From: a virus
Virus record (IMG/VR): IMGVR_UViG_3300009068_000028
Coordinates: 1 to 64,000 of that record
Length of the DNA stretch: 64,000 bases
Reading direction: 5' to 3' (one strand)
Of the stretch, positions 1 to 64,000 are shown piece by piece (positions within the stretch are counted from its first letter, which is position 1; the number at the start of each line of letters is the position of its first letter). The notes under the pieces were generated by a model. It had not been told where the DNA came from. It ran no database searches and saw nothing but the letters and a program-made list of their open reading frames with translations. The position numbers were made by a program, and so were the translations under genes.

Positions 1-1
1 T

Positions 2-520
2 ACTGCAAATAGTTTTCTTGGATTAGCTAATCTTTCAGGTGCTACATTTACTGGTAATATTGCTGGTACTAATATAAGTCTTTCTGGTAATGTAAATGCA
101 GTTACTGTAAATGCTACAACTTTTATTGGAAATACAAATGCCGCAACAATTACAGGCACAGTAGCTGATGGAACAACAACTACCGCTGCGTCTGGTGTTG
201 GTTATATGGGTATTCCAAGAAGTGCTGCGGCAACAACTTTATCATACGGCGTTGTGGCTGCAGATGCTGGGAAACATATTTATACAACTGCAAATCGAAA
301 TGTAACGATTCCTGCAAACTCAAACGTAGCATTTCCTATTGGATCAACCTTAGTCTTTATCAACGGAAACGCTACATCAAATATTCTTATAAGTACAGAC
401 ACTATGTATCTTTCTGGTATTGGATCTACTGGGACAAGAACTCTTGCTCCGTGGGGAATGGCTACGGCAATTAAAATTTCAAGCAATATTTGGATGATTT
501 CAGGAAACGGATTGACATAA
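2..520 (+). CDS. Tail fibre-like structural protein, 5'-truncated by the window edge
   Basis: Frame is open from base 2 to TAA 518-520. T/N/G-rich, with C-terminal ...VTIPANSNVAFPIGS...WMISGNGLT typical of phage fibre C-terminal domains. Confidence 0.6.
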   Translation, partial: TANSFLGLANLSGATFTGNIAGTNISLSGNVNAVTVNATTFIGNTNAATITGTVADGTTTTAASGVGYMGIPRSAAATTLSYGVVAADAGKHIYTTANRNVTIPANSNVAFPIGSTLVFINGNATSNILISTDTMYLSGIGSTGTRTLAPWGMATAIKISSNIWMISGNGLT

Positions 521-1437
521 TGCCTGGAGTGCTTGGTGGACTTATTGGTTCAATGTTTCAGACTATTGCTTTGTCAGAATATCTAGTTATTGCTGGTGGT
601 GGTGCTGGTGCATCTGCAAATCTTAGTTCTCAGGCTGCTGGTGGTGGTGGGGCTGGTGGTTATGTTGAAAATAATGCTGCTTCTGGATTGTTTTTTATAG
701 AAGGAAAATCTTATGCAGTAGTAGTAGGTGCTGGTGGTACTGGTGTTACTGGAGAATCTAATGGAGGCGGAGGAAGTAACTCTAGCTTTAATTATTCAAA
801 TATTGCATCAGTTCTTGTAACACTTACGGCTATTGGTGGTGGATATGGAGCACACCGAGGTTCTGCAGATGCTGGCTCTGGTGGTTCTGGTGGTGGGGCT
901 GGGTCGAGACAAGGTAACACTGGAACTCCTGGTACTGGAACAACTGGTCAAGGTACAAGTGGTGGACTTGGATATAGTTCTGGTTCAAATGAAAGCGGTG
1001 GTGGTGGTGGTGGTTCACTAAATAATACAAATACGGCTGCAACTTCTGGTAGGGCTGGTAATGGTGGTCAAGGAAAAACATCATCAATTACTGGAACATC
1101 TACCGTTTATGCTGGTGGTGGTGGTGGTCAGTCACGAACTCAGACTCCTGGTACTGCAGGAAATGATGGTGCAACTGGAGCAACTCTAGGAACTTCTGGT
1201 GCTTCACCAGGTAGAGGTACTACTAGTTCATCTACTAACGCTAGAGCAAACAGTGGTTCTGGTTCTGGTGGTGCAGTGACTAGCGGTAATGGTGGTTCTG
1301 GATTTGTTGTTTTAAAATATCTAGAAACATATCCAGACCTTAAAATTACTGGAGGAACTGCAACCAAAACTACATCTGGTGGATATAAAATTTACCAATT
1401 TACATCTACCGCAACGTTTACAGTAGGAGTTGACTAG
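520..1437 (+). CDS. Glycine-rich virion/fibre-associated protein
   Basis: ATG at 520 overlaps the upstream TAA. Contains EYLVIAGGGAG, GGGGAGG, YAGGGGG and GGSGFVVLKY motifs of phage glycine-rich domain proteins. Confidence 0.65.
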   Translation: MPGVLGGLIGSMFQTIALSEYLVIAGGGAGASANLSSQAAGGGGAGGYVENNAASGLFFIEGKSYAVVVGAGGTGVTGESNGGGGSNSSFNYSNIASVLVTLTAIGGGYGAHRGSADAGSGGSGGGAGSRQGNTGTPGTGTTGQGTSGGLGYSSGSNESGGGGGGSLNNTNTAATSGRAGNGGQGKTSSITGTSTVYAGGGGGQSRTQTPGTAGNDGATGATLGTSGASPGRGTTSSSTNARANSGSGSGGAVTSGNGGSGFVVLKYLETYPDLKITGGTATKTTSGGYKIYQFTSTATFTVGVD

Positions 1438-1778
1438 TGGCACATTTTGCAGAGATAAACGAAAATAATATTGTCACTCGTGTTCTTGTTGTTGATAATT
1501 CACTAGAACATCGTGGACAGGATTTTCTTGCTAATGATGTTGGTCTTGGTGGTACTTGGATTCAAACATCTTATAACAGAAACTTCCGTGGAAATTTTGC
1601 AGGTATTGGATATTTTTACGATTCAGATCTTGATGTATTTTACGGACCACAACCATATCCTTCTTGGACATTAAATACTGCTAACTGGATTTGGGTAGCA
1701 CCAGTTGCATATCCAGAAGATAACCTATTATATGACTGGGATGAAGAGTCTCAGTCTTGGGTAGAAGCAATAGAATAA
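1437..1778 (+). CDS. Conserved phage protein (MAHFAE... type), usual partner of glycine-rich fibre proteins
   Basis: GTG overlaps the upstream TAG. Motifs WIQTSYN, FAGIGY and PQPYPSW. Confidence 0.6.
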   Translation: MAHFAEINENNIVTRVLVVDNSLEHRGQDFLANDVGLGGTWIQTSYNRNFRGNFAGIGYFYDSDLDVFYGPQPYPSWTLNTANWIWVAPVAYPEDNLLYDWDEESQSWVEAIE

Positions 1779-1781
1779 AAA

Positions 1782-1803
1782 AATAGCCCCTTTCGGAGCT
1801 ATT
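1782..1803. terminator. Probable bidirectional intrinsic terminator
   Basis: AATAGC-CCCTTTCGGA-GCTATT hairpin flanked by A and T runs, between convergent genes. Confidence 0.6.
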
Positions 1804-1804
1804 C

Positions 1805-2587
1805 TTATTTCTTTTTAGTTTTAGGTTTTGGTTTTTCTTCTGGAACATCTTCAACTACCGATGCAGTTAGCATCATTGTCGAAGCAAAGCTTCCGCTAAA
1901 GATATACTCACCTGCGTGTACAATCTTGACCCAAGGGGCAGCAAATACTTCTCCACCAATTTCACGGTACTTACGGCAGAAGTGATAGTCTTCTGAAAGC
2001 AAGATTCCGTCTTCAGTAATGCTGGTAGCAAAGTATTCTGTAACCATCTGAGAAGCATCAAATGCACCAGTAGATGTGTTTAGCATATACTTTGAGCAAT
2101 GTGGCTTCATTTTTTCAAATACTTCTTTTTTAATAAAAAGCATTCCAGTACCAACTTCGGTTACAGGAACTGGCTCATTCATTTTAAATGTTGTTTCTCC
2201 AGGTAGCATATTCATAGCAAAGAATCCAGAATACTGTTCCAGGTTTTCTTTACCTTCTACTGCTGCACGACCAACATTTTCCCAGTTGATATTTTTCATG
2301 GGGTAGATAGCACCAATAACATCTTTGCCAGATTCAATCATAGAAATAACATCCATGTGGTCAAACCCTTCATCAGCATCAATGAATAGTAGTGCATCAG
2401 CACCAGATTTCTCAAACTCGTGTACTAGATTATTCCTAGCACGAGTAATGAGACTTTCGTTGTATATCTTAGAGAATGATACCTGATACCCCTTTTTTGC
2501 AAGCTCAAAGGTTAAAGCCATCAGACCATCTAGATATACACCCTTACAATTTCCCCCATACATGGGGGTAGCAATGTGTAAATGCAT
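1805..2587 (-). CDS. GT-A fold glycosyltransferase-like protein
   Basis: IATPMYGG, ESLITRARN, LFIDAD (DxD), GTGMLFI and LSEDYHFC motifs. ATG at 2587 is preceded by GGAG and a minus-strand TGGTATAAT promoter. Confidence 0.7.
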   Translation of the reverse strand: MHLHIATPMYGGNCKGVYLDGLMALTFELAKKGYQVSFSKIYNESLITRARNNLVHEFEKSGADALLFIDADEGFDHMDVISMIESGKDVIGAIYPMKNINWENVGRAAVEGKENLEQYSGFFAMNMLPGETTFKMNEPVPVTEVGTGMLFIKKEVFEKMKPHCSKYMLNTSTGAFDASQMVTEYFATSITEDGILLSEDYHFCRKYREIGGEVFAAPWVKIVHAGEYIFSGSFASTMMLTASVVEDVPEEKPKPKTKKK

Positions 2588-2660
2588 TGTCTCTCCATCT
2601 GTTAGTTGTATAAACATTATACCAGATACTTTGCGTGTGGTAAACTTAATTAGAACAATT

Positions 2661-5600
2661 ATGGCTCAAAATCTTTATGCTACCAAGGTGTTTTCAAGAC
2701 ACCCCTCTGCGTTGTGGGCTTTAGACGAAAATTTAACTACGCCAGTCATTACTTCAACTCCAGCAAGCATACCCCTGACTAGCACTTATTCTTCAGAGGC
2801 AAAGTCTTATGGAGATTCTCAATTTTCTGCATACTACATTGGATCTTCATCTAATAGTTTAGGTGCAACAAATTACGGTGTACCGCTTGTTTATGGAGCA
2901 GACAGCATTACATCAATTGCTCCAGTAACAGGGGATAACCCTTCCCTTATAGTTCCAGGATTTGGATTATTTAATCAAGACGGTAAAGCAAAATCAATAA
3001 CCCTAGAAGCATGGGTAAGAATAGAAGCAAGATCTGTTCGTATTCCTAAAAAAATTATTGGACCAATATCTTCGACAGATGGTCTATATGTAAATGGTCC
3101 ATTTTTAACTTTAAAGGTTGAAGATTACGTTTCATCACACTTTGTTGGTGAGTGGGGTAGACCAATGCTTATTCACATTGGAATCTCTAACAATAGTGTT
3201 TTTCTTATGGTTAACGGAGAACAAGTTATAACAATTCTTTTAGACACAATGTCAATCGATTTTCCAACAAAATACAACGGCACATCTCAAGATCAAGACT
3301 GGATAGGGTTTTATGCATATGCCGATGTCTCTCCAATAAATGTAGACTGTGTATCAATTTTTCCATACCGTGTAGATGTTGAAGAAGCAAAGACAAGATT
3401 TATTTTTGGACAGTCTGTTGACTCTCCAGAAGTTGCTGGTACAGGAGAATCAACTCTTCCAGTAGTTATGGACTATTCTTTTTCTAAATATGCTAATAAC
3501 TACTCATATCCAGATAAGTATGATTGGCAGAACGGCATTCTTGATAATATATCATCTATAAATTCTGCACTCTCTGTTCCAAACTACTCTCTCCCCACTT
3601 TAATATTTGAAGAAACAAGAGACATTATGGACTGGTATGATGCACAAGAAGAAAATAATACTGAGACCATTGCTGCAGACTTGGCATCTGGAGAATTAAT
3701 TGATAACTCCATCTTTTTTGAAATGAATCCAACAAACTGGGGAATAAAGACATATATATTATTTCCTAAATTAAACATGATAGATGATACATTAGATGCA
3801 CTATATGCTGCATTAAAGTATACAACTCTGCCAACAGCAGTTGAAACTATTTTTAAAATATACAATTCTTCAAACGAATACTTTAGATGTTACTACAAGC
3901 CAACTGGATCAACTGTAGAGTATGAGTTTGTTTCAAACGGAATAACAACAACATTTGACGGACAGAACGTTACAGCAAATACATTGTTTGGAGTAGGAAT
4001 AAACATACCAACCCTTTTATCTAATGCTTTAGCAACAAATCAAATGAAATCTTTCTTTGCAAACAAGTCAAGTCTTAAACTTTATTTCTGTGGAGAGCGT
4101 GGCTTTGTTAATGGATACTCTGGTAAAGTTTATAAAATTGGATTCTCAAATGCAAAAAATTATGACCTAATTAAAACCTCATTTACTAGCGGTTTAGTTT
4201 CAAGTCAGTTGTTGTTGCTAGATAATTATGCAAACTATACTTTGTTTGGAGTTTATAATCTTGGATCATTTGCACTGGATATTGCTACATTCTCGTATTG
4301 GGAAGATTATATTCCTCTTACATTACTAGCAAAAAATTCTAATAGTGCAAATATAAACTACTCTCTTGACTTTATTCAATTTAATGTTGATTACCCAGCC
4401 TCTGAGTCAATAGTTTCTTCAAATGTTTCTACCGTAAATGAAATGGTAAAAACATATGCCTATTTTTCAGAACTAACAAAGCCATCATTAACAACATCAG
4501 ATTTATCAAGAACCTTATTTAATTTACCATCAACAAAAATAGTTTCTCCAGATGGATCATGGGCTACAAAAATTTACGAGGTAGTAGACGGTTCAATAAT
4601 TTATATTCCAAGCGTAACCGACTTTACAGAACTTGGATTAAACATTAAATTTGAGATGAAGGTTCCAGGTATTTTTAGAAATCCAGTAAAGATTAGAAAT
4701 ATGCAACTATCTTCACAATCATTAAACAATGATTCAAAAACACTTATTGGTTCAAAACTAGGAAGAGACCTATATCCTTATACAAAACCTTCAACAACAT
4801 TTGTTTATCAGGATTCAATAAATCCTTTTGTAACATATAAAGGAAAAACTCCATATCTTTATCTAAACAAAACAAGTGGTATTCAACTATTAGGATCAAC
4901 ATTTGACGGAACTCGTGGAATAGAAATATTAATTAATGAGTCAGCAAAAAGATTCTTTCTTCTTGATATTTTGCAATTTGGTTTTTATTACGACAAAACA
5001 TTTTCTTCGGGAGCACAGGAAATTTTAAGAATTGGTAGCGAAACCGAAGACAAGTTTTCTGTAGTAGTTGACGGAATTGGAGATAACACAAAAGGAATAG
5101 TTTATGTAAAAAACTTAAGTACTAACACGCCTTATTTAGATTTAGATCTGTATGTAAATGGCTTGGAAGATTCAACTGCATCTGGAGTAGTCACTACAGA
5201 CGGTAACGTTTTTTATAGAAACTGGAACTTTGTATCAATTAAGTTTAACCCAGCATTAAATTTTGAAGGTATTTCTGGTGCAATTAGAATAACTGGTCCA
5301 TTCCTTATTAATAATCTTTCACACTATCAAATTTCAGAAGAAGAGTACGCAAATAAAGTTAACTCAACAAACTGGGGTACTGTTCTAGATAGAGACCCAA
5401 TTGTTGCAGGTACAAATACATGGACACAAACTGTATCAACAACATACGAACCACTAAATGCAACCTGGTTTGATGTTTATTCAGATTCAATTGCCCCTGG
5501 TCTTGGAAAAAATCCTTCGGATGTTTACCGTGCATACTTTGGGGCTAGTATAAAATTACCAATTCAAACTAACATTCCACTAAACTTGTCAAAATATAGA

Positions 5601-5750
5601 TATGCTGCGTACCTAAATGTTGAAGGAACGTCTAGAAAAAATGTTACGACCATAGAAGTTGATGGAACATTGAAAACTGAAGAGGTTGTTAACAAAAATA
5701 CATACTTTCCATCTATTTTTATACCAGTTACAGGACAAAAAGTTAAGTAA
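2661..5750 (+). CDS. Large virion structural protein with N-terminal LamG/concanavalin-like region
   Basis: HPSALWALDE and ITLEAWVRI LamG-like motifs, beta-rich. The start at ATG 2661 follows TGGTAAACT. Confidence 0.55.
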   Translation: MAQNLYATKVFSRHPSALWALDENLTTPVITSTPASIPLTSTYSSEAKSYGDSQFSAYYIGSSSNSLGATNYGVPLVYGADSITSIAPVTGDNPSLIVPGFGLFNQDGKAKSITLEAWVRIEARSVRIPKKIIGPISSTDGLYVNGPFLTLKVEDYVSSHFVGEWGRPMLIHIGISNNSVFLMVNGEQVITILLDTMSIDFPTKYNGTSQDQDWIGFYAYADVSPINVDCVSIFPYRVDVEEAKTRFIFGQSVDSPEVAGTGESTLPVVMDYSFSKYANNYSYPDKYDWQNGILDNISSINSALSVPNYSLPTLIFEETRDIMDWYDAQEENNTETIAADLASGELIDNSIFFEMNPTNWGIKTYILFPKLNMIDDTLDALYAALKYTTLPTAVETIFKIYNSSNEYFRCYYKPTGSTVEYEFVSNGITTTFDGQNVTANTLFGVGINIPTLLSNALATNQMKSFFANKSSLKLYFCGERGFVNGYSGKVYKIGFSNAKNYDLIKTSFTSGLVSSQLLLLDNYANYTLFGVYNLGSFALDIATFSYWEDYIPLTLLAKNSNSANINYSLDFIQFNVDYPASESIVSSNVSTVNEMVKTYAYFSELTKPSLTTSDLSRTLFNLPSTKIVSPDGSWATKIYEVVDGSIIYIPSVTDFTELGLNIKFEMKVPGIFRNPVKIRNMQLSSQSLNNDSKTLIGSKLGRDLYPYTKPSTTFVYQDSINPFVTYKGKTPYLYLNKTSGIQLLGSTFDGTRGIEILINESAKRFFLLDILQFGFYYDKTFSSGAQEILRIGSETEDKFSVVVDGIGDNTKGIVYVKNLSTNTPYLDLDLYVNGLEDSTASGVVTTDGNVFYRNWNFVSIKFNPALNFEGISGAIRITGPFLINNLSHYQISEEEYANKVNSTNWGTVLDRDPIVAGTNTWTQTVSTTYEPLNATWFDVYSDSIAPGLGKNPSDVYRAYFGASIKLPIQTNIPLNLSKYRYAAYLNVEGTSRKNVTTIEVDGTLKTEEVVNKNTYFPSIFIPVTGQKVK

Positions 5751-5768
5751 TATGATATACTGGTCGTT

Positions 5769-6152
5769 ATGGAACAAGAAAAACCAGACCCAATTGAGGA
5801 AGCTCTTAGTAAAGCAAAGTTAACAGTAGTTAAAGAAGAGTACTCTGACTTTGGTACATATATCTGGGTAAAAGCAAATGGCAAGCCATTTACCGACGGA
5901 GACAATAATGTTTTGTCTATTGAGTCAATGAAGAATGATCGTGAGCGTGTAAAGAAACTTATGGATGCCGCCGCATATTATGGAGAAGCAGAAGGTCAGG
6001 CTATCTTCTATCCAAATACACGACAGATTTCTGACGAAACTCACTCAGAGCAAATTGATCGTATGAAGCAAGGATTAATTCCAAACATGAATGACCTTGG
6101 TGCAGTTATTGCTGCAAAACAAACTTTAAAGTTGTATGGAGATGAAGGCTAA
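5769..6152 (+). CDS. Hypothetical protein coupled to the portal gene
   Basis: 127-aa ORF whose TAA overlaps the portal ATG. Extended -10 TGATATACT lies 7 nt upstream. Confidence 0.6.
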   Translation: MEQEKPDPIEEALSKAKLTVVKEEYSDFGTYIWVKANGKPFTDGDNNVLSIESMKNDRERVKKLMDAAAYYGEAEGQAIFYPNTRQISDETHSEQIDRMKQGLIPNMNDLGAVIAAKQTLKLYGDEG

Positions 6153-7756
6153 TGAACCAAGAACCTGTGGAATATATTATTCGTGCAAAAATGGATAATT
6201 TTGCAGAAGAAGAAAATGTATTTAAAACACAGGATCCATTTATTAAAAACTGGGACGGCATCAAATCACTTACTGGTCTTAATTCAAGCTTTAAGCGTCG
6301 TGCAACAAGAATGGCAAAGTACGCAGAAATAACTCCTGCCTACCTCGACAGTGCAATGGCTACAAGTTCAGGTGTTAATGGAGCACGTTCAAAAGAAATT
6401 AATCCTGGAACTGTCTATCACAATGGATACGGACTCTTTGATGTAATTACCCCACCCTGGAATCTTTATGAACTTGCAAACTACTACGACACATCATTTG
6501 CTAATCACGCCGCTATTGATGCAAAAGTAGAAAACATTGTTGGTCTTGGTTATGACTTCCAACCAACAAAAAGTACTATGTTCGCTATTGAAGGTTCTAC
6601 AGATTCAGCTGCAGAAAAAGCACGTAAGCGTATTGAACGTGCAAGAATTTCAATGCGTGAATGGATAGAAACACTCAACGATGATGATTCTTTTACAAAC
6701 ACAATGATGAAGTTTTATACAGATGTTCAGGCTACAGGAAATGGATACCTTGAAATTGGTCGAACTGTAACAGGTGAGATTGGATACGTTGGTCACATTC
6801 CCTCAACAACAATGCGAGTCCGTAGACTAAAGGATGGCTACGTTCAGATTATCGGTAACAAGGTTGTCTACTTCAGAAATTTCGGGGCAGCTAACCCAAA
6901 CCCAGTAAGTGACGACCCACGACCCAATGAGATTATTCACTACAAGGAATACTCTCCACTCAACACATACTACGGAATCCCAGATATTATGTCTGCAATC
7001 TCATCTCTTCATGGAGACCAGCTTGCCTCACAATACAACATTGACTACTTTAGCAACAAGGCTGTACCTCGCTATGTCATAACACTTAAAGGTGCAAAAC
7101 TTTCGGAAGATGCAGAAGACAAGATGTTCCGCTTCTTACAAACAAGCTTAAAGGGACAGTCACACCGTACACTATACATACCTTTACCAGCAGACTCGGA
7201 CACAAACAAGGTAGAGTTTAAGATGGAGCCAATTGAAAACAATGTTCAGGAGGCATCATTTGACCAATATCGCATTCGCAATCGTGATGATATCCTAGTT
7301 GCTCATCAAGTTCCACTTTCAAAAATTGGTGGTGGAGATGCTGCAAGCATTGCTGCTGCTCTTGCACAAGACCGTACATTTAAAGAACAGGTTGCACGTC
7401 CTGCACAAACTAATCTTGAAAAAGTTCTTGGCAAGATTATTAAAGAGAAGACAGACATACTTGAACTTAAGTTTAACGAGCTAACTCTTACAGATGAAAT
7501 TGCACAGTCACAAATTCTAGAACGTTATGTTAAGACACAAATTCTTACACCTAATGAGGCTCGTGAAAAGCTTGGTCTTGGTCAACGTCAAGACGGCGAT
7601 CAGGTTTTTCAAATGACTCCACGCCAAGCAACTGATGCTCGTGCAAATCTTGCAGATAATAGGCAACGTGATGCACAACGCACAAACAATAATTCAGATA
7701 GCACATCAACTACTACTGGAAGAAATGCACAGGGCGAAGGAAGAGCGTCTCAATAG
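6152..7756 (+). CDS. Portal protein
   Basis: TGNGYLEI, EIIHYK, YYGIP, YFSNKAVP and ILTPNEAREKLG HK97/PBSX-type portal motifs; lies upstream of the protease and capsid genes. Confidence 0.9.
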   Translation: MNQEPVEYIIRAKMDNFAEEENVFKTQDPFIKNWDGIKSLTGLNSSFKRRATRMAKYAEITPAYLDSAMATSSGVNGARSKEINPGTVYHNGYGLFDVITPPWNLYELANYYDTSFANHAAIDAKVENIVGLGYDFQPTKSTMFAIEGSTDSAAEKARKRIERARISMREWIETLNDDDSFTNTMMKFYTDVQATGNGYLEIGRTVTGEIGYVGHIPSTTMRVRRLKDGYVQIIGNKVVYFRNFGAANPNPVSDDPRPNEIIHYKEYSPLNTYYGIPDIMSAISSLHGDQLASQYNIDYFSNKAVPRYVITLKGAKLSEDAEDKMFRFLQTSLKGQSHRTLYIPLPADSDTNKVEFKMEPIENNVQEASFDQYRIRNRDDILVAHQVPLSKIGGGDAASIAAALAQDRTFKEQVARPAQTNLEKVLGKIIKEKTDILELKFNELTLTDEIAQSQILERYVKTQILTPNEAREKLGLGQRQDGDQVFQMTPRQATDARANLADNRQRDAQRTNNNSDSTSTTTGRNAQGEGRASQ

Positions 7757-7820
7757 TATGTTGCACTATATGTAACAACAATATAACATTGTTGTAAAAA
7801 ACAGTATATAATTAATTAGT

Positions 7821-9074
7821 ATGACTATTTCTAAAGCTCATTGGCATTCTGAAGGCGATAATGTTCGTCTGTCTATGCCGTTCTCAAAAGTTGATGAAGA
7901 ACGACGTATTGTATCTGGTTTTGCTACCCTAGACAACCTTGACAAGCAAAACGATATTGTTACCCCAGAAGCTTCAGTAAAAGCTTTTGAAAAATTTCGT
8001 GGTAACATTCGTGAAATGCACCAGCCAAAAGCAGTAGGCAAGATGGTGTCATTCAAAGAAGACAAGTATTTTGACCCAGAGTCAAAGAAATTTTATTCAG
8101 GTGTTTATGTTTCAACATACATCTCAAAAGGTGCTCAGGACACTTGGGAAAAGGTTCTAGACGGAACACTCTCAGGATTTTCCATTGGCGGTAAAATGAA
8201 CCAGTGGGACGATGCCTTTGATGAAAAGATGGATGCCACTATTCGTATTATTAAAGACTACGACCTTGTAGAACTTTCGTTAGTTGATACCCCTGCAAAT
8301 CAGTTTGCAAATGTTTTGTCTGTCGAAAAGATAGACGGCATTGATGTAATCAAAGGAGATGCTATGGATGTAGAGATTGAAAATGTTTTCTGGGATGAAG
8401 CAAACGGTATTGTTATGCTCTCAGGAAACGAATCAGAACTCAGCCCAACAACTGGTGCTGAAATGAAAAACATCGGCTTTGTAGAGAAGTCGGATGCAGA
8501 AAAACCAGAAATGGTAAAGTTCTTAGTAGATAGTGCTAAAGGCATTAATACTTCTAAGATAACTAAGGAGGTAGGTCCTATGACTGATGAAGTAAATGAA
8601 ACAGTCGCTGAGACAGTAGAAGAAGTTGCTGTCGAAGCTGAGGTCGCTCCAGAGGCAGATGTTGAAGTAGCAGAAGAGGCAACAGAAGAAGTAGCAGCTG
8701 AAGAGGTTGTTGCTGATGAAGAAGTTGCTGAAAAGGTTGATTCAGTATCCACGTCAGACGAAGTTCTTGTAGACGCAGTTGCTGAAATCAAGGATACCGT
8801 TACAAAAGCCTTTAGCGATCTAACAGCAGTTGTTCAGGCACAAGCCGAACAAATTGCACAATTAAGCAAGTCAATTGACTCTGTAAAAAATGAGGTAACA
8901 GAGGCAAAGGGCGAGTTTAACGAGTTTGGAAAGAGGGTTGACGCTGTTGAAGCAGATACCGCTTTCCGCAAATCTGGCGATCTAGGCGAGATCGTACAGG
9001 AAAATCAATCAGATAAGATTGAGAAATCCCTATGGGACGGACGTTTCCTCAAAACTGCCGATCTATTCAAATAA
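7821..9074 (+). CDS. Prohead protease fused to an acidic scaffold domain
   Basis: RIVSGFAT, NIREMH, LSGFSIGG and ELSLVDTPAN HK97-type protease motifs; E/A/V-rich coiled C-terminal half. Confidence 0.88.
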   Translation: MTISKAHWHSEGDNVRLSMPFSKVDEERRIVSGFATLDNLDKQNDIVTPEASVKAFEKFRGNIREMHQPKAVGKMVSFKEDKYFDPESKKFYSGVYVSTYISKGAQDTWEKVLDGTLSGFSIGGKMNQWDDAFDEKMDATIRIIKDYDLVELSLVDTPANQFANVLSVEKIDGIDVIKGDAMDVEIENVFWDEANGIVMLSGNESELSPTTGAEMKNIGFVEKSDAEKPEMVKFLVDSAKGINTSKITKEVGPMTDEVNETVAETVEEVAVEAEVAPEADVEVAEEATEEVAAEEVVADEEVAEKVDSVSTSDEVLVDAVAEIKDTVTKAFSDLTAVVQAQAEQIAQLSKSIDSVKNEVTEAKGEFNEFGKRVDAVEADTAFRKSGDLGEIVQENQSDKIEKSLWDGRFLKTADLFK

Positions 9075-9097
9075 AAAATCACTTAGGAGGTGACAAA

Positions 9098-10204
9098 ATG
9101 TCTGAAGAAATTATTAAAAACTATCCAGCTGCAGCTGGTTTCGGAGCCGCAGAAGTAAACGGTGAAGGAGCATTCGCATCTGGAGGAGTTGGTGGTGTTG
9201 CAAGTCCTGGTGCAAATACAGTAGGAAACATCCCAACTGCAAACTTTGGTGTTACAACTGGTCCAAACGCTGTAAACCCTTCTAGTGATGGAGGTGCTGT
9301 CGGTATTCTAATGCCCGAACAAGCTCGTAGATTTATTGACTACGTTTGGGACGGTACTGTTCTCGCTAAAGATGGTCGTCGTGTCACAATGAGAGCCAAT
9401 ACAATGGAACTCGAAAAGGTCAACGTTGGAGAACGAGTTATTCGTGCTGCAAACCAGGCTAACGCGACATATACAAACGCAGGTGCAACCTTTGCTAAGG
9501 TTGAACTAACAACAAAGAAACTTCGCCTTGACTGGGAAGTTTCTGCTGAAGCATTAGAAGACAACATTGAAGGTGCAGCCCTTGAGGACCACCTTGTTCG
9601 TATGATGACTAATGCATTCGCAAATGACATTGAGGACCTTGCCATTAATGGTACAGGTACTGGAGGCAACGCATTCCTTAACATTATGGAAGGCTTTGTT
9701 CGCAAGGTTCGTTTCGGTGGAGATGCTCACGAGTATTCTGCAACTGTTACAAGCGGTGCGTGGACTCCAGAAGTTCTTCAAGGTGTCATTAACTCACTAC
9801 CACGCAAGTATCGTGCTCTAAAGAATGGTCTCAAGTTCTACACAGGAACTGCTACCTTCCAGAACATCGTTCGCAACCACGGAACAATCGGAACCAACAT
9901 CTGGACCGAACAGTACCGTAATGCATACCTTGCAGGTACTGACCAGGTTGTAGGAGAGGCTAGAACAACTCGTGTACTAGGTATTCCAATTATGGAGGTT
10001 CCTTACTACCCAGACAACTACATCGACCTTACATTCCCTTCAAACCGCATTTGGGGTTTCCAGCGAGACATCACTGTAAACCGTGAGTACGTTGCGAAGA
10101 AAGATACAATCGAATACACCGTATTCGTTCGTTTCGGACTTCAGTGGGAAGAGGAAGACGCTGTAGCTTGGGTTGATAGCGATAGCCAGGATTCATCTTC
10201 ATAA
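9098..10204 (+). CDS. Major capsid protein (HK97 fold)
   Basis: Strong RBS AGGAGGTG before ATG 9098. GILMPEQARRFID and VELTTKKLRLDWEVSAEALEDNIEG motifs; strongly biased codon use. Confidence 0.9.
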   Translation: MSEEIIKNYPAAAGFGAAEVNGEGAFASGGVGGVASPGANTVGNIPTANFGVTTGPNAVNPSSDGGAVGILMPEQARRFIDYVWDGTVLAKDGRRVTMRANTMELEKVNVGERVIRAANQANATYTNAGATFAKVELTTKKLRLDWEVSAEALEDNIEGAALEDHLVRMMTNAFANDIEDLAINGTGTGGNAFLNIMEGFVRKVRFGGDAHEYSATVTSGAWTPEVLQGVINSLPRKYRALKNGLKFYTGTATFQNIVRNHGTIGTNIWTEQYRNAYLAGTDQVVGEARTTRVLGIPIMEVPYYPDNYIDLTFPSNRIWGFQRDITVNREYVAKKDTIEYTVFVRFGLQWEEEDAVAWVDSDSQDSSS

Positions 10205-10222
10205 TTTGAGTCTTACTCTTAG

Positions 10223-10252
10223 GGAGGCAGGGATTTCGGTCCTTGCCTCTCT
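10223..10252 (+). terminator. Intrinsic terminator after the capsid gene
   Basis: GAGGCAGGGA-TTTCGG-TCCTTGCCTC hairpin followed by TCTT. Confidence 0.65.
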
Positions 10253-10286
10253 TACTATCTGATATAATTATTGAAGGAGGTTTCTA

Positions 10287-10751
10287 ATGTCAAATGAAAC
10301 AATTATCGAAACAGTCGAAGAGACAGTTGAAGAAGTACTAGAAACAATTGAAGAAGTAGTAGATAATTCTGTAGAAGTACTAGAAGAATCAATTGGAGAT
10401 TTAAAACAAAAATTAAAAGGTATACCAGAAACAGATGAAAATAACGTAATTGGTTCATCTCGTAACACTGCCAATGGTGGCAAAAAGTTTGGATCAATCA
10501 CACAAACAGAAAATGATGCTATCGGCTCAGGAGCCGCAAGTAAATCACCAAAAGTAAAGGCGGTAGAGCTTAAAGTTGTTAAGAAAGAAACAGTAGCATT
10601 GTTCTCTACACGAAATGTCTTGTGGGAAGGCGTAGGGAAGATTAATAAAGGGTACAACATTGTAGATAAAGCAGAAGCTGAAAAGTGGCTTAAGCGAGAT
10701 CACGTGCGTACCGCAACCCCAGAAGAGGTTGCAGAGGAGTACGGAATTTAA
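10287..10751 (+). CDS. Hypothetical head-associated protein
   Basis: TGATATAAT promoter and AAGGAGG RBS; acidic N-terminus; lies between the capsid and adaptor genes. Confidence 0.55.
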   Translation: MSNETIIETVEETVEEVLETIEEVVDNSVEVLEESIGDLKQKLKGIPETDENNVIGSSRNTANGGKKFGSITQTENDAIGSGAASKSPKVKAVELKVVKKETVALFSTRNVLWEGVGKINKGYNIVDKAEAEKWLKRDHVRTATPEEVAEEYGI

Positions 10752-11662
10752 TGGAATTACTAAGGTTATCGCCATACACTAGCGTTGGATTTACATACAC
10801 TATACCAGCCAGCTATGCAACTAATGAGTTGTTTACAGCAACCATTACCGACTTGGCAGACCTTAGCTCAACCACACAAACTGTAACAGACAATGCAGCT
10901 TATGTATGGACAATTACATTGTCAGGAAAGTATGACTCAGACTATAGAGTTGTAATTACAGATGCATCTGGAGATGTTCTTCAAGACGAAACATATCAGG
11001 TTCGTAGACCATACCTAGACCCAAATACACTAGCAGATACAGCATCTGACATAGCTACAAAAACACTTAATGAAGAATTGGCAAGAGCAATTGTTGACTC
11101 TGTAATTCCACAAGGATTTTACTATAAGAAAACAACTTTTGAGACTACTGGTCTTGGAGCAGACTACTTGCCACTATGGGTAGATGCAAAGAAGCTTTTG
11201 CAGGTTTACGAGAACAACGTTCTTATTTATGATGCAAGCAACCCAACAGCCTATGTGCGTAATTTTGAGATTACAAAAGATAAAACTTCTATAACTCAAA
11301 GCTATACAGGAGAATTAAATAGAGGTGAAAGTGCAAGTCTTATTCTTCCTGCTGGAAGCACAGACTACTTAGATTTAAACTTTGGGGTATGGGGTGGCTT
11401 TCCTAAAACATACGACTATAGAGTTGTTGTAGAGTCTGGATACACATCAGTCCCATCAGACATTGCTCGTGCCGTCGGCTTACTGATAACAGACATTGAG
11501 TGCGGTCAACTTGACTATTACAAACGATATGTCACAGCATACAATACAGACCAGTATAAACTACAGTTTGACAAGCGATCATTCGAAGGAACAGGTAACA
11601 TTCTTGTAGACAAGATACTTTCTAAGTATGCAAAGTCAATCACAAGATTAGGGGTATTATAA
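10751..11662 (+). CDS. Head-tail adaptor-like protein
   Basis: Position, plus GYTSVPSDIARAV and ILSKY motifs resembling gp6/gp15-type adaptors. Confidence 0.6.
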   Translation: MELLRLSPYTSVGFTYTIPASYATNELFTATITDLADLSSTTQTVTDNAAYVWTITLSGKYDSDYRVVITDASGDVLQDETYQVRRPYLDPNTLADTASDIATKTLNEELARAIVDSVIPQGFYYKKTTFETTGLGADYLPLWVDAKKLLQVYENNVLIYDASNPTAYVRNFEITKDKTSITQSYTGELNRGESASLILPAGSTDYLDLNFGVWGGFPKTYDYRVVVESGYTSVPSDIARAVGLLITDIECGQLDYYKRYVTAYNTDQYKLQFDKRSFEGTGNILVDKILSKYAKSITRLGVL

Positions 11663-12111
11663 TGTCTATCTGTGAAACCCCAGACTTTATGTTCCCTATG
11701 ATGGCAGATGTTTATTATCCAATTGCTGAAACAACTGCCTATGGCAATGTTACAAAAACTTGGATTTTAGATAAAACAATTGTTTGCTCATTTAATGAAG
11801 CTGGCGTATCCTACAAAGAAGATATTAAGCCAGACCCAAACATCAAAACAGACACACTGCTTCTTGGAAGAGTTAAAAAAGATATTCGTATTTCAAGCGT
11901 TGATGCAAAGAATGCAGCAACCAATGTTGTCATAACAAATATTCGTGATAAATTTAACAATCCAATCTACCTTGAAACATCTGGACCAAGAAACGGAAGA
12001 TCAACACTATTTGAGATTGCAACTCAAGCACCATTTGTTAATCCATTTGGAACAGTAGAATACCACAAGGTTGTCCTACGCCGCTCTGAAAACCAGGGAG
12101 CAGATGTATAA
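11662..12111 (+). CDS. Head closure/stopper-like protein
   Basis: Size and synteny; translationally coupled. Confidence 0.45.
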   Translation: MSICETPDFMFPMMADVYYPIAETTAYGNVTKTWILDKTIVCSFNEAGVSYKEDIKPDPNIKTDTLLLGRVKKDIRISSVDAKNAATNVVITNIRDKFNNPIYLETSGPRNGRSTLFEIATQAPFVNPFGTVEYHKVVLRRSENQGADV

Positions 12112-12785
12112 TGAGAGCAAAGTTTAATGACACCCTATTCCTTAAAGAGATGAACAATATTGTTCAGTATTCTTTTGGATTTAATGAAGGTGTTAAGCGA
12201 GGAAGAAATCACATTCTTAATGCTGTAGGTAAAGATGCTATTCAATTAATTAAACAGTATATTGATTCTTCTGCTAGAACCAATCCTGGACTTCTTCACC
12301 ACATGTATGAATGGAATCAGACTGGAAGTCCTAACGCAAGATTGTTTGACATTGACTACACAATATCTGGAATGGGACTATCTATCAAAACAACATTTAG
12401 ACAGTCAACATCTGTAAAAAATGGCTCTACCGTTCCATTTTACGACAAAGCAAGAATTATAGAGAATGGTATCCCTGTTACAATCAGACCTCGTAATGCA
12501 TCTGTGCTTGCGTTTGAAGATGGTGGAGAGCAAGTATTTACTAAAGGTCCAATAGTAATTGACAGTCCTGGAGGAGCTCAGGCTCAGGGTGGATTTGAAA
12601 AAACATTTGATTCATTCTTTAACAGTTTTTTCTCACAAGCCTTTTTAAGAATTAGTGGTGTAATGGATTACATTCAAAACCCTACAGTTTTTGCAAAAAA
12701 TCTATCAGCAGGAAAACGTGGCGGTAGAGCAGTTGGTATTTCAACAGGCTACACTTGGGTAGCAAACATAGGAGTTAAACGATAA
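12111..12785 (+). CDS. Neck/tail completion protein
   Basis: Synteny; IENGIPVTIRPRNASVLAF motif seen in phage neck proteins. Confidence 0.45.
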   Translation: MRAKFNDTLFLKEMNNIVQYSFGFNEGVKRGRNHILNAVGKDAIQLIKQYIDSSARTNPGLLHHMYEWNQTGSPNARLFDIDYTISGMGLSIKTTFRQSTSVKNGSTVPFYDKARIIENGIPVTIRPRNASVLAFEDGGEQVFTKGPIVIDSPGGAQAQGGFEKTFDSFFNSFFSQAFLRISGVMDYIQNPTVFAKNLSAGKRGGRAVGISTGYTWVANIGVKR

Positions 12786-13369
12786 TGGCTATTTACTATC
12801 CCCCAATCTTTATAAATAAATACCTACAAGAAAAACTTGCAGGTAGAGGGTTTGGAGCAGTCCCAATGTTTCCAACATACCCTAGCGATTTTACTGTTGC
12901 AGAAAGCTTCAGTCTTGATGTGCTAACTTCTAGCGGTACATCAAGGTATCAATTTCAGGGACAAGCAGCGGTATTTGACAGAATGTTTAAAATGCGTAGG
13001 GGACCATTTCCATACATTAAGTGTGAACAACTATTATATTATTTTTATGCACTTACAGAAACAGCTGTAGTAAACCTTATAGAAATGACACAAGAAATAC
13101 AAGATCTTCTGGACAACGGAGATGATTCTGCTAAAGACTTAAATGCTTGGATTGCTTCGAAGGTAAGCGGTACAGTAACGGTAGATGGCAAAGTTCACAA
13201 GAAAGTCACCTTCGATGGAACAGACTTTTTACTGCCATACTTTCACGAAATTAAAATCTACCAACTTGAGGAAACTCGTGACATTATAGATTTTGGTACT
13301 GCTCGTACATATGCAGGGAATAAAATAATTATTGACTATGATTGGCACAAATCAGATTCATTTGCATAA
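12785..13369 (+). CDS. Tail terminator-like protein
   Basis: Immediately upstream of the tail tube gene. Confidence 0.45.
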   Translation: MAIYYPPIFINKYLQEKLAGRGFGAVPMFPTYPSDFTVAESFSLDVLTSSGTSRYQFQGQAAVFDRMFKMRRGPFPYIKCEQLLYYFYALTETAVVNLIEMTQEIQDLLDNGDDSAKDLNAWIASKVSGTVTVDGKVHKKVTFDGTDFLLPYFHEIKIYQLEETRDIIDFGTARTYAGNKIIIDYDWHKSDSFA

Positions 13370-13438
13370 TAACCATATATAATTATAAAGAGGAAACACC
13401 CACCCAAACTCTATAACAAGAAAGAGGTGAAATAAAAT

Positions 13439-14149
13439 ATGCCCTATTCACGTGGTACAAGTGCTAACATCATCGTTGGTGCAGCAGCACTTTTCGCATA
13501 TCAAGATGGTCCAATCGGTCAAAACACAAGTGGTGGTATTACTAACACTCAAGCTGAAATCGATTTGCCCAACTTCCAAACTAACATTTCGTACAAGGAA
13601 ACTCTTGCAAATGCAACAAATAGCGTTGACTTCCGTAACGTTGGTTACACCATGAACGGTCTTGAAATCGTTTTTCAGCCTGACTTCGGTGAGGTACAGG
13701 TTGACCAGGTTCTTGACGTTGCTAAGCTTTACAAGCAGGGAATGCAGGTTAATCTTAACACAGCATTTGCTGAAGCAACACTAGATAACTTGCTCTTTGC
13801 AATTGCAGGACAGTCAAGCGACCTTTCAGCTACATACACCAGTGTTACATCACAGAGTGCATTCGGAACACCAACTTACGACGGTGACCGAGTTCTAAAT
13901 CTTGGTGCAGGAAACATTGGCGAATGTCCAGTTGAGCGTGGTCTCGTTGCAGTTGGTCCAGGTACAGGAGACTGTGCAGCTGGTTCATCAATTGAGCGAA
14001 TCTACGTTGCATTCCGTGCTCTTTCAATTGAAAGTGTTACAGTATCAGCAAAGCGTGACGAAGCTACAATGTTTGAAGTCTCATTTAGACTTCTTCCTAA
14101 CGACAATGCGTCTTATGGAAAGATTGTAGACCGCACACTCGCATCATAA
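13439..14149 (+). CDS. Major tail (tube) protein
   Basis: NIIVGAA, VGYTMNGLEI, FAEATLDNL and FEVSFRLLP motifs; RBS AGAGGTG; followed by a terminator. Confidence 0.8.
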   Translation: MPYSRGTSANIIVGAAALFAYQDGPIGQNTSGGITNTQAEIDLPNFQTNISYKETLANATNSVDFRNVGYTMNGLEIVFQPDFGEVQVDQVLDVAKLYKQGMQVNLNTAFAEATLDNLLFAIAGQSSDLSATYTSVTSQSAFGTPTYDGDRVLNLGAGNIGECPVERGLVAVGPGTGDCAAGSSIERIYVAFRALSIESVTVSAKRDEATMFEVSFRLLPNDNASYGKIVDRTLAS

Positions 14150-14162
14150 TTTAATATAATCA

Positions 14163-14201
14163 GGACTGCTCAGAGTTTCGGCTCTGGGCAGTTTTGTTTT
14201 T
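14163..14201 (+). terminator. Intrinsic terminator after the tail tube gene
   Basis: GACTGCTCAGAG-TTTCG-GCTCTGGGCAGTT hairpin followed by a T-tract. Confidence 0.75.
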
Positions 14202-14215
14202 GGTACAATAGATGT

Positions 14216-14905
14216 ATGGCAACAGAAATTTATGAAACAGGAACTACTACACTAGTAGACGGAACAGAGATATATTTAACACCGCTAAAGATTAAATACC
14301 TTAGAGAATTTATGAAAGAGTTTGAAAATGTTAAACTTGCAAAAGATGATGCAGAAGCAATCTCAGCATTAGCACAATGTGCGAGGGTATGTATGAAACA
14401 ATTCTATCCATCTATAAAAACAATAGAAGACTTAGAAGACAACCTTAACCTTCCAGCTATCTATAAAGTATTAGACATTGGAGCTGGAATTAAAATTGAC
14501 GGCGACGATGAAGAAGAACCAGTAAAAGATCAGGCAGTAGACAGTGGATCTACCTGGGAGACTCTTGATCTAGCAACACTAGAAGCAGAAGTATTTCTTT
14601 TAGGAATATGGAAAGATTTTGAAGAGCTTGAGTCATCAATATCTATGCCAGAACTAACATCAATACTTAACGTAAAAAGAGATTTAGATTACCAGGAAAA
14701 AAAGTTTATGGCTGGAATCCAGGGGGTAGACCTTGATAAAGAGAGTGGTAGCCAAGATCTATGGGAGCAGAAGAAAGCCAAGTTCTTTAGTGGCGGAGCA
14801 ACCAGTAATTCAAATGACGTAGTAGCCCTACAAGGAGCAAATGCTGCACAAGCTGGATTTGGAATAGGTATGGGATTAGGCTATGAAAAACTAGTCGAAA
14901 ACTAA
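14216..14905 (+). CDS. Tail assembly chaperone, long (GT-like) form
   Basis: Lies between the tube and tape measure genes. The N-terminal ~97 aa are paralogous to 14951..15268, followed by an acidic linker and a C-terminal domain. Confidence 0.7.
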   Translation: MATEIYETGTTTLVDGTEIYLTPLKIKYLREFMKEFENVKLAKDDAEAISALAQCARVCMKQFYPSIKTIEDLEDNLNLPAIYKVLDIGAGIKIDGDDEEEPVKDQAVDSGSTWETLDLATLEAEVFLLGIWKDFEELESSISMPELTSILNVKRDLDYQEKKFMAGIQGVDLDKESGSQDLWEQKKAKFFSGGATSNSNDVVALQGANAAQAGFGIGMGLGYEKLVEN

Positions 14906-14950
14906 ACTTCTTCTGTGATATAATTTAATAAGCCTAACAAGGAGGAAACA

Positions 14951-15268
14951 ATGGCAACAACAATTAATGAAGCTACACAGCTCACACTTATGGACGGAAC
15001 AGTACTTAATGTTCGTCCACTTAAGATCTCACTACTTCGTGACTTTATGAAGGAGTTTGAGGGTATTGCTAAGGTAGCAGATGATAACGCAAAGTCAATG
15101 GATATACTTATGAAGTGTGTTCAAATTGCAATGAAGCAGTATAGTCCAGAACTAGCAGCAGATGTAGCCGCTCTTGAGGACAATATTGATCTACCAACCG
15201 TTTATAAGGTGGTAGAAGCAGCATCTGGAATTAACCTTTCAGATACTGTAGCTGGTCTTATGGGCTAG
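14951..15268 (+). CDS. Tail assembly chaperone, short (G-like) form
   Basis: 105 aa, directly before the tape measure gene; own TGATATAAT promoter and AAGGAGG RBS. Confidence 0.7.
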   Translation: MATTINEATQLTLMDGTVLNVRPLKISLLRDFMKEFEGIAKVADDNAKSMDILMKCVQIAMKQYSPELAADVAALEDNIDLPTVYKVVEAASGINLSDTVAGLMG

Positions 15269-15292
15269 ACTAAAAAGGGGAAGTGTTAATGA

Positions 15293-18200
15293 ATGGCTGA
15301 AGATGCAAATGCTAATATACGCATAGATATTGACACTACCGCTGCTACTGCAGCACTTAAAGCACTACAAGGTCAAATCGCAAGATTTCACACAGAGATG
15401 GCTCGTGGTGGAGCAGTAGCTGGTCAAAACGCTTCCAAACTACAGCAAGACCTAATAAACTCTATTAATGCTGGTGGTCAGTTCCAAGCTGGAATGACTA
15501 AGGTTCAGTCAACCACCGAAGCATTTACTACTGCCCTTGAGAAAAACAAACTTTCGATGGGGCAGTATTTTAGATACGCTGGGGCATCAACAAAAACATT
15601 CGGACGATTCTTCCGTGGCGAATTTGAAACAATTACAAAGGTAGCTACCGAAAGAGTCAAAGATCTTCAGACTCAATATATCTCAATGGGTCGTGATGCC
15701 AACGGAGCACTACAATCAATCAAGGTTAGACCACTAACTCTTGATATGAATGACCTTGCAACACAAACAATGATTACTGCACAGAAGCAGCAATTATATA
15801 ATCAATTGCTTAAGCAAGGGTCTACTAATCTTCTAAACTTTGGTAAGAATACTCAGTGGGCTGGTCGTCAGCTTATGGTTGGTTTTACCCTTCCCCTCAC
15901 ATTATTTGCTAGTTCAGCTGCCAGATCTTTTATGGAAATTGAAAAGCAGGTAATTAGAATTCGTCGTGTTTATGGAGACTTCTCTACAACAGTTGCAGAA
16001 ACCGACCAGATGATTGATTCAATCAAAACTCTTGCAGGAGAGTATACCAAGTACGGTGTTGCAGTTTCAGACACCCTAGGACTTGCGGCTGAAGCGGCAG
16101 CTGCTGGTAAGTCAGGTCAAGAGCTTTTAGCTCAAATATCTCAAGCTACTCGTCTAGCAGTTCTTGGTAACGTAGAACAAACCCAGGCTCTTGAAACAAC
16201 CATGTCTGTTACTAACGCTTTTGGTGTTGCTACTGAAGATCTTGCCAATAAAATTGACTTCCTTAACGCAGTAGAAAACCAATCTGTTACATCGATTGAA
16301 GACCTTACCATTGCTATTCCCAAGGCTGGACCTGTTGTTCAACAGCTTGGTGGAGACGTAGAGGACTTGGCATTCTTCCTTACAGCAATGAAGGAAGGTG
16401 GAATTAATGCTTCTGAAGGTGCTAACGCACTCAAGTCTGGTCTTGCTGCACTCATTAATCCAACTGGAAAAGCAAAAGAAATGCTTCAAGGATTTGGAAT
16501 TAACATTGAAAAAATTGTTAACTCAAACAAGGGAGACATTAAAGGACTAGTGCTTGATTTTGCTTCCGCACTTGATACACTTAACCCACTAGATCGTGCT
16601 CGTGCAATTGAGCAACTATTTGGTAAGTTCCAATTCTCACGTCTATCTACACTTTTCCAAAACGTCATTGGCGAGGGTACACAAGCAAGCCGTGTTCTTG
16701 AGCTAACAAAAGCAACTACACAAGAACTTGCAATTTTATCCCAACGAGAACTTAAAAAGGTAGAAGAGACAACTACCTATAAATTTGAAAAAGCTTTTGC
16801 AGATTTCCAAGCAGCTTTAGCACCTGTTGGAGAACAGTTCCTAAAAGCCATTACGCCAGTTATTGAATTTGGAACAAAACTTCTTAATCAGTTTAATAGC
16901 ATGGGTGATGGTGCAAAGAGTTTTGCTGTTATTCTGACTACCGTTGTGGCAGGTATTGGTCCTGTCTTGCTTATGACTGTTGGTCTTGTTGCTAACGGTG
17001 TTGCCAACCTTATCAAAATGTTCCAGGCACTTGGAACTATATTTAAGAAATCTGGGGCAGATACAACGACTCTCGGTCTACAAACAGACTATATGACTCA
17101 GCAACAAATTGAAGCAGCAGCAGTAGCAGCATCACTTAATCAGTCACACAGCAAACTTTCACAAACTTTTAGCGTAGAGGCTGCAGCATTAAATAACCTA
17201 ACGCTTGCTTATCAAAAAGCAGTTACTGCACAACGTGGATTTGCAATGCCTGGAGGTAGAGTTGCTGGATCAGCCACAAAGCCAAAAGGTTTTGCTAGTG
17301 GTGTAGTTAGCGTTCCTGGTCCGAAGGGTAAGGGTGATACAGTCCCTGCAATGCTATCACCAGGAGAAGCAGTTATTCCTGCTGACATGGCTAAGAAGTA
17401 TGGCGGTCTTATTCAGGGAATGGTTTTTGACAACATTCCTGGATACTCACAATCTAATATTAAAAAAGATGTTTCTATGTTTGGTGGACCACAAAGACTT
17501 CTTGCTCCATATACTGTTGGTGCTCGTGGAAACACTGCTGGTGGCTTTGGTGTAGATAGAACAGGAATTTCAGCACCAGACTCAATTGCAGAACTTGCAA
17601 TGTCTATGGTTGCAGCAACACTTACTGAGTCTGGTACTAGAATTTCAAACGGCGTAGTCGATTCTGTAGTTGGTCCAATTTCTTCTGCAGCAGAAGAAAT
17701 ATCTATATTACTACAAACTACCGCAGAAGAAATGGGTGACAATGCTACACATATCTCACAAGTAGTAAAAGCAAAACGAGAAGAAATAGATACAATTCTT
17801 AAAAGTAAGTCTGCACTACTTCCTTCAGATCAACAAGGAGCATTTGTTTCTGGATCCCAAAGACTCCTAGATCCAACACTAGAAGATGTTAGAACTGGAG
17901 GATATGCAAGAGTACCTGCAATTAGAGTTAATCCAGATACTGGAGTACCCACTAAAAAGGGTGCTTCTTGGTATACTGCACTAAAGGGTAAGGCACAATC
18001 ATTTAAAGCTAAATTAGCTACACTTAGAAGTAACCCAAATTTTGCAGGTCGTTTAATTGGATCTGCAGGAACACAGGCACACTTAGCACCAGAAAATCTT
18101 TCAATGTTAGGTGGAATGTCTCCAATGGGTGGTGCAGCTATGGGCTTATCGCCAGAATTACAGCAACCAGCTAGACAAAAATTATTAAATACAGTTAGAC

Positions 18201-21200
18201 TATATTTTACAAAATTGGGGCAAGAAGTTCCTAAAGAAATTGAAGCTGCAGTATTGGGTGGTGCTAGAGCGATCACTGCAACAGCATCGCCATCACAAGA
18301 AATGCATAATCTTGGAGTAGATATTGGTCAAGGAGCAATTAATGGGCTTGAGTCTAAAGTAGACGATGCAGCAAGAGCTGGAGAAAGTCTTGGACAAGCT
18401 GCTGCAAGTGGTACACAGGCTGGAGCAAGAGGACAACGAGGAAATAGAAGAGTTCAGACTGGAGTAGTCGGTGCAGGAGGATTCCCTGTAAGAACAACCC
18501 CAGAAGGATCTTCAATTATTATTGGTGATACAGGAAGATTTATACAAGAAGAAGAAAAGCCAGGTAAAAAACCGCTAACCCCATCTCAACAAGCTGCAAG
18601 AGATAAGATGATCCGTCGTCGTGCCATGAATGTAAAGATGCATTCTATGGGTGGACGAATTGCTGCTGGAGTTAAGGGTATGGGCGGTATGGGTGCAGGT
18701 ATGGGGCTTGCTATGGCTGGTGGAGCAGTAGGCATGATACCTGGTCTTCAAGAACTTGGAATGGCTATATCCCTGATTGGTCCACTTTTTATGATGATGA
18801 AGCCAGCAACTGTTGGTGTTATTGCAGCTTTAGGTTTACTAGCTTATGGAATTTATAAAACAATAGAGGCAGGAGAAGAGCAGCGTAAACAAGCATTAGC
18901 CCTTGGAAATTCTTTTGCTATGGGGTCAAAGGCATTACAGTCTATGTCTGAGGATATGGGAACAGTAAGTCTTAGTCAAAAACGTCAGGCAGATACAAAT
19001 GAATTACTTACAAGTACAACAGAAAAACAAATTTCTGCTGGAGAGCAATACTTAACAGAAACAGATAGCGGAAAGGCTCTTGTAGATGAAATAAAAACGT
19101 TACAGTCTAATAATATGTCTACTCAAGAAATTGGAGAACTTCTTGGAAATAAAATTTCTTATGCTGTTTCTCAAAATGTAATTACACAGCAACAAGGTGA
19201 AGGAATAATTGCTGCACTTGGAGTTATTTCTGGAAATCTTGGAGTAAGTACAATAGCTTCCAGCACATTAGAAAATACACAAAACCTTACACCAGGATTG
19301 GCTGCTAGTGGAGCTGCAAAAACAGCTTTTAATGCTGCTAAGAAATCAGACAGTTCTCTAACACAGCTTAGTGGTTCAGTATCTGCACTGTCAGTTGCTA
19401 CTGGTGGAGAAGACATAATTAACTCAAGATATGATTCATTAATTAAAGAATTAAAACTTCAAAAAGAGAAAGCAAAAACAAAAGAAGAAGAGCTTCTTTT
19501 AGAAGGAAAAATTGGAGATTTAGAGTCACAAAGAATAACTGATCTAAAAGATCAAAGAGAACTTCAAAAAGAAATTAAAACTTATATAGAAACAAAAGCA
19601 TTTGCCTTAACGCGAGGCGGAGCTTTTAATGCAGCACCCTATATATCTATGATGAAAGAAATTTTTGGAGAGACTAGCGACGAGTATAAAGCCGCATTGA
19701 GTCTTATGACAGATGAAAATAACAAAGCATTTGGTAGAGAATTTTTAGTTAATATCGGAACAAGTCTTGCAACTAAAGAGCTAAATCCAGGAGCTTTAGA
19801 AACACTACTATCATATGCCAAAGAAAACAAAAATTTTGTTGCAGCATATAACCTATCAGTTACAACTTCTGGCGATATTGAAACACTTGATACTCTTGGA
19901 AAACTTCAAGCATTAGACGCAACATCAGATCAAGTAACAGTTGCCTTAAACTTAATAAATTCTGGAAAATCTGCAGAAGATGTAACTGGAGCTTATCAAG
20001 ATCTTCTTGGTGCTAAGGCTGGAGGTATTGGTGTCGGCGTTGATATTGACGAATCCGCAATTAGAAAATATTTAAATGATCTAAATGCAATAAAAGAAGC
20101 AACACCAAAAGATGGAAAGTTTACAGTTCAATTTCTTGCAGATTACGTCGGAGGAGAAGAGGCTGCAAAAGCAATTTTAGATAGCGAAACTTTTCAGAAA
20201 CTTCCTAAAAAGAAAAAGGCAGAATATATTGCAACCTATAAAGCTTTTCTTACAGGAAGTATTGATAAAGGATCAACTGCATATACTGCCTGGAAAACAT
20301 TAATGAACAAAACTGGTGAAGATACTAGTGATACAGCATTTGTTCGATGGACCCTAAGTAAAATTGAAGGTGCTGGAGAAGGCGGCGGTAGTGGTCCAGG
20401 TCCTACCCCTACTCCCGATCCTCCTGTTGGGGGCGGTGGAAGCCCTGCCGATACTACTACAGAAGATTCAGTAATGGCAAGACTTCAAAAAAGATTAGCT
20501 AAACAAAATGCATTATTAAATGTTATTTCTCTTAAAGAAGCTAAAATTAATAAAAGATTTGATGAACGTAAAAAAGCCCTTGAAGAAATTGCAAAGCTTA
20601 ATGGCAAAATTGCAGAACAACAAAAAGGTCAGCTAGACGTTGCGGATGCGTTAACACGTGGAGACATTGCTTCCGCTGCACGAGCGGTACAAGCAGAAAG
20701 AGTCCGTGCTGCTGCCCTTGCTCAAGAACAACAAATGCTTTCTCTTGAACGACAAAGACAAGCAGAACTTGCAAACGTTATGTTTAAAGGAAAAACAAGA
20801 GAAGAAGTAGAAGCAAAAATTGCTAGATTAAATATGAAAATTGCAAAACGTGAATACAGAACTGCTGCTAGTGGAGGTATGATAAGAGGATACGCTAGTG
20901 GAGGTATGATGAATGGATACTCTGGTGGAGGAATGATGAAAAGATATTCTGTTGGTGGTAAAGTTGTTTCATATTTTGCCGATGGTGGAAGTCCTTTAGG
21001 TTCAGATACCGTTCCTGCCATGCTTACTCCTGGAGAGTTTGTTATTAAACGACCTGCCGTTCAAGATTTCGGGGTAAAGAATCTACAAGCAATCAATAGT
21101 GGCAGTAATCCATCTTCAGGCGTGTATAATTATAGTATCAGCGTAAACGTTAGCACAGAGGCAAACCCAGATCAGATTGCACGAGCAGTAGCACAAAACG

Positions 21201-21244
21201 TAAAGCGTACAGAATCTTACAGAATAAGGGGTAACAGGCTATAA
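15293..21244 (+). CDS. Tape measure protein (TP901 family-like)
   Basis: 1983 aa, A/G/L-rich and helical; GINASEGANALKS core, internal hydrophobic segments; canonical position. Confidence 0.9.
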   Translation: MAEDANANIRIDIDTTAATAALKALQGQIARFHTEMARGGAVAGQNASKLQQDLINSINAGGQFQAGMTKVQSTTEAFTTALEKNKLSMGQYFRYAGASTKTFGRFFRGEFETITKVATERVKDLQTQYISMGRDANGALQSIKVRPLTLDMNDLATQTMITAQKQQLYNQLLKQGSTNLLNFGKNTQWAGRQLMVGFTLPLTLFASSAARSFMEIEKQVIRIRRVYGDFSTTVAETDQMIDSIKTLAGEYTKYGVAVSDTLGLAAEAAAAGKSGQELLAQISQATRLAVLGNVEQTQALETTMSVTNAFGVATEDLANKIDFLNAVENQSVTSIEDLTIAIPKAGPVVQQLGGDVEDLAFFLTAMKEGGINASEGANALKSGLAALINPTGKAKEMLQGFGINIEKIVNSNKGDIKGLVLDFASALDTLNPLDRARAIEQLFGKFQFSRLSTLFQNVIGEGTQASRVLELTKATTQELAILSQRELKKVEETTTYKFEKAFADFQAALAPVGEQFLKAITPVIEFGTKLLNQFNSMGDGAKSFAVILTTVVAGIGPVLLMTVGLVANGVANLIKMFQALGTIFKKSGADTTTLGLQTDYMTQQQIEAAAVAASLNQSHSKLSQTFSVEAAALNNLTLAYQKAVTAQRGFAMPGGRVAGSATKPKGFASGVVSVPGPKGKGDTVPAMLSPGEAVIPADMAKKYGGLIQGMVFDNIPGYSQSNIKKDVSMFGGPQRLLAPYTVGARGNTAGGFGVDRTGISAPDSIAELAMSMVAATLTESGTRISNGVVDSVVGPISSAAEEISILLQTTAEEMGDNATHISQVVKAKREEIDTILKSKSALLPSDQQGAFVSGSQRLLDPTLEDVRTGGYARVPAIRVNPDTGVPTKKGASWYTALKGKAQSFKAKLATLRSNPNFAGRLIGSAGTQAHLAPENLSMLGGMSPMGGAAMGLSPELQQPARQKLLNTVRLYFTKLGQEVPKEIEAAVLGGARAITATASPSQEMHNLGVDIGQGAINGLESKVDDAARAGESLGQAAASGTQAGARGQRGNRRVQTGVVGAGGFPVRTTPEGSSIIIGDTGRFIQEEEKPGKKPLTPSQQAARDKMIRRRAMNVKMHSMGGRIAAGVKGMGGMGAGMGLAMAGGAVGMIPGLQELGMAISLIGPLFMMMKPATVGVIAALGLLAYGIYKTIEAGEEQRKQALALGNSFAMGSKALQSMSEDMGTVSLSQKRQADTNELLTSTTEKQISAGEQYLTETDSGKALVDEIKTLQSNNMSTQEIGELLGNKISYAVSQNVITQQQGEGIIAALGVISGNLGVSTIASSTLENTQNLTPGLAASGAAKTAFNAAKKSDSSLTQLSGSVSALSVATGGEDIINSRYDSLIKELKLQKEKAKTKEEELLLEGKIGDLESQRITDLKDQRELQKEIKTYIETKAFALTRGGAFNAAPYISMMKEIFGETSDEYKAALSLMTDENNKAFGREFLVNIGTSLATKELNPGALETLLSYAKENKNFVAAYNLSVTTSGDIETLDTLGKLQALDATSDQVTVALNLINSGKSAEDVTGAYQDLLGAKAGGIGVGVDIDESAIRKYLNDLNAIKEATPKDGKFTVQFLADYVGGEEAAKAILDSETFQKLPKKKKAEYIATYKAFLTGSIDKGSTAYTAWKTLMNKTGEDTSDTAFVRWTLSKIEGAGEGGGSGPGPTPTPDPPVGGGGSPADTTTEDSVMARLQKRLAKQNALLNVISLKEAKINKRFDERKKALEEIAKLNGKIAEQQKGQLDVADALTRGDIASAARAVQAERVRAAALAQEQQMLSLERQRQAELANVMFKGKTREEVEAKIARLNMKIAKREYRTAASGGMIRGYASGGMMNGYSGGGMMKRYSVGGKVVSYFADGGSPLGSDTVPAMLTPGEFVIKRPAVQDFGVKNLQAINSGSNPSSGVYNYSISVNVSTEANPDQIARAVAQNVKRTESYRIRGNRL
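20866..20990 (+). repeat. 27-nt (9-aa) degenerate tandem repeat near the tape measure C-terminus
   Basis: ASGGMIRGY/ASGGMMNGY/SGGGMMKRY/SVGGKVVSY; GCTAGTGGAGGTATGAT occurs twice. Confidence 0.7.
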
Positions 21245-21873
21245 TGGGATATTTTGACGGTAGACAGAAATACGGCAGACCACAAGGAATGATGTGGACT
21301 GAGAGTAAAGACACTTATAATGCACTTACAGTACCAGCTACAGTAACAGGTCAATCAACTATTCTGATTCTTTCAGACCACAACCGCTCTCCAATCAATG
21401 TTGATAAAATAAGAATTGAAACAAGAGATCGAATGATTAATGGTCGTATGCGTTCTTATCACACTGCAGACAAAATGTCAATTTCTGTTTCTTGGGAAAT
21501 GCTACCTTCACGATCATTTGCTGGAAATCCCCTCTTTAGCTCATCGACTGGTCTTCCACAGAACCCATTTATTGATAGAATAACTAATCCTAAAAATCCT
21601 GCTAACACTGCAGAATTTCAATACACGGTAGATGGTGGTGCAGGTGGGGTAGAGATTCTAGACTGGTACGAAAATCACACTGGACCATTCTGGGTATACC
21701 TTGCTTATGACAAATATAGTAACTTTGAAGCACAAAATAATCCATATGGATATTTAGATGTATACAACGAAGGTGTTGAAATGTACTTTGCAGACTTCTC
21801 TTATTCAATTGAAAAACGTGGGGCAAATAACTTTGATTACTACAACGTTTCTGTTACACTAGAAGAGGTATAA
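21244..21873 (+). CDS. Distal tail (Dit)-like protein
   Basis: First gene after the tape measure; RMINGRMRSY motif and VSVTLEEV C-terminus. Confidence 0.6.
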   Translation: MGYFDGRQKYGRPQGMMWTESKDTYNALTVPATVTGQSTILILSDHNRSPINVDKIRIETRDRMINGRMRSYHTADKMSISVSWEMLPSRSFAGNPLFSSSTGLPQNPFIDRITNPKNPANTAEFQYTVDGGAGGVEILDWYENHTGPFWVYLAYDKYSNFEAQNNPYGYLDVYNEGVEMYFADFSYSIEKRGANNFDYYNVSVTLEEV

Positions 21874-24800
21874 TGTTTGTAAATAGTAATGTTCAGTCAT
21901 ATCTGGAAACATCTGCAACTATTAATAGTGAGTCTCTAATCCTTGCTGAAATTAATATGAACTATGCCGAGAACTTTGATGCAATTGGAAACTATAGATA
22001 CCGCACAACAATTGCAAATCCAAATACTGCAAACTTTGGAGTTATAACAACAACGTATGACTCTACAGACGCTCTGAACGCCTACACAGGGGCAACGGAT
22101 TCTGATGTTGTTATTGATGGTGGAGTATCTGCAGATGCTAATAGCACCCCAGTAGTCTTTACATCTGTACAAGAAAGAAAGAAACTTTTGTTTTCTTTAG
22201 AAGATTGTTTTAATAGATTTAGACCAAGATCTGGAATTAACAAAGCAATATATTACGGTGACACAGTAAACTCACGATACTCGCACAGCGATGGTCCAGA
22301 CATGATGAGCAGACCTCGTTATTATGTTTCAGACAAAGAAGATAAGTTTAAATACTGGACATCGTTTAGACAAGAACAGTCTGGAAATGTGGCGGTAGAG
22401 AGAGGTATCTCTGCTAAAGCATGTGTAGTATCTGAAACACTAACAACATACCTAATCGACGATGCTGCACCATTTATTGTTTATAAAGAAAAAGTTCCAG
22501 TAAACAGGATTATTATTAAAATGCAAACACATGTTGGCTCAGTAAAACAAGACCCAATTAATTCAGGTTTATATCAAATGGTTTCAGACCCACTGTTTGA
22601 TGATACTAATACTATTGTAAACAGAACAGTGCCAATGGATTGGAAAGTTCAATACCTTGAAGAAAATTATGAAACAGGTGTTTTAACTTGGCAAGATGCA
22701 GTAGATTTTGGAACGCTTTACCCAGACGGTAAGAGCAGTGGCTCTCCAGTTATTTCAAGGGATGGGTATGTAGAACTTCATTACGGTAAAAACGAAGGCG
22801 ACTATAAATGGTATCTTGGCTCACAGTCACAATCAAGCAATACAGCAATTATGACTGATTTGAGCAATGTTGTAGAGCTTGGTCCACCAAATCAAATTGG
22901 TGAATACGAACAGTTTATGTTTATTAAAGGCTTAAGAATTGTTGTAAAAACAATGAGTAGACAAGATGTTCCATTTGAACTTATTGAACTTTCTCCACGA
23001 CTTGCTGCAGATTTTTCTTCAATTACAAAAGAATATAATACCAGCAGGGTTGCCTCAGATCTTGGAGTGAGCGGTATGCCAGTAGGACAGTTACTAGCCT
23101 CAACTGGATCAATTACAATAGCAGACTATGATCAAGTTCTAAATAAAAATAATCAAATTTCAAGCTCAAATCCAACTGGTAGCGTTATTGCTAATTTTGT
23201 AAATAGAAACCTTCAGCTAAAATTCTTTGAAGTAATTAAAGAAAATTTAGAAGATACTTCAACATGGTGTTATGTTCCAATCAAAACACTCTATGCAGAA
23301 TCATTTCCAGAGTTTGACAATGACTCTAGAATGGCAACCATACGATTACGAGACATGTTTTTTCATTTTGAATCAATGACTGCTCCACAAATTTTATTAA
23401 CAAATGTGTCTTTTAGTTATGCAATAGCAATGATTATGGACTCGATTGGATTTTCAAATTATGCATACTATAAATCAGTTAATGATAATGATCCGATTAT
23501 ACCGTTTTTCTTTGTAGCACCAGACACAAGCGTTGCACAAGTCCTTGAAGATTTGGCGGTATCAACTCAAACGGCTATGTTCTTTGACGAATACAATAAC
23601 TTTATTCTTATGAGCAAAAGATACATGATGCCAAATCCTGGAGATCGTCAACCAAACAATCCAGATGAAGAAATTAACTTTACTTTATATGGGACAACAG
23701 ACTTTGTTAAGACTGGTATATTAAATAATAAAACAGCTAACAATACATCCGTATTATCAAACATTAAGTCCGTCGGTTCAGTAAACAAAAACATTTTTAA
23801 TGATGGCTCAATTAAATATACTTCACGATACATTCAAAAAAGCTATGGAGAAATTAGGCAAGCTTCTTTTATTGACCAGGATAAAACTTGGCAATATAAG
23901 CCAGTATTGCTTTGGGAAATTGAACCTAGTGAAAACTCAAAGTCAATAAACGAAGAAAAAGCAAAGCAGGGGTCTTATGTTTTGTCTGCTATCCCTCTTA
24001 ACTCAAATCTATCTAATGTTATTCCTACAGTGCAGAGCAACCAAATAGTAAATAACATAATGGACTTGGGAGAAGGTGTTTATTGGATACCACGCTACAA
24101 TGGATATTTCTATGCAAACGGAGAAATGATTAAGTTTGATGCAGTAGAATATAACGTTGCAAAAGCACTGATTGGCTCTAACCTAACAACAACTACATCT
24201 ACAACCAGTAATGCTACTATTATTACAACTGCTTCTAGGATATTTAAAAATGTAAAACCTGGTCAAAAAGTTGTAAAAGTTTCTGGTGCTGGAAACGTTG
24301 CAGCCAACACAACCATATCTTCGGTAACACAAACAGAATCAGCTATTGATATATACGGAAAAGCAGGTATACAGATAATAACAACAATTACTTTATCATC
24401 TGCTGCAACAGCCGCTGGATCTATGACGTTTAATATTGAAGATACTTCAAGCAATGTTTTTATAAATAATGTTCAAGAATACCAAGATTATTTTGCACAA
24501 ATTCCATTTAATGGAAAAATGTATCCAACTGGACGTGTAAGAATTTTTGCAGAACCATTCTATGAATCATATACCGAAAACGGAATTGCAAAAACTAGAC
24601 TTAAAAATGGTGTAGTAAATAAACATGGTCGTGGTCAATTTAATACAAAGATAGTAGAACACTCTGCAGGTTTAGGAACACACTGGACAGACGACAATAA
24701 TATTTTTGGAATGTTTATGGATTCTGACTATTTGTTTGGTGATAAATCAAAGAAAGAACTTCCAGTACGAGTAGCGGTAGCAATACCAAGTCAGACTCCT

Positions 24801-27005
24801 AGTACACAAATTACTCTTGTTAGCAATAGAGGAATAAGCAAGGGAAATACTGTTACTGGCTTAGGTATTCCAGAAAACACTAAAGTTACAAAAGTAAAAG
24901 GTACAAATATTATAATTGTAAGTAATCCATGTGCAAACCTAGTTGTTGATCAAGAAATCTATATTACTGGAAAGGGAATTAAGGCAAGAGATTTATTATT
25001 AGCTGATCCAATTACAACAACAGGGCTTGGTTTGGGAAATCCAAATGATTTAGAAACAGCAGCACGAACTATAGCAAAAGAAACAGTAAGAACTGGAATT
25101 ATTAAAAACATGCTTTCTTCTGCTTATTATTCTGAAGATACCTTAAATTCTTTAAAATCTACCCAAACAGGAACAGTGCAATCATCAGCTTTAATTATGA
25201 CTGGATCTACAGCAAAACCAACATATGGAAAACCACAAAATCTTATATCTTATATTAAAAAAGATTTAGCAAACACCGATGTCGATACTCCAAAACTTTT
25301 TGGCTGTAGGTTAAGGATTATTGGAAGATTAGACAATAATGATTTCAGCGTTCAGAGTCCATATGGTTCTAATCCAATAACTACAATTACTACCGCAAAC
25401 TCTAATGAAAACAAAACGATTTATGCATCATCTGGTGGCATAAGTTTTATGTTTGATGAAACTAGGAGTCGTGGTTATTTCTTTGAAATTGCAGCACTTA
25501 CTGCAGCTAACATAGATCAGTATGGCGATCAAGATGGACTTGCAAATCTATTATTTTATAAAACAGTAATCAAGTCAGATGCTATTTTAAAATCAATAAA
25601 AAGAGAAGACAAGTCAAAAGAAATTACATTTATTGGAAAAAACTCCTTTAAACCTGGAGACCTTGTATCTGTGTCAATAAGTGGAGACACCTATAGCTCA
25701 TATGAAAAAACAGCAGAGGAACCGTATACGGTTTTGACAGCAGACTCAACTGAATTTACCGTAAAAGGAGAAAAAGCAACATCTACACAAACTATTGACT
25801 TGTCTGCTCTAACCGCTGTTGCATCTTATACTACAGCAAACAAAGCAATTCCATATACGTTGTGGGAAGGTCTTTCAAACATAGTTGTTGATGATGGTAA
25901 ATTTACTGGTCAGCACAGATTAAAGGGTGAGCAAAATCCAAGCGTCTACGACTTAGCAGTTGAGTATGAGGATATTACCGAGGGAAGAAAGTTTTATTTA
26001 TACTTAAATCAAAAACTAATTGGAACAGTAATAGATCCATTACCATTACCAGTAATTAATAACATTGCTCCATTTGTTAGAAGTACTTCTAAAGTAATGT
26101 TTGAAAACATCTATGCTATTGGTCAAGACATTGCCAACAATGGAGTTAACCTCCAGGATGCTCCCTTAAGATCTGGCTCACTCTTTAATGAAGAGACAGA
26201 TAGTGACAACTCATTTAGAAAATATTCTGTAAGTAGTGCTGTTCAAGACACATACATAAAGGGTATTAGTCCATTCCAACCGCCAAAATATAAGATGTAT
26301 TTTGAAGAGTTTGGAACAATTATGAGAGAGTCTGCCTACTTTAACTTTAGATATGATAAAGCATATCCTGCATTTATTTCAAAAATTGCACCAACGTTTA
26401 ATAGCCTAAAAGGGTATGCTGTTTCTGGATATGTTGGAAACGCATATGGTGCAGAGTTTTTAATATTTAATACAACAGATTCAGCAGTAAACTTAGACGA
26501 AACAAGCGGCAACTATCTTAGAATTCTTGGTGTTACATTTACACAAGAATCAGATCGTCAACTAACTCTTGATGAATACTTAAAAGCAAAAAGCGATTTG
26601 TCAAATCCAGATTTTAATAATTCTGTTTTAGAAAGTTCAATAGATAATCCTAACACTGCAGCAAAAAATTTAAGACTTGTAAAAAATAGTCGTGTAACAA
26701 ATGGACGTAATGAGTTTTCAATTGACGGAACATATATACAAAATGCAGACCAAGCAGAAGAATTAATGGGATGGCTAATAGAAAAAATGTTAGATCCAAG
26801 ATTATCAGTAGGTCTATCAATTTTCCCAGTGCCAACTTTACAACTTGGAGACATTGTTACAATTAATTATAAAACTAGAAATACTAACGGAAACCTTATT
26901 GATGAAATTGCTAGTTCATCTAAACGATTTGTAATCTATAATATTGAATATAATAAAAATGAAAATGGTCCTGAAATGACAATATATTTAAGTGAGGTAT
27001 CATAA
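21873..27005 (+). CDS. Large tail tip/baseplate hub (Tal-like) protein
   Basis: 1710 aa after Dit; MFFDEYNNF motif and C-terminal PTLQLGDIVTI hub-type motif. Confidence 0.65.
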   Translation: MFVNSNVQSYLETSATINSESLILAEINMNYAENFDAIGNYRYRTTIANPNTANFGVITTTYDSTDALNAYTGATDSDVVIDGGVSADANSTPVVFTSVQERKKLLFSLEDCFNRFRPRSGINKAIYYGDTVNSRYSHSDGPDMMSRPRYYVSDKEDKFKYWTSFRQEQSGNVAVERGISAKACVVSETLTTYLIDDAAPFIVYKEKVPVNRIIIKMQTHVGSVKQDPINSGLYQMVSDPLFDDTNTIVNRTVPMDWKVQYLEENYETGVLTWQDAVDFGTLYPDGKSSGSPVISRDGYVELHYGKNEGDYKWYLGSQSQSSNTAIMTDLSNVVELGPPNQIGEYEQFMFIKGLRIVVKTMSRQDVPFELIELSPRLAADFSSITKEYNTSRVASDLGVSGMPVGQLLASTGSITIADYDQVLNKNNQISSSNPTGSVIANFVNRNLQLKFFEVIKENLEDTSTWCYVPIKTLYAESFPEFDNDSRMATIRLRDMFFHFESMTAPQILLTNVSFSYAIAMIMDSIGFSNYAYYKSVNDNDPIIPFFFVAPDTSVAQVLEDLAVSTQTAMFFDEYNNFILMSKRYMMPNPGDRQPNNPDEEINFTLYGTTDFVKTGILNNKTANNTSVLSNIKSVGSVNKNIFNDGSIKYTSRYIQKSYGEIRQASFIDQDKTWQYKPVLLWEIEPSENSKSINEEKAKQGSYVLSAIPLNSNLSNVIPTVQSNQIVNNIMDLGEGVYWIPRYNGYFYANGEMIKFDAVEYNVAKALIGSNLTTTTSTTSNATIITTASRIFKNVKPGQKVVKVSGAGNVAANTTISSVTQTESAIDIYGKAGIQIITTITLSSAATAAGSMTFNIEDTSSNVFINNVQEYQDYFAQIPFNGKMYPTGRVRIFAEPFYESYTENGIAKTRLKNGVVNKHGRGQFNTKIVEHSAGLGTHWTDDNNIFGMFMDSDYLFGDKSKKELPVRVAVAIPSQTPSTQITLVSNRGISKGNTVTGLGIPENTKVTKVKGTNIIIVSNPCANLVVDQEIYITGKGIKARDLLLADPITTTGLGLGNPNDLETAARTIAKETVRTGIIKNMLSSAYYSEDTLNSLKSTQTGTVQSSALIMTGSTAKPTYGKPQNLISYIKKDLANTDVDTPKLFGCRLRIIGRLDNNDFSVQSPYGSNPITTITTANSNENKTIYASSGGISFMFDETRSRGYFFEIAALTAANIDQYGDQDGLANLLFYKTVIKSDAILKSIKREDKSKEITFIGKNSFKPGDLVSVSISGDTYSSYEKTAEEPYTVLTADSTEFTVKGEKATSTQTIDLSALTAVASYTTANKAIPYTLWEGLSNIVVDDGKFTGQHRLKGEQNPSVYDLAVEYEDITEGRKFYLYLNQKLIGTVIDPLPLPVINNIAPFVRSTSKVMFENIYAIGQDIANNGVNLQDAPLRSGSLFNEETDSDNSFRKYSVSSAVQDTYIKGISPFQPPKYKMYFEEFGTIMRESAYFNFRYDKAYPAFISKIAPTFNSLKGYAVSGYVGNAYGAEFLIFNTTDSAVNLDETSGNYLRILGVTFTQESDRQLTLDEYLKAKSDLSNPDFNNSVLESSIDNPNTAAKNLRLVKNSRVTNGRNEFSIDGTYIQNADQAEELMGWLIEKMLDPRLSVGLSIFPVPTLQLGDIVTINYKTRNTNGNLIDEIASSSKRFVIYNIEYNKNENGPEMTIYLSEVS

Positions 27006-27517
27006 TGGCAAGAGGAAGAAGAAGAAAAGGAAAAAACAAGGAAACACCATTAGCTAATAATATATTTTTACCAGAGCCATTATACAGAAGAGACAAACGT
27101 GGTATAAAGGTAGCAAGACCAGACATTATTCTTAGTGAGGACGAGCTTTCTCTAGAAGCTATGTCAGACTTTATTTTTGCTGAAATTGGTGGTCAAGAAA
27201 TTTTAGATATTTCAAGATCTGATTTTGTAAACAGCCCACTAAATCAACAATATACTTCTACTCCAGGAACTGGAACATCTTATATTCAAAAAGAACCAAT
27301 CAGTTTTTCTGACGGTATAACAAATACCTTTGCTTCTTTCAATATGCTACTAGAGAACTATACTCCACAAGATACAACAACAAATCTTTTAGAACTAAAC
27401 AATGAAACAGGCGTAATCACTATTAGATTAACAAACGTAAGAGCTACAGATAATATAGAGGTTCAATTTTTGACATATGCAGATGTATCAGATGATATAA
27501 TATTTGAAGGGATATAA
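27005..27517 (+). CDS. Putative tail tip protein
   Basis: Coupled within the tail operon; highly basic N-terminus. Confidence 0.45.
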   Translation: MARGRRRKGKNKETPLANNIFLPEPLYRRDKRGIKVARPDIILSEDELSLEAMSDFIFAEIGGQEILDISRSDFVNSPLNQQYTSTPGTGTSYIQKEPISFSDGITNTFASFNMLLENYTPQDTTTNLLELNNETGVITIRLTNVRATDNIEVQFLTYADVSDDIIFEGI

Positions 27518-27519
27518 AT

Positions 27520-29136
27520 ATGCTGACAACAAAAGGTAAAAACGTACTTGCCAAATACTTGGTAAACCAAGCTCCAGGGTACGCTGGATACATTGCTGTT
27601 GGTTGTGGGACTAACCCACTATCAACAATGACAGTTAATGTTGAATCTGGAACACTTGTATCAAACATTATAACTTTTGTAACAAGTACCCCACATAACT
27701 TTTTGCCTGGACAGGGTGTATTTGTTGATGGACTAGACAACGCAGTTGATGGTTCATATTCGATTGCTACAGTGCCAAATACATCAGCTTTTACTGTTAG
27801 TAAAGTTGCTGCTAATATTGCAACTACACCATCAACTCCTGGTACAGCAACACGAAATTTTATAAATAGGGATCAAATGACTTTTGAAATGTTTAGAGTG
27901 CCAATTGTTTCTCGTGGAATTATTACTGAAAACAATTTAACTAAAGTTGTATTTACTGCAGAACTTCCAAACCTTGAACAATACGGAATGACAGAAATTG
28001 GAATCTACCCTTCTGGAAGTAATCCAACAGCAAGCACTATTGACAGCAGGGTATTATTTAATTTTTCAGATACAGAAAACTGGGAGTACCACTCTGACGT
28101 TGTTGAAAAGCCAGTATCATACGTAGATGGTGCAGGATATGCAAATGCTGCAATAAAAATAAGCGGAAATGATAATTTTGCTTTAATTAATTCCTATGAT
28201 CCAATTTTTAGTACTTACTATAGAATGACATCAAAAGAACAACCAAGATTTGAATCAAAGACACTAATGCTTAGGGGAAATACTTCGGCAATAAACACCT
28301 CCCCTACAATATACTCAATCTATGAAAACAGTTCTTTTCCCGAAAATCAATCGCACATTCATCATACAAACGTTTCTTTTTCCTTCGATAAAAACTCTGC
28401 AGACGATCTGTTAAAGTTAGCCTTCTCAGTAATTACAGAAGCTACAAGTGCTACACAATATTCAGAAATAGGTGGACTTAATATAATTGTTCAGTTTGCA
28501 GACTCTGAGACACTTGGAAGTAGTGAGTATGCCAATATGCAATTTTCATTAAACTCAACAGATTTAAAAGCAAACAACGCAAACACACAATATTATGTTG
28601 CCCAAAAATCATTGTCAGAACTTAAAACAACTTCAAACTTTCAATGGTCTTCTGTAAACACTGTCAAAGTTTTTGCATCAGCTTTTGCTAATGTTGGAAC
28701 AAACGTTTCTGCATCAATTCTTACAAGCAATGTGGCTACAATAACAACTTCCACTGTTCATGATTTGCTTGTAGGAGATAAAATTGCAATAAATAATAGA
28801 CCTGGCTATAGCGGTGTATATGAAATTGCTACAGTACCAACTACAACAACATTTACATATTCAACAACAACGGCAAACATAGCCTCTAATACAACAGATG
28901 GTGGCACAGTAACAAAACTTCTAGGAAATCACTGGATAGCACTAGACGGACTTCGTTTTGAAAACATATCTTCTGCTGCTGCAAATCCACTATACGGACT
29001 TACTGGATATTCTTTGCTTGCAGAAACAGCGGTATCGTCTAACGGTGCATCAATTACAAACTATCCAATAGTAAAACAAAGAAATACAAACAACCTTATA
29101 GAGTTTAAGTTTGCTGTAGATACTGGTGGTGTATAG
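27520..29136 (+). CDS. Minor tail/baseplate protein with two repeated beta modules
   Basis: MLTTKGKNVLAKYL...YIAVGCG and TEIGIY motifs; duplicated T..H.[FL]..G....G.Y.IATVP..T.FT module. Confidence 0.55.
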   Translation: MLTTKGKNVLAKYLVNQAPGYAGYIAVGCGTNPLSTMTVNVESGTLVSNIITFVTSTPHNFLPGQGVFVDGLDNAVDGSYSIATVPNTSAFTVSKVAANIATTPSTPGTATRNFINRDQMTFEMFRVPIVSRGIITENNLTKVVFTAELPNLEQYGMTEIGIYPSGSNPTASTIDSRVLFNFSDTENWEYHSDVVEKPVSYVDGAGYANAAIKISGNDNFALINSYDPIFSTYYRMTSKEQPRFESKTLMLRGNTSAINTSPTIYSIYENSSFPENQSHIHHTNVSFSFDKNSADDLLKLAFSVITEATSATQYSEIGGLNIIVQFADSETLGSSEYANMQFSLNSTDLKANNANTQYYVAQKSLSELKTTSNFQWSSVNTVKVFASAFANVGTNVSASILTSNVATITTSTVHDLLVGDKIAINNRPGYSGVYEIATVPTTTTFTYSTTTANIASNTTDGGTVTKLLGNHWIALDGLRFENISSAAANPLYGLTGYSLLAETAVSSNGASITNYPIVKQRNTNNLIEFKFAVDTGGV

Positions 29137-29906
29137 TGGCTGAACAAGAAATATTTGAAGCAAAAATATCTACGGCATCATTTCCTCCTAGACTGCCAGG
29201 CAATAAGCTTGCACTTAGGTATAAAGTAAAATCTTCTGATCTTAATCAAACCACTCAATGGTCTCCAGTCTATTATATAAATGGACCAACTAGACTTCAG
29301 GCAACCACAAATTCAATCGATAATTTAACAGCCACAAAATTTGTAGTAGATTGGGTAGATGACAATGTATCTGGTTACGATCTATTTGTTTCATATTCTA
29401 TAGATCTTTCAACTTATACTGGAACAGTCAACTCTGTTGGAACTACTAAGACTATTTATTTTACTTCAACATTTATTCCCGAAGAACTTAAAAATTTTAA
29501 GGTTGGCGATTTAATAGATGTGGCTGGGGTAGCCAACGCACTTAATGGAACTGCTACTGAGGGTGGGGCAGATATGAAAATTACTGAACTTAATTTAACA
29601 ACAAGTCCATATTACATTAGATATATTGGTGACTCTAGTAATACAACAGCTAATACATCAATCTCAGCTGGTTATTTTGCAACAGCAAATCTTGCAAGTC
29701 CAGAACAAAGATATCGTCAATATAGATATTTAGCAACCTATCCATTAACTGGAGAGGGAGAAAAAACCTACACTTTTCAATCAGCAATAACGCAGAATGG
29801 TGTTTTGCGTTATCAAACAGCAGCGGCAATAATTCAAATCGAAGGCACTAGTAAAGTTTTAGACTCATCTCTTCAAATTGCAAAGACTACCAGAGTGTCC
29901 CTCTAA
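29136..29906 (+). CDS. Minor tail protein
   Basis: GTG start coupled to the upstream stop; T/S-rich beta protein. Confidence 0.5.
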   Translation: MAEQEIFEAKISTASFPPRLPGNKLALRYKVKSSDLNQTTQWSPVYYINGPTRLQATTNSIDNLTATKFVVDWVDDNVSGYDLFVSYSIDLSTYTGTVNSVGTTKTIYFTSTFIPEELKNFKVGDLIDVAGVANALNGTATEGGADMKITELNLTTSPYYIRYIGDSSNTTANTSISAGYFATANLASPEQRYRQYRYLATYPLTGEGEKTYTFQSAITQNGVLRYQTAAAIIQIEGTSKVLDSSLQIAKTTRVSL

Positions 29907-29923
29907 TCTGATATAATAATAGT

Positions 29924-30370
29924 ATGAAACTTCCACTTCCAAATAGAGGTCAGCCATTTGACCTAGCCTTAGTATATAGAATAATTGAAGAGATCAATAA
30001 TTTATGGAACGAGATTGGACTTCGTGTTTCTTCATACTCTTCAATACAAACCGCAAAAGAAGCTATTAGTAGTGTTCGATCAAGCGACGTAAGAACTGTT
30101 GCTGGGTTTGTAAATGTTATTGATAATACTAGCGTAAAAACAAATGACGACAAGCCATTTACCTATACATTTGATAGAGCATTTAAGTATCCACCAATTG
30201 TATCCACATCGTTAGAAACTATTGGTGAAAGTAATACTGAAGCAACTAAAAGCTCTACTGTAATTCTTACAAAGGTTAGCACGAGCACAATTGAGGGAAT
30301 TATTAAATTTGAAACAGCAGGAACGGCTGCTGTACGAGTTAATCTTATTGCCGTTGGCATTCCTGTATAA
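29924..30370 (+). CDS. Tail fibre tip/H-type lectin-like protein
   Basis: FDRAFKYPPIV...VNLIAVG C-terminal motif; leaderless start. Confidence 0.45.
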   Translation: MKLPLPNRGQPFDLALVYRIIEEINNLWNEIGLRVSSYSSIQTAKEAISSVRSSDVRTVAGFVNVIDNTSVKTNDDKPFTYTFDRAFKYPPIVSTSLETIGESNTEATKSSTVILTKVSTSTIEGIIKFETAGTAAVRVNLIAVGIPV

Positions 30371-30891
30371 TGGACAGAGAGCAGTATAATTCTGCCCCAA
30401 TAATTCCAGGTAGCAAAAAGGTTTGGTTTTTAAATGGTGACCTTGTTCGCATCTATCACTTTAATAGATCTAATGGAATAATGTCCGTATATAACATTAT
30501 TAAAGATCAAGTTGAAAGTTGTTTAGTTACAGATTTTAAACGGAATCGTGAAAGAGCATACACTGTAGGCGAGACAGCAACAATGGTAAACAGACACAAG
30601 AAGTATATGCCTAGCCTTATGAAACGTGGAGTAATCCCCGAACCAATGGGTTCTCAGAAGGGCGGAGAGCGTGGCTGGCAAGTTCGATGTTACTACTCAG
30701 AATCACAGGTGCGTGACATTCGTGATATACTTGCTACCTATCACATTGGTAGACCAAGAAAAGACAATCTGGTTACTAATGACATTACGCCTTCGCCACA
30801 GGAGTTGACAAGACGTATGGGAGATGGTATACTGACATATACGAGAACTGAAGACGGCAGGTTTGTTCCTGTTTGGTCTGAAAGTATTTAA
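30370..30891 (+). CDS. MerR-like HTH DNA-binding protein
   Basis: YTVGETATMVNRHKKYMPSLMKRGVIPEP...YYSESQV pattern. Confidence 0.55.
   Translation: MDREQYNSAPIIPGSKKVWFLNGDLVRIYHFNRSNGIMSVYNIIKDQVESCLVTDFKRNRERAYTVGETATMVNRHKKYMPSLMKRGVIPEPMGSQKGGERGWQVRCYYSESQVRDIRDILATYHIGRPRKDNLVTNDITPSPQELTRRMGDGILTYTRTEDGRFVPVWSESI
30805..30833 (+). promoter_or_regulatory. Housekeeping-sigma promoter for the replication genes, embedded in a CDS
   Basis: TTGACA-N17-TATACT with extended TG. Confidence 0.7.
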
Positions 30892-30905
30892 CCGAAGGGT
30901 ATGAG

Positions 30906-31115
30906 ATGGAAAACGAAAACACAAAAATTAACATTGCATTGGGCTATACGCTCAATCTTGGTAACTTTCAATCACTCCGCATTGATCTAGGCGTTGAGGA
31001 TTCACGTCGTGAGGGTGAGACTGTACAACAGGCATTTGACCGTGTGTACGAGTTTGTGGAAGCACGACTTGTTGAAAAGATTAACGAGTCAAAAGACGAG
31101 ATCGATAGCAAGTAA
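30906..31115 (+). CDS. Conserved phage protein
   Basis: GYTLNLGNFQSLRID motif. Confidence 0.55.
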   Translation: MENENTKINIALGYTLNLGNFQSLRIDLGVEDSRREGETVQQAFDRVYEFVEARLVEKINESKDEIDSK

Positions 31116-31423
31116 TGGCTGAACGCAAAGACCGAATGGCTTTGCTCAGTAGATACTCTAAGCTTTATCTTATAAAGTACGAGGAAAAGCCATTAGTAAA
31201 TTTAAACGTAGAGCAGTGGGCTGCAGATGCACTCATTGAGTCATATGGCATATCTATGTGCTATGACCTATTAGAATATTATTTTGATGTAGCACAGAAC
31301 CCAACATGGAAGTATTTTGCAAACTATACAGATAATCTAATATCTGCACAACAACAACAAAAAAATGACATATCCGAACGAGCAGTTCGCCGTGAACAAG
31401 CAAGGAAGTGGTTAAGTGAATGA
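31115..31423 (+). CDS. Hypothetical protein, possible helicase loader
   Basis: Overlaps the helicase start; helical. Confidence 0.45.
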   Translation: MAERKDRMALLSRYSKLYLIKYEEKPLVNLNVEQWAADALIESYGISMCYDLLEYYFDVAQNPTWKYFANYTDNLISAQQQQKNDISERAVRREQARKWLSE

Positions 31424-32636
31424 TTCAGAAGCAAAGCTTATCTCAGCAGTACTACAGGATAAGCAGGTACACGTATTACTACAAGCTAACGTGGAAAACA
31501 TTCTTCGTACTCACAATGACATATGGCAGTTTATTAGGAACTACTCTGAGCATAACGGTACTGTCCCACCTGTTACCCTTGTAGTAGACAAGTTCCGTGA
31601 TTTTCATCCTGTTGATGGGGTTGGTGCAACTAAGCACCACCTAGAAGAACTACAGGCAGACTATCTTAATGACAGCCTAAAAGATATCTTACGCAACACT
31701 GCCGCAGATGTGCAGGGTGGCAAGGGTACAGAAGCCCTAGAGTCACTTATTCAAATGACTTCAGAGCTTAAGAAGAATACTGCCTCAATCCGTGACATTG
31801 ACGTTACAGACATTGACGATGCGATTGCGTATTATGAAAATGTGCAGAGGCAGAATGAGCTAGGACAGATTGGCATTAAGACTGGTCTTCCTGGATTTGA
31901 TAACTATCTTCCTGCTGGCATTATGCCAGGACAACTTGGAGTCTTTCTTGCCTATCCAGGCATTGGCAAGTCGTGGCTATCTCTTTACTTTGCTGTACAG
32001 GCTTGGAAGCAGGGCAAGTCACCAATGGTTGTAAGCCTTGAAATGAGCGAGACAGAGGTTCGTAACCGTGTCTACACAATTATGGGCAATGGTCTTTGGT
32101 CGCACCGCAAGCTGTCTTCTGGCGAGGTAGAGCTAGATATGCTTAAGTCTTGGCACGAAAAGAATCTTCAGGGTAAGTCTGAGTTCCACATTATCTCTAA
32201 TGATTCTGGTGGAGAGGTTACGCCATCAGTTATGCGAGGGAAGATCGACCAGTACAAGCCAGACTTTGTAATTGTAGACTACCTACAACTAATGTCACCA
32301 AACCAGAAGTCAGACAATGAAACTGTTCGTATGAAGAACCTTTCTCGTGAACTTAAGCTAATGGCTATCTCTGAGGAAGTGCCTATCATTGCTATTTCAT
32401 CTGCAACACCAGATGATGTTAATAAGCTAGACACTGTTCCTACACTGGGTCAAACCGCTTGGTCACGTCAAATTGCTTACGATGCTGACTGGGTAATGGC
32501 TCTTGGTCGTGGTGCTAACTCAGATGTTATTGAGTGTGTATTCCGTAAGAACCGTAATGGATTTATGGGTGAGTTTATGGTTCAGGTTGACTTCGACAAG
32601 GGTCTATATAAATACAAAGATTTTGAAGATAACTAG
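31416..32636 (+). CDS. dnaB: DnaB-like replicative helicase
   Basis: AYPGIGKS Walker A, plus SLEM, VIVDYLQLM, DADWV and KNRNG motifs. Confidence 0.9.
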   Translation: MNDSEAKLISAVLQDKQVHVLLQANVENILRTHNDIWQFIRNYSEHNGTVPPVTLVVDKFRDFHPVDGVGATKHHLEELQADYLNDSLKDILRNTAADVQGGKGTEALESLIQMTSELKKNTASIRDIDVTDIDDAIAYYENVQRQNELGQIGIKTGLPGFDNYLPAGIMPGQLGVFLAYPGIGKSWLSLYFAVQAWKQGKSPMVVSLEMSETEVRNRVYTIMGNGLWSHRKLSSGEVELDMLKSWHEKNLQGKSEFHIISNDSGGEVTPSVMRGKIDQYKPDFVIVDYLQLMSPNQKSDNETVRMKNLSRELKLMAISEEVPIIAISSATPDDVNKLDTVPTLGQTAWSRQIAYDADWVMALGRGANSDVIECVFRKNRNGFMGEFMVQVDFDKGLYKYKDFEDN

Positions 32637-32648
32637 TTATAATGGAGT

Positions 32649-32975
32649 ATGCAAAATCAGCATCATAAATCAATCAAGCGATTTGGTTTAGATGGCATTA
32701 TTCACGACGAAGCTGCAATACCAAGGCTAAAGCAAGAATATGTTAGACTGTTAAAAACTGAAATGATTCTAACTGGGTACGCACCCAGGCTAGATCTTGA
32801 CCCAGATTTTACAATCTTTTACAACCACGAGAAAGAAATTTTTGAATTTCAATTATCACTATATGGAACATACCTAGGAAAGAATAAAACACAATGGATA
32901 ACAGGAATAGACGGAACAAAAATAGTTCCTACACACAAGAACAAATCAAAAGAGTCCTTACAGGATCAGGCGTAG
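32649..32975 (+). CDS. Hypothetical protein
   Basis: 108-aa ORF with a -10 element 5 nt upstream; overlaps the primase start by 82 nt. Confidence 0.5.
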   Translation: MQNQHHKSIKRFGLDGIIHDEAAIPRLKQEYVRLLKTEMILTGYAPRLDLDPDFTIFYNHEKEIFEFQLSLYGTYLGKNKTQWITGIDGTKIVPTHKNKSKESLQDQA

Positions 32976-33838
32976 ATATTGAATCAGAAGTAGATTCAGA
33001 CTACATTATCTTCTGCCCATTTCATCCTAATCATCGCTCACCAGCAGGTGAAGTTGATAAGCACAACGGAACATTCTTTTGTTTTTCCTGTCACCACGTT
33101 GCTGACCTAGTAGAGTTAGTTGTCAAGACCTCTGGTCGTACATACTTTGAGGCAGTACGTTTTATTAAATCTAAAGCAACTGAGTCCGACCTTACGTCAG
33201 AGATTAATCGTAAACTATATACTAAGCCAGACTATGTACAGTTTGACGAATTGTTAATTAAAAGATTAAATACGCAAGCACTAGAAGGACCTCGTGCAAT
33301 GCGTTACTTTGCAGGTCGATCAGTAACAGAACAGTCAGTTAAAAAGTTTGCTCTTGGATTTTCTGAGAGACAAGATATGGTGACAATTCCTGTACACGCT
33401 CCAGATGGAATGTGCATCGGGTTTGTTGGTCGATCAATTGAAGGCAAGGAGTTTAAGAATACTCCAGGAATGCCTAAATCAAAACTTCTGTTTAACCTAC
33501 ATAGGGTCAAAACAGCAGACAAGGTATATGTAGTTGAATCATCTTTCGATGCCATACGCCTTGACCAAGTTGGATTTCCAGCGGTAGCAACTCTAGGTTC
33601 TAACGTATCCAACATACAGATTGAATTGCTAAAGAAGTATTTCAATAACATAATAGTTATTGCAGATAACGATGAAGCAGGAGGAAACATGAAGTCAAAG
33701 ATTATTGATAAGCTTGGCTCTCGTGTATCCGTGATCACACTAGAAAAACAATACAAGGATATTGGAGATATGACGGATGAAGATATTGCAAATCTGGATG
33801 TTGCATTTGACAAAACCATCATGTCTATGCTAAACTGA
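32894..33838 (+). CDS. dnaG: DNA primase (CHC2 zinc finger + TOPRIM)
   Basis: CPFH...CFSC zinc finger, GFVGR, VVESSFDA and ADNDEAG motifs. Confidence 0.88.
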   Translation: MDNRNRRNKNSSYTQEQIKRVLTGSGVDIESEVDSDYIIFCPFHPNHRSPAGEVDKHNGTFFCFSCHHVADLVELVVKTSGRTYFEAVRFIKSKATESDLTSEINRKLYTKPDYVQFDELLIKRLNTQALEGPRAMRYFAGRSVTEQSVKKFALGFSERQDMVTIPVHAPDGMCIGFVGRSIEGKEFKNTPGMPKSKLLFNLHRVKTADKVYVVESSFDAIRLDQVGFPAVATLGSNVSNIQIELLKKYFNNIIVIADNDEAGGNMKSKIIDKLGSRVSVITLEKQYKDIGDMTDEDIANLDVAFDKTIMSMLN

Positions 33839-33865
33839 TAACCTCAACAAAACAAGGAGAAAAAT

Positions 33866-34516
33866 ATGAGTGCAATTAAGGGACTTAAAAATCTAAACGC
33901 CCTACTCGAAAAACCAAAGTACGAAGGTACAAAGGTTCGTTGGCTTAAGCTTGCTGACGGACAGTCTGCTACGATTCGTTTCGTAGAAGAGCTAGATGCA
34001 GATTCACCCTACTACGATGAAAGTCGTGGAGAGGCTTGTGTATTTGCAGAGCACACCAACCCAAAGGACTACAAGCGTAAGGCTGCTTGTACAGTCGATT
34101 CGGAAGGTCGCTGCTACGGCTGTGAAATGGCTCGTAAAGAGCCTAAGTCTGGCTGGAGAGCACGTAACCGCTTCTACTGCAACGTCCTCGTTGAAGACGG
34201 TCTTGAAGACCCCTACGTGGCTGTATGGTCACAGGGTATCTCAAAGCAGTCTGCTGTACCCACATTGATGGAATACTTTGACGACACCAAGGGTATTTCA
34301 AATGTTGTTTGGAAGATCAAGCGTAACGGTCAGGGAACTGAAACAAGTTACACGCTTCTTCCCAAGGGACCTGACACAGAGCCTTTTGACTGGTCAACCC
34401 ACGAGTTCCACAACTTGGAAAACGTTCTTCGTGAGATTCCTTACGCTGAACAGGAAGCATTCTATTTCGGTTTCGATGCTCCATCCATTACCTCTGCTAC
34501 TAACGCAGACTGGTAA
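33866..34516 (+). CDS. Single-stranded DNA-binding protein (T4 gp32-like)
   Basis: WLKLADGQSATIRF, CxxC and KIKRNGQGTETSY motifs; RBS AAGGAG; promoter TTGACA-N18-TAAACT at 33807-33836. Confidence 0.7.
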   Translation: MSAIKGLKNLNALLEKPKYEGTKVRWLKLADGQSATIRFVEELDADSPYYDESRGEACVFAEHTNPKDYKRKAACTVDSEGRCYGCEMARKEPKSGWRARNRFYCNVLVEDGLEDPYVAVWSQGISKQSAVPTLMEYFDDTKGISNVVWKIKRNGQGTETSYTLLPKGPDTEPFDWSTHEFHNLENVLREIPYAEQEAFYFGFDAPSITSATNADW

Positions 34517-34584
34517 TAAAGACTGTGCTGGGCAAACACACTAAACTGCCCACCTAAACTTTTCATTTCTAACGTAAGGACTCT

Positions 34585-37500
34585 ATGAGTTACGCTGGGC
34601 TTCATGTTCATACCCACTACTCGCTTTTCGATGGCATTGCTACCCCACAGGAATATGTAAATCGTGCAGTTGCACTGGGAATGCCAGCCATTGCTATCAC
34701 AGACCACGGAAGTCTTTCAGGACACCGTGAGTTATACCGCTCTGCTAAAGAAGCTGGCATCAAGCCAATTCTTGGCATTGAAGGGTACATTACTAAAGAC
34801 CGCCTAGACCACACAGATAAAAAAGACAAGAACGACCCACTTGATCTTAACTATAATCACCTTATTATTCTTGCAAAGAATACCACAGGTCTAGAGAATT
34901 TAAATAAGCTTAACGAACTTGCCTGGACAGAAGGTTTCTACAAGAAGCCTCGTATTGACTGGCAGATTCTTGAAAAATACAAGGAAGGTCTTATTGTTAC
35001 CTCTGGCTGTTTGTCGGGGGTACTGGCTAAAGCAATTGAATCAGACAATCTAGCCTATGCTAAGGAACACATCAGGTGGTGTAAGGATATCTTTGGTGAC
35101 GACTATTACATTGAGGTTATGCCACATAATCCTGCAGAAGTAAACAAGATGTTGCTTGAGCTTGCAGACGAGTTTGGCATTACACCTGTAGTCACACCTG
35201 ACTGCCATCACTCAGATAAGAGCCAGAAAGAAATTCAAGAACTTAAACTAATCCTTAACTCATACTCAAATAAAACTGTTGGAGATTCAACATACAACGG
35301 TACAAAGAAGTATGACAATCTCATGGACAAGCTCGACTACCTCTATGGTGAAGACCGTCAGATGTCATTTAATAAGTTTGACATTCATTTGTTGTCAGAT
35401 GAAGAGATGCACGATGCCATGAAAGCTCAGGGTATTGACCGTGAGGATATGTATGAGGCAACTCTTGAGATTGTAAACAAGATTGAAGATTATGATATCC
35501 AAGACTACCGTGACCTACTGCCTGTTCAGTACCAGGACCCAGACGGAGAGCTCCTCAGCCTCGCTCTGGAGGGCTTAAAGGCTAAAGGCTTAGATCAGAA
35601 CCAAGAATATATTGATCGTCTTAACGAGGAGCTGACGATCATTAAGGACAAGAACTTTGGTCCTTACTTTCTAGTTGTACGCTCTATGATTGCTTGGGCT
35701 AAGAAGGAAGGCATTATGGTTGGACCAGGACGTGGTTCGTCTGCTGGTTCGCTACTCTGCTATTCTCTTGGCATTACAGATATTGACCCTATCATACACG
35801 GTCTACTGTTCTTTCGATTTATTAATCCAGAACGTAATGACTTTCCAGATATTGATACAGATATTCAAGACACACGACGTGAAGAGGTAAAGGATTACCT
35901 TGTACGTCAGTATCGTCACGTTGCCTCTATTGCTACATTCTTGCAGTTTAAGGATAAAGGTGTCGTGCGAGACATTGCTCGTGTGCTAAAGGTTCCACTT
36001 CCTGACGTTAATAAAGTTATGAAGCTTGTGGATACTTGGGAAGACTACTGCTCTTCATCATCTACAGCAGAGTTTCGTGAGAAATATCCAGAGATTGAAC
36101 TATATGGAGAGCAACTGCGTGGTCGTATCCGTGGTACTGGTATCCACGCTGCTGGTGTTGTTACATCCAAGGAGCCTATCTTTAAGTTTGCTCCAATGGA
36201 GACTCGTACAGCACCAGGAACCAAGGAGCGTATTCCTGTTGTTGCAGTAGATATGACAGAAGCAGAGCGTATTGGTCTTATTAAAATTGATGCTCTTGGT
36301 CTCAAGACACTATCGGTTTTGCAGGACACGCTTGCAATCATTAAAGACCGTGGTGGCAAAAACATCGATCTTCTTAAGATTGATATGGATGATAAGAATG
36401 TCTACGCCATGCTCTCTGACGGATTCACTAAGGGTGTCTTTCAGTGTGAAGCCACACCATACACCAACTTGCTAGTTAAGATGGGTGTCAAGAACTTTGC
36501 AGAGCTTGCTGCCTCTAACGCTCTTGTCCGTCCAGGTGCTATGAACACTATTGGTAAAGACTACATTGCTCGTAAGCACGGTAAGCAAAAAATTACCTAT
36601 CTTCACAGTGTTATGAAAGAGTTTACAGACGACACCTATGGATGCGTTCTGTACCAAGAACAGGTCATGCTTGCTTGTACAAATCTTGGCGGTATGACAA
36701 TGGCAGAGGCTGACAAGGTTCGTAAGATTATTGGTAAAAAGAAAGATGCTCGTGAGTTTGATGCCTATAAGGATCAGTTTGTAAGAGGAGCCTCTAGATA
36801 TGTAACTACATTCCAAGCAGAAGAACTCTGGCATGATTTTGAGGCACACGCTGGTTACTCCTTTAACAAGTCTCACGCCGTTGCATACTCAACACTTTCT
36901 TACTGGACTGCGTGGCTAAAGTATCACTACCCAATTGAGTTTATGTTTGCACTTCTCAAGAACGAGAAGGACAAGGATGCTCGTACAGAGTACCTTATTG
37001 AAGCAAAGCGTATGGGCATTCCAATTAAGTTGCCACACGTCAACGATTCAGATGCTGACTTTAAGATTGAGGGCAAGGGTATTCGATTTGGTCTTAGTGG
37101 TATCAAGTTTATTAGTGATAACATTGCAGAAAAGTATATTGCTGCTCGTCCCTTCAACTCTTACAAAGAGCTAGAGGAGTTCTCGTTTGGCAAGGGCAAC
37201 GGAGTTAACTCTCGTGCATTGTCAGCACTTAGACTAATCGGTGCTGCCACCTTCCCTGACCAGCCTCGCAATGATGAAGAGATTCGGGAGAACCTTTACG
37301 AGTATTTGAACCTGCCAGAATTTAATACAGCAATTCCACAGCACTATCACGCATTTATTAATGATGTTGAAGAGTATGAGGAAAAGGGTTCATTTATTAT
37401 CATGGGCATTGTCAAGGGGATTAAGCGAGGCAAGGGCTGGTCACGAGTAGAGGTGCTAGATAAGACAGGTGCTATCGGTATCTTTGATGAAGAGCAGTCC

Positions 37501-37863
37501 AAGGTTGAGGCAGGACGTACCTACCTTATCCTTGCAAGTGATAATCGTATCGTTACTGCAATCCCTGCAGATGAAATTAAGGGTAACGATTCAGGTCTTG
37601 TAAAGATTCTTAACTACCGTATGCTACCATATACAGACGACCAGTTAATGGTTGTGTCATTTAGACCACGCATTACTAAGGCTGGTAAAAAGATGGCATC
37701 AATGGTAGTCGCAGACTCGTCACGAGAACTGCACTCAATCACAATCTTCCCAACTTCATTTCCTAAAGCATATATGAAGATTAAGGAAGGTAATGTATAT
37801 AAATTCTCTTTTGGTAAAACAAAAGACGGAACAACAATAATGGAGGATGTATTCGATGTTTGA
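34585..37863 (+). CDS. dnaE: DNA polymerase III alpha subunit
   Basis: PHP domain (HVHTHYS, AITDHG), plus GPGRGSSAGS, PDIDTD, GIHAAGVV, KIDALGL and FNKSH motifs; no intein evident. Confidence 0.95.
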   Translation: MSYAGLHVHTHYSLFDGIATPQEYVNRAVALGMPAIAITDHGSLSGHRELYRSAKEAGIKPILGIEGYITKDRLDHTDKKDKNDPLDLNYNHLIILAKNTTGLENLNKLNELAWTEGFYKKPRIDWQILEKYKEGLIVTSGCLSGVLAKAIESDNLAYAKEHIRWCKDIFGDDYYIEVMPHNPAEVNKMLLELADEFGITPVVTPDCHHSDKSQKEIQELKLILNSYSNKTVGDSTYNGTKKYDNLMDKLDYLYGEDRQMSFNKFDIHLLSDEEMHDAMKAQGIDREDMYEATLEIVNKIEDYDIQDYRDLLPVQYQDPDGELLSLALEGLKAKGLDQNQEYIDRLNEELTIIKDKNFGPYFLVVRSMIAWAKKEGIMVGPGRGSSAGSLLCYSLGITDIDPIIHGLLFFRFINPERNDFPDIDTDIQDTRREEVKDYLVRQYRHVASIATFLQFKDKGVVRDIARVLKVPLPDVNKVMKLVDTWEDYCSSSSTAEFREKYPEIELYGEQLRGRIRGTGIHAAGVVTSKEPIFKFAPMETRTAPGTKERIPVVAVDMTEAERIGLIKIDALGLKTLSVLQDTLAIIKDRGGKNIDLLKIDMDDKNVYAMLSDGFTKGVFQCEATPYTNLLVKMGVKNFAELAASNALVRPGAMNTIGKDYIARKHGKQKITYLHSVMKEFTDDTYGCVLYQEQVMLACTNLGGMTMAEADKVRKIIGKKKDAREFDAYKDQFVRGASRYVTTFQAEELWHDFEAHAGYSFNKSHAVAYSTLSYWTAWLKYHYPIEFMFALLKNEKDKDARTEYLIEAKRMGIPIKLPHVNDSDADFKIEGKGIRFGLSGIKFISDNIAEKYIAARPFNSYKELEEFSFGKGNGVNSRALSALRLIGAATFPDQPRNDEEIRENLYEYLNLPEFNTAIPQHYHAFINDVEEYEEKGSFIIMGIVKGIKRGKGWSRVEVLDKTGAIGIFDEEQSKVEAGRTYLILASDNRIVTAIPADEIKGNDSGLVKILNYRMLPYTDDQLMVVSFRPRITKAGKKMASMVVADSSRELHSITIFPTSFPKAYMKIKEGNVYKFSFGKTKDGTTIMEDVFDV

Positions 37864-38194
37864 TGAAATAACAGAACACTTGCACGAGATTGCAGTTGAA
37901 AAAGGATTTTGGGATCCAGTAGTAAGCAATGTATCTCAAGATCAAATTGATATCTTTATGACCAAGCAGTTGATGATGATTGTATCAGAGGCTGTAGAGG
38001 TTATGGAAGCTATTCGTAAGTCAAAAGGTCCAGAGGAGATCGCTGACGAAATGGCAGACATTCTTATTCGCACACTTGACCTATATGCAGGTCTACGTGA
38101 ATTTGAATACACACACGTCTCTCTTGACGAGGCATTTGAAAAGAAGACAGCGTTTAATAAAACACGACCAGAAAAGCACGGAGTAAAATTCTAA
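37847..38194 (+). CDS. MazG-like nucleotide pyrophosphohydrolase
   Basis: SEAVEVMEAIRK...EEIADEMADILIR motif. Confidence 0.8.
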   Translation: MYSMFDEITEHLHEIAVEKGFWDPVVSNVSQDQIDIFMTKQLMMIVSEAVEVMEAIRKSKGPEEIADEMADILIRTLDLYAGLREFEYTHVSLDEAFEKKTAFNKTRPEKHGVKF

Positions 38195-38418
38195 TGACAG
38201 TAACAGTATACACAAAAGACAATTGCGTACAGTGTGAAGCAACTAAGCGTCACCTAAACAAGATTGATGTTGCCTATGAGACAGTTAATATTACAAACAA
38301 TATTGGTGCTCTTGACAAGTTGATTGCTTTGGGATATCGTTCTGCACCTGTAGTGGTCACAGACGACGACAGCTGGGCAGGGTACATTCCAGAGAAGCTA
38401 GATAAGTTGGCTATCTAG
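38194..38418 (+). CDS. nrdH: NrdH glutaredoxin-like redoxin
   Basis: VYTKDNCVQC, APVV and WAG motifs. Confidence 0.9.
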   Translation: MTVTVYTKDNCVQCEATKRHLNKIDVAYETVNITNNIGALDKLIALGYRSAPVVVTDDDSWAGYIPEKLDKLAI

Positions 38419-39428
38419 TGACAACAATGGAAGAAGCACTAGCACAGCTAGATCCACGTATCCGTAAGCGTCTTAGCAATGGTGCAGGGTTCAAGACTGA
38501 CTTTCAGCCTACCCCTAGCTACGGTCTAAATCGTGCTTTGGGTGGTGGGTTGCCATATGGTCGCCAGGTTCTTATCTGGGGTTCTAAGTCTTCAGCCAAG
38601 TCTTCATTGTGTCTCCAGATGGTTGGTCTTGCACAGTCAGAAGGAAAGCTTTGTGCATGGATTGATGCAGAGATGTCATACGACGAGGCTTGGGCTAAGA
38701 AACTTGGGGTAGACACAGAGAACCTTATTGTCTCACAGGCTCGTACTATTAATGAGATGGTAGACGTAGGCACAGCACTAATCAATGCAGGTGTAGACCT
38801 AGTGGTAGTTGATTCAATTACCTCACTACTCCCTGCCATCTACTTTGAAAAAGACTCTGACGAACTCAAGCAACTTGAGAACACTAAGCAGATTGGTGCT
38901 GAGTCACGAGACTTTAGTAACGCTTGGAAGATGATCAACTATGCTAACAATAAGGTCAAGCCAACCCTGTTTGTTTTGATCTCGCAGTCACGCAACAATA
39001 TCTCTGCTATGTACACACAGCAACAGCCTACAGGTGGACAGGCTACAAAGTTTTACTCGTCTACAGTAATTAAACTGTTCTCTTCTGAGTCAGACAATCA
39101 AGCCATTAAGGGTAAGATTCGAATGGGAGACAAGTTAATTGAACAGAAGATTGGTCGTAAGGTCAAGTGGGAATTACAGTTCTCTAAGACCTCTCCAGGC
39201 TTCCAGAGCGGCGAATACGACTTTTACTTCCGTGGGGATAGGGTAGGAATTGACAGCGTTGGTGACCTTGTGGACACCGCTGAGATGGCAGGTATTGTAT
39301 CTCGTACAGGTGCATGGTACATAGTGTCAGAAGACAAAAAGGTTCAGGGTAGAGAAGCATTCATTAACTATGTTAAAGAGAATGACGACTTCCGTAAAAG
39401 CATTGAGGACCAGCTAAATGTCAGCTAA
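38418..39428 (+). CDS. recA: RecA-like recombinase
   Basis: LGGGLPYGR, WIDAE, VVVDSIT, SQSR, TGG and GAWY motifs; variant Walker A GSKSSAKS. Confidence 0.88.
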   Translation: MTTMEEALAQLDPRIRKRLSNGAGFKTDFQPTPSYGLNRALGGGLPYGRQVLIWGSKSSAKSSLCLQMVGLAQSEGKLCAWIDAEMSYDEAWAKKLGVDTENLIVSQARTINEMVDVGTALINAGVDLVVVDSITSLLPAIYFEKDSDELKQLENTKQIGAESRDFSNAWKMINYANNKVKPTLFVLISQSRNNISAMYTQQQPTGGQATKFYSSTVIKLFSSESDNQAIKGKIRMGDKLIEQKIGRKVKWELQFSKTSPGFQSGEYDFYFRGDRVGIDSVGDLVDTAEMAGIVSRTGAWYIVSEDKKVQGREAFINYVKENDDFRKSIEDQLNVS

Positions 39429-39606
39429 ATATGATGTTCATAAAGGTAGGTTTAACTGTCATACCTGTAAAGTAGAAGTATCATCAGTTAGATGGTACTG
39501 GACATTAAAAGAATTAACTTGGCTATGTCCAGGTGGACATCTTAGTAAAGTTAGCCTCAACACTAAAAAAAGTAAGGGTAGTTATGAGCGAGAAGAACGA
39601 AAGTAA
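39418..39606 (+). CDS. Small Zn-ribbon protein
   Basis: CHTC...CPGGH. Confidence 0.5.
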   Translation: MSAKYDVHKGRFNCHTCKVEVSSVRWYWTLKELTWLCPGGHLSKVSLNTKKSKGSYEREERK

Positions 39607-39871
39607 GAGAATTGGTGCAAAACAACATAAAAATTCTGGACGTAATACGACCAAAGGTGATGCTACTTGGGGACAGTTTGTTGTTGATTTTAAAGAAGTG
39701 TCGAAATCGTTTACTATTAACAAGGAAGTTTGGGCTAAGGCTACAACTGATGCAATACGTGGTAAGAAAGACCCAGCAATTATTATTGTTCTTGGCGAGG
39801 GTAATTCTAAAGTAAGACTAGCAGTCATTGAGCTGGGTATCCTAGAGCAATTGACTGAATCACAAGAGTAG
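39584..39871 (+). CDS. PD-(D/E)xK Holliday-junction-resolvase-like nuclease
   Basis: NSG...KGDA...VVDFKE motif. Confidence 0.6.
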   Translation: MSEKNESKRIGAKQHKNSGRNTTKGDATWGQFVVDFKEVSKSFTINKEVWAKATTDAIRGKKDPAIIIVLGEGNSKVRLAVIELGILEQLTESQE

Positions 39872-39904
39872 TGTATAATAGAAGGATAGTAGAAATTGGA
39901 AACA

Positions 39905-40210
39905 ATGGAAGAAACAAAGACAACATTAGAACGAGTCAATGGTCTCAGTGAGATCGCTGACTTTATGAACGATGAAGAGCTTACCGAAGCCCTCACGTTT
40001 ATTGCAAAGGTTATTTTCAAGCCAGAGATTCCTGCACAGGTAGCCTCTATTGAGATTGTTCGCTTGCAAGCCATTGCTGCTAAAATGTCGTTCAAGGCTA
40101 CTTGGATGGCAAACGTAGATAAGGGAGATAGGGCGAAGAAGAATATTTATTTTACAGCTGCTAGTTCAATTAATGAACTTGTTGCTGCACTTAAATATAT
40201 TACTCGTTAA
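39905..40210 (+). CDS. Hypothetical helical protein
   Basis: ORF downstream of TTGACT-N17-TATAAT (39851-39879). Confidence 0.55.
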   Translation: MEETKTTLERVNGLSEIADFMNDEELTEALTFIAKVIFKPEIPAQVASIEIVRLQAIAAKMSFKATWMANVDKGDRAKKNIYFTAASSINELVAALKYITR

Positions 40211-40217
40211 AAACATT

Positions 40218-41021
40218 ATGGCTAAAAACTTACTAAATCAGGTTATGCTCAAAGGTGCATCAGATAAAAAGAAAACATTCTTAGATACGGACGAGCTTAT
40301 CCAAAAGATTCAACATGGATATATAATTAACCGTGTTGATAAGCATCAGCAAAAGAAGACCTTTGCACCAAGCACGATTGCATTCTCTCACGGAGAGTGT
40401 CCTCGTTACTGGTACATCGCTTTTGAGGGTGCAACATTTACAGACAACGCAGATGCCTATGGTGCAGCAAACATGACTGCTGGTACAAAGTCACACGAAC
40501 GTATCCAAGCAGCTATGGCAAGTGTTCCAGATCTTCTCGTTGACTCCGAGTTTAAAATCACAAGTCAGGACCCACCTATTTTTGGTTACGGTGACGTAAT
40601 CCTTAAGTGGGGTGGTGAAGATTTGCTTGGCGAAATTAAAACAATGCCAAACGAAGGATTTGAATATCGAAAAGCAGCAGGGAAGCCAAAGATTGGTCAC
40701 CTAGTACAGTTGCTTATCTATATGAAAATTCTGGGGAGAGAACGTGCGGTACTAATCTATGAGAACAAGAATAACCACGAGTTGCTTGTACTTCCAGTAG
40801 TACTAAACGATTATCTTAAAGGGTGGGTAGACAACACGTTTGATTGGATGAGAGAAGTTCGTAGTGCTTGGGAGAATAAAACTCTTCCTACTAAGAACTA
40901 CCGATCAAATTCAAAGATTTGCAAGACTTGTCCAGTAAGGGCAACTTGCAATATCGCTGGTCCAGGGACGCTACAAATAAAGTCTATGGAGCCAATCAAT
41001 GAAGCATTGTCAATGGTGTGA
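40218..41021 (+). CDS. Cas4-like PD-(D/E)xK exonuclease
   Basis: CPR, GTKSHERIQ, GYGD...GEIKT, QLLIY and C-terminal CKTCPV...C Fe-S cysteines. Confidence 0.8.
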   Translation: MAKNLLNQVMLKGASDKKKTFLDTDELIQKIQHGYIINRVDKHQQKKTFAPSTIAFSHGECPRYWYIAFEGATFTDNADAYGAANMTAGTKSHERIQAAMASVPDLLVDSEFKITSQDPPIFGYGDVILKWGGEDLLGEIKTMPNEGFEYRKAAGKPKIGHLVQLLIYMKILGRERAVLIYENKNNHELLVLPVVLNDYLKGWVDNTFDWMREVRSAWENKTLPTKNYRSNSKICKTCPVRATCNIAGPGTLQIKSMEPINEALSMV

Positions 41022-41292
41022 CAGCCAGTTTAAACCAAATGTATCTTATCAAATATACTGCTCTGCTGAGTGTAGAGAAAAAGCAACAAGAGAAAAAATA
41101 GCTGAACGTTATGCTAAAAATCGTTTACAAAAGCCTTCTCGCAAAAATAGAAAATGTAAAAATTGTGGATCAACTCTTTCAATTTATAATGACGAGCCGA
41201 TCTGCTCTGGATGTGACATCAATCCTTCAGAAGTAAATAAAGTATTAAAAGAGTTAAAGGGGATAGCTGATGGTAAAATTGAGTTTGATTAA
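40999..41292 (+). CDS. Zn-finger protein
   Basis: CQWC, YCSAEC, CKNC and CSGC. Confidence 0.6.
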   Translation: MKHCQWCDSQFKPNVSYQIYCSAECREKATREKIAERYAKNRLQKPSRKNRKCKNCGSTLSIYNDEPICSGCDINPSEVNKVLKELKGIADGKIEFD

Positions 41293-41845
41293 TCCAAAAC
41301 CAAAAACAATTTGCTCAATTGATGCAAGTACAAATAGCCTAGCTTTTGCTATCTTTGAGGACAAGTCTTTAGTTAGATTTGGCAAAATTAATTTTACTGG
41401 TCGTAATACATATGAAAAAGTTGGAGATGCAGCAAAGAAGTGCTTGGCTTTTTTTAAACAATTTAATATTAATTCTATTATTATTGAGCATACTGTATTT
41501 ATTAATAGTCCTAAGACTGCTGCAGATCTTGCACTTGTTCAAGGGGCTATGCTTGGGTCAGCTCAAATTAATGGCATAAAGATTGCTGGATCAGTTAATC
41601 CAATTACCTGGCAATCATTTATTGGTAACACAAAACTCTCGGCGGTAGAAAAACAAGAACTTCGCAAAGAGAATCCTAACAAATCCGAATCTTGGTATAA
41701 GGGGCAAGAACGTGAAATCAGAAAACAAAAAACAATACGCTATGTTGGCACGTATTATAATAAGTCTATTAGTGATAACGATGTGGCAGACGCTATCGGA
41801 ATTGGTCACTGGGCTATCCACAATTGGGAAAAGGTTGACAAATAA
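41270..41845 (+). CDS. RuvC-like resolvase
   Basis: SIDASTNSLAFA, IIIE and DVADAIGIG motifs. Confidence 0.8.
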   Translation: MVKLSLINPKPKTICSIDASTNSLAFAIFEDKSLVRFGKINFTGRNTYEKVGDAAKKCLAFFKQFNINSIIIEHTVFINSPKTAADLALVQGAMLGSAQINGIKIAGSVNPITWQSFIGNTKLSAVEKQELRKENPNKSESWYKGQEREIRKQKTIRYVGTYYNKSISDNDVADAIGIGHWAIHNWEKVDK

Positions 41846-41849
41846 AATT

Positions 41850-42005
41850 ATGGCTGCTAAACTGTATCAAAGCGAGGCATGGCTTCGCAAACGCTACCAC
41901 CTTGACCGCAAGACTCCAGAAGAGATTGCAAAAGAGTGTGGCACAAGTGTTGAAACAATTTATGTATACCTCGCAAAGTTTGGATTAAGAAAGAGTAAAC
42001 GATGA
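41850..42005 (+). CDS. Small HTH protein
   Basis: WLRKRY...TPEEIAKECGTSVETIYVYLAKFG. Confidence 0.65.
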   Translation: MAAKLYQSEAWLRKRYHLDRKTPEEIAKECGTSVETIYVYLAKFGLRKSKR

Positions 42006-42238
42006 GCGAAAATCTTAAAATCACGGTAGACCAAGTTAATCACCCACCTCACTATACACAAGACCCAAGTGGCGTTGAGTGTATTCAAATAACACGCCAT
42101 CGTAATTTTAATGTTGGCAATGCATTTAAGTACCTATGGAGAGCAGGACTTAAGGACCAGGCTAAGACAATCCAAGATCTTGAAAAAGCTATTTTTTATA
42201 TTCAAGACGAAATTCAAAGACTTGAAGGAAAGTTCTAA
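42002..42238 (+). CDS. DUF3310-like (T7 gp1.7-related) protein
   Basis: VNHPPHY, GNAFKYLWRAG and DLEKA motifs. Confidence 0.8.
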   Translation: MSENLKITVDQVNHPPHYTQDPSGVECIQITRHRNFNVGNAFKYLWRAGLKDQAKTIQDLEKAIFYIQDEIQRLEGKF

Positions 42239-42540
42239 TGGCTAGATTACGCAAAATCGATTTCTCTAGTGTTAAGATAAATGATCCATTTATTCGTGTA
42301 AACAAAATGAAGTATGAAAATTTTACAATTGAGCGTGGAGAGCTTATTAAAATTACTGGAGAATACGGAACACGCTTTAAGTTTGAGTCTATTACAACTA
42401 ACCCAGTAAACGGTGCAATTTGGGTAGACTGTTTTGAAATGTGGCGAGGACGACAAGGTGCGTACCGATCATTTTCTATTGACCGTGTAAAACGTATTCC
42501 AAAGCGTAGATCAAGAAAGGCTAAACCCAGTGTCGTTTGA
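42238..42540 (+). CDS. Hypothetical SH3-like protein
   Basis: Coupled ORF; WVDCFE...RSFSIDRVK. Confidence 0.5.
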   Translation: MARLRKIDFSSVKINDPFIRVNKMKYENFTIERGELIKITGEYGTRFKFESITTNPVNGAIWVDCFEMWRGRQGAYRSFSIDRVKRIPKRRSRKAKPSVV

Positions 42541-43063
42541 AGACCTTACTGTAGAACACCTTGATGAAATAAACAAGGTTGTAGAAAAGTATCTTCAGGG
42601 TTCTGAGCCTACACAAATTTCTAAAGAGCTTGCTATGCCACGCACAAAGGTTGTTGCTCACATCAACCAGTGGAAGCTTATGGCTGCAGACAATGCTGCA
42701 ATCCGTGCTCGTGCAAAAGAAGCATTGGTCGTTGCAGATACACACTATAATAAACTAATTAGCAAGGCATATGAAGTCATTGACGATGCCACTACCATAG
42801 CTAACCTTGGTGCAAAAACTGCAGGGATTAAGCTAGTTCTTGATATTGAGTCTAGGCGTATTGATATGCTACAAAAAGCAGGACTGCTAGAAAACAAAGA
42901 GTTAGCAGACGAAATGTTGGAGATTGAGCGTAGACAAGATATCTTAAAAGATATTCTAAAAGATATTGCTGCAGAGCATCCAGAAGTTCGTGACAAGATT
43001 ATGCGTAGACTATCGGAGATCTCTAAAAATCAAGAGGTGATTACCGTTGTCAGAGATGTTTGA
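42530..43063 (+). CDS. Putative terminase small subunit
   Basis: N-terminal HTH plus coiled coil, overlapping the large terminase start. Confidence 0.55.
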   Translation: MSFEDLTVEHLDEINKVVEKYLQGSEPTQISKELAMPRTKVVAHINQWKLMAADNAAIRARAKEALVVADTHYNKLISKAYEVIDDATTIANLGAKTAGIKLVLDIESRRIDMLQKAGLLENKELADEMLEIERRQDILKDILKDIAAEHPEVRDKIMRRLSEISKNQEVITVVRDV

Positions 43064-44831
43064 CGATTTCTTTGAGGTTCTAAAAGATAGCAACTTTGAT
43101 GAAACTCCTGTCAATGCTAGGACGTTTGTTGAGGGTGAGGCATATCTTGGACAACCACCGCTATCTCAAATTCAGTATGACATTGTAGAAGCTATGAGCC
43201 AGGTCTACAAGCTTGAAGACTTAATTGATATTATGGGTACAGAAGAGGGTACACGTTATTACAAGAAGTATACTAAAAATGAAATTATTCTTCAGCTTGG
43301 CAAGGGTAGCGGTAAAGATTTTGTATCTACCGTAGCCTGTGCCTATATTGTATATAAACTATTATGCCTTAAAGATCCAGCTCGTTATTTTGGGAAGCCA
43401 TCTGGCGATGCTATTGATATTATTAACGTAGCTATTAACGCACAACAAGCTAAGAACGTTTTCTTCAAAGGATTTAAGACCAAGATTGAACGCTCCCCTT
43501 GGTTTGCTGGTAAGTTCTACGCAAAAGTAGACAGCATTGAGTTTGATAGTGCTATCACTGTTTACTCTGGTCACTCAGAACGAGAGTCCCACGAAGGTCT
43601 TAACCTTATCTTAGCCGTACTCGACGAGATCTCTGGGTTTGCACAAGAAACAAATACTGGCAATGACCAGGGAAAGACCGCAGACAACATTTATAAGGCG
43701 TTCCGTGCCTCTGTGGACTCTCGATTCCCAGACTTAGGCAAGGTTGCACTGCTTTCGTTCCCTCGTTATCCTGGAGACTTTATCTCACAACGATATGACG
43801 ATGTAATTATGGATAAAGAAATTATTACAAAGACTCACAAGTTTATTATGAATCCAGATCTTCCAGAAGATGCAGATGGAAATACCCTAGAAATTTCGTG
43901 GGACGAAGATGTAATTATTAATTATAAGTATCCTGGTATGTTTGCAATCAAGAGACCTACGTGGGTAGTAAACCCAACTCGCAAGGTTGACGATTTTAAG
44001 TTAGCATTCTATACAGACCTTGGAGACGCTATGATGCGATTCGCCTGTGTACCTACCTATAGCTCAGATGCGTTTTTTAAGCAGATTGAGAAAGTTCAAG
44101 GTGCAATGACACTTCGTAACCCATTAGATGCCAACCGACGCTTTGACGAGACATTTGTTCCAGACCCAGATAAGATTTATTACGTTCACGCTGACCTTGC
44201 ACAACGCCATGACAAATGTGCTGTTGCAATTGCTCACGTAGACAAATGGGTAAATATTCAAGTAATTAAAGACTACCAGCAGGTTGCACCAGTAGTTGTG
44301 GTAGATGCTATAGCATGGTGGGAACCAAAGGTAGAGGGTCCTATAAACCTGTCAGAAGTAAAGCAGTGGATTCAGAACCTTCGTCGTCTAGGATTTAATT
44401 TAGGTATGGTAAGTTTTGACCGCTGGCAATCTTTTGATATTCAGAATGAACTTAAACAAGTTGGTATTAGAACAGAGACTGTTTCTGTTGCCAAGAAACA
44501 CTATGAAGATATGGCAATGCTTATTTATGAAGAGCGTCTTGCTATGCCATCAATTGACCTTTTGTTTGAGGAATTAACAGAGCTTAAGATTATGAGAAAC
44601 AACAGAGTTGACCACCCTCGTAAAAAATCTAAAGACCTTGCAGATGCTGTGTGTGGTGCAGTCTTTGGAGCAATTTCTCACACACCAAAAGACCTTAACC
44701 TTCAGGTAGAGATTCATACGTTTAAGCAAAAACCCAAAAATCAACTTGCGGAAAGTGCTAAAGGCGTGATAGAATATAACTCTATACCAAATGATGTACG
44801 TGACTATCTTGATCAATTTAAAACAATTTAA
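43056..44831 (+). CDS. Terminase large subunit
   Basis: LGKGSGKD Walker A, AVLDE Walker B, HADLA and KDLADA nuclease motifs. Confidence 0.88.
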   Translation: MFDDFFEVLKDSNFDETPVNARTFVEGEAYLGQPPLSQIQYDIVEAMSQVYKLEDLIDIMGTEEGTRYYKKYTKNEIILQLGKGSGKDFVSTVACAYIVYKLLCLKDPARYFGKPSGDAIDIINVAINAQQAKNVFFKGFKTKIERSPWFAGKFYAKVDSIEFDSAITVYSGHSERESHEGLNLILAVLDEISGFAQETNTGNDQGKTADNIYKAFRASVDSRFPDLGKVALLSFPRYPGDFISQRYDDVIMDKEIITKTHKFIMNPDLPEDADGNTLEISWDEDVIINYKYPGMFAIKRPTWVVNPTRKVDDFKLAFYTDLGDAMMRFACVPTYSSDAFFKQIEKVQGAMTLRNPLDANRRFDETFVPDPDKIYYVHADLAQRHDKCAVAIAHVDKWVNIQVIKDYQQVAPVVVVDAIAWWEPKVEGPINLSEVKQWIQNLRRLGFNLGMVSFDRWQSFDIQNELKQVGIRTETVSVAKKHYEDMAMLIYEERLAMPSIDLLFEELTELKIMRNNRVDHPRKKSKDLADAVCGAVFGAISHTPKDLNLQVEIHTFKQKPKNQLAESAKGVIEYNSIPNDVRDYLDQFKTI

Positions 44832-44840
44832 GGGCATAGG

Positions 44841-45236
44841 GTGAGTTTAGGCATTGTTTATTTTTCTAACTATTCTGGAAACACTAAAAGATTTGTAGAA
44901 AAGTTAGGGCTAGAATCAATTAGAATTCCAATTAAGGATTCTGATAATCCAATTATAGTACCAGATAGATACGTACTATTTGTTCCTACATATGGTGGTG
45001 GGAGCGAGAATCACGCTATTCCAAAACAGGTTCGCTCATTCCTAAACGTAGAGTCGAACAGGCAGAAGATGATTGCTGTCGTAGGTCTAGGAAACACAAA
45101 CTTTGGGGAAGACTACTGCAAGGCTGCAGACATGATTGCAGCTAAAACAGGTGTCCCCATATTAGGCAGGGTAGAGATATTCGGCACAGAAGAAGACACA
45201 ATAACAATTAAGGAAAGGTTGGCGATGTTAGTATGA
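44841..45236 (+). CDS. nrdI: NrdI flavodoxin
   Basis: [22 protein letters not shown] and GNTNFG motifs. Confidence 0.92.
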
Positions 45237-47350
45237 CAAACGCATACAGTTACCACGAGCTAAACGCAATGCTGAATCTTTATGACGAGAACGGTCAAAT
45301 TCAGTTTAACAAGGACAAGGAGGCTGCAAAGGCATACTTTCTTGACCACGTAAACCAAAATACTGTTTTCTTTCACAGCCTTGAAGAAAAGCTAGACTAT
45401 CTAGTTGAACACGAATACTACGACAAAGATGTTTTAGACCTGTATGACTTTCCATTTATTAAGTCAGCATTTCAACACGCATACGCCAAGCGTTTCCGCT
45501 TCCCAACATTCCTTGGAGCATACAAGTTCTATACTTCATATGCCCTCAAGACGTTCGATGGCTCACGCTACCTAGAACGATTTGAAGATCGTGTAGTTGT
45601 TACAGCTCTTATGCTTGCCAATGGAAACAAAAAACTTGCGATGGATATAGTCGATGAACTAATTTCTGGTCGCTTCCAACCTGCTACACCAACATTTCTC
45701 AATGCTGCTAAGAAACAAAGGGGAGAGTTTGTTTCTTGCTTCCTACTCCGTATTGAGGATAACATGGAATCGATTGCTCGTGCAATTAATTCCTCACTCC
45801 AGCTTTCAAAACGTGGTGGTGGTGTAGCACTAAACCTTACAAACCTTCGTGAAGCAGGTGCTCCAATTAAAAAGATTGAAAACCAGTCTTCTGGGGTCAT
45901 TCCAGTAATGAAGCTTCTCGAAGACTCATTCTCTTATGCTAACCAGCTAGGTGCTCGTCAGGGGGCTGGGGCAGTGTATCTAAACGCACACCACCCAGAT
46001 ATCCTTAGCTTCCTAGACACTAAGCGTGAGAATGCAGACGAGAAGATACGTATCAAGACTCTTAGTATTGGTGTCGTTATTCCAAACATTACATTAGAAC
46101 TTGCTAAGACTAACGAAGATATGTATCTCTTCTCACCATATGACGTTGAACGTATCTACGGATTGCCTATGAGTGATATTTCTGTTACTGAAAAGTATCA
46201 AGAGATGGTTGACAATCCTGAAATTCGCAAGAGCAAGATCAAGGCTCGTGTCTTGTTTGAACGTATCGCAGAACTTCAGTTTGAGTCAGGGTATCCTTAC
46301 ATTGTCTACGAAGACACGGTAAACGATGCTAACCCAATTGATGGTCGTATCAATATGTCCAACCTTTGCTCTGAGATTCTTCAGGTAAACACACCAACAA
46401 CGTATAATGCAGACCTAAGCTACGATAGCATTGGTAAGGATATCTCTTGCAACCTTGGTTCACTAAACATTGCTGCAGTTATGGATGGTCAAAACTTTGA
46501 GAAGACTATCGAAACATCAATCCGTGCATTGACAGCAGTTGCAGATATGTCTTACATCGAATCTGTAATGTCAATTGCTGAAGGCAACAAGAAGTCTCGT
46601 GCTATTGGTCTAGGGCAGATGAACCTACACGGCTACCTTGGTCGTGAGCAGATCCACTACGGCTCTGAAGAGGGTATTGACTTCACCAATATCTATTTCT
46701 ACACTGTCCTGTACTACGCTCTAAAGGCATCTAACAAGCTTGCCAAAGAAACTGGTAGCCCATTCGACGGCTTTGAGCGTTCCAAGTATGCAACTGGTAA
46801 GTTCTTCACTAAGTACATTGAACAGGAGTGGAAGCCATCTACAAAGAAGGTTTCTAAGCTATTTACAGATTCAAAGATTGAGATTCCAACACAGCAGGAT
46901 TGGGAATCACTTGCTAAGTCTGTCAAGAAGCACGGTATCTATAACCAGAACCTTCAGGCAGTACCACCAACAGGATCAATCTCATATATCAATAACTCAA
47001 CATCATCGATTCACCCTATCGCTTCTCAGATTGAGATTCGTAAGGAAGGAAAGCTTGGTCGTGTCTACTACCCTGCACCATTCCTTACCAACGATAACCG
47101 TGAATACTTTGCGGATGCGTATGAGATCGGACCAGAGGCTATCATTGATACCTACGCTGCAGCAACACAGCACGTAGACCAGGGGTTGTCACTGACCCTA
47201 TTCTTCAAGGATACAGCTACAACACGTGACATTAACAAGGCACAGATTTATGCCTTCAGTAAGGGAATTAAAACAATTTATTACATCAGAATTCGACAGA
47301 TGGCTCTAGAAGGCACTGACGTATCAGAGTGTGTAAGTTGTATGCTTTAG
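45233..47350 (+). CDS. nrdE: Class Ib ribonucleotide reductase alpha subunit
   Basis: [31 protein letters not shown] and C-terminal ECVSC. Confidence 0.95.
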
Positions 47351-48310
<960 letters not shown>

Positions 48311-48325
48311 TAAAAACAAAAGATT

Positions 48326-48352
48326 GGGCTACTTTGGTAGCCCTTTTCTTTT
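48326..48352 (+). terminator. Intrinsic terminator after nrdF
   Basis: GGGCTAC-TTTG-GTAGCCC followed by TTTTCTTT. Confidence 0.8.
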
Positions 48353-48414
48353 GCAATAAAATGGTATAATTAGATAGTTAAGCTTCCCCAGGTTTAACAA
48401 AGGAGTGAAGGGAA

Positions 48415-49707
48415 ATCAAAAAATTAGTCTCGTATTTGAGTCTTATATTTTTAATGGCAATCTACATTGTAGTTGCCTTTGCCGTACCTGCAAGAGCTGA
48501 AGGGTGCGTATACAATCACCAGATCTATACCCCTGCGTCTGGCGATGTAGCAATATTTAATACTTGTGGTGGAGATGATTCAGCCTACAGAATTCCACTA
48601 GCAACACCAATCGTATTTGATGGAGTAGAATACTCAACGATTTATGCAACCACAAATTCAACAATAACATTCGGAACCCCCGACGGTACTTATTCTGATT
48701 ACCCAATGACACCATCATTATCAATTATGTCAATGGACTGGGTTGTATACCCACAAACTAGAGCAGATGAACATTTAATTATTACAGTTAGCGACGCAGG
48801 ATTTCAAATAGCTATTTCAGCTAGACCAATTTGGAATCAGGGAACGCCAAATACAACAAATATTACAGTTACAGCAATTAAAAGAACAGATGGCTCATAT
48901 GAATTAACATACACAATGAACGGAACAGACTGGAGCCAACAAACTCAACTAAGAACTGGTGCTCGTCTACACAATAGAAGTATTGTGACCCTAGAAGAAG
49001 CAGGATTTACTCAGGTAACAGAGCCTCCAGTCGTTCCCCCAACACCAGAACCCACACCAGAACCTACTACGGAACCAACCCCTGAGCCAACTATAGAACC
49101 TACTCCAGAACCCACTGTAGAGCCCACACCAGAGCCTACGATAGATCCTACACCCGAACCAACCATAGAACCAACTCCAGAGCCTACACAGCCTACAGAG
49201 CCTCCCGTGGACCCTGAGCCACCAACAGATCCTTCAGTAAAACCAGAAGTTCCTGTTGAACCAGAAGTTCCTGTTGAGCCAGTAGACAAGGTAGACCCAC
49301 AAACTGAAGAGGTAATCGAACAGCCAACAACAGAAGAACTTTTAGCAGAGTCTCCACAAGATCTAACAGCACAAGAAATTGTACAAATTATGAGCGAAGC
49401 ATACGAAACTTTAAACACATCTGAGCAAGGCTCTCCAGAATATGAAGAAGCACTAGATGCAATATTCTTTGTTGCACAAGCAGACGATATTGTTCTTGAC
49501 GAAGAGTTGTTAGCAATTCCACTTGTTGGTAATATTGCTCAAGCATTAACAGATTTAATTAACTTTGCAGGAAACGTAGGATCAGACATAAGTCCAAAAG
49601 TACGTGAATCTGCAAAGAAAACAATTGTTGCGGCAGTAATTGTCGGGCAGATAGCACAAATTAGTACAATGTCAGCAATGACCTCAGCATCACTAAGGAG
49701 GATATAA
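48415..49707 (+). CDS. Secreted/membrane protein with a beta domain, a Pro-Thr-Glu stalk and a C-terminal hydrophobic helix; probable ATC start
   Basis: Signal peptide MKKLVSYLSLIFLMAIYIVVAFAVPARA if initiated at ATC 48415 (AAGGAG 9 nt upstream). An alternative TTG is at 48436. Confidence 0.65.
   Translation: MKKLVSYLSLIFLMAIYIVVAFAVPARAEGCVYNHQIYTPASGDVAIFNTCGGDDSAYRIPLATPIVFDGVEYSTIYATTNSTITFGTPDGTYSDYPMTPSLSIMSMDWVVYPQTRADEHLIITVSDAGFQIAISARPIWNQGTPNTTNITVTAIKRTDGSYELTYTMNGTDWSQQTQLRTGARLHNRSIVTLEEAGFTQVTEPPVVPPTPEPTPEPTTEPTPEPTIEPTPEPTVEPTPEPTIDPTPEPTIEPTPEPTQPTEPPVDPEPPTDPSVKPEVPVEPEVPVEPVDKVDPQTEEVIEQPTTEELLAESPQDLTAQEIVQIMSEAYETLNTSEQGSPEYEEALDAIFFVAQADDIVLDEELLAIPLVGNIAQALTDLINFAGNVGSDISPKVRESAKKTIVAAVIVGQIAQISTMSAMTSASLRRI
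49020..49285 (+). repeat. (PTPEPT[IVT][ED])n and PEVPVE coding repeats
   Basis: Visible in the translation; DNA period ~24 nt. Confidence 0.85.
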
Positions 49708-49899
49708 ATGAAGAAATTTTTTGCAGATTTACTCAAAGATATAATTGAGCAATCTTGGACACTTCTTGGTATGGCTATTGCTTGGCTAGTACTAGAAGGG
49801 TCTGCCAGAGAGTTAACAGGGTATCTAATCCTAATAACTATCTCAGTTTGGATAATAACATTCAGACTACGCAATCCAAAAGATAAAGGAAAGGAGTGA
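49708..49899 (+). CDS. Small two-TM membrane protein
   Basis: AAGGAGG RBS; hydrophobic segments. Confidence 0.6.
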   Translation: MKKFFADLLKDIIEQSWTLLGMAIAWLVLEGSARELTGYLILITISVWIITFRLRNPKDKGKE

Positions 49900-49904
49900 T
49901 ATAT

Positions 49905-50150
49905 ATGGATAAAGAAACAACAATGAGCATTATTGGAAGAATGGTTGCATTATTCTTAGTCTCAGCATTAACAACAGTTGGTGCTGGTGCAATCATCGGA
50001 ATTGACACATTACAGACTGCAATTCTTGCAGGTGTAATGGGAGTTGCAAATGTTGTTGAGGACCTTTCTCGTAGCTACCTAAATGATGGCAAGCTTTCAA
50101 AGAAAGAAATCAACGATGCATTTGCTGGAAACACACCAGACCCACGATAA
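49905..50150 (+). CDS. Small membrane protein (holin-like topology)
   Basis: AAGGAG RBS; two hydrophobic segments; DGKLSKKEI tail. Confidence 0.55.
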   Translation: MDKETTMSIIGRMVALFLVSALTTVGAGAIIGIDTLQTAILAGVMGVANVVEDLSRSYLNDGKLSKKEINDAFAGNTPDPR

Positions 50151-50155
50151 GGTAC

Positions 50156-50184
50156 TTGACAGCCCTCTTAGGTTCCTGTATAAT
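50156..50184 (+). promoter_or_regulatory. Consensus promoter for tRNA-Asn
   Basis: TTGACA-N17-TATAAT, inside a long inverted repeat. Confidence 0.8.
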
Positions 50185-50213
50185 AAATATACAACTTAAG
50201 AGGGTTTGTCTAT

Positions 50214-50285
50214 TCCTCCTTAGCTCAACGGCAGAGCGTTTCACTGTTAATGAATTGGTTCGTGGTTCGAATCCACGAGGGGGAG
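50214..50285 (+). tRNA. tRNA-Asn(GTT)
   Basis: Cloverleaf with TCCTCCT/AGGGGGA acceptor, CTGTTAA loop and GTTCGAATC; CCA not encoded. Confidence 0.92.
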
Positions 50286-50302
50286 CAATGCTATAATTAA
50301 TC

Positions 50303-51313
50303 ATGGGTAAAATTTTAATATTAACAGATGCATGGTCACCTCAAACAAATGGGGTAGTCACGACATTAAAAAATCTAGTAAAAGAGCTTGAAAAAAAGTA
50401 TGATGTACATGTAATACATCCAGGACTATTTAAAAGCGTTACTCTTTCTTTTTACAAAGATATATCATTGGCTATACCAATAAGTATATTTAAGATGATC
50501 GATGATTATGATCCTGATTATATTCACATTGTCACTGAAGGTCCAATCGGTCTGGCTGGCAAAAATTATTGTCAGATAAAAAATAAAAAATACAACACCA
50601 GCTTTCACACAAATTTCCCACACATGATGAAAGATATTTTTTATGTTCCAGAAGATATTACATGGGAAACAATGAGATGGTTCCATGAGTCAAGTGAAAA
50701 AATTTTAGTTACAAACAAAAATATGAAAGACATCCTGCAGCAAAAAGATTTTAAAAACAAGATTATTCTTTGGTCTAGAGGAATAGACACAAAGAAATTC
50801 TTTTTTACAGAAAAGAAAATTAAATCTGAAAAAACAATTGTTTTATGTGTAAGCAGAGTAAGCAAAGAAAAAAACTTAAAACAGTTTTGCAAACTTTCGC
50901 TAAATGAAAAATATGAATGTGTTTTAATTGGAGATGGTCCACATTTAGAAAAACTAAGATCTAAATATCCAAAGGTAAGGTTTGTTGGTAAGGTAGAAAA
51001 TAGTAAACTAAGATCTTGGTATGCTTCAGCAGACGTATTCTTTTTCCCAAGTCTATTTGATACGTTTGGAATTGTAATGATCGAAAGCATGGCTTGTGGA
51101 ACACCTGTTGTTGCTTATGATGTTACTGGTCCAAAGACAATTGTTGAAAATAGTGTTAATGGATATTTAATAAAATCTGAAGATGATATACACAAGGCAA
51201 TCGTAAAAGCTTCTAAACTAAATCGTGTAAAAGTGTCAAACTCTGTAAAAAAATACACTTGGGAAAACGTGGCAAAAATATTTATAGAAAACTTAACTAG
51301 GACAACAACCTGA
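50303..51313 (+). CDS. GT4 (GT-B) glycosyltransferase
   Basis: TDAWSPQTNGVV, TEGPIG, SRVSKEKN and DTFGIVMIESMACGTPV motifs. Confidence 0.9.
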   Translation: MGKILILTDAWSPQTNGVVTTLKNLVKELEKKYDVHVIHPGLFKSVTLSFYKDISLAIPISIFKMIDDYDPDYIHIVTEGPIGLAGKNYCQIKNKKYNTSFHTNFPHMMKDIFYVPEDITWETMRWFHESSEKILVTNKNMKDILQQKDFKNKIILWSRGIDTKKFFFTEKKIKSEKTIVLCVSRVSKEKNLKQFCKLSLNEKYECVLIGDGPHLEKLRSKYPKVRFVGKVENSKLRSWYASADVFFFPSLFDTFGIVMIESMACGTPVVAYDVTGPKTIVENSVNGYLIKSEDDIHKAIVKASKLNRVKVSNSVKKYTWENVAKIFIENLTRTTT

Positions 51314-51328
51314 TATAATTGTATTAAT

Positions 51329-52111
51329 ATGAAGATTGGTCTAGGGTCAAGTAGCGTTTATCCCTTAAGTTTAGAATCGGCTTTTAGGTTAAGTTCTGAG
51401 CTTGGGTTTGATGGAATTGAAATTATGGTGACAGAAGATAGGGATACTCAAGATGTTGAAACAATAAAAAGATTAATTAAAAAATACAATCATCCAGTTT
51501 TGTCTATACATGCTCCAGTCTTAATTATGACCTCAAATGTATTTGGACGAACCCCGAAAGAAAAATTAATAAGAACAGCAGAGCTTGCTAATGATCTTGG
51601 GGCAAAAACAATTGTGGTTCATCCTCCATACAAATGGCAAGTGGTTTATAAAAACACCTTTAAAAAGCTTATGGAGTCCGTAGAAGACACCTATGGCATA
51701 ACTGTTGCTGTTGAAAACATGTTTGGATGGAATCTTGGTGGCAAAGAGTTCGATGTCTTTTATCCATCTTGGGACCCAAATGCTGCAGGAATAAGATCAA
51801 TAACTTTAGACTTTTCACACTCAGCATCTCAAGGAGTTAATTCGTTAGATCTTGCAAGATCTTGGGGGAGCAAGATAAAGCATGTTCATCTTTGTGATGG
51901 TCATAGTCAAAAAGATAAGTTCCACATATTTGATGAACATTTAGCACCAGGAAAAGGAACACAGTTAGTAAAAGAAACTTTAGAATATCTTAGAGATATT
52001 GGGTTTGATGGATACATTGTTGCAGAAATTAATACAAGAACAAAAACAAAGAAAAAAAGAAATAAAATTCTAAAAAACACACTTGACTTTGCTAGAGATT
52101 ATACTCTATAG
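51329..52111 (+). CDS. Sugar-phosphate isomerase/epimerase (xylose isomerase-like TIM barrel)
   Basis: GFDGIEIM, SIHAP, VVHPP, AVENM, LDFSH, HVHLCD and DEHLAPG motifs; resembles the actinobacterial family. Confidence 0.8.
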   Translation: MKIGLGSSSVYPLSLESAFRLSSELGFDGIEIMVTEDRDTQDVETIKRLIKKYNHPVLSIHAPVLIMTSNVFGRTPKEKLIRTAELANDLGAKTIVVHPPYKWQVVYKNTFKKLMESVEDTYGITVAVENMFGWNLGGKEFDVFYPSWDPNAAGIRSITLDFSHSASQGVNSLDLARSWGSKIKHVHLCDGHSQKDKFHIFDEHLAPGKGTQLVKETLEYLRDIGFDGYIVAEINTRTKTKKKRNKILKNTLDFARDYTL

Positions 52112-52154
52112 TTGATTATAGCAAAACCGCTTTGTTTAAAAGTAAAAATTGTAT

Positions 52155-52227
52155 GCCGCCTTAGCTCATTTGGTAGAGCAGGTCCTTTGTAACGATCAGG
52201 TGCTCGGTTCGATTCCGAGAGGTGGCT
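52155..52227 (+). tRNA. tRNA-Thr(TGT)
   Basis: GCCGCCT/AGGTGGC acceptor, TTTGTAA loop, GTTCGATTC; C-C mismatch at the base of the anticodon stem. Confidence 0.88.
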
Positions 52228-52270
52228 CAAAGAATCCTGATATACTTGTATAGAAGGAGGTCATAAAACT

Positions 52271-52876
52271 ATGACTAAAGCACAATATGCAATTGATGGT
52301 CGTCCAGGAAATAAATGGAAGGTAACATCATACATGGGTTGGCGTATTCACCCAGTCCACAAGGACAAAAGACACCACAACGGTACAGATATCTGGGCTT
52401 CACAGGAGCCTTGTTGGATTGAAGCACCATACGCAGGTAAGGTAGTAGCAATTGGTAACAACCCAGCTGGATTTGGAAACTCTGTAACTCTTATGCACAA
52501 GATCAAGGGTGAATGGTACACAACACTCTACGCTCACATGGCTGATGGATCTATCAAGGTTAAAAAGGGTCAGAAGGTTGAAGCAGGACACCCTCTTGGT
52601 AAAATGGGTTCAACTGGTATGTCAACTGGTAAGCACCTTCACTGGGAGCTTCACAAAGGAAAGCAGCACATCTGGAGTGCTACTGGACAGGGATACATTG
52701 AGCCTGTCAAATTCTTTACACGTCTTATTGAGTGGGAAAAGTCTATTGCTACCGCTCCAGTAGAAGCAAAGCCAGAAGACCCAGTACTTCCTACACCAAC
52801 TCACGACGAAGCTGGAGCAACAACTGCAGAAGCAAGTTTAACTGCACCAGTTAAGCCAGTAGTTAAGAAACCATAA
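52271..52876 (+). CDS. M23 family peptidase, probable endolysin
   Basis: HNGTD, YAH and STGKHLHWE LytM motifs; AAGGAGG RBS. Confidence 0.85.
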   Translation: MTKAQYAIDGRPGNKWKVTSYMGWRIHPVHKDKRHHNGTDIWASQEPCWIEAPYAGKVVAIGNNPAGFGNSVTLMHKIKGEWYTTLYAHMADGSIKVKKGQKVEAGHPLGKMGSTGMSTGKHLHWELHKGKQHIWSATGQGYIEPVKFFTRLIEWEKSIATAPVEAKPEDPVLPTPTHDEAGATTAEASLTAPVKPVVKKP

Positions 52877-52897
52877 GCAAGCAAGTAAGTAAGTTAA

Positions 52898-53080
52898 ATG
52901 GCTTTATATGATTACACTTGTTCTAAGTGCGGTCTAGAAAAAGTTATCACGAGACCCATCAGTGAAAATGAACCCACTGGTGGGTATTCGTGTAGCACTT
53001 GCAATTCTGTACTAACTAGGGTATACTCTAATATAGGAGTTGCTTTTAAAGGTAGCGGATTTTATTCCACTGATAAATAG
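52898..53080 (+). CDS. FmdB-family Zn-ribbon protein
   Basis: YDYTCSKCG...CSTC...FKGSGFYSTD. Confidence 0.85.
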   Translation: MALYDYTCSKCGLEKVITRPISENEPTGGYSCSTCNSVLTRVYSNIGVAFKGSGFYSTDK

Positions 53081-53088
53081 GAGACACA

Positions 53089-53310
53089 TTGATAGAATTA
53101 GAAACCAAACAGTGGACACTCACTGCAAATGACCGATGCGATGCTTGCCTATCACAGGCGTATGTACACGTCAAGGGCGTTGCAGGAGAGTTGTTCTTAT
53201 GTGGACATCACTACAACAAAGCAGACAAAGTAAAGCTTGAAGACTTTGCCTTTGAAATTATTGACGAACGTGAACAACTTATTAAAAATCAATTGAAGGG
53301 CAATGGCTAA
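53089..53310 (+). CDS. Small actinobacterial-type Zn-binding protein
   Basis: LTANDRCDAC...LFLCGHH; TTG start after AGGAG. Confidence 0.6.
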   Translation: MIELETKQWTLTANDRCDACLSQAYVHVKGVAGELFLCGHHYNKADKVKLEDFAFEIIDEREQLIKNQLKGNG

Positions 53311-53639
53311 TGGAAGAAAATATAACTAGGCTTGACGAGTTAATTCTTGAAGGCGGAATAGAGGTTGCAAGTCTTTCTGAGTCTGGTGAATTTTTGTATA
53401 AGTTTACAGACAAGCTAAAGGATATCGATCCACAAATTTATAACAATGTTATTCAGATGATGTATAAAGAGATTATTTTTCTTTGGGAAAACGGATTTAT
53501 TTCTATGGATATTACTGCAGCTAATCCTCTGATAACCTTAACAGACAAGGCATCTGATTCCGAAGCAATTGATGGACTATCTGAATCTGCACGAATAAAT
53601 CTTTTTGCAGTAATTCGATCAATTGTAGAACAGTCGTAG
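53310..53639 (+). CDS. Hypothetical protein
   Basis: Coupled ORF. Confidence 0.55.
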   Translation: MEENITRLDELILEGGIEVASLSESGEFLYKFTDKLKDIDPQIYNNVIQMMYKEIIFLWENGFISMDITAANPLITLTDKASDSEAIDGLSESARINLFAVIRSIVEQS

Positions 53640-53657
53640 TATAATTAATTAGGTGCT

Positions 53658-54050
53658 ATGTTAGAATATTCTCTAGGTTCAATAATTACTGCAGCCACTA
53701 TGTTTTTTACATATAGATGGTTGCAAAAAAGCGGTATCTCAGTAAGGTCAGTAAAAATTATTAACACTCAAAGTCGTACTAACGAACTAATTAAACAAAC
53801 CTTTATGCCAAATCAATCATTTCCGCCAGCAAAAAGTCAATCAACAAAACACTTTGACAGCAGAAGTCTTCGCATACTTATAGTAGATAGCCAGGCTTAT
53901 TGGATTACTAACAATACTGTTTTTACAGCAGATGTTATAGACGGAGAAGTTGAAAAAGAAACAGCCAGACAGGTTGACACAATGACTATGGATAAGGTAC
54001 AATTAAAGAAGATGATATTTATTGTTGAAAAACTAAAAGAAGGATTGTAA
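53658..54050 (+). CDS. Hypothetical protein with N-terminal TM helix
   Basis: TATAAT upstream; hydrophobic N-terminus. Confidence 0.55.
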   Translation: MLEYSLGSIITAATMFFTYRWLQKSGISVRSVKIINTQSRTNELIKQTFMPNQSFPPAKSQSTKHFDSRSLRILIVDSQAYWITNNTVFTADVIDGEVEKETARQVDTMTMDKVQLKKMIFIVEKLKEGL

Positions 54051-54051
54051 A

Positions 54052-54402
54052 ATGAAGGTCGGTATCCAAGGAACTAAAACCTTTGATGATTACAACGTAT
54101 TTCTACGTGCAATGCGTGTTGCTCTTTCAGAGATTAAGGAAGGCGATGAAGAATTTTTTATTTACACTTCTGGACCTACAAGAGTTAATGCGTTTGCAAT
54201 GGAATTTATCAATATAACAGAGCGTAGCCTAAAGGCTCAGGGTATTCGTACAAGAGTATTTAAGCTGCCACCAAAGGTACTAAAGGATTCTATGCATACT
54301 CTAGACTACTTTGCATTTTTTAGTAAGCCAAAAGAATCAACCTCTGATCTTGTGCGTGAGGCAGAGGATAAAGATATTGAAGTTGGGATCTTTAGATACT
54401 AA
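54052..54402 (+). CDS. SLOG/YspA-like protein (tentative)
   Basis: N-terminal MKVGIQGTKTFDDY resembles the IxGSRxFxDY start of YspA-like proteins. Confidence 0.4.
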   Translation: MKVGIQGTKTFDDYNVFLRAMRVALSEIKEGDEEFFIYTSGPTRVNAFAMEFINITERSLKAQGIRTRVFKLPPKVLKDSMHTLDYFAFFSKPKESTSDLVREAEDKDIEVGIFRY

Positions 54403-54782
54403 TGGAGTATGACCTGAGTAACAAAGAAAAAGCTTACCTATCTGTTGCACGATACTTTGCTTCGAAGTCGAAGTCTCGTAGAATGCACGGAGCGGTAGTA
54501 GTAAAGTCTGGACGAGTAATTGGTACAGGCTATAATAAGAATCGTAATAATCCTTATTATGTTTCACCTGAGCACATCAAAACGCACTGTTCTGTTCACG
54601 CAGAAGTTGATGCAATCAGAGATGCAAACTGGAATGTCAAAGGTGCAGTTATCTATGTAGCTAGAATAAATAGCAATGGTATAGATAGAGATAGCAAACC
54701 TTGCATTCGATGCCAATCAGTAATTGATGCGGCAGAAATCAAAAAAGTAATATACACAATAGGAGAAGATAATGAAGATTAA
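54402..54782 (+). CDS. CMP/dCMP-type Zn deaminase
   Basis: HGAVVV..GYN, HAE and PCIRC motifs. Confidence 0.85.
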   Translation: MEYDLSNKEKAYLSVARYFASKSKSRRMHGAVVVKSGRVIGTGYNKNRNNPYYVSPEHIKTHCSVHAEVDAIRDANWNVKGAVIYVARINSNGIDRDSKPCIRCQSVIDAAEIKKVIYTIGEDNED

Positions 54783-54993
54783 CTCTCTAGAACAAATGGA
54801 GACCATTGTAGAAAACAATAAGTCTCTTCTCTGGGATGGTTGGAATGTAAAAGAAATTACGCCATCACCAACTGGATGGACAAAGCCAAGCGGCATGTTC
54901 CGTAATAACGAGTGGTTCATTCAGAAACACTACAATCTTAGATATGATGGTTGGGATATCCCCAATAAGTTTGTGGGGAATGATGCAAAGTGA
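54772..54993 (+). CDS. Hypothetical Trp-rich protein
   Basis: AGGAG RBS; LLWDGWNV motif. Confidence 0.55.
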   Translation: MKINSLEQMETIVENNKSLLWDGWNVKEITPSPTGWTKPSGMFRNNEWFIQKHYNLRYDGWDIPNKFVGNDAK

Positions 54994-55267
54994 AGAATGG
55001 AAAAAACAAGCACGATGCGAAGGTTACGACACAAACCTATTCTTCGACAAATATGAAGAAGATCTTGACCTCAGAGTGGGGATAGACAATCTTTGTGCAG
55101 GGTGTCCTGTTGCAAGACTATGTTTTGCTACTGGAGTTTCTCAAAAAGCTTGGGGAGTCTGGGGTGGGGTATATCTTGAAAACGGAAAGATCTCACGAGA
55201 ATTCAATAAACACAGGTCAAAGGCTGATTGGGCTGAGACCTGGCAATCTTTAGTAACGGATAGATAA
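54980..55267 (+). CDS. whiB: WhiB-family Fe-S transcription factor
   Basis: W...ARC...LFF...C-x2-C-x5-C...GVWGG. Confidence 0.9.
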   Translation: MMQSEEWKKQARCEGYDTNLFFDKYEEDLDLRVGIDNLCAGCPVARLCFATGVSQKAWGVWGGVYLENGKISREFNKHRSKADWAETWQSLVTDR

Positions 55268-55269
55268 TT

Positions 55270-55494
55270 ATGGAACTATGGTCTTGGGTACTTGCGGCAA
55301 TTGGCGTATCAGGAATTTATTTTGTTGGCAGAAAAACTGTTTGGGGTTGGCTAATCCTATTGTTTAATGAAATAATTTGGATTGCTTACGCAATAATTAC
55401 TGAGCAATATGGCTTTATTGTTTCTGCTGTAGCATATGCAGTAGTATATATTAGATCATATTTGCACTGGAAGGAGGATTCGAATGTACACTGA
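55270..55494 (+). CDS. Small PnuC/PQ-loop-like membrane protein
   Basis: Three hydrophobic segments; WGW...WIAY...QYGF...SYLHW. Confidence 0.5.
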   Translation: MELWSWVLAAIGVSGIYFVGRKTVWGWLILLFNEIIWIAYAIITEQYGFIVSAVAYAVVYIRSYLHWKEDSNVH

Positions 55495-55729
55495 TGCAAT
55501 GAAACGTGCTGTTCACTCAATTACTGCACCAAAAGGATTTGGTCTAGATATCGTTGAGCATAATACTGAAGGCATTACCTGGATTGAGCTGGTAGCAGAT
55601 GAAATTAACTTTATGAAACTACTTGACAGAGACAAGCGTATTGCTGTAGAATATATGGTAAGGGTAAAAAAAGCACTAGAAGACAACGGTGCAATAGTAC
55701 AACTAACACGAAAGGCAGTGCCACAGTGA
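55484..55729 (+). CDS. Hypothetical protein
   Basis: AAGGAGG RBS. Confidence 0.6.
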   Translation: MYTDAMKRAVHSITAPKGFGLDIVEHNTEGITWIELVADEINFMKLLDRDKRIAVEYMVRVKKALEDNGAIVQLTRKAVPQ

Positions 55730-56139
55730 TTGAAGCAATTACAATTGGAATATTTTCAGTAGTAATCATAGTGCTAACTGGGATGCTTGTTAGAGAAAAA
55801 CTTTTTACAAAAAACTTAGCAAATGAATTACTACAAGTAATGGTTGACAATAGAACATTATTAACAAAAATAGAACATAGATCTACTGAAAAAGATATTG
55901 AGCAAACTGAAGGGTTTGTAAGATTTCTATCGGAATCACGAAACTGGGCATTTGAGTATATTGAAACTGTTCAGAGTGGTTTAAATAGTTTTGTCGAACA
56001 AGCAGGTCCACGACTTGAATACTTCGACAAATATGGCAGGGTAACGGCAAGTCCACATACAGAAGGGCTAGAAGATATTCTGGCTGCATATCGTGAACTA
56101 CAAAAACTGTTACCTGAAGAAAACAACAAGGAGAAATAA
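55726..56139 (+). CDS. Membrane-anchored protein
   Basis: N-terminal TM; SRNWAFEYIE motif. Confidence 0.55.
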   Translation: MIEAITIGIFSVVIIVLTGMLVREKLFTKNLANELLQVMVDNRTLLTKIEHRSTEKDIEQTEGFVRFLSESRNWAFEYIETVQSGLNSFVEQAGPRLEYFDKYGRVTASPHTEGLEDILAAYRELQKLLPEENNKEK

Positions 56140-56366
56140 TGAATAAGCAAATGATCGCAATGCTTGCATCGTATGGACGTAGCCTTTTGGCTGCTGGGCT
56201 TGCACTATATGCTGCAGGAGTAACAGAGCCAATGCAGCTTGCAAACGCACTATGGGCTGCACTACTTCCAGTAGTGATTCGCTACGTTAATCCAAATGAT
56301 CCAGGTTTTGGTCGTGTACCAACACCAGAAGAAGTTGATGCTGCAGTTAAGACTGAACAGAACTAA
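56139..56366 (+). CDS. Holin-like protein
   Basis: ASYGRS...ALLPVVIRYVNPNDPGFG actinophage holin-type pattern; AAGGAG RBS. Confidence 0.6.
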   Translation: MNKQMIAMLASYGRSLLAAGLALYAAGVTEPMQLANALWAALLPVVIRYVNPNDPGFGRVPTPEEVDAAVKTEQN

Positions 56367-56380
56367 TCTAGCACTAGAAG

Positions 56381-56408
56381 GTGGGCTATTTCGGTAGCCC
56401 ACTTTTTA
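56381..56408. terminator. Terminator between convergent operons
   Basis: GTGGGCTA-TTTCGG-TAGCCCAC followed by TTTTT. Confidence 0.8.
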
Positions 56409-57440
56409 TTGCCCTAAAATATTTAAGTATCTAGACTTTAATACACTTGGTGAAAAAGAGTTATAGCCAATATTAAATGCACGTTGCTTTTCAATATTTT
56501 TGTCAGACATTGCTACATAGTAGTCAATATTTTCTGCAAGCTTTTGTGCATTAACATCATAACAAATAACAGGAGTAGCCAGTCTGATTACTCCAAGTTC
56601 TTCAGAAACAGTCAGCCATTCTTTTGGAAGAATCAAGTTGTTTGGAGAAACGTCTGTCATAAAAACTGGTAAACCACTAAGCAAGGCTTCATTCATAGGC
56701 AAGCACAAGCCAGCATATCTTCTAGGTAGAATCATACCATCAAAGCCAGTGTACATATCTTGTCTATGTTTTACATTATCAATCTCAACAGTGATGCGTG
56801 AGTCTAATCTTTTAGTGTTGATTGGTGTTTGACTCTTGACTACTAACTCAAAATCTGCCTTAGAGTGTCGCATCATTTCAAAAATACTCTCTGTTCCATT
56901 ACGATCATTTGCAGCAGCCTTACCAGCAATGTGTAGCATACGCTTATGATCTTTAGACATATTTGTTTCTAGTGCTTTTTCAAATAACTCTGGTCTTGTT
57001 GGTGGAGGAATGTGATATACCTTGGCTTGGTTAAAAAATCTTTTATTAACTTTTTCAATCATCCAGGGACTTGGCGATATAAGAACATCTGCAAGAGATC
57101 TTTTATCTGCTTTTAAATTTCCAAATAGCTCGTAATTATATTGAAGATATGTTCTGACACCTTTTGACCTTGCAAGTGTGGGAGTATTGTCATTATAAAA
57201 TGTCTCACAACTTAACAAAGCATCAAGGTCTTTTAAAAAATTATTCATTTCTTCATCCGTTGGAAAACCTTTACAGATAATATAGTCACGTTCTGCATAC
57301 CACTCAAAGTGCTGTTGATTACCGTTATAAGATGTAAAATCAATAATCATAATCTTGTATGGATTTAACATTTGTGTTAGCTCATATGTCTGATTGCCAA
57401 GACCAGTATTGTCTGCTCTTACAATTATTCCTAATTTCAT
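56406..57440 (-). CDS. GT-B glycosyltransferase
   Basis: DNTGLGNQT and PRRYAGLCLPMNEALLSGLPV motifs; ATG overlaps the upstream TGA. Confidence 0.75.
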   Translation of the reverse strand: MKLGIIVRADNTGLGNQTYELTQMLNPYKIMIIDFTSYNGNQQHFEWYAERDYIICKGFPTDEEMNNFLKDLDALLSCETFYNDNTPTLARSKGVRTYLQYNYELFGNLKADKRSLADVLISPSPWMIEKVNKRFFNQAKVYHIPPPTRPELFEKALETNMSKDHKRMLHIAGKAAANDRNGTESIFEMMRHSKADFELVVKSQTPINTKRLDSRITVEIDNVKHRQDMYTGFDGMILPRRYAGLCLPMNEALLSGLPVFMTDVSPNNLILPKEWLTVSEELGVIRLATPVICYDVNAQKLAENIDYYVAMSDKNIEKQRAFNIGYNSFSPSVLKSRYLNILGQ

Positions 57441-58198
57441 GCCTCTGTAAGTCCCCAAGCTTCATCATCATCAGTAAACTTTTTTAAATGTCTGCGTCCA
57501 TCTAAATTGTTTACAACTCTAATGTCATCTTTGTTTTGTGGATTGTACAACCACAGCCTGTGCTCCATCCAACCTGTATCACTATCCTTGCAATCTGATA
57601 AAAGTTTTCCATAATACTTATCTTCAATAAAAAGTTTGGGGGTAGTATTAGGTAGCACCATATTTCGATAATACCAGACGTGAGAGAAATGCGGTTGCTG
57701 ACTCCACTGGTAGCATTTGAGAAAGTCTCCTTCTTGCTCTTTCATAAGATACATATGGTCTGGCTCAACTACTTTATTAAATGTATAAAATCTAACTGTG
57801 TATGCTTTTTCAGAATCAAGCATATCCATTATTTCTTGCCAGTTAATATTTAAGTTATCTTGTAAAGCAATATCACCTTCAATGTAAAACATTATTGATG
57901 TTTTAATAAGATCAATTGTTTTTTGCATCATTGTTGATTGATGGCTATGTTCATCAAAAATAATTGGTAAAACATTATGCCATTCATGTAGACACTTCCA
58001 AAGAATTCTATTTTTATATTCGTCATACATTTCTTTACGATGATTCTGTTCTCCCCTAAGACCATCAACTTGTAGAATAATTTCATTGTCTGGAAAGTAT
58101 TGTCTTACACTTCTAATTACTTCATCAATAATTTCGGTACTAGGGTGTAGTGGACTAACTGATGTTGGAATAACTATAGTTACGTCTTTAATATGCAT
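57437..58198 (-). CDS. GT-A (GT2-like) glycosyltransferase
   Basis: VTIVIPTS, ILQVDG, YIEGD and WSQQPH motifs. Confidence 0.6.
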   Translation of the reverse strand: MHIKDVTIVIPTSVSPLHPSTEIIDEVIRSVRQYFPDNEIILQVDGLRGEQNHRKEMYDEYKNRILWKCLHEWHNVLPIIFDEHSHQSTMMQKTIDLIKTSIMFYIEGDIALQDNLNINWQEIMDMLDSEKAYTVRFYTFNKVVEPDHMYLMKEQEGDFLKCYQWSQQPHFSHVWYYRNMVLPNTTPKLFIEDKYYGKLLSDCKDSDTGWMEHRLWLYNPQNKDDIRVVNNLDGRRHLKKFTDDDEAWGLTEA

Positions 58199-59033
58199 TT
58201 ATTTGCTCCATAATCTTATATGCAAAATCCCTCTTCTGCTTAATCCACCAAGAGACTGCCCTGTGCATATTTGCTGGATAGTCTTCTAACAATTGTTGGA
58301 CTAACACTCGAAGTTTATTCCAATCACTTATCTGACTTACTGGCATATCCGTAAACAATGTTTCCCAAAAACCGTAGGCTTCTCCAACACTACTTATCTT
58401 GTCAGCAATCGGTAGAGCCAACATTTCTAATCCTTCGTAAAATCTAAAAGAATCAATTGTAGCGTTGCCAGCAGGGGCAGGAGCAAACCTAGCAGAAGCC
58501 AATAGATTGTAGTAGTCTTTTGGTGTCTCACCCTGTGTAAAGCCTTCTGTAAACTTATAGACTGTGTTTGAAAGTTTCTTTAGGGCTTGTGCAAGCTCTT
58601 TCCTACGTGGGTGAGTTATCTGACCAGCAAAGTAAATATCTGTTGTTTTTGTTGGATAATCTGGAATAACATTGTTTTTGTGGTTTGGAGTTCCAAGCGG
58701 CAACTTGTTGTATGACGAATGACGAGGGTAGGGAGATTGAATCCAAATTTCAACATTAGGGTGAGAGATCTTTTCAACACCAAACACACCAAGCTCGTCT
58801 GCTGTAACAAACAACACAAGCCTTCTAATGTTAGATAAACTTTTATTTAAAGTTTCTTCGAGACCAGTCCACTCAAAACCAGGAATAACAACAAATGCTC
58901 TGTCTGTTTTTGGTAGTTTGTTTACTTTAACAACATCAACACGGTTTCTTGTAAAGGCTTCTTGCAAAAATCCAAAGTCCCACTTATCATCTGGAAATCC
59001 TTTTCCTTTTGGAGTAAAAGAATAAGCTATCAA
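58188..59033 (-). CDS. Exostosin (GT47)-like glycosyltransferase
   Basis: YFAGQ..RKEL and YYNLLASARFAPAPAG...SFRFYEGLEMLALPI motifs; TTG start in a TTGA overlap. Confidence 0.65.
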   Translation of the reverse strand: MIAYSFTPKGKGFPDDKWDFGFLQEAFTRNRVDVVKVNKLPKTDRAFVVIPGFEWTGLEETLNKSLSNIRRLVLFVTADELGVFGVEKISHPNVEIWIQSPYPRHSSYNKLPLGTPNHKNNVIPDYPTKTTDIYFAGQITHPRRKELAQALKKLSNTVYKFTEGFTQGETPKDYYNLLASARFAPAPAGNATIDSFRFYEGLEMLALPIADKISSVGEAYGFWETLFTDMPVSQISDWNKLRVLVQQLLEDYPANMHRAVSWWIKQKRDFAYKIMEQINAY

Positions 59034-59986
59034 TTTATTCCAAGTTCCTTTAAGATTGTTGCCCATCTATGCTTGTATGTGTGTTCATTCTTTGCACGTT
59101 CGTGTCCAGCAAACCTAATTGCTTCTCGTTCTTCGTTGTGTTCAATATAATAATCAATTTTTTCTTTTAAATCCCTAATGTTTCCGTGTTCATAGAACAC
59201 AATCTCTTTCTTGTTTTCAAAAAAAGTATCAAGCCCTAGAATGTTTGGGTAGATTGTAAATCCTGCACGACCAGTAGACTCAAACAATCTGTCCGAAGAG
59301 TAGTAAGGATAGTTAAAGTTAATGTTGAGCGTATCTCCAATTGCAATTTTACTACGAGCATAGATACGATTTAAATCGTTACCCCTTACAACACCTGTAT
59401 CTCCATCTCCACCAACGTGAAGAAATCTTTTGCCATAAAGTTCTCTTAAAGCAGTTACAAGTCTTGGGCGGTATGGGTATTCAGGATGATAGTTCTTGCT
59501 ACCAACAAAGATAACATCATAATCAAACGTGCCGTTATAGTCTGGGTGAACATAACACTCAGGACCGAAGACTCCAGCAGGAAGGAAGTGACCTTTAACC
59601 TTAGTATTCTCGTTAAACCAATCAGCCATTAATTTATCAGTGGCAAAGAAGTGACCGATGTTTTTATAGAAAGGATCATTCTCAAGATCGTGCTGACGCT
59701 TAAGACCAAACCATAGGTCTAAGTGATAGGTCATAGTTGGTACATTAGAATCTTTAAGTTCCTGAAGAATATCTATTCTTTCTTGACCAGGCGTATTCCA
59801 TCCGTGAGTATGAACCCAAACAAAAAGGTCTGAGGTAACCGCCTCACGAAGAACCTTCCCAATGGTTGTTCCTCGTCCTTCTTGAAACTTAACTACGGTA
59901 TGACCTAATGCTTCTAAAGATTTTGCGTGATGATTCTCACTGCTAAAATCTACCTGGAAGTTTCCAAGAAATGTAATCTTTGCCAA
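59030..59986 (-). CDS. CgeB/Glyco_trans_1_2-like glycosyltransferase
   Basis: DVIFVGS, IYARSKI, SDRLFE and ERE.IRFAGHERAKNEHTYKHR motifs. Confidence 0.75.
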   Translation of the reverse strand: MAKITFLGNFQVDFSSENHHAKSLEALGHTVVKFQEGRGTTIGKVLREAVTSDLFVWVHTHGWNTPGQERIDILQELKDSNVPTMTYHLDLWFGLKRQHDLENDPFYKNIGHFFATDKLMADWFNENTKVKGHFLPAGVFGPECYVHPDYNGTFDYDVIFVGSKNYHPEYPYRPRLVTALRELYGKRFLHVGGDGDTGVVRGNDLNRIYARSKIAIGDTLNINFNYPYYSSDRLFESTGRAGFTIYPNILGLDTFFENKKEIVFYEHGNIRDLKEKIDYYIEHNEEREAIRFAGHERAKNEHTYKHRWATILKELGIN

Positions 59987-60041
59987 AATAACCTCTTCTG
60001 TTATGTTTCTATTTTATCATATTGTGTTGTATACTATAAGT

Positions 60042-60123
60042 GTCCCTCACACTATCTTAGGATGGATTAGTTACCCAAATGATAAGACCGTGGCTAACTG
60101 CAGCGGATTTCGGTGTGAGGGAC
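60042..60123 (+). ncRNA. Predicted structured small RNA of unknown class
   Basis: 11-bp closing stem GTCCCTCACAC/GTGTGAGGGAC; TATACT -10 at 60030-60035 places +1 at the stem start; downstream T-run; internal helices with complementary loops. Confidence 0.6.
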
Positions 60124-60149
60124 TCTATTTTTTATGGTATAATATTTGT

Positions 60150-61277
60150 ATGCCATATAGCGTTGGAGAAAAAGGGTCTTACGGTTGCTCAGGTTACCCA
60201 GCCGTTAAAGACGACGGAACAGTAATGGGATGCCATAAGACAGCTGAAGAAGCTGCTAATCAAATTTATGCCATCAATGTCAGTGAGGGCAACATCGATC
60301 CAAAGTCTGGACATTCTGGAATGAGCGATGAAGAAGAACGTATGAAGCGTCGTGAAAGAATGTACAAAGCTGATATTAAAGAAGGCGACTACGTAATGGG
60401 AATGACTGTAGAAGGAATGGCTCACGGAAGAGTAGAACACATTATGCTAGAAGGTGGAACTCTTGGGGAGCCTGGAACAGCATACGCACTTGAGTCTATG
60501 CCACCAGAGAACCCAGCAATGTCCGTAAGAGTTTATGAAGAGGGTGAAGACGGAATGTGGGAAGCAACTGCCTATAGCATTGGAATGATGTATCAAGATG
60601 CTACACGTCTTGACGATTTACAAGGACACCACATGGAAGACGAAGAAAATGATTATCAAATGGATATGATGGCTAAGGCTGAAACATATTCTCCAACAGA
60701 AGGAATGAAGTCTGCTGCTCGTCGTGCTCTTAAATGGAAAGCTGAAGGCAAGGCTACAGGTGCAGGAACTCCAGTCGGATGGGGAAGAGCATCAGATATC
60801 GTAGCAGGAAGAGCTATGTCTCTTAGTGTAGTTAAGCGTATGTATTCTTTCTTCTCACGTCACGAAGTAGACAAGAAAGGCAAAGACTTTAATAACACTG
60901 CTAACCCTAGCAATGGTCGCATTATGTGGGATGCTTGGGGTGGAGATGCAGGATTTTCCTGGTCACGTGGCATTGCCGAGCGTATGAAGGATAAAGCTTT
61001 GTTTGCTAATTTTGGTAAAGACTATACAAAGTCTAAGCCAGTAGATCTATTTAAAGCAATTGGTGTTGGCTCTATGGTTAGTTGGAATTCTTCTGGCGGT
61101 AGAGCAACAGGTAAGATTACTAGAATTATTCGTAATGGATCTTACAATGTTCCAGGCACAGATGTTACAATCAATGGTACTCCAGATAATCCTGCTGCAG
61201 TAATCACTCTATACCGTGACGGTAAGCCAACAGACACAATTGTTTCACACAGAATGAACACTCTTAGAGCCTCCTAG
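60150..61277 (+). CDS. Modular head-associated protein with two SH3/Tudor (DUF2945-like) modules and a helical W-rich module
   Basis: Leaderless ATG at 60150. Modules DIKEGDYV...ENPA and IGVGSMVSW...DNPA, plus KRMYSFFSRHE...WDAWGGDAG. Confidence 0.6.
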   Translation: MPYSVGEKGSYGCSGYPAVKDDGTVMGCHKTAEEAANQIYAINVSEGNIDPKSGHSGMSDEEERMKRRERMYKADIKEGDYVMGMTVEGMAHGRVEHIMLEGGTLGEPGTAYALESMPPENPAMSVRVYEEGEDGMWEATAYSIGMMYQDATRLDDLQGHHMEDEENDYQMDMMAKAETYSPTEGMKSAARRALKWKAEGKATGAGTPVGWGRASDIVAGRAMSLSVVKRMYSFFSRHEVDKKGKDFNNTANPSNGRIMWDAWGGDAGFSWSRGIAERMKDKALFANFGKDYTKSKPVDLFKAIGVGSMVSWNSSGGRATGKITRIIRNGSYNVPGTDVTINGTPDNPAAVITLYRDGKPTDTIVSHRMNTLRAS

Positions 61278-61341
61278 ACTTGACAATCCTTGTCAGTTGC
61301 TGTAAAATATAAGTATAACAACTAACGCATTAGGAGAGACA

Positions 61342-61518
61342 ATGCATACTGATGAATTGCTTGAGGTAATGTTTGGACTCGAACACGTTATTGCAGAAAT
61401 GTTCTGGAATACTGTTTGGTTTGGCATTGCTTTTTTGCTTGGACAATTTATTGCATTCCGCAAGGTACACAAGTACATTGACGAGAAGCACGGAGTAACC
61501 CACGAGGAAGGCTATTGA
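61342..61518 (+). CDS. Small membrane protein (58 aa, absent from the ORF track)
   Basis: MHTDELLEVMFGLEHVIAEMFWNTVWFGIAFLLGQFIAFRKVHKYIDEKHGVTHEEGY; AGGAG RBS; promoter TTGACA-N17-TAAAAT at 61280-61308. Confidence 0.7.
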   Translation: MHTDELLEVMFGLEHVIAEMFWNTVWFGIAFLLGQFIAFRKVHKYIDEKHGVTHEEGY

Positions 61519-61535
61519 TGGGGTATAATTATCTT

Positions 61536-62216
61536 ATGGAACAAGAAGATGCAAACAGTTATCCTCGTGCATATTTTGGGAAAACTATTCCCATAGAAGA
61601 AAATACAAACGTAGTTGTTATTGGTGAAACACCAGTAGCACCACCAAAAGGAGAAGATAAAGTGGTAACAGTAAAACGTAAAAGAATTAGCCAACAGCAA
61701 TCTGCATTAAAGAAAGCTGAAAGAGTTAAGAATGCATTGTATGCAAAGCAAGAAGCAAAACGTGCTCCAAAAGTACAGATTGACCAAGGAATAGTTCTTT
61801 GGACCTGGATTATTGGTGTTGTAATTGCTTTCGGAACTTCGGCGGTAGTGTCCTTTAATGGAATCACTGCAGTAGCAGAGTATGTAGGACTAGCAGCACC
61901 CTGGATGGCAACATTATTCTTCTTCTTTGTTGAGTTGATGTATGTGCTATTCCTTATGGCTTACCTTGTTCTTAAATCTCGAATTGATGAACAGGGAAAT
62001 CCTGAACGAACAGGTGGTGCATTCTGGGGCATGTTTATGTTTGGCTCTATTGCAGTTGCTGCTAATGGATTTCATACCCTTGACTTCTGGCAGTATGAGT
62101 GGACTAACCCACAAATGTGGGCAGGTATTGTTCTAAGTATTGCTGCTCCTATCGCTATTATTAGTGCCTCAAAGATGGCTTCTAGAGTAGTGTTTGCCAA
62201 GTCTATACAGCTCTAG
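61536..62216 (+). CDS. Four-TM membrane protein (DUF2637-like)
   Basis: Basic soluble N-terminus followed by four hydrophobic helices; leaderless start. Confidence 0.55.
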   Translation: MEQEDANSYPRAYFGKTIPIEENTNVVVIGETPVAPPKGEDKVVTVKRKRISQQQSALKKAERVKNALYAKQEAKRAPKVQIDQGIVLWTWIIGVVIAFGTSAVVSFNGITAVAEYVGLAAPWMATLFFFFVELMYVLFLMAYLVLKSRIDEQGNPERTGGAFWGMFMFGSIAVAANGFHTLDFWQYEWTNPQMWAGIVLSIAAPIAIISASKMASRVVFAKSIQL

Positions 62217-62223
62217 GTTAACT

Positions 62224-62297
62224 GGGGCAGTAGCATAACAGGTAAATGCAATACTCTTATAAGGTATCGATAATGGGTTCAAGCCCCATCTGCCCTA
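62224..62297 (+). tRNA. tRNA-Ile(TAT)
   Basis: GGGGCAG/CTGCCCT acceptor, ATACT-CTTATAA-GGTAT arm, GTTCAAGC, discriminator A. Confidence 0.85.
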
Positions 62298-62298
62298 C

Positions 62299-62370
62299 GC
62301 CCTTGTAGCTCAGAGGAAGAGCAGCAGGTTTCTACCCTGCGTGTCGCTGGTTCGATTCCAGTCAGGGGTT
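62299..62370 (+). tRNA. tRNA-Arg(TCT)
   Basis: GCCCTTG/CAGGGGT acceptor, GCAGG-TTTCTAC-CCTGC arm, GTTCGATTC. Confidence 0.88.
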
Positions 62371-63054
62371 CTCGTATTGCGAAGGATCTGGAAACATATC
62401 CTTTAAGATAAAATCAAGTATAAAGTCAAAGTTTGAGTCGTGACTAGATATGTAGTTTAGGTCTTCTTTAATGAGGTCGTGGAACTTACCCTTTAATTCT
62501 GTATTACTATATACTTTCACATCGTAAGTCTTTGTGCCACCTACATTATAAACATTTCCATATGTTGATCTATGCAGTGTTTTATGATTTAATACTTCAA
62601 GAAGCTTTGCCTTGTTCATAGGCATAGGAACATGTAGTTCGTAATCTAAAGTATTTGCAATACCCATTCTATTTAAATAGTTTTGTGTCTTGCTAAACAG
62701 TCTTTGATATCCATAATTGGTTTGTCCTGTGTCTGAATAAGATGCAAGAACTTCTTGGATTGTTCCAGAATAAAAGTATTCAACCTTATCTAATTTTTTT
62801 ACAGTAAAAAAGTCATCATTCATTAAAACAAAATCATCACTTATATCCTCTGTTGCACAGATAACATCTAATTGTTTCCAGACGTTAGGATGTCCTATAC
62901 CAGTTTGTTGTACATAAATATAATCTCCTGTATACCAGTCTGGCTTGCCACCGACTACCCAGATACGACCTTCTGGTAAATTTTTCACGGTAGATCTAAT
63001 TGAGTATCTTAACTCTTCATTGTCTCCAGGACGGCAAACATAAACGTAATCCAT
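62362..63054 (-). CDS. Stealth-like (hexose-1-phosphate transferase) protein
   Basis: MDYVY, EELRYSIRS, FVLMNDDFF and HVPMP match Stealth CR1-CR3-type motifs. Confidence 0.6.
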   Translation of the reverse strand: MDYVYVCRPGDNEELRYSIRSTVKNLPEGRIWVVGGKPDWYTGDYIYVQQTGIGHPNVWKQLDVICATEDISDDFVLMNDDFFTVKKLDKVEYFYSGTIQEVLASYSDTGQTNYGYQRLFSKTQNYLNRMGIANTLDYELHVPMPMNKAKLLEVLNHKTLHRSTYGNVYNVGGTKTYDVKVYSNTELKGKFHDLIKEDLNYISSHDSNFDFILDFILKDMFPDPSQYENP

Positions 63055-63105
63055 TGTTAATCCAATCTTTATTTTATTATATCATTAACTGGTATAATGG
63101 TTGTA

Positions 63106-63354
63106 ATGAGCGTGTCAGAACATCTGGCGGTCCTTAGAGCCTACAAAGAGGACAAGGGTTGCACTGACTGCGGTTATAAATACCCTCATTTTATTCTTGA
63201 GTTTGACCACAAGCCAGGTTATCGTAAGCTTGATAACGTCTATAGAGTACTAAAGAAGTACGGAATAGAGATGGCTTGGAAAGAAATAAGAAAGTGTGAA
63301 GTTGTTTGTTCTAACTGCCACAAGATAAGAACAAACGATAGAGAAGAATCTTAA
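63106..63354 (+). CDS. HNH endonuclease
   Basis: CTDCG...LEFDH...KCEVVCSNCHKIRT. Confidence 0.8.
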   Translation: MSVSEHLAVLRAYKEDKGCTDCGYKYPHFILEFDHKPGYRKLDNVYRVLKKYGIEMAWKEIRKCEVVCSNCHKIRTNDREES

Positions 63355-63563
63355 ACCTTTTTGTTAAGACGATCAATGACCCATTTGATTATAGAAATAC
63401 TGTCGTGATCTCCACGCTCAGTTTTTTCTTTAACAAGTAATCTAAGCTCATTCATAATACGTGAACGCTCTTCCAGTACAGCTGCTTGATAAAGCTCAAT
63501 AATATGATTTTCAATAATAGATATTTGTATCTGTGACTTTTTGTCAATGTGTAAGTTGCTCAT
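63351..63563 (-). CDS. Hypothetical protein
   Basis: ATG 7 nt after a minus-strand TATACT; EERSRI coiled motif. Confidence 0.5.
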   Translation of the reverse strand: MSNLHIDKKSQIQISIIENHIIELYQAAVLEERSRIMNELRLLVKEKTERGDHDSISIIKWVIDRLNKKV

Positions 63564-63619
63564 CTTATAAGTATACACCAATCAACACAAGATAGGTGTT
63601 GGCGTGGTATGATAGAGCT

Positions 63620-63742
63620 ATGACTTTTGAATATCCAATATACCCAGACCGCACCTATCGCATTGATGTAGATGGTGAACAGCATTACATTACAGGCGAC
63701 AACCTTATTGCCCTAGTACTTGACAAACTTAACGAGTCGTGA
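63620..63742 (+). CDS. Small hypothetical protein (40 aa, absent from the ORF track)
   Basis: MTFEYPIYPDRTYRIDVDGEQHYITGDNLIALVLDKLNES; TGGTATGAT 6 nt upstream. Confidence 0.55.
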   Translation: MTFEYPIYPDRTYRIDVDGEQHYITGDNLIALVLDKLNES

Positions 63743-63754
63743 GATAATGGGGGT

Positions 63755-63997
63755 ATGAGAAAAATATTCATACCCACACCTAGTAACCTTAAGCGTAGAG
63801 ACGAGCTAATGATGAAGCGTGGTGCTCAAAGAATGAAGAGCCGCCTTGTAGACCTTGTAGAAAGCCGTATGGAAAACGGTATCTTTGAGGCTCAGGCTGC
63901 TTATGACCAGGGTCATCCAGACACTGGAGCGTACCTTAGTGGTGCTGTTGCTGCTTGTACTGCAATTATTGGTTCTATCAGAAAGAGTGAATTCTAA
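63755..63997 (+). CDS. Hypothetical protein
   Basis: TTGACA-N17-GATAAT at 63720-63748, then ATG 6 nt later. Confidence 0.55.
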   Translation: MRKIFIPTPSNLKRRDELMMKRGAQRMKSRLVDLVESRMENGIFEAQAAYDQGHPDTGAYLSGAVAACTAIIGSIRKSEF

Positions 63998-64000
63998 TGA

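Follow-up and report, generated by a model that had tools for sequence, protein, structure and literature searches.

Paired short and fused long tail chaperone genes as a likely replacement for the G/GT frameshift in uncultured, probably actinobacterial phages

The G/GT frameshift is among the most conserved recoding events of phages, and it is usually explained as a means to fix the ratio between two proteins with a common domain. In phage lambda, gpG and gpGT are made by a -1 programmed frameshift (Levin 1993; Xu, Hendrix, Duda 2004, 2013, 2014; PMC5009743), and the G:GT ratio is about 30:1 (PMC5009743). We analyzed a window of 64 kb at the start of an IMG/VR viral contig of 91.7 kb that is estimated to be 85% complete, and in this window the slot between the tube and tape measure genes is occupied by two complete open reading frames (ORFs). 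The locus raises the question of how such a phage would make a short and a long chaperone, and of what would set their ratio. An initial annotation of this DNA had proposed that the long ORF encodes a pre-fused GT and the short ORF a separate G, with promoter and ribosome binding site strength taking the place of recoding. Our analysis makes it quite likely that the short gene provides free G and the long gene a pre-fused GT, and that the duplicated pair replaces the frameshift, with a ratio that would be set at initiation.

The two ORFs lie in a structural module that runs from the portal, protease, and capsid genes to the tube gene, the putative chaperone pair, and the tape measure gene. The genes and protein domains used below are as follows.

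From 6152: portal gene
From 7821: protease gene
From 9032: capsid gene
13439..14149, + strand: major tail (tube) protein gene, 236 aa (homology to Targaryen; phrog_2175)
14216..14905, + strand: predicted long chaperone gene, 229 aa, an apparent in-frame G1-linker-T fusion (alignments, phrogs, relatives' -1 products)
14216-14497, + strand: predicted G1 domain, aa 1-94 of the long protein (alignment to the short protein)
Long protein aa 95-112: acidic linker
14552-14902, + strand: predicted T domain, aa 113-229 of the long protein
14951..15268, + strand: predicted short chaperone gene G2, 105 aa, apparently an ancestral-type G (phrogs, relatives' single G, tree)
15293..21244, + strand: tape measure protein gene, 1983 aa (megablast, position, size)

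The tube protein shares 41% identity (E 2e-48) with the protein annotated as the major tail protein in Streptomyces phage Targaryen and matches phrog_2175 (E 3e-31). By megablast, the tape measure gene matches annotated tape measure genes of Streptomyces phages. A WhiB-like ORF is present at 54944-55267 on the + strand (PF02467; 42.7 bits versus a cut-off of 23.6), and every cultured relative that we found by tblastn among 50,697 phage records infects Actinomycetota. The WhiB gene and the relatedness to Streptomyces and Rhodococcus phages point to an actinobacterium as the probable host, despite a G+C content of ~39%. The window also carries four tRNA genes, Asn-GTT, Thr-TGT, Ile-TAT, and Arg-TCT, at 50214-50286, 52155-52228, and 62224-62371.

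Pairwise alignment bore out the proposal that the two ORFs are paralogous. The identity had been put at roughly 40% by eye, and BLASTP gave a slightly higher value, with 43 of 96 residues identical (45%; E 6e-28) between residues 1-94 of the long protein and residues 1-96 of the short protein. This shared N-terminal part is thus paralogous rather than identical between the two proteins. The long protein has 135 extra residues beyond it, and these form the acidic linker (DGDDEEEP...) and then the additional domain that the initial annotation had described, which we place at ~117 residues. Both proteins matched phrog_10504, residues 131-177 of the long protein matched a second family, phrog_10474, and the short protein showed a weak match to phrog_1932, a tail assembly chaperone family (E 0.009). 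The short protein is also 56 to 58% identical to the single G protein of two metagenomic IMG/VR loci with a frameshift-type layout, L080 and L081.

We searched the 50,697 phage records with the long protein and obtained matches in 130 of them, 127 from Streptomyces phages and 3 from Rhodococcus phages. These 130 cultured actinophages belong mostly to the Stanwilliamsviridae, the family of the Streptomyces phages that we examined, which have genomes of about 130 kb. Among the matches listed, residues 1-181 of the long protein matched as two pieces wherever the N-terminal part was matched. The two pieces lie in neighboring ORFs, flanked by the major tail gene and the tape measure gene, and most of the listed Streptomyces and Rhodococcus phage records annotate both as tail assembly chaperones. 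The fused form was absent from all cultured phages in the collection searched. The Stanwilliamsviridae proteins (clusters BE and BK; Targaryen gp58/59 and Karp gp36/37) are 42 to 45% identical to the long protein over residues 1-181, and the synteny is shared, down to the terminator and the extended -10 promoter that follow the major tail gene. The layout differs in that theirs is a single G gene with T in the -1 frame and an overlap of 46 to 58 nt, their G is leadered, with a clear Shine-Dalgarno sequence in Targaryen, and their T part is shorter, without the region of the C-terminal GFGIGMG motif.

We examined four frameshift-type loci, those of Targaryen (L001) and Karp (L002) and the metagenomic L080 and L081. 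In all four, the T frame is -1 relative to G and overlaps the end of G by 40 to 58 nt. The -1 frame of Targaryen and Karp is open 46 to 58 nt upstream of the first ORF's stop, and homology to the long protein (the ...SWEELNLAQLEAEVFLLG... region) reaches upstream of any ATG. Slippery heptamers are present in the G frame of L080 (G_GGA_AAC) and of L081 and Karp (C_CCA_AAT); a canonical heptamer was not seen in the overlap of Targaryen, one of the four loci. The conceptual -1 products of L080 (233 aa), L081 (236 aa), and Karp (215 aa) match the 229-aa protein from end to end, at 49% (E 8e-76), 47% (E 6e-75), and 42% (E 2e-45) identity, respectively, and the acidic linker of the 229-aa protein falls where the relatives change frame. 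From this colinearity with the -1 products of its relatives we conclude that the long ORF is, as judged by the alignments, an in-frame fusion of G and T.

Two of these loci have annotations that deserve comment. In Targaryen (L001 3288-3345) and Karp (L002 3306-3351) the two chaperone ORFs are annotated as separate genes. Yet the -1 frame runs open through the junction, and conserved peptide is encoded ahead of the start annotated for the second ORF; in Karp, C_CCA_AAT stands at the start of the overlap. The comparison supports annotating a -1 frameshift in both phages, where the ORFs are now listed separately.

In a metagenome protein collection we found 5383 homologues of the long protein with lengths of 125 to 401 aa. 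Using the fused form as the query, we retrieved 78 IMG/VR loci, and we examined the pair, together with its signals, across about 75 related contigs. The long-then-short order that the initial annotation had suggested looking for in related phages was found in every untruncated locus of about 75, with a long gene of 225 to 244 aa followed by a short gene of 101 to 111 aa, and this order was kept down to 33% identity in the G1 domain. The sole exceptions among the 78 loci were the frameshift-type L080 and L081. Since both the pair and the signals are found again in about 75 related contigs, the pairing is not a chance arrangement in one genome.

A quick maximum-likelihood tree of G domains placed the G1 copies in one clan (SH-aLRT 92) and grouped the G2 copies with the single G of the frameshift-type phages. 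The mean identity between genomes was 52% for G1, 66% for G2, and 64.5% for T, and G1 was more diverged than G2 in 92% of 2432 genome pairs; by this measure G1 evolves faster than G2. Within one genome, G1 and G2 are 27 to 47% identical. The single G of the canonical relatives is preceded by an extended -10 and then a leader of 27 to 35 nt in 4 of 4 loci, with a clear Shine-Dalgarno sequence in 2 of the 4 (Targaryen and L081). The canonical single G thus shares the expression layout of G2, and on these grounds we regard G2 as the conservative copy and G1-T as the derived one.

The origin of the pair is less sharply drawn. In a tube-protein tree rooted with the Streptomyces phages, L080 and L081 were nested among the pair-bearing phages (SH-aLRT 86), but an approximately unbiased (AU) test did not reject monophyly of the pair-bearing phages (p 0.508), and we drew no conclusion of a second origin or a reversal from this tree. 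A single origin of the pair is compatible with the trees, though not proven by them, and module exchange or a second switch between the layouts may have contributed. Directly after the T stop and ahead of the tape measure gene, L080 (3699-3730) and L081 (3708-3740) carry a promoter-like TGATATAAT or TGTATAAT, in the same place as the short gene's promoter in the pair-bearing phages. This element suggests that a promoter already existed there when the additional copy of G was inserted behind it.

The proposal that initiation sets the ratio depends on the signals in front of the two genes, which are the following.

14161..14201, + strand: predicted intrinsic terminator, a 16-pair hairpin (14161-14196) and a T run (terminator scan)
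14201..14209, + strand: predicted extended -10, TGGTACAAT, 6 nt upstream of the long gene's ATG (motif, relatives)
14916..14924, + strand: predicted extended -10, TGATATAAT, within the 45-nt gap that separates the two genes (motif, relatives)
14939..14945, + strand: Shine-Dalgarno sequence AAGGAGG, 5 nt before the short gene's ATG (14951)

The initial annotation had read both sets of signals in this way, and each was located where it had been described. The terminator follows directly after the tube gene. Its stem sequence differs from locus to locus, and in 52 distinct relatives the hairpin, which is accompanied by a T run there too, had a mean minimum free energy of -23.5 kcal/mol versus -8.0 kcal/mol for shuffled sequence. 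Over 52 distinct sequences upstream of the long gene, TGnTAnnnT was present in all 52, with a perfect TATAAT in 16, and the start codon came 5 to 9 nt after the -10 in 50 and exactly 6 nt after it in 32. No Shine-Dalgarno sequence precedes the long gene (median duplex energy, -2.4 kcal/mol; strong in 0 of 52). Because an ATG 6 to 7 nt after the -10 coincides with the usual transcription start, we predict that the long-gene transcript is leaderless. The short gene was examined over 56 distinct upstream sequences, and all 56 carried TGnTATAAT with a perfect TATAAT 24 to 38 nt before the start codon. Its Shine-Dalgarno duplex energy was -10.9 kcal/mol here, with a median of -10.8 kcal/mol in the 56 relatives. 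The difference in expression signals between the two genes thus holds across the relatives, and we infer from the sequence that these signals would keep the long form rare.

The alternative that fares best against this reading accepts the short protein as G and the long one as a fused GT but holds that the contrast between leaderless and Shine-Dalgarno-led initiation does not make GT rare. Leaderless initiation would then be an ordinary and efficient mode, and the ratio would be set elsewhere, by mRNA or protein stability or by promoter timing, or a low ratio would be unneeded if the diverged G1 had a binding specificity of its own. In actinobacteria, translation of leaderless mRNAs can be efficient. 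The window contains more TGNTAYAAT sites than expected (18 observed versus 8.35), and an ATG 5 to 9 nt after an extended -10 (TGATATACT, TGATATAAT, or TGCTATAAT) with no Shine-Dalgarno sequence is found at four other + strand genes, at 5769, 29924, 50303, and 51329. This phage seems to use leaderless expression regularly, and because the same layout serves other genes, a leaderless transcript need not mean weak translation. The perfect TATAAT in some of the long-gene promoters agrees with this alternative, and the low identity of G1 to G2 and its faster evolution are compatible with a specialized role for G1. Against it, the asymmetry is nearly invariant, with no strong Shine-Dalgarno sequence before any long gene and both TATAAT and a Shine-Dalgarno sequence before every short gene; the upstream terminator would insulate the long gene from transcription of the tube gene in all relatives; and the short gene would additionally be covered by transcripts from the long gene's promoter. 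We consider this alternative improbable.

A second alternative concerns the identity of the long protein: only the short protein would be a chaperone, and the 229-aa protein would be, for example, a minor tail or initiator component that reuses a G-like domain, with no GT at all. The Pfam searches and the modeling of the long protein's C terminus leave some room for this idea. Neither the long nor the short protein had a Pfam match at E <= 0.1, and neither the T nor the G families were matched; none of 47 homologues of the short protein matched any chaperone family of Pfam. Searching the PDB sequences with profiles returned chance matches only, and language-model leads were limited to PF23857, PF06894, PF17388, and PF06223. 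In AlphaFold2 models built from 47-sequence alignments, the G domain is a beta hairpin followed by four helices, with a pLDDT of about 84 in the long protein and 61 in the short protein alone; the C-terminal 50 residues of the long protein were modeled with low confidence.

We compared the modeled G domain with 48,161 PDB representatives using VIA-align. The first-ranked match was Bacillus subtilis YqbN (3klu; Z 5.3, 84 residues aligned, rmsd 4.1), which we take to be an XkdN-like prophage chaperone, and the third was the HK97 tail assembly chaperone (2ob9; Z 4.1, 84 residues aligned, rmsd 4.1); Z scores of about 4 to 5 are weak by VIA-align's own guidance. A Foldseek search of the PDB gave no significant match. 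Foldseek against BFVD did return tail assembly chaperones and GT proteins, among them N15 GT and a protein of Enterococcus phage EfaCPT1, at E values of 3e-3 to 0.06. The ESM Atlas led from the short protein to tail assembly chaperone clusters and from the T part to a cluster that partly carries Phage_tail_T.

The fold evidence for a chaperone identity is consistent but weak, and the probable identity of the two proteins as chaperones comes mainly from synteny, from the annotated actinophage homologues, and from the frameshift architecture of the relatives. These same lines speak against a long protein that is something other than GT. It is colinear over its full length with the -1 products of the relatives, its junction falls at their frameshift site, its T part matches the ORFs that Streptomyces phage records list as the second tail assembly chaperone gene, and the Atlas lead for that part is Phage_tail_T. 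We regard a non-chaperone role for the long protein as very improbable.

In the pair studied here, the long form is one continuous ORF, and the layout of a programmed frameshift is found in the relatives and not here. The short gene has no canonical slippery heptamer, and both of its shifted frames (-1 and +1) are full of stops, in agreement with the expectation that no frameshift product joins the ORFs. An A_AAA_AAG does occur in frame at 14698-14704, inside the T domain (EKKF). Its nine-base context recurs exactly in 16 of 71 relatives, and most encode the site differently; we rejected it as a functional slip site on this lack of conservation, and it is probably a by-product of Lys-Lys coding. 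One reading frame is common to the long, short, and tape measure ORFs, and we also rejected read-through joining them, since each spacer contains two in-frame stops and spacer lengths differ among relatives without regard to frame. That recoding still operates here, by a -1 slip at 14698 or by in-frame read-through, to yield extra products is hardly credible: the heptamer is a strong one and in frame and the three ORFs are in register, but the context is poorly conserved, a slip would terminate after about 12 codons, and the paired stops and variable spacers oppose read-through.

The reading that we prefer, a free G and a pre-fused GT from separate genes in place of the frameshift, is thus supported by the colinearity of the long protein with the relatives' -1 products and by a short gene without a frameshift option. 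In this scheme the ancestor would have had a single G gene with a T extension in the -1 frame. G would have been duplicated, one copy being fused in frame to T and the other staying a free G. The 105-aa G2 would be the short form, equivalent to lambda gpG, and the 229-aa protein would be the gpGT equivalent, composed of a diverged G1, an acidic linker at the relatives' shift site, and a T domain. By analogy with lambda, G2 and the G1 domain would coat the tape measure protein, the T domain would recruit the tube protein, and both chaperones would presumably be absent from virions.

Each gene would have its own extended -10 promoter. The long gene, placed behind a strong terminator, would be expressed from a leaderless mRNA that starts at or next to the AUG and has no Shine-Dalgarno sequence, so that its translation would depend entirely on transcripts initiated at its own promoter, which is often sub-consensus. 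In read-through transcripts of the tube gene, the long gene's AUG would lie internally and lack a Shine-Dalgarno sequence. The short gene would have a consensus TGnTATAAT promoter, a leader of 24 to 38 nt, and a strong Shine-Dalgarno sequence, and it would also be carried on transcripts from the long gene's promoter. Because the long gene's AUG would be internal and lack a Shine-Dalgarno sequence on read-through transcripts, and because the short gene would be present on the transcripts from both promoters, we predict more G than GT, with the ratio set at transcription and translation initiation and not by recoding.

As in lambda, the pair sits after the tube gene and before the tape measure gene, and its short and long forms likewise share an N-terminal domain, with a C-terminal T extension in the long form. 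It differs in that the long form has its own in-frame gene, which precedes the short one, and the G domain of the long form is a diverged paralogue, about 45% identical to the short form, whereas in lambda the two sequences are identical. At the short gene there is no overlap, slippery site, or open shifted frame, and the Pfam families for lambda G and T are not matched by either protein. The direct relatives (Stanwilliamsviridae, L080, and L081) keep the -1 layout, with slippery heptamers in 3 of the 4 loci examined.

The concept of a two-gene solution is not new. T4-like phages have been reported to have a short gene and a fused long gene (PMC10274946, citing Vladimirov, Gautam and Davidson 2022), and as described there, the arrangement of a separate short gene and a fused long gene is the same as here. 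The lineage is different: the T4-like phages are myoviruses, whereas the phages studied here are relatives of long-tailed Streptomyces phages and probably actinobacterial. The likeness to the T4-like case is drawn from the description in PMC10274946, and the cultured sequence homologues that we found are actinophages only. The two-gene solution in these phages probably arose independently of the T4-like case. New here are the different and very large lineage, the sister lineages that retain the frameshift, the conserved architecture of terminator, leaderless start, and Shine-Dalgarno-led start, and a long form whose G domain has diverged markedly.

Taken more broadly, we lean toward the view that a large and abundant clade of uncultured actinobacterial phages, independently of the T4-like phages, replaced the otherwise nearly universal -1 frameshift with a pair of genes whose ratio is set at initiation, and that the G domain of the long form has since become specialized. 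For annotation, thousands of metagenomic "hypothetical proteins" of ~230 aa and ~105 aa could be named as long and short tail chaperones, and predictors of frameshifts should expect no slippery site in this clade. The pair shows how a frameshift can be replaced, and the close relatives that keep the frameshift form a natural before-and-after pair with it. With closely related lineages using either solution, the purpose of the frameshift can be tested directly: it may serve the ratio alone or also the identity of the shared domain. If our reading is true, the N terminus shared by G and GT need not be identical in the two proteins for tail assembly.

Follow-up and report, generated by a model that had tools for sequence, protein, structure and literature searches.

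The intergenic segment at 59987-60149 of the window, the 64,000-nucleotide stretch of viral DNA analyzed here, holds what its sequence indicates to be an independent small-RNA gene, that is, a moron-like unit that has its own promoter and its own 3' end, is inherited as a unit, and from which a small RNA would be transcribed. This RNA would span 82 nt (60042-60123, + strand). It folds into a three-way junction made of helices P1, P2, and P3, scores 112.9 and 89.6 bits with two covariance models of the family (R1 and R2), and has at least 120 distinct homologues on viral and metagenome contigs. At the family level, P1, P2, and P3 stand far beyond chance, and the structure is under selection. 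The best explanation, which we hold with moderate confidence, is that of a moron-type small-RNA gene whose RNA would act in trans, with a conserved partner binding the P2 module. To our knowledge, roles have been assigned to only a few small RNAs encoded by phages, and these brought to light new routes of host takeover and anti-defense. The large family, the textbook covariation, and a sharply bounded 20-nt module make the present RNA a well-posed target for partner identification, all the more as tRNA genes, a minimal HNH nuclease, and a conserved head-region gene accompany it.

The gene unit and its family

The segment is bordered by a minus-strand glycosyltransferase gene (59030-59986) on one side and by a plus-strand ATG at 60150 on the other, and the source phage genome, a 91.7-kb IMG/VR record, carries a single copy of the RNA. 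A previous sequence-only reading of this DNA had proposed a stand-alone structured RNA at this place, with a TATACT -10 box 6 nt before the first stem base, a closing stem of 11 bp, and a T-run behind it. The -10 box is present at 60030-60035 (+ strand) and is followed by a spacer of 6 nt and then by G60042, the seventh nucleotide past the box and the predicted transcription start. The T-run is present as well, in the form of a U-rich tail 3' of P1 (60124-60133, + strand). As for the closing stem, it exists, but its length is 12 bp, including one U-G pair (5' strand 60042-60053, 3' strand 60112-60123, both on the + strand). Together, P1 and the U-rich tail would constitute an intrinsic terminator or a 3'-end determinant. 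Within the family, T accounts for at least 6 of the 12 nt directly past P1 in 55 of 80 members.

Two observations argue for a stand-alone gene. A T-A-t-A-A-t box ends 6 nt ahead of the start of P1 (G-U/C-C) in the 77 members examined, that is, at a fixed distance. Besides, and most clearly, the L084 and L014 contigs carry a near-identical RNA between flanks unrelated to those of the window, and the identity (alignment A7) is limited to a unit running from the -10 box through a few bases past P1. The fixed box, the U-rich tail, and the persistence of the unit between unrelated flanks bore out the earlier proposal on this point.

A possibility was that the element is a plain intrinsic terminator, in which case homologues would have conserved the outer stem only. 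On the contrary, conservation within the RNA is highest in the inner P2 module. In addition, the upstream gene of the window is divergent, so that P1 is not its terminator, and the stem encloses 58 nt. A plain terminator was thus rejected, and a terminator scan of the window did not call the element. Another possibility was a riboswitch or another cis-acting leader of the next gene. As the sequence-only reading had pointed out, this gene has its own promoter, TGGTATAAT (60135-60143, the promoter region extending over 60135-60149, + strand), located 6 nt before the ATG at 60150. Since this promoter falls between the RNA and the ATG, and since the downstream neighbors differ among contexts, the RNA is not the leader of the next gene. 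The same geometry recurs in the genome, and in the window and most of its relatives, a -10 box lies 6-7 nt ahead of the ATG of the next gene. Judging from this spacing, the mRNA of the gene at 60150 would be leaderless.

Incidentally, we noticed that the gene start at 60135-60152 and about 17 other gene starts of the 91.7-kb genome (examples at 7820, 50303, 61515, 63109, and 66312) lack a Shine-Dalgarno sequence and have a TATAAT-like box 6-7 nt upstream of the start codon, in many cases with a TG in front of the box. The HNH and MPY genes of relatives (see below) are organized likewise. With such a box at this distance and no Shine-Dalgarno sequence, many operon-first genes look leaderless, as in Actinobacteria.

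Homologues were collected from viral contigs via the downstream protein and exact scans for the conserved core, which yielded at least 80 distinct elements, and from a metagenome scan, wherein 53 of the 100 16-mer loci listed were true members. Members range from 73 to 93 nt and were recovered at 25-113 bits with the covariance models, R1 being built on the subfamily of the window and R2 on 75 members. In 185,579 species genomes, the exact 16-mer was found at 97 places, fewer than expected by chance, always as single occurrences and never in arrays. This, along with the single copy in the phage genome, excluded a CRISPR-repeat mimic or a type III antitoxin RNA. Only two of the 97 matches, L265 (48.4 bits with R1) and L259 (37.1 bits with R2), were true copies, and both belong to one MAG. 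These copies (L265 2525-2609, - strand; L259 3159-3234, + strand) lie on two contigs of an uncultured Methylococcus sp. MAG, the second of which also carries three tRNAs. Both are probably phage contigs binned into the MAG, which makes the Methylococcus label unreliable as a host clue.

Database searches supported the notion that the family is new. Using blastn, the element of the window and a type-B member had no real match in 50,697 cultured phage records, and tblastn with the MPY protein retrieved only distant relatives from cultured phages, below 60% identity, which gave no hint of the host. Against Rfam 15, the window passed the gathering score only at its 4 tRNAs, and nothing was found over the element at E ≤10; likewise, the RNA locus of 8 diverse members had no match at E ≤5. 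The 4 tRNAs that ARAGORN found in the window all lie away from the RNA. This was in agreement with the earlier statement that the RNA resembles neither a tRNA nor a recognized riboswitch or ribozyme. Together with a P1 of 12 bp and the lack of a T-arm, it also excluded a tRNA or a tmRNA. A full-text literature search retrieved no paper that prints the motif. As far as the Rfam, cultured-phage, and literature searches can tell, the family thus appears to be undescribed. It may, however, be among the 10,006 unnamed candidate structured RNAs predicted from IMG/VR by Fremin et al. (2023; PMC10690425), an article whose text mentions no HNH, Hsp20, or comparable motif.

A complete relative of 95.9 kb, which has both the MPY and the HNH genes, and four large fragments are devoid of the RNA. 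Its absence from a complete relative indicates that the RNA gene is accessory and dispensable. Of minor note, one metagenome contig of 1,140 nt opens one base ahead of the predicted 5' end of its RNA (L332 2-84), which could be a coincidence or could mean that the contig derives from a transcript.

Covariation and the invariant 20-mer

The minimum-energy fold of the RNA is a three-way junction of -38 kcal/mol (z = -3.9), and none of 200 shuffled sequences was equally stable. It agrees with the junction drawn by the sequence-only reading, whose two inner pairings are both present, namely TCTTA (60055-60059) with TAAGA (60083-60087) and CCG(T) (60088-60091) with (G)CGG (60103-60106). MAFFT followed by RNAalifold did not recover the structure because stem lengths differ among members, and covariance-model alignments A4 and A6 were used instead. 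In A6, which contains 97 sequences, both-side changes were observed at 12 of the 12 P1 pairs, and 97.3% of the P1 cells were paired, a value reached by none of 500 shuffles. An anchor-based count, which does not depend on any model, revealed that several positions of P1 are occupied by four types of pairs. Throughout the structure, G-U pairs are much more numerous than A-C pairs (about 39 versus 8 in P1), which identifies the + strand, that is, the strand of the promoter, as the RNA strand.

The P2 hairpin (60055-60087, + strand) pairs 60055-60059 with 60083-60087 and 60063-60065 with 60075-60077, and in most relatives it forms an uninterrupted, G-U-rich helix of 8 bp. Its closing G-C pair is found in all 80 members, the adjacent pair is G-U in 41 and G-C in 32 of them, and pair 6 is A-U in 27, G-U in 15, and G-C in 11. 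The 9-nt loop (60066-60074, + strand) reads AUUAGUUAC in 65 members out of 80, ACUAGUUAC in 12, and takes other forms in the last 3. The P3 hairpin (60088-60106, + strand), whose loop is variable, pairs 60088-60091 with 60103-60106 and 60093-60094 with 60100-60101; in A6, both-side changes affected 5 of its 6 pairs, and 77% of its cells were paired. One subtype (L010, L017, L024, L146, and L197) lacks P3 and has an extended P2 instead, and some subtypes have additional bases 5' of P2 that are able to extend it. Junction J3/1, AUUUC in the window (60107-60111, + strand), is GAAUU-like in most relatives, with GAAU/GGAU conserved in the alignments. Taking the structure as a whole, the covariation score in A6 was 0.41 versus 0.20 for shuffled alignments, none of 500 shuffles reached 0.41, and sliding the partners brought the score to 0.11 or less. 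Alignment A4 gave the same picture.

The sequence-only reading had also noted that the two enclosed loops are complementary (60067-60074 with 60090-60097) and had envisioned a kissing loop or pseudoknot, possibly in a self-oligomerizing RNA such as the pRNA of phi29. The 8 bp do exist in the window, but they are not above chance and do not covary. Seven bp are left in the closest relatives of the window, and elsewhere the best pairing amounts to 4-5 bp. Over 80 distinct members, the best pairing between the P2 loop and the downstream segment averaged 4.86 bp versus 4.85 bp after shuffling. On A6, the proposed helix was 56.1% paired versus 56.7% after shuffling, showed no covariation, and had its three outer pairs broken in most sequences. 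It also overlaps and competes with P3, which does covary. Hence, the loop-loop complementarity is confined to close relatives of the window, and the idea of a pRNA-like oligomer is unsupported. The phi29-type pRNA is the essential packaging RNA of small protein-primed podoviruses, and what defines it is a conserved loop-loop pairing between molecules, together with its role on the portal in phi29-like phages. Like pRNA, the RNA studied here is small and phage-encoded and combines a three-way junction with two hairpin loops. Unlike pRNA, it has no conserved loop-loop pairing and no Rfam match, it resides in a phage of about 92 kb or larger that has a terminase, and its gene is dispensable, as seen with the complete 95.9-kb relative.

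The most constrained segment is a 20-mer, CUURGGAUGGAYUAGUUACC (CUUAGGAUGGAUUAGUUACC; 60056-60075, + strand), which comprises the 5' strand of P2 and the 9-nt loop and is presumably a recognition module. It is invariant across the family except for A/G at 60059, U/C at 60067, and rare indels of 1-2 nt at 60063-60067, that is, between its two halves. Its partner strand is free to vary, and its 5' C and U are conserved though unpaired in most members. Moreover, three loci (L127, L136, and L143) present the 20-mer in a different scaffold of 115 nt, which has its own covarying closing stem. There, only a 2-bp stem lies beneath the loop, and the 5' half of the 20-mer has no pairing partner. A sequence that stays fixed while its partner strand varies, that keeps unpaired bases, and that is reused in another scaffold suggests that the module would be read by a sequence-recognizing partner, the remainder of the RNA being packaging.

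Gene neighborhood of the RNA

The ATG at 60150 opens the syntenic MPY gene (60150-61277, + strand), which encodes a 375-aa "MPYSVG..GSYGCSGYP..GCHKT" protein with a C-terminal Hva1_TUDOR domain (Pfam and PHROG matches). In 93 of 144 RNA contexts, a gene with the MPY domain is found on the same strand at a distance of no more than 3 kb, and the RNA is upstream of it in 86 of these 93. A small HNH gene often separates the two. The synteny, which the sequence-only reading had anticipated when it pointed to homologues upstream of such genes, amounts to about 83% of the contexts with enough flank and holds for the 115-nt scaffold too. Looking from the protein side, 58 of 80 MPY loci had no RNA within 3 kb. 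Some RNA sites depart from the usual plan, being downstream of the MPY gene (L014) or beside unrelated genes (L084, as well as Dps and methyltransferase contexts).

A small HNH endonuclease gene is located at 63097-63354 (+ strand; PHROG HNH families, E = 1e-20), and its product is 44% identical to the HNH protein encoded beside the RNA in L074. Such minimal HNH genes (85-91 aa, PHROG HNH) are directly downstream of the RNA in 53 of the 144 contexts and within 3 kb in 82. When loci were anchored on MPY, an HNH gene was found in 12 of 22 loci with the RNA versus 3 of 58 without it. We noticed that the HNH proteins of the window (63097-63354, + strand) and of L074 (1257-1532) consist of the nuclease domain only of PHROG families whose profiles have 211-252 positions. 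The minimal HNH could be a homing enzyme that targets the conserved RNA gene or the 5' end of the MPY gene.

Other neighbors recur as well. An Hsp20 gene (Pfam HSP20) is directly upstream of the RNA in 63 of the 144 contexts; L109 (2329-2757) and 63 other loci exemplify this position of the small heat-shock gene. From our reading of the sequences, the auxiliary region with the Hsp20 gene presumably encodes a Dps/ferritin-like protein too in many of these phages. HSP20 and Dps/ferritin-like genes occur also in relatives lacking the RNA. In the window, tRNA-Ile(UAU) and tRNA-Arg(UCU) genes (62224-62371, + strand) lie 2.1 kb downstream of the RNA, and tRNA clusters are near the RNA in several other contexts. 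Proximity to a tRNA is closest for the 115-nt variant, whose gene order is large terminase, tRNA-Ile(UAU), RNA, a different HNH, and an MPY-domain gene. At these loci (L127 3042-3156, L136 3036-3152, and L143 535-650, all on the - strand), the RNA starts 1-4 nt past the tRNA, between the genes for the large terminase and for an HNH protein of 165 aa. No separate promoter is visible for the RNA there, and it is probably cut from a co-transcript with the tRNA.

The MPY domain itself deserves a few remarks. It is a conserved N-terminal domain of 45 aa (MPYxVGxKGSYGCSGYPxxK..G.VMGCHKT..A..Q) that heads proteins with otherwise different bodies (window 60150-60290; position 3001 of L003-L074; L127 1975-2496, - strand), and a further match was with the N-terminal end of a "head maturation protease" PHROG. 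AlphaFold modeled it as three strands and a helix, well defined over residues 1-45, with pLDDT block means of about 87-91 over residues 1-40 and a mean of 77.7 over all 65 residues. A Foldseek search of this model against the PDB gave nothing below E = 1.6, and NCBIfam gave nothing useful.

Possible functions and partners

Under the trans-acting reading that we favor, P1 would clamp the ends of the RNA, set its 3' end, and protect it, P3 would be a variable strut, and the working part would be the invariant 20 nt. A conserved macromolecule would read the P2 module by sequence and shape. The partner of first choice would be a component of the translation apparatus, and that of second choice the product of the syntenic MPY or HNH gene. 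Our best guess as to the full order is the translation apparatus, then the MPY/HNH products, then a pairing target such as 23S rRNA, followed by a role in cis, an aptamer or ribozyme, and lastly a site acting at the DNA level. The tRNA clusters found near the RNA in several contexts and the 115-nt variant directly following tRNA-Ile(UAU) were counted in favor of a link to translation. Counted against action in trans was the strong MPY synteny, which could mean a role in cis or one linked to the operon.

The same synteny is the main argument for the RNA working with the MPY product or the small HNH, as a cofactor, a regulator, or head cargo together with an internal protein. It was found in 93 of 144 contexts, with MPY downstream in 86, and included the loci of the 115-nt scaffold, which had been found through the RNA motif alone. 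The presence of HNH within 3 kb in 82 of 144 contexts, its bias among MPY-anchored loci (12 of 22 versus 3 of 58), and the Tudor/SH3-like barrels of the MPY protein go in the same direction. Yet the 58 of 80 MPY loci and the complete genome with MPY and HNH that do without the RNA show that neither protein needs it, the MPY N-terminal domain has no recognizable RNA-binding fold, and an insertion hot spot or hitchhiking with a homing endonuclease could explain the synteny. We regard such an RNA-protein pair as unlikely. The conserved orientation and position upstream of MPY could also be those of a cis element of the downstream operon, whether an attenuator, a processed leader, or an insulator, acting on read-through into HNH/MPY. 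Consistent with this, about 30% of members have a weak U-tract or none, and in the 115-nt scaffold, gaps of 35 and 13 nt separate the RNA, HNH, and MPY genes, with no visible promoters. It is nevertheless a rather improbable reading: a -10 box dedicated to the next gene precedes its ATG by 6-7 nt in the window and in most relatives, the RNA is also found downstream of MPY (L014) and beside unrelated genes (L084, Dps, and methyltransferase contexts), and the invariance of 20 nt across different downstream genes would be left unexplained.

Selection could also bear on the DNA, the 20 bp being a binding or cleavage site for a protein, for instance an HNH homing site, and the RNA being incidental. 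The strong association with HNH genes of two families and the occurrence of the unit in different genomic contexts would fit, but we hold this to be the least probable of all readings. Compensatory changes, the abundance of G-U pairs on one strand, and the fixed promoter distance point to selection on a transcript. Besides, the variable P3 and the P1 3' strand lie between the core and HNH, which is the reverse of a co-conversion gradient, and the core is identical with and without HNH, and hence not a site that distinguishes such copies. Slightly less remote, though still very unlikely, is a ligand-binding or catalytic RNA, that is, a stand-alone aptamer or sponge or a small ribozyme. A compact three-way junction of 73-93 nt has the size of a purine-type aptamer, its junction nucleotides are conserved, and the P1 sequence is partly so. 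However, no riboswitch or ribozyme family matched 9 members at E values up to 5-10, P3 and the junctions differ by subtype and P3 can be absent, which would be unusual for a ligand pocket, and conservation is centered on one hairpin and not on the junction. Several resemblances were dropped along the way: a boxA-like CGCUCUUA, seen in one subtype only; a fourU-type thermometer, with no regulated ORF downstream; a 5S-like P1, as P1 varies; and, after consideration, a CsrA GGA sponge and an anticodon-loop look-alike (CUUAGGA/CUUGGGA).

Base-pairing was another way in which the 20-mer might act, as a seed for a conserved host RNA. No antisense target of the 20-mer was found in the window or the 91.7-kb genome, where no site was better than -19 kcal/mol, and no exact complement was present in any genome scanned. 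The best candidate was 23S rRNA: two blocks of 7-8 nt are complementary to the H69 loop and its 3' flank, UAGUUAC facing the loop GUAACUA and CUUAGGA(U) facing the adjacent UCCUAAG, for -20.2 kcal/mol with E. coli 23S. This beats the best phage site (-19.0 kcal/mol over 183 kb, both strands). The variable positions are compatible with the scheme, A/G lying opposite U, U/C falling in the unpaired linker, and the indels being confined to that linker, and it would explain why the unpaired 5' C and U are conserved. Still, 8 of 60 shuffled 20-mers did as well on rRNA (RNAduplex), complete pairing would require the opening of both hairpins, and blocking H69 would damage ribosomes that the phage needs. 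We consider a pairing regulator unlikely.

The P2 module also recalls a piece of 16S rRNA. Like the 790 loop of 16S helix 24, it is a 9-nt hairpin loop closed by GG/CC. Counting the closing pairs, and provided that the flanking C is there, 12 of 13 nt are the same as in the E. coli 790 loop (AUUAGUUAC versus AUUAGAUAC), the sequence of which was verified. Eight of 9 loop nucleotides and the GG/CC closure are common. Run with filters off on E. coli 16S GGAUUAGAUACCC, the family covariance model aligned the apical hairpin in register, albeit at E = 2.8. Unlike the 790 loop, every member has one universal loop base changed (A to U), and nothing is similar outside the 13 nt. An ungapped match of the core to rRNA was equaled by 43 of 200 shuffles (p about 0.2), and nhmmer against the rRNA operon found no match at E ≤100. 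This is a resemblance, neither homology nor demonstrated mimicry, and both the 790-loop likeness and the H69 complementarity are within chance and stay at the level of hypotheses. A long shot that would unite the two is that the RNA aims at the subunit interface of the ribosome. P2 would copy the universally conserved 790 loop, and the A-to-U change would make it a perfect complement of the H69 loop. Such an RNA would titrate IF3 or another ligand of the 790 loop, or it would dock on free 50S subunits, biasing initiation toward the many leaderless mRNAs of the phage. With a ribosomal partner, it would be the first known case of a phage RNA acting on the ribosome itself, in hosts dominated by leaderless translation. 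If not, it would still provide Rfam with a clean new family of RNAs and mark an uncultivated phage group.

By analogy, the closest known things are orphan stable RNAs of phage tRNA regions, such as T4 "species 1 and 2" (RNA C and D) and the ROOL (about 580 nt) and GOLLD (about 800 nt) RNAs, found beside tRNAs in phages and prophages. Like these, the RNA is a phage-encoded, accessory, structured non-coding RNA near tRNA genes, and one subtype is so near a tRNA (1-4 nt) that co-transcription is likely. Unlike ROOL and GOLLD, it is far smaller (73-93 nt), matches neither their sequences nor their models, has its own -10 promoter, and is built on a single invariant hairpin module. GOLLD and ROOL also figure in bioRxiv 10.1101/2024.12.08.627333. 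Bacterial Y RNAs (YrlA) form a long stem with their ends, some are phage-encoded, and the gene of their partner protein (Ro/Rsr) is nearby. The present RNA is likewise small and has its 5' and 3' ends in a long stem. In contrast to YrlA, the locus has no YrlA/Y_RNA model match, no tRNA-like T-arm, and no Ro gene among its neighbors.

Last, we noticed in the window an exact 15-nt copy of the 16S 790 loop (GGATTAGATACCCTG; 49817-49831, minus strand). It lies antisense within a 63-aa plus-strand ORF (49708-49899) and is probably a chance occurrence within coding sequence. The P2 loop of the RNA differs from this 790-loop sequence by one base.
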